A program made the translations under genes and the position numbers. From contig PUNM01000072.1 of the NCBI GenBank assembly GCA_003552625.1, positions 1 through 24,000 of the forward strand: 24,000 bases of DNA, in the 5' to 3' direction. Positions 1 to 24,000 of the stretch are shown piece by piece. Below the pieces are notes generated by a model. That model saw nothing but the letters and a program-made list of their open reading frames with translations, was not told the origin of the DNA and searched no databases. Positions within the stretch are counted from its first letter, which is position 1. Each line of letters opens with the position of its first letter. This stretch comes from Ectothiorhodospiraceae bacterium (GTDB lineage: Bacteria > Pseudomonadota > Gammaproteobacteria > Nitrococcales > Halorhodospiraceae).

Positions 1-68
1 AGTGGCCGGCTGCCGCACCTTGGGGTGCGATACAGCGTCGGCGCAGGGGGCGCAGAGCCGCCGAGCGG

Positions 69-656
69 CTAGGCGATGGAGGAGTACGCCTCGGAAACGG
101 CCTGAGCGGGAAAGCATTTGCGCTCCGCGGCCACCAGCTCCTTGGAGGCGATCATGCGCAAGGGCGGGCTGGCGTCATCGAGGCATTCATAAAGCGCCCG
201 GCATTCGGGGACATAGGTGCGGGCGAAATCCGGGTCGTGATCCGCGATGGAGGACAGGTTGCTGGCCAGGTCGGCACACTTGATCGTCTGCACCCACCCG
301 GGGGCCTGACTGAGCTGCTCGCGGGCACGGGCCTTGCGCTCACTGCGCGGCTCGTCGTCGCGCAGGGCCGGGCAGCTGAGCCACAGCACGCCGGCGCGCA
401 CCCGCTCGCCAAACTGGGCGCAGAGCATCCCTGGCTGCAGCCCGGTATCCTCGACTGCGTCGTGGAGCCAGGCGGTGATCAGCGCGTCGGTCGCCGTGGT
501 GCCGAGGCGGGTCAGGGCGGCCACCTCCGCAAGGTGCTTCCAGTACGGTTCCCCGGTGTAGCGACGGTACTGATCGCGATGGATGTACATCGCCAGGGTG
601 ATCGCCTCGTAGAGGCGCTGCTCGTCGTGCGCGGATGCGGGCTGGGACTCGGTCAT
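69..656 (-). CDS. HD-domain metal-dependent phosphohydrolase, RelA/SpoT-hydrolase-like (candidate small alarmone hydrolase)
   Basis: ORF 69..731 (-). The motif YWKHLAEVAAL...ITAWLHDAVEDT...FGERV matches the H..HD..ED signature of SpoT/Mesh1-type HD domains. I place the start at the internal ATG at 656 (MTESQ...), because the 25 codons upstream are basic and low-complexity. The start is uncertain. Confidence 0.7.
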   Translation of the reverse strand: MTESQPASAHDEQRLYEAITLAMYIHRDQYRRYTGEPYWKHLAEVAALTRLGTTATDALITAWLHDAVEDTGLQPGMLCAQFGERVRAGVLWLSCPALRDDEPRSERKARAREQLSQAPGWVQTIKCADLASNLSSIADHDPDFARTYVPECRALYECLDDASPPLRMIASKELVAAERKCFPAQAVSEAYSSIA

Positions 657-751
657 CGGGTGTGGGCGCCTGTGGTGTCGCTGGGTGATGTTCAGCGCGC
701 TACTGTACCTTCTGTAGGGGAGAATGCCCACGCAGGGAATGCGCGGGTTCC

Positions 752-780
752 TTGTCGAGGAACTACGGATCCACTACAGT
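752..780 (+). promoter_or_regulatory. candidate sigma70 promoter for ssrA
   Basis: TTGTCG (752-757), a 17-nt spacer, then TACAGT (775-780). It ends 21 nt upstream of the mature tmRNA 5' end, which fits a short precursor leader. Each hexamer matches consensus at only 4 of 6 positions. Confidence 0.3.
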
Positions 781-801
781 GTCTACACGATTGAGACTTC
801 A

Positions 802-1160
802 GGGGGCGACATGGCTTCGACGCAGGTCGCGAAACCTGAGGTGCATGCCGAGGAGACAGTCAACCTCGTAAAAAAGGCTGTACCGTAAAAATAGTTGCCA
901 ACGACGACAACTACGCCCTGGCGGCTTAAAACCCGCCAGCTGCTCCCGGTCGGTGCCTGTGCCGGTCGACGAGCAGTCATAGACACAGGATAGCGCTGTC
1001 CGGATACGCCTGGTCCGACAGTGCGAAACCCAACGGGCTCGCTGTCGAGGCGCCCTGCCGGTCGGGCGCTCGACCGCTAAAAAGAATAGACGCGGCTAAG
1101 CATGTAGATCCTTGGGCGTAGCTCCTGCGGACGCGGGTTCGATTCCCGCCGCCTCCACCA
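802..1160 (+). ncRNA. ssrA: tmRNA (transfer-messenger RNA, one-piece)
   Basis: The 5' GGGGGCG pairs with the 3' CGCCUCC-ACCA, giving an acceptor stem with a G3:U pair. The 3' end GGACGCGGGTTCGATTCCCGCCGCCTCCACCA is a T-arm plus CCA. Conserved blocks GGCTTCGACG, GTGCATGCCGAGG and CTAAGCATGTAG are present, along with an internal tag reading frame. Confidence 0.93.
897..929 (+). other. tmRNA tag-peptide reading frame ANDDNYALAA-stop
   Basis: GCC AAC GAC GAC AAC TAC GCC CTG GCG GCT TAA. It has the typical proteobacterial xxxxxYALAA degradation tag and is preceded by an A-rich resume region (AAAAATAGTT). Confidence 0.85.
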
Positions 1161-1184
1161 GAAATCAACTACTTAGCTCCAAAA

Positions 1185-1224
1185 GTGGCAGTGAATTGGC
1201 CTCTGCGGACGTCGATTCTGCCAC
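1185..1224 (+). terminator. imperfect stem-loop downstream of ssrA (possible terminator or processing site)
   Basis: GTGGCAG(tg)AAT ... ATTCTGCCAC inverted repeat starting 25 nt after the CCA end. The loop is about 18 nt and no U-tract follows, so the call is weak. Confidence 0.25.
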
Positions 1225-1321
1225 ATGATCGACCACTTCCCCTCGCGCCGTAACGGGGTCATCACGAGCCGATGGGCAGCCCCGGCCGACGGCTTGGCCC
1301 ATCCATCCGGACGGTTTGCGG

Positions 1322-1876
1322 CTAGTTGGGCCCTTCTGAGGGCGACTCCAAAAGGCAGGTCAGCTGCTCGGCGCGCATGGGGCGGCCCAGCCCGAAGCCC
1401 TGTCCGCACCTGCAACCGAGCTCCTGAAGGAACCTTTGCTGTGTTGGTGTCTCGATACCCTCGGCGACGGTGCCCAGCCCCAGCCCTTCGGAGAGGTTGA
1501 CGGCGACCCGCAGCGCATGCCCCCGATCAAGCCAGGCTCGGGCCTGCTGTGCGGCTTCGGCGACTACCCACTGGCCCACGCTGTCGATCAGCCCGGAGTC
1601 CTCCAGCATCGGGATGAAAACGCCCAGGAAGATCGTCCCGCGCTCGGGGTGTTCCCAGCGCAACAGGGCTTCCGCGCCAAGTATGCGGCCCGAGGCGAGT
1701 TCGGCTTGTGGCTGGTAGGCGAGGTAGAGCTCGCCGCGTGCCACGGCGTCGCGAAGATCCGCCTGTAGGCTGAGTTGTTCGCGAAGTCGGGCGTTTGCCT
1801 CGGTCTCGGCGGACTTGATCGTCGAGGCACCGGAGGCCACGGCGTGGCCAAGAGCGGCTTCCGCCAGCGCTGACAC
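1322..1876 (-). pseudogene. degenerate, internally deleted EAL-domain (c-di-GMP phosphodiesterase) remnant with an N-terminal hydrophobic segment
   Basis: ORF 1322..2134 (-). It aligns to the EAL domain through ELYLAYQP..GAEALLRWEHP..FIPMLEDSGLI..AVNLS. It then jumps straight to LGLGTVAEGIET..LGCRCGQGF. The central ~120 aa that normally carry the E(I/L)TE, DDFGTGYSS and KxD motifs are missing, although the frame is kept. Codons upstream of ~1876 have clearly lower third-position GC by hand count and run antisense into the pyp start. I therefore end the feature at the GTG at 1876. The true 5' end is unknown. Confidence 0.55.
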
Positions 1877-2042
1877 AAGAGTGAGGATAAGGGATATGCC
1901 TAGGGCGGTTACAGTCGCCGGGCAGGGTGATGGTAGGCAGGCGCCTCGCCCTGTACGCTCTTCAAGTACGGGTATGGTCGCTTGTCGGCGGAGCCGCTGT
2001 GGCCCTCCAGGATAAACAAAGGCGGAAAGGAGGATAATGGGC

Positions 2043-2465
2043 ATGGAGCACATCACCTTCGGGAGTGCCGACATCGAGAACGCCCTTGCAGGACTCGCGC
2101 AGGAGGAGTTCGACCGGTTGCCGTTCGGGGCCATTCAGGTGGACGAGCGCGGGACCATCCTGCGCTACAACGCCACGGAAGGGGCGCTTGTCGGCTACGA
2201 CCCCGAGGCGATGATCGGCCTGAACTTTTTCCGGGATGTGGCTCCCTGCACGGATTCACCAGCCTTCTATGGGCGTTTCCAGGAGGGGGTGGCGCGACGC
2301 GATCTCAATGTCCTTTTCGAGTACACCTTCGAGAAAGAGGATGTGGCCCCATTGCGGGTCAAGGTACAGATGAAACGGGCGCTCGGCGGCGATACCTATT
2401 GGATCTTCGTCAAGAGGGTTCTGCCGTTCGGGCAACCGCGGGCGATGGAGCCGGCAGGCGCTTAG
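2043..2465 (+). CDS. pyp: photoactive yellow protein (stand-alone PAS-fold blue-light photoreceptor)
   Basis: [13 protein letters not shown]...[18 protein letters not shown]...[17 protein letters not shown]...YWIFVKRV is colinear with H. halophila PYP as I recall it, at about 60% identity by hand alignment. Y42, E46 and the chromophore-binding C69 are conserved. The start is set at the second ATG (2043), where AAGGAGG (2027-2033) lies 9 nt upstream. The ATG at 2037 has only a 3-nt spacer. Confidence 0.9.
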
Positions 2466-2477
2466 ACCTGGTTTTGT

Positions 2478-3863
2478 TCACGGCCGCAGAACGACCCGAT
2501 TGCGCCCCCGGCGTTTGGCCTCGTAGAGGGCGGCGTCGGCCCGCTGGATGACGGCCTCGGCGTCCGTTTCGCCGCGATGTTCCGTGACGCCGGCACTGAT
2601 CGTCACCGCCGCGTGGTCATCAAGCCGTGCCTGTTCCACCTGCCCGCGGAGCGTCTCGGCGATCTGCCGGGCATCGTTGGCGGTCGTTTCCGGGAGGAGG
2701 ACGAGGAATTCCTCGCCGCCCCACCGGACGACGAGGTCTGTTTTCCGGCAGCGCGCCTCGATGATCCGGCCGATCTGGCGCAAAAGTCGGTCGCCGTGCT
2801 GGTGGCCGTAGCGGTCGTTGTGCGCCTTGAAATGGTCGATGTCGAGCATGATGACCGCGTAAGGGGTGCCGAGCCGTTCCGCACGGGCCTGCTCATGGGT
2901 CAGGACCGGGTCCAGGCGGCGTCGGTTGGCCAGGCCGGTGAGCGGGTCGTAGTGGGCCTGGCGCTCGAGTTCCGCCTCCAGTTCCTTCTGGCGCGTGATG
3001 TCGTTGAGGTAGCCGAGCAGGGCGACGACGCGCCCGCACTCGTCGTGCTCGATCAGGCTCGATTCCTGTACCCAGCGGTATTCGCCGTCGCGATGCCGGG
3101 TGCGGTAGGGAGATGGCTGAAAATAGGTACGGGGATCCGTGGAGCTGGTAACTGCGTCGGTCTCCTCGCTGACTAGCCGCGCCTGGTCATCAGGATGCAC
3201 CAGTTCGATGAAGTCGCGTGGAGGAGTGGTGAGAGCTTCAGGCCGGTAGCCGAGAATCGGTTCGACGTTATCCGACGCGAAGCGGATCGGCCACCGGCCA
3301 ATGATGGGGTCCCACCGAAAGACCATGGTTGGACCGGTTACAAAGAGACGGCGCTCCCGCTCAAGAGCCAGACGGATCCTGCGCAACTCCAGTTCGTCCG
3401 TGACGATGCCGCTAAACTTTTGAAGGATCCGGAGTTGGCGACTGGACAGCTCCCGGGGGGTCCGGTCTTTGATGCAAATGGCTCCGATCGGCTGTGCGTC
3501 CTTCGACCACAGGGGTACGCCGGCGTAAAAGCGAACAGGCGGTTCTTGGGTAGCGAGCGGATGATTACGGAACGTCTCGCTCTGCCAGGTGTCTGTAATC
3601 ACGAGGGCTTCACCCGAGTGCACGGGGTAGGCGCAGAGCGATGCATCGCGCGGCTGTTCCTGTGCTTCAAGGCCCAGCGAGGCCAGGTACCACTCGCGGT
3701 CACGGTCGAGAAGGGAGATGGCCGCCATGGGCGTTTCGAATACGGCGCCCAGAAGCTGAGCAAGCCGCTGGAACGCTGGCTCGGGTTCCGCGTCGAGCGC
3801 CTCGTAGCGTTCCAGCGCGGCCAGGCGATGCGCTTCGCTATCCGGGGGATTAGGCTGATGCAT
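2478..3863 (-). CDS. GAF-PAS-GGDEF diguanylate cyclase
   Basis: 461-aa ORF. The N-terminal GAF domain shows RLAALERYEALD...ISLLDRDREWYLAS...RFYAGVPL. A central PAS domain follows (FRWDP...LGYRPEAL...HPDD...GEYRW). The C-terminal GGDEF domain has an intact GGEEF active site and an RxxD I-site (RKTD) five residues upstream. Confidence 0.9.
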   Translation of the reverse strand: MHQPNPPDSEAHRLAALERYEALDAEPEPAFQRLAQLLGAVFETPMAAISLLDRDREWYLASLGLEAQEQPRDASLCAYPVHSGEALVITDTWQSETFRNHPLATQEPPVRFYAGVPLWSKDAQPIGAICIKDRTPRELSSRQLRILQKFSGIVTDELELRRIRLALERERRLFVTGPTMVFRWDPIIGRWPIRFASDNVEPILGYRPEALTTPPRDFIELVHPDDQARLVSEETDAVTSSTDPRTYFQPSPYRTRHRDGEYRWVQESSLIEHDECGRVVALLGYLNDITRQKELEAELERQAHYDPLTGLANRRRLDPVLTHEQARAERLGTPYAVIMLDIDHFKAHNDRYGHQHGDRLLRQIGRIIEARCRKTDLVVRWGGEEFLVLLPETTANDARQIAETLRGQVEQARLDDHAAVTISAGVTEHRGETDAEAVIQRADAALYEAKRRGRNRVVLRP

Positions 3864-4021
3864 AGGCGCTCAAGGTGGTGTCGAGGGGAGATTCCTGGAC
3901 CGCTTACAGGTCAGTGTGGCGGTAGAATCCCCCACGGGCAAATGGCTGAGCGTGACCAGGGAGTCGCGGCCCTGAACCGGCTAAGGACCGAGCATTCCGG
4001 GATCAAGGGGGCAACAATCCG

Positions 4022-4411
4022 ATGACAGTTTCCGAAAAGCGGCCGGTGGTCCTCTACGACGGCCAGTGCCCCGTCTGTAAGCGTGAGATCAACCTCTACC
4101 AGCGCATCGACCGGGACGGGGCCGTTGAATGGCGGGATTTGCACGCCCCGGGCGCGCTAGAAGGCACCGGATTGAGCTGGGAACAGGCGATGAAGCGCTT
4201 TCACTGCCTGGATGTGGATGGCCGTTTGCGCGGTGGTGTCGATGCGTTTACGCTCGTCTGGAGCTACTTGCCCTACTGGCGGTGGCTCGCCTACATCGTT
4301 CGTGGTCTCGGCCTTAAACGACTGCTGGAGCCGCTCTATATCCAGTTCGCAAAGCGCCGCTATCGGCGCCGATGCAACCCGGAGCACGGCTGCGCCGGAC
4401 CGCCGCAGTAG
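4022..4411 (+). CDS. thiol-disulfide oxidoreductase, DCC family (DUF393)
   Basis: 129-aa ORF with the N-terminal YDGQCPVCKREI motif (DxxCxxC), as in DCC-family proteins. Confidence 0.75.
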   Translation: MTVSEKRPVVLYDGQCPVCKREINLYQRIDRDGAVEWRDLHAPGALEGTGLSWEQAMKRFHCLDVDGRLRGGVDAFTLVWSYLPYWRWLAYIVRGLGLKRLLEPLYIQFAKRRYRRRCNPEHGCAGPPQ

Positions 4412-4471
4412 GGCGCGACGGTCTTCACCCCCGTAGCCGGTGATAACGCAGGAGAGAGGGACGGACTACCG

Positions 4472-4966
4472 TTAAACCTTGTGCTTGAGCAGCCGCTCGC
4501 GCTGGCGCTGCCAATCCTGCTCTTTCTTGTCGGCCCGCTTGTCGTGTTTCTTCTTGCCCTTGGCAAGGCCGATCTCCAGCTTGGCCCGGCCGCGCTTCCA
4601 GTAAAGCTTGAGCGGCACCACCGTATAGCCTGCCCGGTCCACTGACCCCGCAAGCCGGGCGATCTCCCGCCGATGGAGCAGCAGCTTACGCGTGCGGGTA
4701 GGGTCGGGGCGGACGTGCGTGGAGGCCGTCGCAAGCGGAGTGATATTGCATCCAATGAGCCACGCTTCGCCCCGGCGGACGATTACGTGGCTCTCGGTCA
4801 GGTTCACCCGCTTGGCACGCAGCGACTTGACCTCCCAGCCCTCCAGGGCGAGGCCGGCCTCCAGGCGCTCCTCGATGAAGAAGTCGAAGCCAGCCTTGCG
4901 GTTGACGGCGACGACGTTGTCCTGACTTTGCTTGTCTTTTCCGGCTTTTTTGCTCACGGCGCGCAT
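4472..4966 (-). CDS. smpB: SsrA-binding protein SmpB
   Basis: ORF 4472..5092 (-). The start is set at the internal ATG at 4966 ([10 protein letters not shown]...), giving 164 aa. Typical SmpB blocks are present: [37 protein letters not shown] and [26 protein letters not shown]. Confidence 0.92.
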
Positions 4967-5081
4967 TGTACGGGTCGGCGCCGATTGCGCAAAGCGCCCA
5001 CCCACAGGAGGTTGCCGGGCGGAGCATGGATCGTGACAATAGCGCCCCGGATTCCCAGGACCGAGGAGCGGGAAGCGCCCC

Positions 5082-5528
5082 ATGACGACCATCAGCCGCA
5101 GCGAACTCGTCCCCTACACGGCCGTTGAGATTTACGACCTGGTCAATGATGTGGTCCGTTATCCGGAGTTCATCCCCTGGTGTAAAGAGTGCGAGATCAT
5201 CACCACCAGCGAGGATACAACGCGGGCGCGCATGACCTTTGCTAAGGGGGGTATGGAGAAATCCTTCGTCACGCACAACCGCCATCAGCGGGGCAAGATG
5301 ATCGATATCCGCCTCGTCGAGGGGCCGTTTCGACGTCTGGAGGGGTACTGGCGCTTCCGGGATCTCGGCGATAGTGCGTCCAAGGTAACGTTGGATATGG
5401 AGTTCGAGTTCTCCAACCGGATCGTTGCCTACGCCTTCGGCAAGGTCTTTACCCAGGTGGCAAACACGCTGGTGGACTCGTTCATCAAGCGGGCGGAGGA
5501 GATCTATGGTAAGCGTGACCTCCTCTAG
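5082..5528 (+). CDS. ratA: SRPBCC-fold RatA/PasT (Coq10-like) protein
   Basis: 148 aa. The sequence [28 protein letters not shown] is typical of RatA/YfjG. It is divergent from smpB and followed by rnfH, as in E. coli. Confidence 0.85.
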
Positions 5529-5841
5529 CCCGGAGGGCAGTAAACACGCATCGCGGCTGCAGATCGAGGTTGCCTACGCACTCCCGCGTCAGCAGACGGT
5601 ACTTCGTCTTGAACTGATCGAAGGAAGTACCGTCGGGGACGCAGTGAACGCCTCCGGGATTCTGGAGCGCCACCCGGAGATCGATCTGACGCAGCAGTCC
5701 GTCGGTGTCTTCGGTCAGATGGTGGGGCTGGACACGCCGCTCCACGATGGTGACCGCGTGGAGATCTACCGGCCCCTGCAGGTCGATCCCAAGGAGGCGC
5801 GCAAGCGCCGCGCGGCGCGGCGGCAGGAAGAGCAGGGCTAG
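5506..5841 (+). CDS. rnfH: RnfH-family ubiquitin-like (beta-grasp) protein (YfjF/UPF0125)
   Basis: The ORF 5425..5841 frame contains IEVAYALPRQQ...GDRVEIYRPLQVDPKEARKRRA, a YfjF/RnfH signature. The start is set at ATG 5506, which has GGAGGA 5 nt upstream. It overlaps the ratA 3' end by 23 nt. Confidence 0.8.
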   Translation: MVSVTSSSPEGSKHASRLQIEVAYALPRQQTVLRLELIEGSTVGDAVNASGILERHPEIDLTQQSVGVFGQMVGLDTPLHDGDRVEIYRPLQVDPKEARKRRAARRQEEQG

Positions 5842-6182
5842 CGCTCGGTCCAGCGGTCCTCGATCTCGACGACGGTATCGTCCTCGAAGAAGAGCGTCAG
5901 CCGCTTGCGCTGCTCTTCGCTGCCGCGCCGCTCGTAGAGGTAGTCCCAGCGGTTTTCGGCAAAGGCGTGCTCGAGGACGGGCTCGCCGAGTATGCGCCGG
6001 ACGTCCGCCCGGCTCATGCCCTCTTCGACGCGGGCGATATCCTCGTCCTCGAGCAGGTTCCCTTGTTCGACCTCAAGCGGCTGCGCGAACGGGAATTGCC
6101 CGCCGCAACCCGCCAGCAGTACGGCCGCGGAAAAGTATAATAAGAATAACTTGCATTTGGATGGTATCGTCATGCCAAGCAT
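5838..6182 (-). CDS. bamE: outer-membrane protein assembly factor BamE (SmpA/OmlA lipoprotein)
   Basis: 114 aa. It has a lipoprotein signal peptide with the lipobox LLAGC, followed by the SmpA/OmlA motif GMSRADVRRILGEP. Divergent fur is the same arrangement as Pseudomonas omlA-fur. An alternative ATG lies at 6173. Confidence 0.85.
   Translation of the reverse strand: MLGMTIPSKCKLFLLYFSAAVLLAGCGGQFPFAQPLEVEQGNLLEDEDIARVEEGMSRADVRRILGEPVLEHAFAENRWDYLYERRGSEEQRKRLTLFFEDDTVVEIEDRWTER
6136..6154 (+). promoter_or_regulatory. candidate fur promoter -10 (perfect TATAAT, 6136-6141) overlapping a Fur-box-like 19-mer
   Basis: TATAATAAGAATAACTTGC matches the Fur consensus GATAATGATAATCATTATC at 12 of 19 positions by hand. 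It lies about 75-90 nt upstream of the fur GTG, inside the bamE signal-peptide codons. I found no convincing -35 element. Confidence 0.35.
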
Positions 6183-6227
6183 GGTAGCCTAATGGGCATA
6201 CCGACCAACAGTGGTTGAGGGGGAGCT

Positions 6228-6665
6228 GTGGACGCAGGTGGCTTACGCAAGGCGGGCCTGAAGGTCACACTGCCAAGGATGAAGATCCTGGAGGTGCTGC
6301 AGGCGAGCGAGCAGCGTCATGTATCGGCGGAAGAGGTCTACCGCGCTCTGCTCGACGCCGGCGAGGACATTGGCCTCGCCACGGTCTACCGGGTGCTTAC
6401 GCAGTTTGAGACGGCCGGCCTCCTGGTGCGACATAACTTCCAGGGCAGTCATTCCGTCTTCGAGCTCAACAACACCTCCCACCACGACCACATCGTCTGT
6501 GTCGAGTGTGGCCGGGTGGAAGAGTTTATCGACGAGACGATCGAGCAACGCCAGCGGGAGACGGCAAAAGAGCATAGCTTTCGCATGACCGGGCATTCGC
6601 TCGTGCTCTATGGGGTCTGCGCGACTTGCCGGGAGGCATCTGCCGACGAGTTCAGTGCCGGCTAG
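6228..6665 (+). CDS. fur: ferric uptake regulator Fur
   Basis: 145 aa with a GTG start and GAGGGGGA upstream. It is colinear with E. coli Fur: LRKAGLKVTLPRMKILEVL, HVSAEEVY, IGLATVYRVLTQFETAGL, HHDHIVCVECGRVEEF. Confidence 0.93.
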   Translation: MDAGGLRKAGLKVTLPRMKILEVLQASEQRHVSAEEVYRALLDAGEDIGLATVYRVLTQFETAGLLVRHNFQGSHSVFELNNTSHHDHIVCVECGRVEEFIDETIEQRQRETAKEHSFRMTGHSLVLYGVCATCREASADEFSAG

Positions 6666-6672
6666 GGCCAGC

Positions 6673-8355
6673 CTAGCATGCGGACTTCACCCCGCCGCCC
6701 CGCTCGAGCATCTCTCGAGCTGCATTGCGTTCATGGCTGGTGATCTCCAGCCCGCCGAGCATGCGCGCGATCTCTTCGACCCGCTGTTCGTCATTGAGCG
6801 GCGACACCTGTGTGCGGGTGCCTTCCCCGGTGTCGGTCTTGGCGACGTGGAAGTGATGGCGGGCTTGTGCCGCCACCTGCGGGAGATGGGTGACACACAG
6901 GACCTGGTAGCGGCTGCCGACGGTGCGCAGCAGGCGGCCTACGACTTCTGCAACGGCGCCGCCGATTCCGGCGTCGGCTTCATCGAAGATCAGCGTCGGC
7001 ACCGTAGCCGAGCGGTTAACGGTGGCCACCTGAATGGCCAGGCCGATTCGTGAGAGTTCGCCGCCGGAAGCGATCTTGTTCAGCGGTCCGAGACTTTGCC
7101 CGCTGTTTGTCCGCACCAGCAGTTCGATCCGGTCCAGGCCGTGGACTGACGGGGACGCTTCCGGCTCGAAGGATACCTGCGGCTGGACTTCCGCGCCCTG
7201 CATGCCGAGTTCGCCGAGCAGCTCACCGACCTCGCTCTGAAGCCGTTCCGCCGCCCGTTGCCGCTCCCTGGAGAGCGCTTCAGCCGCATCGCGGTAGCGC
7301 GTCTCCGCCTCTTGTCGCTCCGAGCGCAGCGTGGCAAGGCGCTCCTCCGCATTTGCCAACCGCTCGGCCTCGGCCTGCAGGTGTTCCAGGGTTTCCGGGA
7401 GGTTGTCCACATCCACCCGATGCTTGCGCGCCAGATCCCGAAGGTGCTGGATCTGCTCATCGAGTTCGGCGAGACGCTGTGGGTCGATTTCTAGGCTGTC
7501 CGCAAAGCTGCGCAGCGTATGGCACCCTTCTTCCAGGTGGGCCAGTGCGCTTTGGAAAAGGTCGGCGGCCTCGCCAAGGGCCGGGTCCAGCTCCCGGCGC
7601 TCCTCAAGCTCGCGGATAGCGCGGCCGAGCCGGGTTTGAGCGGCCTCGTCGGCATCGCTGAGCGCCTGCAGCTGCCCCTGCGCCAAGTCGATGAGGGACT
7701 CGGCGTGGGCGAGTCGCTGGTGCTCGGCCTCAAGTGCCGCGATGCCGTCCCGGCTTGGTGCCGCCCGCTCAAGCTCGTCGATCTGGTGGTGCAGCAGGGC
7801 AAGCCGTTCGTCGTAGTCGTCGCTGCTGCCAGCGAGTGTCTCAAGCTCCCGGTCAATGGCTCGCAGCTCCTGGTGAACGGCCGCCACTGCCGAACGCTGC
7901 GCCTCAGTGCCCGCAAAGGCGTCGAGCAGCTCGCGCTGGGCAGCGGGCCGTATCAGCGACTGGTGGGCGTGTTGTCCATGGATATCCACGAGCTGTTCGC
8001 CCAGCTCCCGCAGCATCTGCAGGGCGACGGGCGTTCCGTTGATGAAACCGCGGGAGCGGCCGCTGCCCTGGACCACGCGGCGGACCAGGATCTCATCGTC
8101 GCCGAGGTCGCGCTCATCCAGCCACTGTTGAACCCCCTCGTTGGGGGGGTCGAAGATGGCGCTGACCTCAGCTCGTTCAGCGCCCGGGCGAATGATTTCC
8201 GCATTGGCGCGGTCGCCGAGGCAGAGCGCAAGAGCGTCCAGCAGGATCGATTTGCCCGCGCCCGTCTCACCGGTGAGTGCGTGCATGCCATCGCCAAGTT
8301 CCAGATCGAGCGTATCGACGATGGCGAAATCGCGAATGTGGATCGCTCGCAGCAC
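6673..8355 (-). CDS. recN: DNA repair protein RecN
   Basis: 560 aa with a GTG start and GAGGAGG 5 nt upstream. It has an N-terminal Walker A (LTGETGAGKSILLDAL), a long coiled-coil and a C-terminal SMC signature (ASGGELSRIGLA...LIFDEADAGIGG). Confidence 0.95.
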   Translation of the reverse strand: MLRAIHIRDFAIVDTLDLELGDGMHALTGETGAGKSILLDALALCLGDRANAEIIRPGAERAEVSAIFDPPNEGVQQWLDERDLGDDEILVRRVVQGSGRSRGFINGTPVALQMLRELGEQLVDIHGQHAHQSLIRPAAQRELLDAFAGTEAQRSAVAAVHQELRAIDRELETLAGSSDDYDERLALLHHQIDELERAAPSRDGIAALEAEHQRLAHAESLIDLAQGQLQALSDADEAAQTRLGRAIRELEERRELDPALGEAADLFQSALAHLEEGCHTLRSFADSLEIDPQRLAELDEQIQHLRDLARKHRVDVDNLPETLEHLQAEAERLANAEERLATLRSERQEAETRYRDAAEALSRERQRAAERLQSEVGELLGELGMQGAEVQPQVSFEPEASPSVHGLDRIELLVRTNSGQSLGPLNKIASGGELSRIGLAIQVATVNRSATVPTLIFDEADAGIGGAVAEVVGRLLRTVGSRYQVLCVTHLPQVAAQARHHFHVAKTDTGEGTRTQVSPLNDEQRVEEIARMLGGLEITSHERNAAREMLERGGGVKSAC

Positions 8356-8365
8356 AGTGCCCTCC

Positions 8366-9283
8366 TCAGGCGCCTCCGTGGGCCGGTTGGCTCGGCGGAC
8401 CGCCCCAGCCGAGTTTCGCGCGCAGCAGGTTGAAGTAGCTGTAGCCGGGCGGGTGAACCAGCCGCAAGGGGGTCGGGTGCGCGCTGACCACCAGCCGGCA
8501 CTCTTCGTGGACGGTCAGATCCTTCTGGCTGTCGCAGCTTACCCGGACCTGGTCGATGAAACCCGGGTGGACGGTGATCTCGATACAGCTATTGCCATCG
8601 ACAACCAGGGGGCGGTTGCTCAGCGTGTGCGGGCAAACGGGAACGAGGACCATCGCGTGCAAATTGGGGTGGGCGATCGGGCCGCCTCCGGCCATGGCGT
8701 AAGCCGTGGAGCCGGTAGGGCTGGCGATGATCAGTCCGTCCGAGCGGTGGTCGCTGAGTGGCTCGCCATCGATGCGGGTCGAGAGTTCGATCATCCGCGC
8801 GGTGTTCCAGCGGTGAACCACGACCTCATTGATGGCGACCCCGCCGCCGAGCAGTGCGTCGTCGCTATTGGAACGGATCTCCGCCTGCAGGATAAGCCGC
8901 TCATCAATGACGTGCTCGCCGTCGAGTACGCAGGCAACCTGGTTGAGGTGCTCCGGGGCGACGTCGACGAGAAAGCCCAGCCGTCCCCGGTTGATCCCCA
9001 TCAGCGCGACATCGCTTCGGCCAGCCAGTGACCGGGCGACGTGGATGAGTGTCCCGTCGCCGCCGATCGCGATGACCAGGTCACTCGCCTCGAGCAGCTC
9101 CTGCCGGGGTACCCGCTCCGGATGGCCGGGGCCGTTGGCCTCGACGGAGTCGGCGTCGAGCAGCGCCCTGCACCCGCGGGCGGCGAGAATCGGGGCGAGG
9201 CGCTCGACCAGCTCGATGACAGCCGGGTCCCCCGGCTTGCCGGTGATACCGACGGTGGTGAAGGCGGTGGGGCGAGCATCCAT
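8366..9283 (-). CDS. nadK: NAD kinase
   Basis: ORF 8366..9301 (-). Motifs include LVIAIGGDGTLI, GINRGRLGFL and ASPTGSTAYAMAGGGPI. The start is set at ATG 9283, with GTG 9301 as the alternative. Its stop codon lies inside the recN Shine-Dalgarno sequence. Confidence 0.9.
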   Translation of the reverse strand: MDARPTAFTTVGITGKPGDPAVIELVERLAPILAARGCRALLDADSVEANGPGHPERVPRQELLEASDLVIAIGGDGTLIHVARSLAGRSDVALMGINRGRLGFLVDVAPEHLNQVACVLDGEHVIDERLILQAEIRSNSDDALLGGGVAINEVVVHRWNTARMIELSTRIDGEPLSDHRSDGLIIASPTGSTAYAMAGGGPIAHPNLHAMVLVPVCPHTLSNRPLVVDGNSCIEITVHPGFIDQVRVSCDSQKDLTVHEECRLVVSAHPTPLRLVHPPGYSYFNLLRAKLGWGGPPSQPAHGGA

Positions 9284-9438
9284 GAGCCGGGACGTTACCA
9301 CGTCCGCTGCGAGGCGCCAATTGGCGCCAAGTGCCGCGTTGACGGCCTGTTTGCGCCGTTGCTAGCCTTCACTGGCACCGTCTGGGGAAGAGTGCTATAC
9401 CCAGTTTCCCCCCTTCGCATCCGGTGGTTCGAGGAGCC

Positions 9439-10494
9439 ATGAGCCCGCCGCTCGAGCACGACCTTGGCGAACGCGCGCGGACTCTGCTCCGCGCCCTCGT
9501 CCATTGTTACATCCGTGACGGCAAGCCCGTCGGCTCGCGCAGCCTCGCCCGTGAGGCAGGGCTCGCGGTCAGCCCGGCCACGGTGCGCAACGTCATGGCT
9601 GATCTTGAGCATTACGGCTACATCACTTCACCGCATACTTCTGCGGGGCGAGTACCCACGGATCGCGGCCTGCGCTTCTACGTCGATTGCCTCCTTCAGG
9701 TCCAGCCAATGGGCAGGGAGACGGTCGAGCGATTGCGGCGGCGTCTTGCCCGTGACCGCGAGGAAGGGACGGACGGCCTGGCAGACTCGGCGTCGGACCT
9801 GCTCTCGCAGCTGACGAACCTGGCCGGCGTGGTCACCGTCCCGCGCCGGGAGTGGGCGGTGCTGCGCCATGTGGAATTCCTGCCATTGTCCGAGCGACGG
9901 GTGCTCGCGATCCTGGTGATCAATCAGCGGGACGTGCAGAACCGCGTGCTGCACACGGATCGTGAGTTCGACGAGGCCGAACTGCAGCGCATCGCCAATT
10001 ACCTAAACGCGGAGTTCGCCGGGGTGGAGCTCTCGCGGATTCGGGAGTCGCTGGTCTCTGCCATGCAGGCCGATCAGCAACGCCTCGACGCGCTCATGCG
10101 ATCTGTGGTCGAGGTGGGGGAGAAGGCGTTTGCCGAGGATCGCACGAACAGCGGGTATGTGGTCGCCGGCCAGACGAACCTGATGGACTTTGAGGAACTC
10201 TCCGATGTGGAGCGCCTGCGCGAGCTCTTCGAGGCCTTCACCCAGAAGCGGGATATCCTCCATCTGCTGGATCGTTGCGCACGTGCCGACGGCGTCCAGA
10301 TCTACATCGGCCAGGAGGCCGGCTACGAGGTCTTTGATGGCCTGTCTCTGGTGACCGCCCGTTACGCTGTCGATGGCGAGCCGGCGGGCGTGCTCGGCGT
10401 CATTGGCCCGAGCCGCATGGCTTACGATCGTATCGTCCCCATTGTCGATGTGACCGCCCGATTGGTCGGTTCGGCCTTGAATCCGTCCCGTTAG
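9439..10494 (+). CDS. hrcA: heat-inducible transcription repressor HrcA
   Basis: The sequence ERARTLLRALVHCYIRDGKPVGSRSLA...LAVSPATVRNVMADLEHYGYITSPHTSAGRVPT is the HrcA N-terminal winged helix. It heads hrcA-grpE-dnaK-dnaJ. The start is ATG 9439, with GAGGAG just upstream. GTG 9424 is also possible. Confidence 0.9.
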   Translation: MSPPLEHDLGERARTLLRALVHCYIRDGKPVGSRSLAREAGLAVSPATVRNVMADLEHYGYITSPHTSAGRVPTDRGLRFYVDCLLQVQPMGRETVERLRRRLARDREEGTDGLADSASDLLSQLTNLAGVVTVPRREWAVLRHVEFLPLSERRVLAILVINQRDVQNRVLHTDREFDEAELQRIANYLNAEFAGVELSRIRESLVSAMQADQQRLDALMRSVVEVGEKAFAEDRTNSGYVVAGQTNLMDFEELSDVERLRELFEAFTQKRDILHLLDRCARADGVQIYIGQEAGYEVFDGLSLVTARYAVDGEPAGVLGVIGPSRMAYDRIVPIVDVTARLVGSALNPSR

Positions 10495-10605
10495 ACCCCC
10501 ACACCCGGGCAGTGAGAAGCGGGCGATGGCGATCGCGGCGGTTCGCGCGCCGCCGGTCAGCCTTCGTGCGCATCCGTTTTTTCGGATTGAACAGCGGAGC
10601 GATCA

Positions 10606-11313
10606 ATGAGCGAGAACCAGCGAGATCAAACGGCCGAAGAGCACCAAGAGGGCCGCGCTGCCGCGGAGCAGCAGCCGCGCCCCGAGCAGGCCGAGGGCAA
10701 CACGGCGGAGAGCGCAGCCGTGGAAGGGACCCTGGAGGACGGGGAAGAGCCCGAAGGCGGTGCGACCGAGAGCCTCGACGATCTCGATCCGCAGCAGCTC
10801 CGGGAGCGGATCGAAGAATTGGAATCGGCGCTGGCGCAGGCTGAAGAGAAAGCCCAACAGCACTGGGATCAACTGCTGCGCCTGCGGGCGGAGATGGAGA
10901 ACACGCAGCGCCGCGCCCAGAAGGATGTGGAGCAGGCTAAGCGCCAGGGGCTCGAGAAGGTCGCCAGCGACCTGCTTCAGGTCAAGGATAGCCTGGAGAT
11001 GGGGGTACAGGCGGCCGAGGATGCGGAGGCCGATCGCGAAAAACTGCTCGAGGGCACCCAGCTGACCCTGAAAATGCTCAATCAGCTCTTCGAGCGTTTC
11101 GATATCGAGGAGATCGATCCGGTGGGTGAGCGCTTCAATCCGGACTTCCACGAGGCGATGGCCACCCAGCCGAGCGAGGATCAGGCGCCCAACACGGTGC
11201 TTCACGTCGTGCAAAAGGGCTATCGGCTGCAGCAAGAGCGGCTGCTGCGTCCAGCCCTGGTCGTTGTGGCCAAAAAGAGTGACGGCGGCGGCTCCATTGA
11301 CGAGACCGCCTGA
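10606..11313 (+). CDS. grpE: nucleotide exchange factor GrpE
   Basis: 235 aa. A long acidic N-terminus is followed by GrpE core motifs: RLRAEMENTQRRAQKD, FDIEEIDPVGERFNPDFHEAM, VVQKGYRL..RLLRPALVVV. Confidence 0.95.
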   Translation: MSENQRDQTAEEHQEGRAAAEQQPRPEQAEGNTAESAAVEGTLEDGEEPEGGATESLDDLDPQQLRERIEELESALAQAEEKAQQHWDQLLRLRAEMENTQRRAQKDVEQAKRQGLEKVASDLLQVKDSLEMGVQAAEDAEADREKLLEGTQLTLKMLNQLFERFDIEEIDPVGERFNPDFHEAMATQPSEDQAPNTVLHVVQKGYRLQQERLLRPALVVVAKKSDGGGSIDETA

Positions 11314-11331
11314 GCGTTTGCTCGGGCGCCC

Positions 11332-11358
11332 CTTGAAAAACCACAGCCGACCCCGCAC
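11332..11358 (+). promoter_or_regulatory. sigma32-type heat-shock promoter candidate upstream of dnaK
   Basis: CTTGAAA (11332-11338), a 12-nt spacer, then CCCCGCAC (11351-11358). The consensus is CTTGAAA-N13/14-CCCCATNT, so this spacer is one nt shorter than I recall for E. coli dnaK P1. Confidence 0.45.
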
Positions 11359-11416
11359 CTAGGGGTGCAGAAGGGCAGAGGCCTGAACCGAATTCAACAA
11401 TTGGCAGGAGCAAGCT

Positions 11417-13357
<1,941 letters not shown>

Positions 13358-13365
13358 GCCGCATA

Positions 13366-13399
13366 GCGGCCCGTTGCCGATGCCTGGGGCACGGGCCGC
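13366..13399 (+). terminator. stem-loop 1 in the dnaK-dnaJ intergenic region (attenuator or partial terminator)
   Basis: GCGGCCCGT (13366-13374) and ACGGGCCGC (13391-13399) form a perfect 9-bp stem with a 16-nt loop. It begins 9 nt after the dnaK stop. Confidence 0.45.
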
Positions 13400-13407
13400 T
13401 TGAGCGG

Positions 13408-13445
13408 AGGCGCAGGGTGGTGCATCCTCCTGCGCCTTTGTCGTT
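13408..13445 (+). terminator. stem-loop 2 with a T-rich tail in the dnaK-dnaJ intergenic region
   Basis: AGGCGCAGG (13408-13416) and CCTGCGCCT (13429-13437) form a 9-bp stem, followed by TTGTCGTT. Confidence 0.45.
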
Positions 13446-13472
13446 ACCGGGTGCGCAGACGCGGAGCAGCCT

Positions 13473-14630
13473 ATGGCGAAGCGGGATTACTACGAGGCAC
13501 TGGGGGTTTCCAAGAACGCCTCCGACGCCGAAATCAAGAAGGCCTATCGGCGCATGGCCCAGAAGTACCACCCGGACCGCAATCCGGGGGACGAGGAGGC
13601 CGCCGAGCGTTTCAAGGAGGTCAAGGAGGCCTACGAGGTCCTCTCCGATGCACAGAAGCGGGCCGCCTACGACCAGTTCGGCCACGCCGGAGTCGATCCT
13701 TCGGCCGGAGGTGGCCCGCGCGGCTACGGCGGTGGCGCCGGGGGACCCGGCGGTCCGGACTTCTCCGACATCTTCTCCGACGTTTTTGGGGACATCTTCG
13801 GCTCCGGCGGTGGTCGGGGTGGCCGGGCGCGGGCGTTCCGCGGTGCCGATCTGCGCTACACACTGGAGCTCAGCCTCGAGGATGCCGTGCGCGGGACCGA
13901 GGAGCAGATCCAGGTTCCTACGCACGTCGAGTGTGATGCCTGCGAGGGCTCCGGGTCGAAAGCCGGTTCCAAGCCGCAGACGTGCCCGACGTGTAAAGGG
14001 CATGGCGACGTGCGGGTCCAGCAGGGCTTTTTCTCCATCCAGCAGACTTGCCCGCGCTGCCACGGCGAGGGCTCGGTCGTCACCGATCCCTGTCCGAAGT
14101 GCCGTGGCCGTGGACGGGTCCAGGACCGAAAGACGCTCAACGTCCGGATTCCCGCTGGGGTCGATACGGGCGACCGGATCCGTCTTGCCGGCGAGGGCGA
14201 GCCGGGCGAGCGAGGCGGGCCGCCTGGGGATCTCTACGTGCAGGTCGCTGTCAAGGAGCATGAGTTCTTCGAGCGCGACGGTGCGGACCTGCACTGTGAG
14301 GTGCCCGTGGATATCGTGACGGCCGCTTTGGGCGGCGAGGTGGAGGTGCCGACCCTCGATGGGCGGGTGAACCTGCGCATCCCGCCGGGCACCCAGCCCA
14401 ACCGGGTCTTCCGGATGCGCGGCAAGGGTGTCAAGCCTGTACGGGGAAACCGACAGGGGGATCTTCTCTGCCGTATCCATGTGGAAACGCCGGTCAACCT
14501 GACCAAGCGTCAGCGTGAGCTCCTTGAGGAGTTCCAGCAGACCCTGAAGAACACCGGCGGTAAGCATAACCCGCACACCTCCTCCTGGTTGGATAAGGTC
14601 AAGAGCTTTATCGAGGAGTGGCGGCTGTGA
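13473..14630 (+). CDS. dnaJ: molecular chaperone DnaJ (Hsp40)
   Basis: 385 aa. It has a J-domain with HPDRNPGD, a G/F-rich linker and four CxxCxGxG zinc-finger repeats ([32 protein letters not shown]). Confidence 0.97.
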
Positions 14631-15463
14631 CCCTTGGGATCGGCATCATTGGCGCCGCTGGCCGTATGGGCCGGATGCTGGTGGAGGCCAGTCAGCAACT
14701 GGATGGTTTCCACCTCGCAGCGGCCTGTGACCGGGCTGGGGGGAGTGCCGTCGGTCGGGACGCGGGGGAGCTGGCCGGTCTGGGTGCCCTCGGCGTGCAG
14801 GTGGCGGAAAAGGTGACGGAGGCCGTGCAGGCTGCGGACGTGGTCATCGACTTCAGCCTGCCCGATGCGACGGAGCGAGTAGCGAGCGCCTGCGCCGATG
14901 CAGGTCGCCCCCTTGTGCTCGGCACCACCGGTCTCGGGCCTGAGCAGCAGGCCGCCGTGGACCGCCTTGCCGAGCAAGTGGCGGTCGTGCAGGCGGCCAA
15001 CTATTCGACAGGCGTAACCCTTCTCACCGCGCTAGTCGAGCAGGCGGCACACGCGCTCGGCGACTCGGCGGATGTGGAGATCATCGAGGCTCACCATCGG
15101 CACAAGGTGGATGCGCCGTCGGGGACGGCGCTGCGTCTCGGTGAGGCGGTCGCCGGGGTGCTTGGTCGGGATCTTCACGAGCACGCGGTCTATGGTCGCG
15201 AGGGACAGGAGGGGCCGCGGGATCGCCGGACGATCGGCTTCGAGACCATTCGTGCCGGGGATATCGTCGGCGAGCATACCGTGCTCTTCGCGGGGGACGG
15301 GGAGCGTCTGGAGCTTACCCACAAGGCGTCGAGGCGTTCCACATTCGCTTTCGGGGCGTACCGAGCCGCAATGTGGGCATCGCAACAACCCCCGGGGCGT
15401 TACGACATGCGGGATGTGCTGGGAATCGCTGGATCCGCGGCCGGGATAGAGTCACCACGGTAG
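14627..15463 (+). CDS. dapB: 4-hydroxy-tetrahydrodipicolinate reductase
   Basis: ORF 14618..15463. It has the [12 protein letters not shown] Rossmann motif and [16 protein letters not shown] prefer the GTG at 14627, which forms a GTGA overlap with the dnaJ stop and has GAGGAG 8 nt upstream. GTG 14618 is also possible. Confidence 0.9.
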
Positions 15464-15631
15464 CCCCATCGATTCCTGCTCGTAGGTCCGCCGCATAATC
15501 TCGTGGGCGTGCCGCTCAGCGGTCTCGCGGTTGGTGTAACCTTCGCCGCGAGCGATCGGGCTACCGTCGCCGCGGAGGACCACGAAGGCCCAGTCACCGC
15601 TGTCTTCCTCCCGCCACAGTTCGACACGCAT
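15452..15631 (-). CDS. small YegP/DUF1508-like protein (59 aa), not in the supplied ORF track
   Basis: Hand translation of the minus strand gives [59 protein letters not shown]-stop. The pattern W.F.L....G..IA.GEGY......A resembles the DUF1508 repeat. Third-position GC is high. GAGG lies 3 nt before the ATG. The 3' end overlaps the dapB 3' end convergently by 12 nt. Confidence 0.45.
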   Translation of the reverse strand: MRVELWREEDSGDWAFVVLRGDGSPIARGEGYTNRETAERHAHEIMRRTYEQESMGLPW

Positions 15632-15760
15632 CGGCCTCGTGCTCTTTTCGGTGCGTTTTTGCGCTGTTTCTTTAATCGGTAGCAGACAGCGCGGCTGTTT
15701 CCAGAGGCGATGGGCCGCACGGGGGCTCGTGGGCCCCCGCGGGGGCGTGGGGGCGCAGGG

Positions 15761-18700
15761 CTAAGCTGGAGCTTTTGTACCTGCGAGATGCTCCGCCTGG
15801 TAGCGGCGCAGGAAGTAGTCGATGGTTTCGGTGCGGATCTGGATCGATCCGCTCGGCCGGTTCTCGTCCAAGTCCTTGAAACAAAAGTACGGCGTGCCGG
15901 ACTGCTCGATAATCGCCTCGATGGTGGCGTAGATCGGGGCGTCGTGGCCGCACTTGAAGTTCGACAGCTCCACCGCGACCAGGTTGGGGTGGCGCGCGAT
16001 GAACTTCGCAGCCCACAGCTTGCGTGAGCTGTGCTCGGAGAAATCGTGCTTCCAGACATCGTCAATCGCCAGGGCGGACGAGATCCAGCCCGCGCGCACC
16101 TCGGCGCCGAAGAGCCGCTCCAGGGTGGCGGCGTCGCGGGGCAGGGCGTCCTGCCAGAAGATGGGATAGCCCTTGCGCTGCAGCTCATCGAGAATACCGT
16201 GATTGATTCCCGGGTCGTTGTGGTAGGGGCGGCCGAGGACGCCGATACCGATCCGTCCCTCTTCCTCGAGCCGGGCCAGGGTCTCCGCCTGGGATGCCTC
16301 AAGCCGCTGATGGAACGCTTCCAGGGCGGCCAGCCCTCGGGCAACAGCCCGTTCGGATTCGGCGAGGCTGATGCCGAACTCCGGCCCCCAGTCGGCGGCC
16401 ATCTGTTCGGCGCAGAGTGAGGGATCGTCAAGATTGACGAGCGTCTTCTTGAACGCCACCCCGTGCTCGGCGAAAAGGTCTCCCTCACGCCGAAAGGCCG
16501 CGTGGGTTGCCTCCGCGGTGCCGGGGACCGTGGGGCAAGCCTGGGAGGCGAGTGTGTCTTCGAGCGCGCTCGGCAGACTCTTGACCATGGGAAAGAAGAT
16601 GTGGGTCAGTGGCCGCCGTGCGTGCTTGCGAAAGAGCAGGTCGTGGACGTGCGGGATGCCCAGCTTGCTTGGGAAGCAGGGATCGATGCTGCCGCGGTTG
16701 GCGCCTCGTCGGTAGAGTTCGGGGTCCGTGGTGTCGGAGAAGACGATCCCCCGATCCGGAATGCCCAGCGCAGCGAAGTAGGCCTGGAAAAACGGGGCGC
16801 AGGCGTAGAGGTTAAGCACCCGCGGCAGCCCGATCCGCGCATTGCGGCGGCGTTCCATCGCTGCGCGACGGCGCGCGCGTCCCGGCCAGAGCGCCTCCAT
16901 GGCGTTGGGTCGGGGAGTGGGGTCCGCCACATTGTCCACTCGCGGTGGCCGGAAAACCTCCCGGGCGGCCTCATCCAGATGGTTGGGGTTACTGGCGGCG
17001 GTCTCGTCGAGCTCCGCCTTGATCCGCTTCATGGAGGCGACGTCTTCCACTTCGCCCTGCTTGCAGGTGGCGACGATAAGGCGTCGGTACCCGGCTGGCA
17101 GTGGGACGGCGGAGTTTGCCGGGGCGCTCTCGGCGGCTGCAGCTGAGTCTCCGGTGGCTACATCGATGAACGTACGTAGGCAGAGATTGCTGCAAAACCG
17201 GCAACGGGTCCGCTCGTCACGGATCGTGTGGTGTTGCAGGCGACGTGCTCGTTCGATGCCGATAAAGCGGCTACGCCGGCCCTCCTGGTGCAGCCGGCGT
17301 GCCTCCAGGGCGGTGCCGATGGCCCCGGACTCGCCGCAGTGGCGGTGGACCTGAATCTCGCAGTCCGCATCGACCCGGGCGAAGCGGTCCTTTAGGTAAT
17401 CCACCTGCGCTTTTACCGCCGCCAGGTTGCGCTGTGTTCCACCCTGGAGAACGAACCGCGTTCCAAGCTCGGCCGGGTTGGGAATCTGAGCCACATAGAG
17501 CCAGATGTTCTTGGGAAGCACCGCAGCCAGGCCGGCAAGGATCTCGGCAGGTTGCCACCCCTTGCGCTGGAAATCGACGATGTCCGACTGGAGGAAGACC
17601 GCGCAGCCGTGATTGAATTCCGGCATCGCCTCGGCACCGAGTGCCACCTCCGCGAAATCGTCGAGTTCAATCCCGAAGGCGCGGGCCGTCGCCTGGAGGA
17701 AATAGCCGTTGCCTGCCGAGCATTGGGTGTTCAGCCGGAAGTCGCGAACCCGACCGTCACGCAGGAACATGAGCTTGATATCCTGCCCGCCGACATCCAC
17801 GATGCAATCCGTTCCCGGGTAGAATTGCTCGCAGGCGTGGGCGTGAGCCACCGTTTCCACCAGGGCCGTATCGCCGTGGAGTACGTCTCGGATGATGTCC
17901 TTGGCGTAGCCGGTCGTTCCCACGCCGAGCACCTGAAGTTCTGCACCCTGGCGGGTGACAGCGCTCTCCAGCTCGCCGAGCAGGCCGACTGCGTCTTCGA
18001 TCGGGTTGCCGCCGGAGAGGCGGTAGGCCTTGGCGAGCACCTCTGCATCCGGGCTCAGCAGTACGCCCTTGGTCGATGTCGAGCCGGCATCGATGCCGAT
18101 GTAGGCCTGTACCTGTTCGCCAGGCTGGAAACGTGCCGGCGTCCACGCCGGCGGCTGGTATTGCTCGAGGAAGTCGCGGCGCTCGTCGTCGTCCGCGACG
18201 AGCGGCGCCAGCCCCTCGGAGTGCCCGCGCCGGCGCTGCTCGGCCAGCCAGTGCTGCAGCGCGCCCTGCCCGTGGAAGGCGCCGGCCTCTGGATCCTCAT
18301 CGAGTTCGCTCCGGCCGAACTGAACCGCGCCCAGCGCTGCGAAGTACTGGGCCTGATCCGGGACGGTGATCGCGTCCTCGACCGGCTCGCCGGGCGTTAC
18401 ACCGCGATCCTCCCAAAGGTCGCTGATCTGCTGCCGCCAGCACTCCTGCAGGCCCCGGATGTAGGTGTTGGGGCCGCCGAGCAGCAGGACCCGTGGCCGC
18501 AGCGTGTGTCCGCGGGTGAGCACGGAGAGGTTCTGCTGCACGATCGCCTCGAACAGGGATGCCATCAGGTCCTCGGCCGGGACACCCTGCTTTTGCAGGG
18601 AGTTGATGTCGGTCTCCGCGAAGACACCGCACTTGCCTGCAACCGGGTGCACGGTGTGGCCGTGGTAGCCCATCTCCCCGAGTCGCGCTGGTGGGATGGC

Positions 18701-19165
18701 GAGCTTGGCGGCGATCTTGTCAATGACGGCACCGGTGCCTCCGGCGCACTTGTCGTTCATCGCCGGGATCTTGCGTTTGCCTTGTGGGCCAAGATCCTTG
18801 AAGACAATGATTTTCGCGTCCTGTCCGCCGAGTTCGACCACGCTGCCGATATCCGGGTAGCGGGCCTCCACCGCCATTGAGACGGCGTGCACTTCCTGAA
18901 CGAAACGTGCACCGAGCGCCCGGGCCACGCCCCCGCCTCCCGAGCCGGTGGTAAACAGGCGCATGGGTCGCTGCGGTGCCTGGGTCCGAACAGCGGATTC
19001 GATCCGCTCCAGGAAGTCCTGCACCGTTTCCAACTGCCGCGTCTCATGGCGTTGGTAGTCCTGCCAGAGGAGCGCGTCGTCGCGTGGGTCGAACACGACG
19101 GCCTTGACCGTCGTCGAGCCGACGTCGAGCCCGATGATGACGGGATCCTGGTTAACGGCCGACAT
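15761..19165 (-). CDS. fusion protein: two tandem HgdC/BcrAD-BadFG-type activase ATPase domains, a Cys-rich linker and a dehydratase-like (DUF2229-type) domain
   Basis: ORF 15761..19177 (-). The start is set at ATG 19165 (MSAVNQ...), with GAGG 6 nt upstream. ATPase domain 1 (approx. nt 18308-19141) has GLDVGSTTVK, ELGGQDAK, NDKCAGGTG and GKCGVFAE. ATPase domain 2 (approx. nt 17294-18109) has GIDAGSTSTK, DVGGQDIK, NTQCSAGNG and NHGCAVFLQ. The linker CRFCSNLC...ATC lies at approx. nt 17063-17203. The C-terminal domain (approx. nt 15803-16837) has IGLPRVLNLY, DPCFPSK and FKCGHDAP. Confidence 0.85.
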   Translation of the reverse strand: MSAVNQDPVIIGLDVGSTTVKAVVFDPRDDALLWQDYQRHETRQLETVQDFLERIESAVRTQAPQRPMRLFTTGSGGGGVARALGARFVQEVHAVSMAVEARYPDIGSVVELGGQDAKIIVFKDLGPQGKRKIPAMNDKCAGGTGAVIDKIAAKLAIPPARLGEMGYHGHTVHPVAGKCGVFAETDINSLQKQGVPAEDLMASLFEAIVQQNLSVLTRGHTLRPRVLLLGGPNTYIRGLQECWRQQISDLWEDRGVTPGEPVEDAITVPDQAQYFAALGAVQFGRSELDEDPEAGAFHGQGALQHWLAEQRRRGHSEGLAPLVADDDERRDFLEQYQPPAWTPARFQPGEQVQAYIGIDAGSTSTKGVLLSPDAEVLAKAYRLSGGNPIEDAVGLLGELESAVTRQGAELQVLGVGTTGYAKDIIRDVLHGDTALVETVAHAHACEQFYPGTDCIVDVGGQDIKLMFLRDGRVRDFRLNTQCSAGNGYFLQATARAFGIELDDFAEVALGAEAMPEFNHGCAVFLQSDIVDFQRKGWQPAEILAGLAAVLPKNIWLYVAQIPNPAELGTRFVLQGGTQRNLAAVKAQVDYLKDRFARVDADCEIQVHRHCGESGAIGTALEARRLHQEGRRSRFIGIERARRLQHHTIRDERTRCRFCSNLCLRTFIDVATGDSAAAAESAPANSAVPLPAGYRRLIVATCKQGEVEDVASMKRIKAELDETAASNPNHLDEAAREVFRPPRVDNVADPTPRPNAMEALWPGRARRRAAMERRRNARIGLPRVLNLYACAPFFQAYFAALGIPDRGIVFSDTTDPELYRRGANRGSIDPCFPSKLGIPHVHDLLFRKHARRPLTHIFFPMVKSLPSALEDTLASQACPTVPGTAEATHAAFRREGDLFAEHGVAFKKTLVNLDDPSLCAEQMAADWGPEFGISLAESERAVARGLAALEAFHQRLEASQAETLARLEEEGRIGIGVLGRPYHNDPGINHGILDELQRKGYPIFWQDALPRDAATLERLFGAEVRAGWISSALAIDDVWKHDFSEHSSRKLWAAKFIARHPNLVAVELSNFKCGHDAPIYATIEAIIEQSGTPYFCFKDLDENRPSGSIQIRTETIDYFLRRYQAEHLAGTKAPA

Positions 19166-20873
19166 GGGAAGCCTCATCGTGGGCTTGGGTCAGGGGGGTG
19201 GGGCCACGCTGCCGGTGGCCGTGGTTGGCCCGCAGCCGCGCGACGTGGTGCACGAAACGGGCTGCCCGGCTTATGACTTCCCCGTGACGGGGAATCGGGT
19301 AGAGCGGGCTGCGCAGCCGGGGGTGCACCGCGATCCAGCGCTGCAGCTCATCGACTTCCAGGCCCGTCCGGCGCAAGGCTTCCTGCAGCTCCCGGCGGGC
19401 GCTCTCGCGCGCTTCGCCCAGGGCCATCTGGACCCGGGAGTAGGCGTTGATCTCCCCCTCGCCAGCCGTCTCTACGGGCAGGAAACGGATCTCTGGGTAG
19501 TCGGCCTGAACCGCTGCCTGCGCACCGTCGGACTGAGTGGAGGGCATGCACCCAAACGGTTTGAGCGAGAGCGTCATGTGGGCAAGCCGATGGCGGTGGT
19601 AATAGAGGGTCTTGGCGACCTCCAGGTGCCCCTCCCCCCCGGTGATCCGAGGGTTGTAGTAGGGTCGGCCGAGGCGCTCCAGGGTGCGCTGGTCGGTGAG
19701 CGGAGCTGCGCAGTCCCCCAGGGCGCGCCGCATTCGGTCGTACTCCCGGTGAAGCAGGTCGCCGACGCGGTCGATCAGCCAGTGTCGGACCCGGTCGCCG
19801 ATGCGCTGGCGCCAGCGGCCCGTCCCGGACCGGCCTGCACGCCGCTCCTCCAGCTGATGGTGGAGGCCGTGACGCATGTAATCGACCCATCCGGCCACCG
19901 GCTCCACCTGGATCTCCGCCCCTTCGTCCTCAAGAAAGCGGAACATACGGAAGTTGCCGTCTCCCTCGGTGGTCTGGGCCCAGAACTCCCCCGTGATCTT
20001 GACCAAAGGCCGGGGGCGCAGGTAATCGATTTCAAAGCCGCGTTCGATCAGTCCTCGGCACGTTTCCAGCGCGTCGATGCATCGCCGGTCGCGGAGCCGA
20101 TCCAGCAGGCGGGCGGCGTCCGCAGGGTCGCGCAGCGGTGTGGCACGGTGGAGCAGGTAGGCCAGCGCGCCGGGCTTCGGCTCCGGGCGCGGTCGGGCCA
20201 GGGCGTCCTCACAGGTCTCCAGGCACCGTTCCCGGGTGGCCGCGACCGCTTCGGGATCGACGGCATAAGGCCGGGCGCGGTGGAAGACCGCATTGAGGTT
20301 GTCGGCGGTCAGCAGCGCATCCAGGACCGCCAGGTAGAGCCCCAAATGGATGGACAGGCCGTTGCCGTGTCCGTCCTCCGGGTGTCCATCGCCACCGCCC
20401 TTCTTGTCGAAGGCGATGACTCGAAAACCCGGGAAACCGGCCTTTGCCAGAGCCTGCCGGTATTCCGCCTCATACATCCCGAACCGGCAGGGCCCGCAGG
20501 AGCCCGGGATGACGAATGCGTAGCGCTCCGCGGCCTGGGCGCGGCTCAGTCCGCGTTCCTGGCATCGGCGCTCTAAGTGATTGAGCAGCGATCCGGCGAC
20601 GAAATAGATCGGGTTGCACTGCCCGGTATTGCAAAGCTCGCGGCCCCGCTGCAGGTCGGCGCGCTGGGGCATCGGAATGGCCTCGGCATGATAGCCGAGG
20701 CCACGCAGGGAAGCCGTGAGCAGTCGGTCGTGAGCCTCACTCAGGCTGCCGAACAGCAGCGTGACAGACTCCCGCTCTGCGCGCGTGAACGGGCGCTCCG
20801 CCGCCCGGCGGTAGTGGTTTCCACCGTGCGCGGGGGAGCGGGCAGGGCAAGGGTGGTCGTTATCGACTGCCAT
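19152..20873 (-). CDS. 2-hydroxyacyl-CoA dehydratase / benzoyl-CoA reductase-like Fe-S subunit (activase-related protein family)
   Basis: 573 aa. The N-terminal FTRAERESVTLLFGSLSEAH..LRGLGYHAEAIP....GRELCNTGQCNP pattern, GSCGPCRFG and KPFGCMP are typical of the second dehydratase-like domain in large activase fusions. The gene overlaps the downstream gene by 14 nt. There is no obvious SD before the ATG at 20873. Confidence 0.75.
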   Translation of the reverse strand: MAVDNDHPCPARSPAHGGNHYRRAAERPFTRAERESVTLLFGSLSEAHDRLLTASLRGLGYHAEAIPMPQRADLQRGRELCNTGQCNPIYFVAGSLLNHLERRCQERGLSRAQAAERYAFVIPGSCGPCRFGMYEAEYRQALAKAGFPGFRVIAFDKKGGGDGHPEDGHGNGLSIHLGLYLAVLDALLTADNLNAVFHRARPYAVDPEAVAATRERCLETCEDALARPRPEPKPGALAYLLHRATPLRDPADAARLLDRLRDRRCIDALETCRGLIERGFEIDYLRPRPLVKITGEFWAQTTEGDGNFRMFRFLEDEGAEIQVEPVAGWVDYMRHGLHHQLEERRAGRSGTGRWRQRIGDRVRHWLIDRVGDLLHREYDRMRRALGDCAAPLTDQRTLERLGRPYYNPRITGGEGHLEVAKTLYYHRHRLAHMTLSLKPFGCMPSTQSDGAQAAVQADYPEIRFLPVETAGEGEINAYSRVQMALGEARESARRELQEALRRTGLEVDELQRWIAVHPRLRSPLYPIPRHGEVISRAARFVHHVARLRANHGHRQRGPTPLTQAHDEASHVGR

Positions 20874-20912
20874 ACGCGATCGACGATCTGCCGTGTCGCG
20901 GGATCCTGATTG

Positions 20913-20942
20913 AATCTAAACCTTGACCCCGATGTGCATCAA
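20913..20942 (-). promoter_or_regulatory. candidate promoter with an FNR/CRP-family-like half-palindrome upstream of the 573-aa gene
   Basis: Minus strand reads TTGATG (20942-20937), an 18-nt spacer, then TAGATT (20918-20913), in the only AT-rich patch of this intergenic region. The TTGATgcacATCgg sequence (20942-20929) matches TTGAT-N4-ATCAA at 8 of 10 positions. Confidence 0.25.
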
Positions 20943-20964
20943 ATGATTCGGCGCGACGGATTGT

Positions 20965-20999
20965 CCGCTGCCGGGGCCAAATGCGCCGCCCGGCAGCGG
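20965..20999 (-). terminator. strong stem-loop immediately downstream of dapE (terminator or attenuator without a U-tract)
   Basis: CCGCTGCCGGG (20965-20975) and CCCGGCAGCGG (20989-20999) form a perfect 11-bp GC-rich stem with a 13-nt loop. It starts 5 nt after the dapE stop codon. Confidence 0.5.
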
Positions 21000-21004
21000 A
21001 ATGG

Positions 21005-22135
21005 CTACTGCGCGAGGAGGCGGTGCAGGATGTCGAAGTAGAGCGCTTCGAGGGTCTCCAGGTCGGCGACAGCAACGCGCTCGTTCGCCTTGTGAATCGT
21101 GGCGTTGAGCGGGCCCAGTTCAACGATTTCGGCTCCGGTGGGTCCCATGAAGCGACCGTCGGAGGTCCCTCCGCTGGTAGAGCGGCGCGGCCGGCAGCCA
21201 GTGCGCTCGGTGACCGCCGCCTCAACGGCCTGGATCAGGGCGCCGCTGCGGGTGGCGAAGGGCCCGCCGGAGTGGCGCCAGCGCAGGGTGTGGGATAACC
21301 CGTGTCCTTCGAGCAGGTTGCTCACGCGTTGCTGCAGGAGTTCCGCCGAGACTGCCGGGGCGTAGCGGAAGTTGAAGACGACCTCCAGGTTTCCAGGGAT
21401 GACGTTATCGGCTCCCGTACCCGCTTGCAGATTGACGATCTGGAAGCTGGTCGGGGGGAAGTCGGCATCCCCCTGGTCCCACTCCGTGGCAATCAGTTCG
21501 GCCAGGGCGGCCGTCGCCCGGTGCACTGGGTTGTCGGCCAGGTGAGGGTAGGCGACGTGGCCCTGCTCTCCATGCACCGTGAGGAATCCGGTCAGGGAGC
21601 CGCGACGGCCGACTTTGTACTCATCGCCCAGCCGATCCTGGCTGCTGGGCTCGCCGACCAGGCAGTACTCGATCGCATCGCCGCGTTGTGTCAGATGCTT
21701 GACGACATGCCGGGTGCCGTCCACGGCGGGCCCCTCCTCGTCGCTGGTCAGAAGCAGCGCGATTGATCCGCGATGCTCCGGGAACGCCTCGACGAACCGC
21801 TCCGCGGCAACCACGAAAGCGGCAACGCTACCCTTCATGTCCGCAGCCCCCCGTCCGAACAGGTAGCCGTCCTCGACGATGGGCTGGAAAGGGGGGTGGT
21901 CCCAGGCCGACTCCGGGCCGCTGGGCACGACATCGGTATGGCCGAGGAAGCAGAACAGCGGCTCCTGACGGCCCCGGCGCAGCCAGAGGTTCGTGACGCC
22001 GTTCGAGGGCAGCCACTCCGGTTGAAATCCCTTGCTTGCTAGCCGCTCGGCGATCCGGGTCTGGCAGCCGGCGTCCTCAGGCGTGACCGAGGGGCGGCCG
22101 ATTAGCTCGCGGGCAAGCTCAACCGTCGCGTTCAC
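21005..22135 (-). CDS. dapE: succinyl-diaminopimelate desuccinylase
   Basis: 376 aa with a GTG start that overlaps the dapD stop (GTGA). M20 peptidase/DapE motifs are present: [37 protein letters not shown] and GGTSDGRF. Confidence 0.93.
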
Positions 22136-22953
22136 GGGCGAAGCAGCTCGTTGATGCCGACTTTGGAGCGGGTCTTGTCGTCGGCGTACTTGATAATGAC
22201 GGCGCAGTATAGGCTGTGGCTCCCGTCATCGGCCGGAAGGCTACCGGGGACGACCACGGCCCCTTCCGGGACACGCCCGAAGTGGACTTCGCCGGTAGTG
22301 CGGTCGAAGATCTTGGTGCTCTGGCCAATGTAGACGCCCATCGAGATCACTGCTCCGCGGCCAACGGTAACGCCCTCGACGATCTCGGAGCGGGCACCGA
22401 TGAAGCACTCATCCTCGACGATGGTTGGGTTGGCCTGCAGTGGTTCGAGCACGCCGCCGATGCCGACGCCGCCGGAGAGGTGAACGTTCTTGCCGATCTG
22501 GGCGCAGGAACCGACGGTTGCCCAGGTGTCGACCATAGTGCCGCGATCGACGTAAGCGCCGATGTTCACGTACGAGGGCATGAGCACCACGCCGGGGGCA
22601 ATGTAGCTGCCACGACGGGCGGCCGCCGGCGGGACAACACGGACCCCCGAGTCGCGCAGGGCGTCTTCGCCCCAGTCGGCGAACTTCATCGGAACCTTGT
22701 CGAAGAAGTTCGTCACGCCGCCGCGCATCAGGCGGTTGTCATTGAGCCGGAAAGAGAGAAGCACGGCCTTCTTGAGCCACTCGTTGACCTGCCAGCCATC
22801 GGGGCCGGGTTCGGCAACCCGTGCTTCGCCGGCGTCGAGCATGCGCATGACGGCCTCGACCGCTTCGCGCACGTCCGCCGGTGCGTCGTTGGGGTTGATG
22901 TCGGCCCGGTTCTCGAAGGCCCGCTCGATGACGGACTGAATATCGTTGCTCAT
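22132..22953 (-). CDS. dapD: 2,3,4,5-tetrahydropyridine-2,6-dicarboxylate N-succinyltransferase
   Basis: Colinear with E. coli DapD from [19 protein letters not shown] to INELLR. Conserved blocks include [23 protein letters not shown] and [17 protein letters not shown]. The start is set at ATG 22953 rather than GTG 22971, by alignment to the E. coli N-terminus. Confidence 0.95.
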
Positions 22954-23036
22954 GATCGGGGTCGGCTCCACTGCTCTAGCAATGCGTTGGGTGTCGCCCC
23001 ATTACGGGGCTCTGCCGCAAGGGGCACGGGCGGGGA

Positions 23037-24000
23037 TTATCCACCGCCGTACTCTCGGGTGACAAACCGTTTTATCCGTTCGGCCGCTTCGCAGCACGTC
23101 GCCAGGTCGGGGACCAAGGCGATGCGAACCCGGCCGGCGCCGGGATTTGCGCCCCGTTGTTCGCGCGCAAGGTAGCTGCCGGGGAGTACGGTGACATTCT
23201 CCTCTTCCCACAGGCGTCGCGCGAAGGTCTCATCGTTCACTGGCGTTTTCGGCCAAAGGTAGAAGCCCGCTTCCGGGCGTTGGAGTTCATCGAGACACGT
23301 TCCGAGGGTCGCGCTGAAGGCGTCGAACCGCTCGCGATAGCGCTCCCGCACGGCGGCGACATGCTGCTCATCGGACCATGCGGCAACGCTTGCCTGCTGG
23401 ACGTGTAGGGGCAGGGCGCAGCCCTGATAGGTCCGGTAGCGCAGGAAGGCGTGGATCAGTCCCGGGTCGCCGGCAACAAATCCGGAGCGCAGGCCCGGGG
23501 CCGAGGATCGCTTTGACAGGCTGTGAAAGACGATACAGCGGCGGAAATCATCCCGCCCCTGTTGGTGGCAGATTTCCAGCAGCCCGGGCGGGGGGGAGGC
23601 CTCGTCGGTATAGATTTCCGAATAGCACTCGTCGGCGGCGATGATGAAGCCGTGGCGATCGCTGAGCTCGAGAAGTTGACGGTAGTATTCGGCATCGGCG
23701 ACCGCCCCGGTCGGGTTCGCCGGACTGGTGATGTAGAGAAGCTGGACGCGCCGCCAGGCCTGGTCATCCAGGCTCTCCAGGTCCGGCAGCCCGGTGGCCG
23801 GGTCCACGGCCAGGTACAGTGGGCGTGCGCCGGCAAGCAGGGCCGCTCCTTCGTAGATCTGGTAGAAGGGGTTGGGCATAGCCACGTGGGGTCGACCCCG
23901 GCCGACCACCGTCTGGGCGATCGCGAAGAGCGCCTCCCGTGTGCCGGCGACAGGCAGGCAATGGATCTCGGGATCGACGGCGTGATCCGGTAGGTTGAAT
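23037..24000 (-). CDS. dapC: succinyldiaminopimelate transaminase (class I/II aminotransferase), 5' end beyond the window
   Basis: The track ORF 23037..23909 stays open upstream to the window edge (hand translation ...FNLPDHAVDPEIHCLPVAGTREALFAIAQTVVGRG...). The PLP-lysine motif FHSLSKRSSAPGLRSGF is typical of DapC. It lies in dapC-dapD-dapE order. Confidence 0.8.
   Translation of the reverse strand, partial: FNLPDHAVDPEIHCLPVAGTREALFAIAQTVVGRGRPHVAMPNPFYQIYEGAALLAGARPLYLAVDPATGLPDLESLDDQAWRRVQLLYITSPANPTGAVADAEYYRQLLELSDRHGFIIAADECYSEIYTDEASPPPGLLEICHQQGRDDFRRCIVFHSLSKRSSAPGLRSGFVAGDPGLIHAFLRYRTYQGCALPLHVQQASVAAWSDEQHVAAVRERYRERFDAFSATLGTCLDELQRPEAGFYLWPKTPVNDETFARRLWEEENVTVLPGSYLAREQRGANPGAGRVRIALVPDLATCCEAAERIKRFVTREYGGG

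Follow-up and report, generated by a model that had tools for sequence, protein, structure and literature searches.

A divergent stand-alone photoactive yellow protein gene flanked by c-di-GMP genes in a variable region beside ssrA in the Halorhodospiraceae

The window analysed here is a stretch of 24,000 nucleotides from an Ectothiorhodospiraceae bacterium (assembly GCA_003552625.1, contig PUNM01000072.1, positions 1 to 24,000 of the forward strand). Between ssrA and smpB it carries a gene for a stand-alone photoactive yellow protein (PYP) flanked by c-di-GMP genes, and all three genes lie where a sequence-only reading of the same DNA had placed them. The features of the region are as follows.

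802–1160, + strand: ssrA (tmRNA, tag ANDDNYALAA), one edge of the rearranged cassette (ARAGORN, Rfam)
1322 to about 1876, − strand: EAL remnant, a pseudogene-like piece of a PAS-GGDEF-EAL gene (Pfam EAL, alignment)
1877–2042, + strand: non-coding stretch 5' of pyp, presumed to contain the pyp promoter (sequence)
2043–2465, + strand: pyp, stand-alone photoactive yellow protein, 140 aa (TIGR02373, residues, tree, dN/dS)
2466–2477, no strand: 12-nt gap separating the stops of the convergent pyp and cyclase genes (sequence)
2478–3863, − strand: GAF-PAS_3-GGDEF diguanylate cyclase, 461 aa (Pfam, PDB match, genus search)
4022–4411, + strand: DCC1-like thiol-disulfide oxidoreductase, the other inner edge of the cassette (Pfam PF04134, 98 bits)
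4472–5092, − strand: smpB, ORF as listed, the true start probably being internal (tblastn, 77–90% identity to relatives)

The arrangement of EAL remnant, pyp and cyclase is not an assembly artefact because two independent contigs reproduce it: one of 3395 bp from SRR490150, with 99.97% identity over window positions 1132–4526, and one of 1237 bp from ERZ27266014, with 99.6% identity over 1477–2713. The strain behind SRR490150 is identical or almost identical to this one. With pyp on the + strand and both neighbours on the − strand, the cyclase gene is convergent and the EAL remnant divergent, and there is no same-strand transcription unit of pyp with GGDEF or EAL genes of the kind described by Dohmen et al. 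2025 (PMC12826048).

By profile and by residue, the product of 2043–2465 is predicted to be a bona fide PYP. It scores 165.5 bits against the NCBIfam profile TIGR02373 'photo_yellow' (165.1 bits in the genome search), for which the curated equivalog cut-off is 143.05 bits, and it matches the H. halophila PYP structures over its full length with about 60% identity, the top PDB match being 1F98. Y42, E46 and C69 are present and stand in invariant columns of our PYP alignment, with which the pairwise comparison to 1F98 concurs. In PYP, Cys69 is the thioester site for p-coumarate, and Tyr42 and Glu46 are the hydrogen-bond partners of the chromophore. The pocket residues I31, F62, V66, A67, P68 and F96, from the list of conserved positions in PMC12826048, are all kept. 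T50 is replaced by V and R52 by Y, M100 is lost together with a one-residue insertion, and a C-terminal tail of about 15 aa is present; Met100, Thr50 and Arg52 are natural tuning positions according to the same paper. The ORF has stops on both sides and encodes PAS/PYP sequence only, with no fused output domain, and so differs from the multidomain PYPs of Ppr or Ppd type that carry their output domain in one polypeptide. Upstream of the gene, a consensus promoter scan of 1877–2042 returned no sites, and nucleotide homology among the pyp loci of its clade begins only 4–14 nt before the ATG.

Neither tal nor pcl was found within the window, as had been said beforehand, together with the warning that holo-PYP would be improbable if the genome lacked them altogether. 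Profile searches located both on contig C45 of the same genome, where a second, canonical pyp is followed by pcl and then by a tal-type lyase gene. The former encodes a 4-coumarate-CoA ligase (TIGR02372, 428.8 bits against a cut-off of 334.7); the lyase scores 472 bits with PF00221 and does not reach the cut-off for hutH, and its YHLCSGVG stretch contains His-Leu, which we take to be the mark of Tyr specificity. Since the genome possesses both enzymes, formation of holo-PYP is feasible.

The two flanking genes are in very different states. The EAL gene had been described as degenerate and divergent from pyp, and both descriptions stand, but what survives is a fragment only, truncated at its 5' end and deprived of its catalytic core. 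The listed ORF spans 1322–2134 (− strand), with homology beginning only at about residue 90, and on an independent contig a gene caller predicts a product of 184 aa. Its nearest relatives are proteins of 590–900 aa with 52–66% identity. Aligned with the closest intact one, a PAS-GGDEF-EAL protein of 590 aa (G007:C41), the remnant shows an in-frame deletion of 107 aa with its junction near 1488, which removes ELEITE, DDFGTGYS and KIDRAF and hence the catalytic motifs ELxxE, DDFGTG and KxD. Pfam EAL matches are limited to profile positions 2–93 and 201–236 of 236, and the motif set of a complete EAL barrel (ExLxR, N, E(L)xE, DDFGTG, K and E/Q) is incomplete. To judge from these alignments, the EAL neighbour of pyp is a dead fragment.

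The cyclase, by comparison, looks catalytically intact from its translation, in agreement with the original description of a GAF-PAS-GGDEF gene convergent with pyp and possessing an intact GGEEF and RxxD I-site. Its Pfam domains are GAF (residues 27–152), PAS_3 (195–285) and GGDEF (303–456), the last being complete (PF00990, 162.7 bits, profile positions 1–161 of 161); the translation reads RKTD-LVVRW-GGEEF, with the RxxD I-site five residues upstream of GGEEF and RWGGEEF present, and a DxLT motif is also found. The top PDB match is the diguanylate cyclase chain 4ZMU (E 3e-56), whose best-matching stretch covers residues 4–163, the GAF region, while a second stretch matches too. We take 4ZMU to be the GAF-GGDEF protein PA2771 (Dcsbis) of P. 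aeruginosa, from which the window cyclase differs in having PAS_3 as a further domain, placed between the other two. The best relatives in the genus have 39–43% identity and belong to open frames of 741–759 aa that also include an EAL region, and among the 120 best-scoring matches in a database of 5.8 billion proteins there was no full-length relative above about 36%. In genus and protein database searches, therefore, the cyclase appears as an intact orphan paralogue with no orthologue.

Proteins from those 741–759-aa frames align to both the cyclase and the EAL remnant, which prompted the idea that the two are halves of one GAF-PAS-GGDEF-EAL gene split by the arrival of pyp. We reject this because their nearest relatives differ and because the remnant retains its own GGDEF tail: the relatives of the remnant are G007:C41, G007:C1 and G005:C25 (58–66% identity), while those of the cyclase are G002:C32, G008, G003:C28 and G001:C22 (39–43%), which match the remnant at only 43–48%.

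The wider setting points to a lineage-specific rearrangement or inversion in a variable region flanking ssrA as the origin of the cassette's position. In eight relatives ssrA follows smpB on the same strand at a distance of about 100 nt, whereas in the window ssrA (Rfam RF00023, 230.6 bits) is inverted and 3.3 kb away. The 3' flank of ssrA is different in each relative examined, and synteny returns rightwards from smpB, with ratA, rnfH, bamE, fur and recN arranged as they are in relatives. The DCC1-like gene is single-copy in the genus and located elsewhere in relatives; a 66%-identical copy is found 5 kb downstream of one clade-mate pyp (P0003). A classical island at ssrA was considered and rejected, since the window was found to contain neither an integrase nor a directly repeated copy of the 3' end of ssrA.

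Phylogenetic analysis places the window PYP in a small third Halorhodospira clade, apart from H. halophila PYP1 and PYP2 (SH-aLRT 92). Its five members occupy five different gene contexts.

Window pyp: between the EAL remnant and the cyclase gene
H. neutriphila pyp: adjoins a deacetylase gene
P0003 pyp: between gltX and the PEP carboxylase gene
P0004 pyp: downstream of PAS-GGDEF, EAL and a PAS-MCP fragment
G005 pyp: adjoins Lnb_N and an unknown gene

An association of pyp with GGDEF or EAL genes is absent at the P0003, G005 and H. halophila-type PYP2 loci and at that of H. neutriphila, where the 10 kb downstream contain a histone-deacetylase-family gene and no GGDEF or EAL gene, the upstream side being cut by the contig end. 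Only P0004 has such genes upstream of pyp, in an architecture unlike that of the window. Thus two of the five contexts have a GGDEF or EAL gene within three genes of pyp, for which we estimate a probability of about 0.03 on the assumption that such genes make up about 1% of the total. A metagenome scan for further clade members gave nothing above 65% identity, and its loci were used only to extend the neighbourhood survey.

That survey covered 160 other pyp loci, 80 from genomes and 80 from metagenomes. GGDEF or EAL genes lie within 1.5 kb of pyp in about 5% of them, with immediate neighbours in Pandoraea eparura and at loci L123 and L171, among others. At 0–2 kb from pyp the genome set has 1.0 such genes per 100 kb, compared with an overall density of 2.4, and in the metagenome set both densities are 2.7, so that across the 160 loci there is no positional enrichment beside pyp; regional density around pyp, at about 2.5 per 100 kb, is nevertheless higher than in this genome, where it is 0.9 per 100 kb, with about 23 GGDEF/EAL genes in 2.48 Mb (an estimated 1% or so of its genes). 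By chance, a c-di-GMP gene would be expected as immediate neighbour in about 2% of cases, a figure to be read with n=1 and with the clustering of c-di-GMP genes in mind. A conserved pyp–GGDEF adjacency among relatives, whose absence the sequence-only reading had named as grounds for refutation, was not seen in the clade, nor was enrichment seen in the survey. [quoted passage not shown] Ppd of Thermochromatium tepidum (PYP-PHY-GGDEF-EAL) resembles our locus in that a PYP is genetically linked to c-di-GMP enzymes, and Ppd and these operons are alike proposed to place biofilm under the control of blue light. Unlike them, the window has separate proteins, genes that are convergent or divergent, a dead EAL and a link that is not conserved.

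Whether the cyclase is nonetheless the partner of this PYP is the main question raised by the arrangement. The light-activated protein might bind the adjacent cyclase, for example by PAS-PAS contact, and modulate c-di-GMP synthesis as a two-protein version of Ppd, which we consider unlikely. The adjacency is reproduced in both independent assemblies, the cyclase has its GGEEF, RxxD and DxLT motifs, the clade mate P0004 and the direct neighbours in P. eparura, L123 and L171 offer parallels, and the fusions and operons of other lineages, like the reported biofilm role of Idiomarina PYP, are consistent with such a pathway. Against this, the genes are convergent and share no operon, the closest PYP relatives lack the adjacency, the cyclase comes with GAF and PAS sensors of its own and lacks orthologues through which co-occurrence could be shown, the locus is a rearrangement junction, and no enrichment was seen at 160 loci. 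The nomination of the cyclase as partner from gene arrangement is therefore not sustained by the missing conservation, the missing orthologue and the convergent orientation. A functional link is possible but unsupported, and on the whole improbable, the association at this locus being weak and non-conserved; that a stand-alone PYP of the third clade acts in trans on the neighbouring GAF-PAS-GGDEF protein, with blue light converted to c-di-GMP signalling by separate proteins, seems to us slightly more doubtful again. If true, a single-domain PYP would for the first time have a known partner, the lack of which has been a long-standing gap, and with the cyclase next door the idea would be inexpensive to test.

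Coupling could alternatively operate at the RNA level, overlapping convergent transcripts of pyp and the cyclase gene interfering by antisense pairing or polymerase collision to give reciprocal expression. The stop codons are separated by only 12 nt, a terminator scan of 2466–2477 found no intrinsic terminator at the junction, and the folds there are no more stable than those of shuffled sequences (z +1.24 and −0.38); but Rho-dependent termination may occur, and a selected regulatory design is unlikely because the juxtaposition is recent and unique, which makes this reading the most remote of those considered. Hardly more credible is the view that the window pyp is redundant, a duplicate in decay that senses nothing. 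In favour of it are a terminal branch of 0.44, long beside the 0.12–0.19 of three of the four clade mates, altered tuning residues, and a position next to a degraded gene in an unstable region. However, the frame is intact and preceded by a strong ribosome-binding site (GGAGG, 2029–2033), the core pocket residues are all kept, and dN/dS against clade mates is 0.05–0.19 (0.07–0.12 for PYP-A orthologues), a range that points to purifying selection; a 99%-identical allele from another sample differs by two synonymous changes and one non-synonymous change.

The explanation we favour, and hold to be probable, is that this Halorhodospira species has in the window gene a second stand-alone PYP, divergent but functional, whose c-di-GMP flank arose by local rearrangement. 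The juxtaposition is a one-off, the EAL is dead and the cyclase is a convergent orphan, and for these reasons gene order names no PYP partner; the partner is probably encoded elsewhere. Arguing the other way are the two clade contexts of five with nearby GGDEF/EAL genes, the fusions and the 29 GGDEF-containing predicted operons of other lineages in PMC12826048, and the raised regional density around pyp. As to mechanism, the apoprotein would probably be loaded with p-coumarate by the C45 4-coumarate-CoA ligase and tyrosine-ammonia-lyase-type enzyme, and the chromophore, bound to Cys69 as a thioester, would be isomerised on exposure to blue light, Glu46 and Tyr42 acting as is usual in PYPs. Because position 52 is Tyr and Met100 is lost through the one-residue loop insertion, a long-lived signalling state would be expected, suited to slow responses and not to phototaxis; this prediction derives from mutants of H. 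halophila PYP1.

Several characterised or related PYPs give this proposal context. The closest relative, the second PYP of H. neutriphila DSM 15116 (MBK1726717.1; 72% identity), belongs to the same clade. It too has V50, an inserted residue that goes with the loss of M100, and an extended C-terminus, and it likewise co-exists with a canonical PYP1, but has Q in place of Y at position 52. H. halophila PYP1 (Hhal_1818; PDB 2PHY/1NWZ, T50V mutant 1F98), which serves negative phototaxis with a photocycle of about 0.5 s, has the Y42/E46/C69 pocket in common with the window protein and is encoded in a pyp-pcl-tal operon equivalent to that on C45; the window PYP differs in its V50 and Y52, lack of M100, C-terminal tail and lack of adjacent pcl and tal. 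H. halophila PYP2 (Hhal_1333, WP_011814122.1) is also a second stand-alone paralogue in the genus, with a short C-terminal tail and a slow photocycle of about 50 s, yet it falls in a different clade with 100% support, keeps T50, R52 and M100, and lies in the context flavocytochrome c–AsmA–pyp. The Idiomarina loihiensis PYP (about 56–60% identity, photocycle 0.23 s), which is reported to regulate biofilm, is similarly stand-alone and so far partner-less, and at loci of Idiomarina type about 8.5 kb separate pyp from the nearest GGDEF-EAL gene. Halorhodospira carries three PYP lineages, and its ssrA flank is a rearrangement hot spot in which sensory genes are shuffled. With its V50, its Y52 and no M100, and in a genome that has pyp-pcl-tal, the window PYP offers a convenient natural variant for studies of spectral and kinetic tuning.

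The photoactive yellow protein (PYP) of the window scores 165.5 bits against TIGR02373, the curated PYP equivalog model (cut-off 143.05), and its alignment with H. halophila PYP structures spans both ends. Y42, E46 and C69 are kept, as are the pocket residues I31, F62, V66, A67, P68 and F96; T50 is replaced by V and R52 by Y, M100 is displaced by a one-residue insertion, and a tail of approximately 15 aa extends beyond the usual C-terminus. Positions 50, 52 and 100 belong to the tuning positions that vary in nature, with a family consensus of A50 and L52 (PMC12826048), so these changes are not exotic. The protein is a further member of the known PYP family with its pocket intact.

In a tree of 94 PYPs it falls on a long branch (0.44) within a small clade (SH-aLRT 92), to which neither the PYP1 group nor the H. 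halophila PYP2 clade, which has full support, belongs. Besides the window protein, this clade comprises H. neutriphila's second PYP (72% identity to the window PYP), which is already included in a published set of 984 PYP sequences, two metagenome proteins, P0003 (71%) and P0004 (66%), and the second PYP of genome G005. A loop insertion is common to all five; the C-terminal tail is found in four, the G005 protein stopping at the usual C-terminus. Comparison with clade mates gives dN/dS of 0.05-0.19 for the window pyp, and PYP-A orthologues give 0.07-0.12; both ranges are rough, with dS near saturation, and indicate purifying selection on the window gene.

A profile search of the source genome, which belongs to Halorhodospira (2.48 Mb in 168 contigs, of which the window is contig C21), recovered two pyp genes, one in the window and one on contig C45. 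The latter (214.5 bits) belongs to an operon at G000:C45:9086-12287 (L001/L002), where it is followed directly by a 4-coumarate-CoA ligase gene (TIGR02372, 428.8 bits against a cut-off of 334.7) and then by an aromatic ammonia-lyase gene (PF00221, 472 bits). The lyase lies under the hutH cut-off and carries the motif YHLCSGVG, in which we take His-Leu to be the TAL-type selectivity switch. This pyp-pcl-tal order is the classical operon of H. halophila. Since pcl and tal stand beside the C45 pyp, holo-PYP is feasible in the source organism, and the sequence-only reading's proviso that a genome lacking both would count against its model does not apply. The enzymes from C45 would then also produce the holo-form of the window PYP, in which blue light would set off isomerisation of Cys69-pCA and proton transfer at Glu46, as is usual for PYPs; because R52 and M100 are lost, slow recovery is predicted, going by H. 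halophila mutant data.

The genes around the window pyp are arranged as follows.

802-1160: ssrA
1322-2134, minus strand: EAL ORF, matching only positions 2-93 and 201-236 of the 236 in Pfam EAL
2043-2465, plus strand: pyp, matching TIGR02373
2478-3863, minus strand: cyclase gene, GAF - PAS_3 - GGDEF

Our ORF calls place pyp, the cyclase gene and the EAL ORF where the sequence-only reading had them. The arrangement is genuine, because two independently assembled contigs carry it, one from ERZ27266014 (99.6%) and the other from SRR490150, where identity is 99.97% across window positions 1132-4526. An EAL ORF is thus present as that reading described, but what it called a degenerate EAL gene is a gene remnant and not a degenerate yet whole receptor: the Pfam match is partial, alignment with its nearest intact relative, a PAS-GGDEF-EAL protein of 590 aa, shows homology only from around ORF residue 90 onwards, and an in-frame deletion of 107 aa relative to that protein has removed ELEITE, DDFGTGYS and KIDRAF.

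The cyclase has a GGEEF motif with RKTD five residues upstream, and its best solved relative is a diguanylate cyclase chain (PDB 4ZMU), matched best over query residues 4-163 in the GAF region. Its best matches in the genus, at 39-43% identity, come from open frames of 741-759 aa in which an EAL region is present as well, and among the 120 best-scoring hits in a database of 5.8 billion proteins there was no relative above approximately 36% full-length besides itself; by these searches of the genus and those 120 hits it is without an orthologue. Proteins from the 741-759-aa frames align with both cyclase and remnant. A single gene split by pyp can nevertheless be ruled out: the nearest relatives of the remnant (58-66% identity) belong to a paralogue family other than that of the cyclase and the remnant retains its own GGDEF tail, so that the two are, on sequence grounds, different genes. 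In the H. halophila-like relative L146 (G007:C41), an intact counterpart of the remnant lies less than 6 kb from a cyclase paralogue of 1103 aa (GAF-PAS...GGDEF; the pair at 6171-7943 and 13791-16862), in reversed gene order compared with the window.

The sequence-only reading nominated the neighbouring cyclase as a candidate partner of this stand-alone PYP, and a paper of December 2025 (PMC12826048) put forward the general hypothesis that such PYPs signal via GGDEF/EAL proteins. PYP fusions such as Ppd exist, regional GGDEF/EAL density around pyp is about 2.5-fold that of the source genome (23 such genes in 2.48 Mb), and c-di-GMP genes lie within three genes of pyp in two of the five clade contexts, with an estimated probability of about 0.03 at a gene frequency of about 1%. 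These points favour a link but do not single out the window cyclase. The pyp and cyclase genes are convergent across a 12-nt gap, in which no terminator was found, and pyp and the remnant are divergent; pyp forms an operon with neither. Neighbours are not conserved among clade mates, the five members occupying five differing contexts: beside the window genes, a deacetylase-family gene in H. neutriphila (represented among the relatives by one contig of DSM 15116, with only 782 nt of upstream sequence present); gltX upstream and PEP carboxylase, kaiC, kaiB and a DCC1-like gene downstream for P0003; PAS-GGDEF, EAL and truncated PAS-MCP genes upstream for P0004; and Lnb_N and an unknown gene in G005. 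H. halophila-type PYP2 genes follow flavocytochrome c and AsmA, and the complete relative G006 (2,678,452 bp) has the Hhal_1333-type AsmA-pyp context.

Nor did the conserved pyp-GGDEF adjacency sought by a neighbourhood survey emerge. We counted GGDEF/EAL genes in flanks of up to 10 kb at 80 species-representative genome loci, the detector recovering both window genes as positive controls, and at 80 metagenome loci. Within 0-2 kb of pyp there were 1.0 per 100 kb in genomes (2.4 overall) and 2.7 in metagenomes (2.7 overall), hence no excess. Such a gene lay within 1.5 kb of pyp at about 8 of the 160 loci (5%), a frequency of the same order as the 29 predicted GGDEF operons among 984 PYPs (PMC12826048). 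Given also that the locus is itself a rearrangement junction, signalling through the adjacent cyclase seems unlikely, and the partner of the window PYP is probably not encoded next door.

Several pyp loci carry c-di-GMP genes at other positions. Five Idiomarina-type genomes (L110, L119, L126, L131, L141) have a GGDEF-EAL gene of about 520 aa conserved approximately 8.5 kb downstream of pyp, and five Halomonadaceae (L078, L102, L117, L125, L137) another some 5.7 kb upstream; these are cases of conserved, non-adjacent synteny that raise the regional counts. On L060 (3921-8423), upstream of the P0004 pyp and on the same strand, a 498-aa PAS-GGDEF gene with a partial GGDEF match is overlapped by the start of a 249-aa EAL gene, followed by a 240-aa PAS-MCP fragment, with HTH and small ORFs downstream of pyp; this looks like another variable region with truncated sensory genes. 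On L056 (2658-2804) a 48-aa EAL fragment adjoins a CheB-CheR-PAS fusion gene 5 kb upstream of the P0003 pyp.

That the window locus is a rearrangement junction is indicated by gene order. Eight relatives have ssrA about 100 nt from smpB, with both genes in the same direction; in the window (802-5092) ssrA is inverted and convergent with smpB, and the 3.3 kb between them contains the remnant, pyp, the cyclase gene and a DCC1-like gene, none of which was found near ssrA in the eight relatives. The DCC1-like gene is single-copy and sited elsewhere in every relative, and the 3' flank of ssrA differs among all those examined, holding an ArsP fragment, HTH genes with a Cas3-like helicase, or an SSF symporter. 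The contig begins at window position 1, and the left flank is seen only as far as a small, stand-alone HD_4 (RelA/SpoT-hydrolase-like) gene (69-731, minus strand), divergent from ssrA, of which no homologue was found near ssrA in relatives. The DCC1-like oxidoreductase gene (4022-4411), single-copy in the genus, lies 1.5 kb from pyp, and a 66%-identical copy on the P0003 contig (L056, 13600-13995) lies 5 kb downstream of pyp, past PEP carboxylase and kaiC-kaiB; its proximity to both pyp genes may reflect residual linkage.

Follow-up and report, generated by a model that had tools for sequence, protein, structure and literature searches.

Two adjoining minus-strand genes in the window (the whole 24,000-nucleotide stretch of an Ectothiorhodospiraceae contig that was analysed) probably encode one split, self-activating enzyme that belongs, within the BCR/HAD radical-enzyme family, to the PlsA/PlsR–Ger branch and would reduce membrane-lipid esters to ethers. 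Judged by homology to a PlsA-type protein, the pair is a split enzyme of the PlsA/PlsR–Ger type, because the domains of gene 2, the fold of gene 1 and the alignment of gene 1 to the Red2 domain of a Listeria protein all place it there. By analogy with the family, its most likely function is the ATP-driven reduction of lipid esters to ethers. The two-gene arrangement itself is common across bacteria and is of an already known type.

Table 1. The gene pair, its domains and its flanking features in the window.
Feature	Coordinates	Strand	Description
gene 1	19152..20873	-	573 aa; predicted PlsR-like "Red2" catalytic Fe-S subunit; ORF and translation
gene 2	15761..19165	-	1134 aa; PlsA-like Act1-Act2-Cys4 linker-Red1 ("BBD") subunit
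gene 1/gene 2 junction	19152..19175	-	GAGG 6 nt before the ATG at 19165; 14-nt overlap with the gene 1 stop
Act1	18296..19138	-	HgdC/BcrAD-type ASKHA ATPase domain, first copy, about residues 10-290; phmmer alignments to 1HUX, 4EHT and 9GAI_D
Act2	17300..18100	-	second ATPase domain, residues 356-622; Pfam best stretch; alignments to 1HUX and 9GAI_D
linker CxxCxxxC...C	17063..17203	-	Cys655, 658, 662 and 701, between activase and Red1
Red1	15764..16837	-	DUF2229 catalytic domain and C-terminal part, residues 777-1134; conserved Cys830, Cys877, Cys1072
dapE (M20 peptidase)	21005..22135	-	context only; upstream of gene 1, same strand; Pfam
dapB	14618..15463	+	context only; convergent with gene 2; ends the grpE-dnaK-dnaJ-dapB block; Pfam
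GC-rich hairpin, 12 bp	20964..21000	-	predicted fold; in the 131-nt spacer between dapE and gene 1, 5 nt from the dapE stop; without U tract

The gene layout of the original prediction, including the overlap and the GAGG motif, was confirmed in the sequence (...ATGAGGCTTCCCATGTCGGCCGTTAA), and it is consistent with translational coupling of the two genes. An alternative upstream ATG at 19177 would extend gene 2 to an ORF of 1138 aa (15761-19177, minus strand). Homologs of each gene number in the thousands, at E-values as low as 0; therefore, neither is a chance ORF. The overlap measures 17 nt in Halorhodospira halophila and 4 nt in T. nitratireducens, while the homologs in most other lineages are separated by short positive gaps.

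Profile searches place gene 2 in the expected families: Pfam finds two BcrAD_BadFG stretches (PF01869, E 1.4e-69) and DUF2229 (PF09989, E 5e-44, residues 777-1007), and the NCBIfam/TIGRFAM profiles add a match to TIGR00241. Each ATPase domain carries a Cys pair spaced by 39 residues (144/183 and 486/525 in the 1138-aa numbering; Cys140/Cys179 of Act1 and Cys482/Cys521 of Act2 in the 1134-aa numbering used here). As had been proposed from this spacing, phmmer alignment to 1HUX puts both pairs on Cys127 and Cys166 of HgdC (MNDKC(127)AAGTG, SSTC(166)TVFAE). The Act1 cysteines are invariant in 22/22 sequences, PlsA-type proteins included, and the same analysis finds the Act2 pair likewise invariant. 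The linker, recognized earlier from its spacing pattern, has four Cys that do not vary, either within the clade or in the Listeria, Collinsella and Haliovirga proteins of PlsA type; it is a probable additional Fe-S or metal site. The domain that follows was called dehydratase-like, and its AF2 model (pLDDT 80) indeed has DCCP, HadB/C and BzdNO as top Foldseek matches. The Red1 Cys triad is conserved in the sequences compared, those of PlsA type among them. Homologs of gene 2 with 57-79% identity occur in several phyla.

Gene 1 has no match in Pfam, NCBIfam or PDB sequence searches. Its designation as a second dehydratase-like subunit is supported by the AF2 model (pLDDT 85, pTM 0.87), which has the catalytic fold of this family; the top Foldseek matches are DCCP, the best of them, HadB/C, BzdNO and MbdON. 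BLASTP aligns gene 1 with residues 995-1401 of a PlsA-like fusion protein from Listeria, its final domain, Red2 (E 2.5e-15). Cys86, Cys129 and Cys442 are conserved, and Cys126, in a CGPC motif, is an additional conserved Cys specific to the clade. All of the motifs quoted originally are present in the two proteins, but the first Cys of CNTGQC is variable, and the conserved part is GQCNP.

These domains, ligands and folds bear out the assignment to the ATP-driven Fe-S enzymes of BCR/HAD type, and PlsA/PlsR, already named as a relative, has the four modules and the cofactor Cys in common with the window pair. The split between the two genes, once deemed unusual, equals that of PlsA/PlsR, the characterised anaerobic plasmalogen synthase of Clostridium perfringens (CPE1195/CPE1194; 1004 and 420 aa), which likewise consists of Act-Act-Red1 and a separate Red2; in Enterococcus, Lactococcus, Bifidobacterium and Listeria, PlsA is a single gene with all four modules fused. 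Gene 2 shows 33% identity to the 1475-aa Listeria PlsA-type protein in the Act-Act region and 28% in the Red1 region; compared with PlsA-type proteins, gene 2 is ~30% identical and gene 1 19-21% identical. All of the conserved gene 2 Cys (11/11) and three gene 1 Cys are common to the Listeria, Collinsella and Haliovirga PlsA-type proteins, and these comprise the activase pairs, the CxxCxxxC...C linker and the three-Cys sets of Red1 and Red2. Of all the proteins that were compared, those of PlsA/Ger type alone have the complete set of four modules together with the Cys4 linker.

Like PlsA/PlsR, the window pair appears to be a self-sufficient two-gene unit. Unlike plsA-plsR of C. perfringens, it has the PlsR-like gene first, as predicted; moreover, gene 1 is ~150 aa longer than C. 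perfringens PlsR, and no TetR regulator adjoins the pair. The window clade is separate from PlsA-type proteins in trees, and its Red2 motif is GEFWAQTTEGDGN, as opposed to GEILVKFHPxANN in PlsA-type proteins. Either this difference or the extra Cys126 could imply different chemistry.

The similarity to Ger is by description. Gene 2 has in common with the glycerol ester reductase Ger of T. maritima (Tmari_0479/AGL49404) and D. alkenivorans (SHJ90043) the "BBD" core (2x PF01869 + PF09989), which is reported to be conserved across all alkyl-ether producers (PMC13159169). Both characterised Ger proteins are described as one fused polypeptide, the C-terminal part of which gives Pfam HGD-D and DUF2229 fragments, whereas the corresponding part here is a separate upstream gene without a Pfam match. 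PlsA and Ger are reported to be indistinguishable by sequence (PMC13274423, PMC11868695). PlsAR and Ger are each sufficient in E. coli (PMC12838417, PMC13159169), and Listeria PlsA-type orthologs have been reported to be active (PMC9702350).

The order of the two genes, also regarded as unusual at first, is the usual one in a very large clade: a gene 1 homolog with a gene 2 homolog just downstream was found in 67/72 loci from about a dozen phyla, and gene 1 homologs number >6800. The two protein trees are congruent, and the genes also occur naturally fused, with gene 1 ahead of gene 2 in P0136 and in the order Act-Act-Red1-Red2 in P0156. No third gene is conserved beside the pair in ~80 loci, which fits an enzyme that acts alone on a ubiquitous substrate. 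In 6 of ~80 loci, a homolog of the tetraether synthase Tes/GDGT-MAS (E 5e-113 to 7TOL) is encoded no more than 7 kb away; in three Planctomycetota loci, it immediately follows the pair in the same orientation. It should be noted that many hosts of the clade are aerobes and that most characterised relatives are oxygen-sensitive, which counts against the ether-lipid reading.

Solibacter usitatus produces brGDGTs and abundant mono-, di- and tetraethers and is without ElbD; its adjoining Acid_0921 (589 aa, PlsR-like) and Acid_0922 (1188 aa, PlsA-like) were hypothesised to be PlsAR homologs responsible for brGDGT ether bonds (PMC10087280), so that an equivalent pair is already under discussion. In sizes, order and percent identity to C. 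perfringens, that pair matches the window pair and the Solibacteraceae/Bryobacteraceae loci of the window clade (587 + 1188 aa; 45% and 57% identity to the window genes). From these family-level MAGs, we infer that the S. usitatus pair belongs to the same clade.

A possible reading, to which we give distinctly less credence, is that this BCR/HAD-type enzyme carries out the ATP-driven reduction or dehydration of a non-lipid substrate (a small molecule, as for DCCP, or a soluble metabolite) and has only its architecture in common with PlsAR and Ger. The clade is indeed distinct (~30% and ~20% identity to PlsA-type proteins), with its own Red2 motif and extra Cys126; P0154, a Red2-like domain fused to a GltD-like NAD(P)H/FAD/Fe-S module, suggests a general redox use; and the literature searched contains no mention of ether lipids or plasmalogens for Halorhodospira, Ectothiorhodospira or Thioalkalivibrio. 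DCCP of Carboxydothermus hydrogenoformans is the best fold match of gene 1 and is among the best for Red1, and the ATPase DCCP-R (7YYL_E) is related to the gene 2 activase domains. However, the double-cubane site of DCCP has six Cys, and the 3-4 conserved Cys per catalytic domain here would be too few for such a cluster. The match of the window catalytic domains to DCCP/YjiM-type systems is structural, with no detectable sequence similarity. Moreover, in DCCP/DCCP-R and E. coli YjiL/YjiM, the ATPase is a separate homodimer rather than a fused tandem, and the catalytic protein consists of two copies of a single subunit type. The modules, linker and cofactor Cys held in common with PlsA/Ger-type proteins also argue against a non-lipid substrate, as does the absence of conserved accessory genes for substrate activation or transport in ~80 loci, where the sole recurrent, functionally informative neighbour is the tetraether synthase homolog.

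It is highly improbable that the two genes specify a 2-hydroxyacyl-CoA dehydratase or benzoyl-CoA reductase of the classical kind, with its activator fused on. NCBI names relatives "activator of (R)-2-hydroxyglutaryl-CoA dehydratase" or "CoA activase", partial TIGRFAM matches to BCR subunits A, D and Q are found, and the folds match HadBC and BzdNO; HgdABC/HadIBC and BcrABCD/BzdNOPQ/MbdONPQ have in common with the pair the activator ATPase fold, the Cys127/Cys166-type ligands and the heterodimeric catalytic fold. Nevertheless, the TIGRFAM scores are far under the equivalog cut-offs (121 vs 578 and 83 vs 313), and the architecture is of PlsA type, with the ATPases fused to each other and, via the Cys4 linker, to one catalytic domain. 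In line with the original remark, genes for CoA-transferase and CoA-ligase are absent from the window and related loci, and so are downstream pathway genes; the locus has no CoA-metabolism context.

Pfam confirms the flanking genes as first described: dapE-dapD-dapC (minus strand) on one side and dapB (plus strand) on the other. The significance attached to this DAP/lysine association was not upheld by comparison of the dapB...dapE interval. The same dapE neighbour occurs only in H. halophila and H. halochloris, and Thioalkalivibrio, Phycisphaerae and every other locus examined lack the DAP context. The predicted hairpin is not conserved in these two Halorhodospira species, and searching the minus strand gave no match to promoter or terminator consensus sequences. 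The pair lies at the boundary between glnD-dapC-dapD-dapE and grpE-dnaK-dnaJ-dapB, two gene blocks that are each widely conserved, and its position looks like a lineage-specific placement without functional meaning. Thus, a role in diaminopimelate/lysine or peptidoglycan metabolism, suggested by the shared strand, the short distance to dapE, the convergence with dapB and the retention of this arrangement in both Halorhodospira species, is the least credible reading of all, given the hairpin after the dapE stop, the unrelated contexts of the pair in T. nitratireducens, Phycisphaerae and one further genome, the lack of a recurring dap gene among the neighbours in ~80 loci, and the separately conserved housekeeping blocks that merely abut here.

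For the preferred reading, a split PlsA/PlsR–Ger-type enzyme, the cluster types, electron path, substrate and product would follow those of the family. The two ATPase domains of gene 2 would pack as a pseudo-dimer, their four Cys holding one bridging [4Fe-4S] cluster. ATP hydrolysis would push a low-potential electron onward from this cluster, probably via the four-Cys linker site, to the three-Cys [4Fe-4S] sites of Red1 and Red2, which together would form a catalytic core resembling the alpha and beta subunits of 2-hydroxyacyl-CoA dehydratases. The substrate would most likely be the sn-1 acyl ester of a membrane glycerolipid, and the product may be either a vinyl ether (plasmalogen), formed by reduction and dehydration as by PlsAR, or, upon further reduction as by Ger, an alkyl ether.

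The two overlapping minus-strand genes of the window encode a putative 573-aa Fe-S protein (gene 1) and a 1134-aa protein (gene 2) composed of two ASKHA activase domains (Act1 and Act2), a four-cysteine linker and a catalytic reduction domain (Red1). Gene 2 matches Pfam in two BcrAD_BadFG stretches (PF01869, E 1.4e-69) and once in DUF2229 (PF09989, residues 777-1007, E 5e-44), and scores 203 bits against TIGR00241, "acyl-CoA dehydratase activase" (cut-off 125). The Act-Act-Red1 arrangement, termed BBD and defined in the literature as two PF01869 domains plus PF09989 (PMC13159169), characterizes the lipid ester reductases of the PlsA/PlsR–Ger type, i.e., anaerobic plasmalogen synthase and glycerol ester reductase. 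The same Pfam pattern is found in a PlsA-type protein of Listeria and in a Brevibacillus homolog of gene 2. These enzymes are further characterized by a second reduction domain (PlsR/Red2), either fused or encoded by the next gene, and gene 1 provides such a domain. In our opinion, the pair very likely belongs to the PlsA/PlsR–Ger-type family. The broader assignment to the ATP-driven Fe-S enzymes of the BCR/HAD type, made in the original prediction, is borne out by PF01869, by the alignment of the cysteine ligands, and by the folds of both catalytic modules.

Gene 1 was more elusive. It has no sequence match in Pfam (E up to 10), NCBIfam, or the PDB, and a profile of its family (58 sequences) gave no useful match to the PDB; of the profile searches envisaged in the original prediction, those with gene 2 recovered BcrAD_BadFG and DUF2229, but gene 1 matched no family. 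Its AlphaFold2 model, built on the 58-sequence alignment (pLDDT 85, pTM 0.87), is by Foldseek most similar, among experimental structures, to DCCP (the double-cubane cluster protein), to HadB and HadC of 2-hydroxyisocaproyl-CoA dehydratase, and to the benzoyl-CoA reductase cores BzdNO and MbdON. A second AlphaFold2 model, of the last 495 residues of gene 2 with Red1 (pLDDT 80), retrieves the same small set (DCCP, HadB/C, BzdN/O). For both models the match probabilities are 0.89-1.0 and the TM-scores are low (0.3-0.44); therefore, the likeness of the two modules to HgdAB, HadBC, and BcrBC is one of fold only. When the gene 1 and gene 2 families were compared by hhalign, Red1 and Red2 showed no relationship (probability 0.4%), so that any paralogy of the two catalytic modules would have to be judged by the fold matches.

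Sequence comparison with PlsA-type proteins was more informative. These are a 1475-aa single-gene protein of Listeria monocytogenes and similar proteins from Collinsella and Haliovirga, all taken from PLSDB, which includes some chromosome pieces labelled as plasmids. In BLASTP, gene 2 aligns with the Listeria protein over the Act-Act part (33% identity, E 2e-100) and over Red1 (28%, E 1e-30), while the match of gene 1 is to the final domain, Red2, at residues 995-1401 (21%, E 2.5e-15). By this alignment, therefore, gene 1 is the counterpart of PlsR/Red2. Activity of the Listeria plsA/plsR orthologs has been reported under anaerobiosis (PMC9702350).

The conservation of cysteines agrees with the domain assignment. 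The two cysteines of each activase domain are 39 residues apart, and in a phmmer alignment with the Acidaminococcus activator (1HUX) the motifs MNDKC/GKC of the first domain and NTQC/HGC of the second fall on Cys127/Cys166, which confirms the correspondence with HgdC put forward in the original prediction. As in the superfamily generally, these four cysteines would be predicted to meet at one [4Fe-4S] cluster and to take part in electron transfer coupled to ATP. Gene 2 has eleven cysteines that do not vary among the 22 aligned BBD sequences, three PlsA-type proteins among them. The cofactor cysteines shared with PlsA-type proteins include the Cys4 linker, a putative cofactor site, and the three-cysteine sets of Red1 and Red2. 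In the HAD family, a three-cysteine site in each catalytic module is expected to hold a [4Fe-4S] cluster with one open iron, and the sites of Red1 and Red2 would be of this kind. A fourth cysteine of gene 1, in a CGPC motif, is restricted to the clade of the window and a few others, and the Red2 motif of gene 1, GEFWAQTTEGDGN, takes the place of GEILVKFHPxANN of PlsA-type proteins.

Two other members of the superfamily need to be considered. DCCP is among the best structural matches of both catalytic modules, and its reductase DCCP-R is, together with MbdQ, HgdC, and HadI, a PDB match of gene 2. The [8Fe-9S] double cubane of DCCP, however, needs six cysteines, whereas only Cys86, 126, 129, and 442 of gene 1 and Cys830, 877, and 1072 of Red1 are conserved. 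Moreover, the ATPase of gene 2 is a fused tandem, unlike the separate homodimeric reductase of DCCP, so the pair departs from DCCP in both respects. A 2-hydroxyacyl-CoA dehydratase or benzoyl-CoA reductase proper, recognizable by an equivalog match together with a CoA-substrate gene context, is contradicted by the scores of gene 2 with the benzoyl-CoA reductase equivalogs TIGR02259, TIGR02261, and TIGR03192, all far under their cut-offs, and neither the window nor the related loci examined contain CoA-transferase, CoA-ligase, or pathway genes.

Features of the window and of homologous loci (L-numbers); cysteines of gene 2 in 1134-aa numbering
Feature	Position	Strand	Remarks
gene 1	19152-20873	-	573-aa ORF
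gene 2	15761-19177	-	1138-aa ORF; 1134 aa from second ATG at 19165
smpB, recN, nadK, hrcA, grpE, dnaK, dnaJ, dapB	one flank	+	
dapC-dapD-dapE	other flank, upstream of gene 1	-	
12-bp GC-rich hairpin	20964-21000	-	5 nt past dapE stop codon; without U tract
DUF1508/YegP-like ORF	15452-15631	-	59 aa
ORF antisense to dnaK	11135-13084	-	649 aa
EAL-domain ORF	1322-2134	-	
GAF-PAS-GGDEF diguanylate cyclase	2478-3863	-	
gene 2, both activase domains	Cys140, 179, 482, 521		invariant
gene 2, CxxCxxxC...C linker	Cys655, 658, 662, 701		invariant
gene 2, Red1	Cys830, 877, 1072		invariant
gene 1, Red2	Cys86, Cys129, Cys442		universal in alignment
gene 1, CGPC motif	Cys126		specific to window's clade and a few others
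Brevibacillus laterosporus locus with pair	L009 1320-4714		two genes, BBD then Red2
Tes homologs	L018 13437-15566; L024 12963-15095; L034 8483-10282; L053 10465-12549; L037 324-1958; L062 3308-5389		
VOC-fold insert loci	L048, L051, L067, L068, L074 (9532-10425), L082		

Re-examination of the sequence showed the coordinates, minus-strand ORFs, overlap, GAGG, and flanking genes of the original prediction to be accurate. The genes overlap by 14 nt, with GAGG 6 nt 5' of the second ATG of gene 2 (junction ATGAGGCTTCCCATGTCGGCCGTTAA). A minus-strand scan of the region of the pair for promoters and terminators gave no match and no promoter consensus, and the hairpin sequence 3' of dapE is not kept in H. 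halophila or H. halochloris.

Both genes are widespread. Of the candidates scored, more than 6800 are homologs of gene 1 at E ≤ 1e-3 (1506 clusters when grouped at 50% identity), and homologs of gene 2, of 1130-1350 aa, are 57-79% identical over Halorhodospira, Thioalkalivibrio, Alphaproteobacteria, Phycisphaerae, and Myxococcota. Scanning one genome per species, we took the best 80 of at least 600 matching loci; they represent Thioalkalivibrio, Planctomycetota, Gemmatimonadaceae, many Bryobacterales, Terriglobia, and other Acidobacteriota, as well as Dadabacteria, Zixibacteria, Latescibacteria, Poribacteria, Nitrospiraceae, Spirochaetia, and others. Downstream sequence of 1.5 kb or more is available for 72 of these best 80; in 67 of the 72, the gene 1 homolog is followed by a gene 2 homolog on the same strand and within 2.5 kb. 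The split with the second catalytic domain encoded first, which had appeared striking, is thus ordinary. Natural fusions occur in either order: the 1623-aa P0136 has that of the window and the 1579-aa P0156 the classical one. Neighbor clustering revealed no conserved third partner, none recurring in more than 10 of the approximately 80 loci.

Neighbor-joining trees of the two proteins, in which the proteins of Listeria, Collinsella, and Haliovirga represent the PlsA type, are congruent: each contains the clade of the window, a sister clade with Brevibacillus and P0156, and a distant PlsA-type clade, from which the pair stands apart.

Some variants were observed along the way. In six Terriglobia loci, a small gene of glyoxalase/VOC fold separates the homologs of gene 1 and gene 2. 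The Brevibacillus laterosporus pair directly follows two ORFs that resemble, by eye, lanthipeptide/thiopeptide dehydratase genes. The 1271-aa metagenomic protein P0154 joins a Red2 domain resembling gene 1 to a module of the GltD kind, with Fer4_20, Pyr_redox_2, and a 4Fe-4S ferredoxin domain; this may point to a form of the catalytic domain that is fed by NAD(P)H and works without an activase.

The C. perfringens enzyme consists of PlsA (1004 aa) and PlsR (420 aa; PMC10087280, Table S5), and the split in the window is therefore the classical one. The order of the genes, however, is reversed, the PlsR-like gene being first in the window; we infer that plsA is first in C. perfringens because the band of approximately 128 kDa given by the N-terminally tagged first ORF (PMC12838417) fits the 1004-aa protein. 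PlsA/PlsR (PMC12838417) and single-gene PlsA convert the ester to a vinyl ether, each being sufficient alone in E. coli, and Ger, likewise sufficient alone, converts it to an alkyl ether (PMC13159169). According to the literature, PlsA and Ger cannot be distinguished by sequence (PMC13274423, PMC11868695). By analogy with these enzymes, the pair would, with moderate probability, be a two-subunit ATP-driven lipid ester reductase with a function in lipid ether formation; its identity to PlsA-type proteins is low (28-33% for gene 2, 21% for gene 1).

Two indirect links connect the window's clade with lipids. In six related loci, a radical-SAM protein encoded within 7 kb of the pair matches the tetraether lipid synthase Tes/GDGT-MAS (7TOL, E 5e-113). 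In three Planctomycetota loci this homolog directly follows the pair, on the same strand, and there the pair and tes may form one operon; the other three loci are from Acidobacteriota. S. usitatus makes iso-C15 mono- and diethers and brGDGTs and is without ElbD; the authors of that study proposed as makers of its ether bonds the adjoining genes Acid_0921 (589 aa, PlsR-like, 20.9% identity to PlsR) and Acid_0922 (1188 aa, PlsA-like, 30.2% identity to PlsA; PMC10087280). Solibacteraceae and Bryobacteraceae loci of our scan have 587-aa and 1188-aa genes of the window's clade in the same order, and we infer that the S. usitatus pair belongs to this clade as well.

It is conceivable, if rather unlikely, that the window's clade is an ether-forming enzyme with a distinct function. 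As one candidate role, it might be the missing enzyme, possibly oxygen-tolerant, that forms the saturated alkyl (di)ether bonds required for the synthesis of tetraethers (brGDGTs) of the Tes type in Acidobacteria, Planctomycetota, and others. The PlsR-like gene in first position, the long Red2, the fourth cysteine of CGPC, and the separate active-site motif could set such an enzyme apart.

The proximity of the pair to the dap/lysine genes, emphasized in the original prediction, turned out to be incidental and of no importance in itself. The arrangement glnD-dapC-dapD-dapE, gene 1, gene 2, facing dapB-dnaJ-dnaK-grpE, is kept in H. halophila and H. halochloris as in the window, but it is absent from the other loci examined: in T. 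nitratireducens, one Phycisphaerae MAG, and one further genome the pair lies among unrelated genes, and no dap gene was found among the clustered neighbors of the approximately 80 loci. Thus, the pair is placed where two separately conserved housekeeping blocks meet, in one lineage. Horizontal transfer as the cause of this location was rejected: the G+C content of the pair (0.64-0.68) equals that of its flanks in a window of 62-68% throughout, and both trees place Halorhodospira with Thioalkalivibrio.

Several flanking ORFs deserve mention. Directly downstream of gene 2, a 59-aa ORF, the 3' end of which overlaps that of dapB by 12 nt, matches DUF1508/YegP (PF07411, E 6.5e-5; 23.2 bits, cut-off 22); in H. 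halophila the corresponding stretch is a gap of just 43 nt. The 649-aa ORF matching PF10712, "NAD-specific glutamate dehydrogenase" (E 6e-202), was taken as an antisense artefact because the opposite strand is unambiguously dnaK (HSP70, E 1.7e-272). The EAL-domain ORF and the diguanylate cyclase gene adjoin smpB and are unrelated to the pair.

If the lipid-ether function holds, plasmalogens or alkyl ether lipids should be present in Halorhodospira and its relatives; in the literature searched, we found no report of these in Halorhodospira, Ectothiorhodospira, or Thioalkalivibrio, or in the purple sulfur bacteria that inhabit soda and salt lakes. Such lipids, if made, could have a part in adapting the membrane to salt; plasmalogen-producing E. 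coli grew better in 1 M NaCl (PMC12838417). Should the clade indeed be a distinct enzyme, ether lipids would be predicted in the extreme halophile Halorhodospira, and "Ger" screens reporting the BBD protein only would miss its Pfam-invisible partner gene.

The type of gene 1 has no Pfam model, and domain-based "Ger/PlsA" surveys therefore see the BBD protein only. One such survey, a sponge-symbiont preprint, took the second reduction domain to be missing. Loci of the same phyla in our scan (Poribacteria, Latescibacteria, and Acidobacteriota, among the best 80 of at least 600) carry a gene 1-type partner just upstream. This Pfam-invisible partner probably explains the "BBD-only" Ger matches that were read as devoid of a second reduction domain. 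Recognizing the gene pair would sharpen the genomic prediction of which bacteria make ether lipids and the brGDGT proxy lipids.
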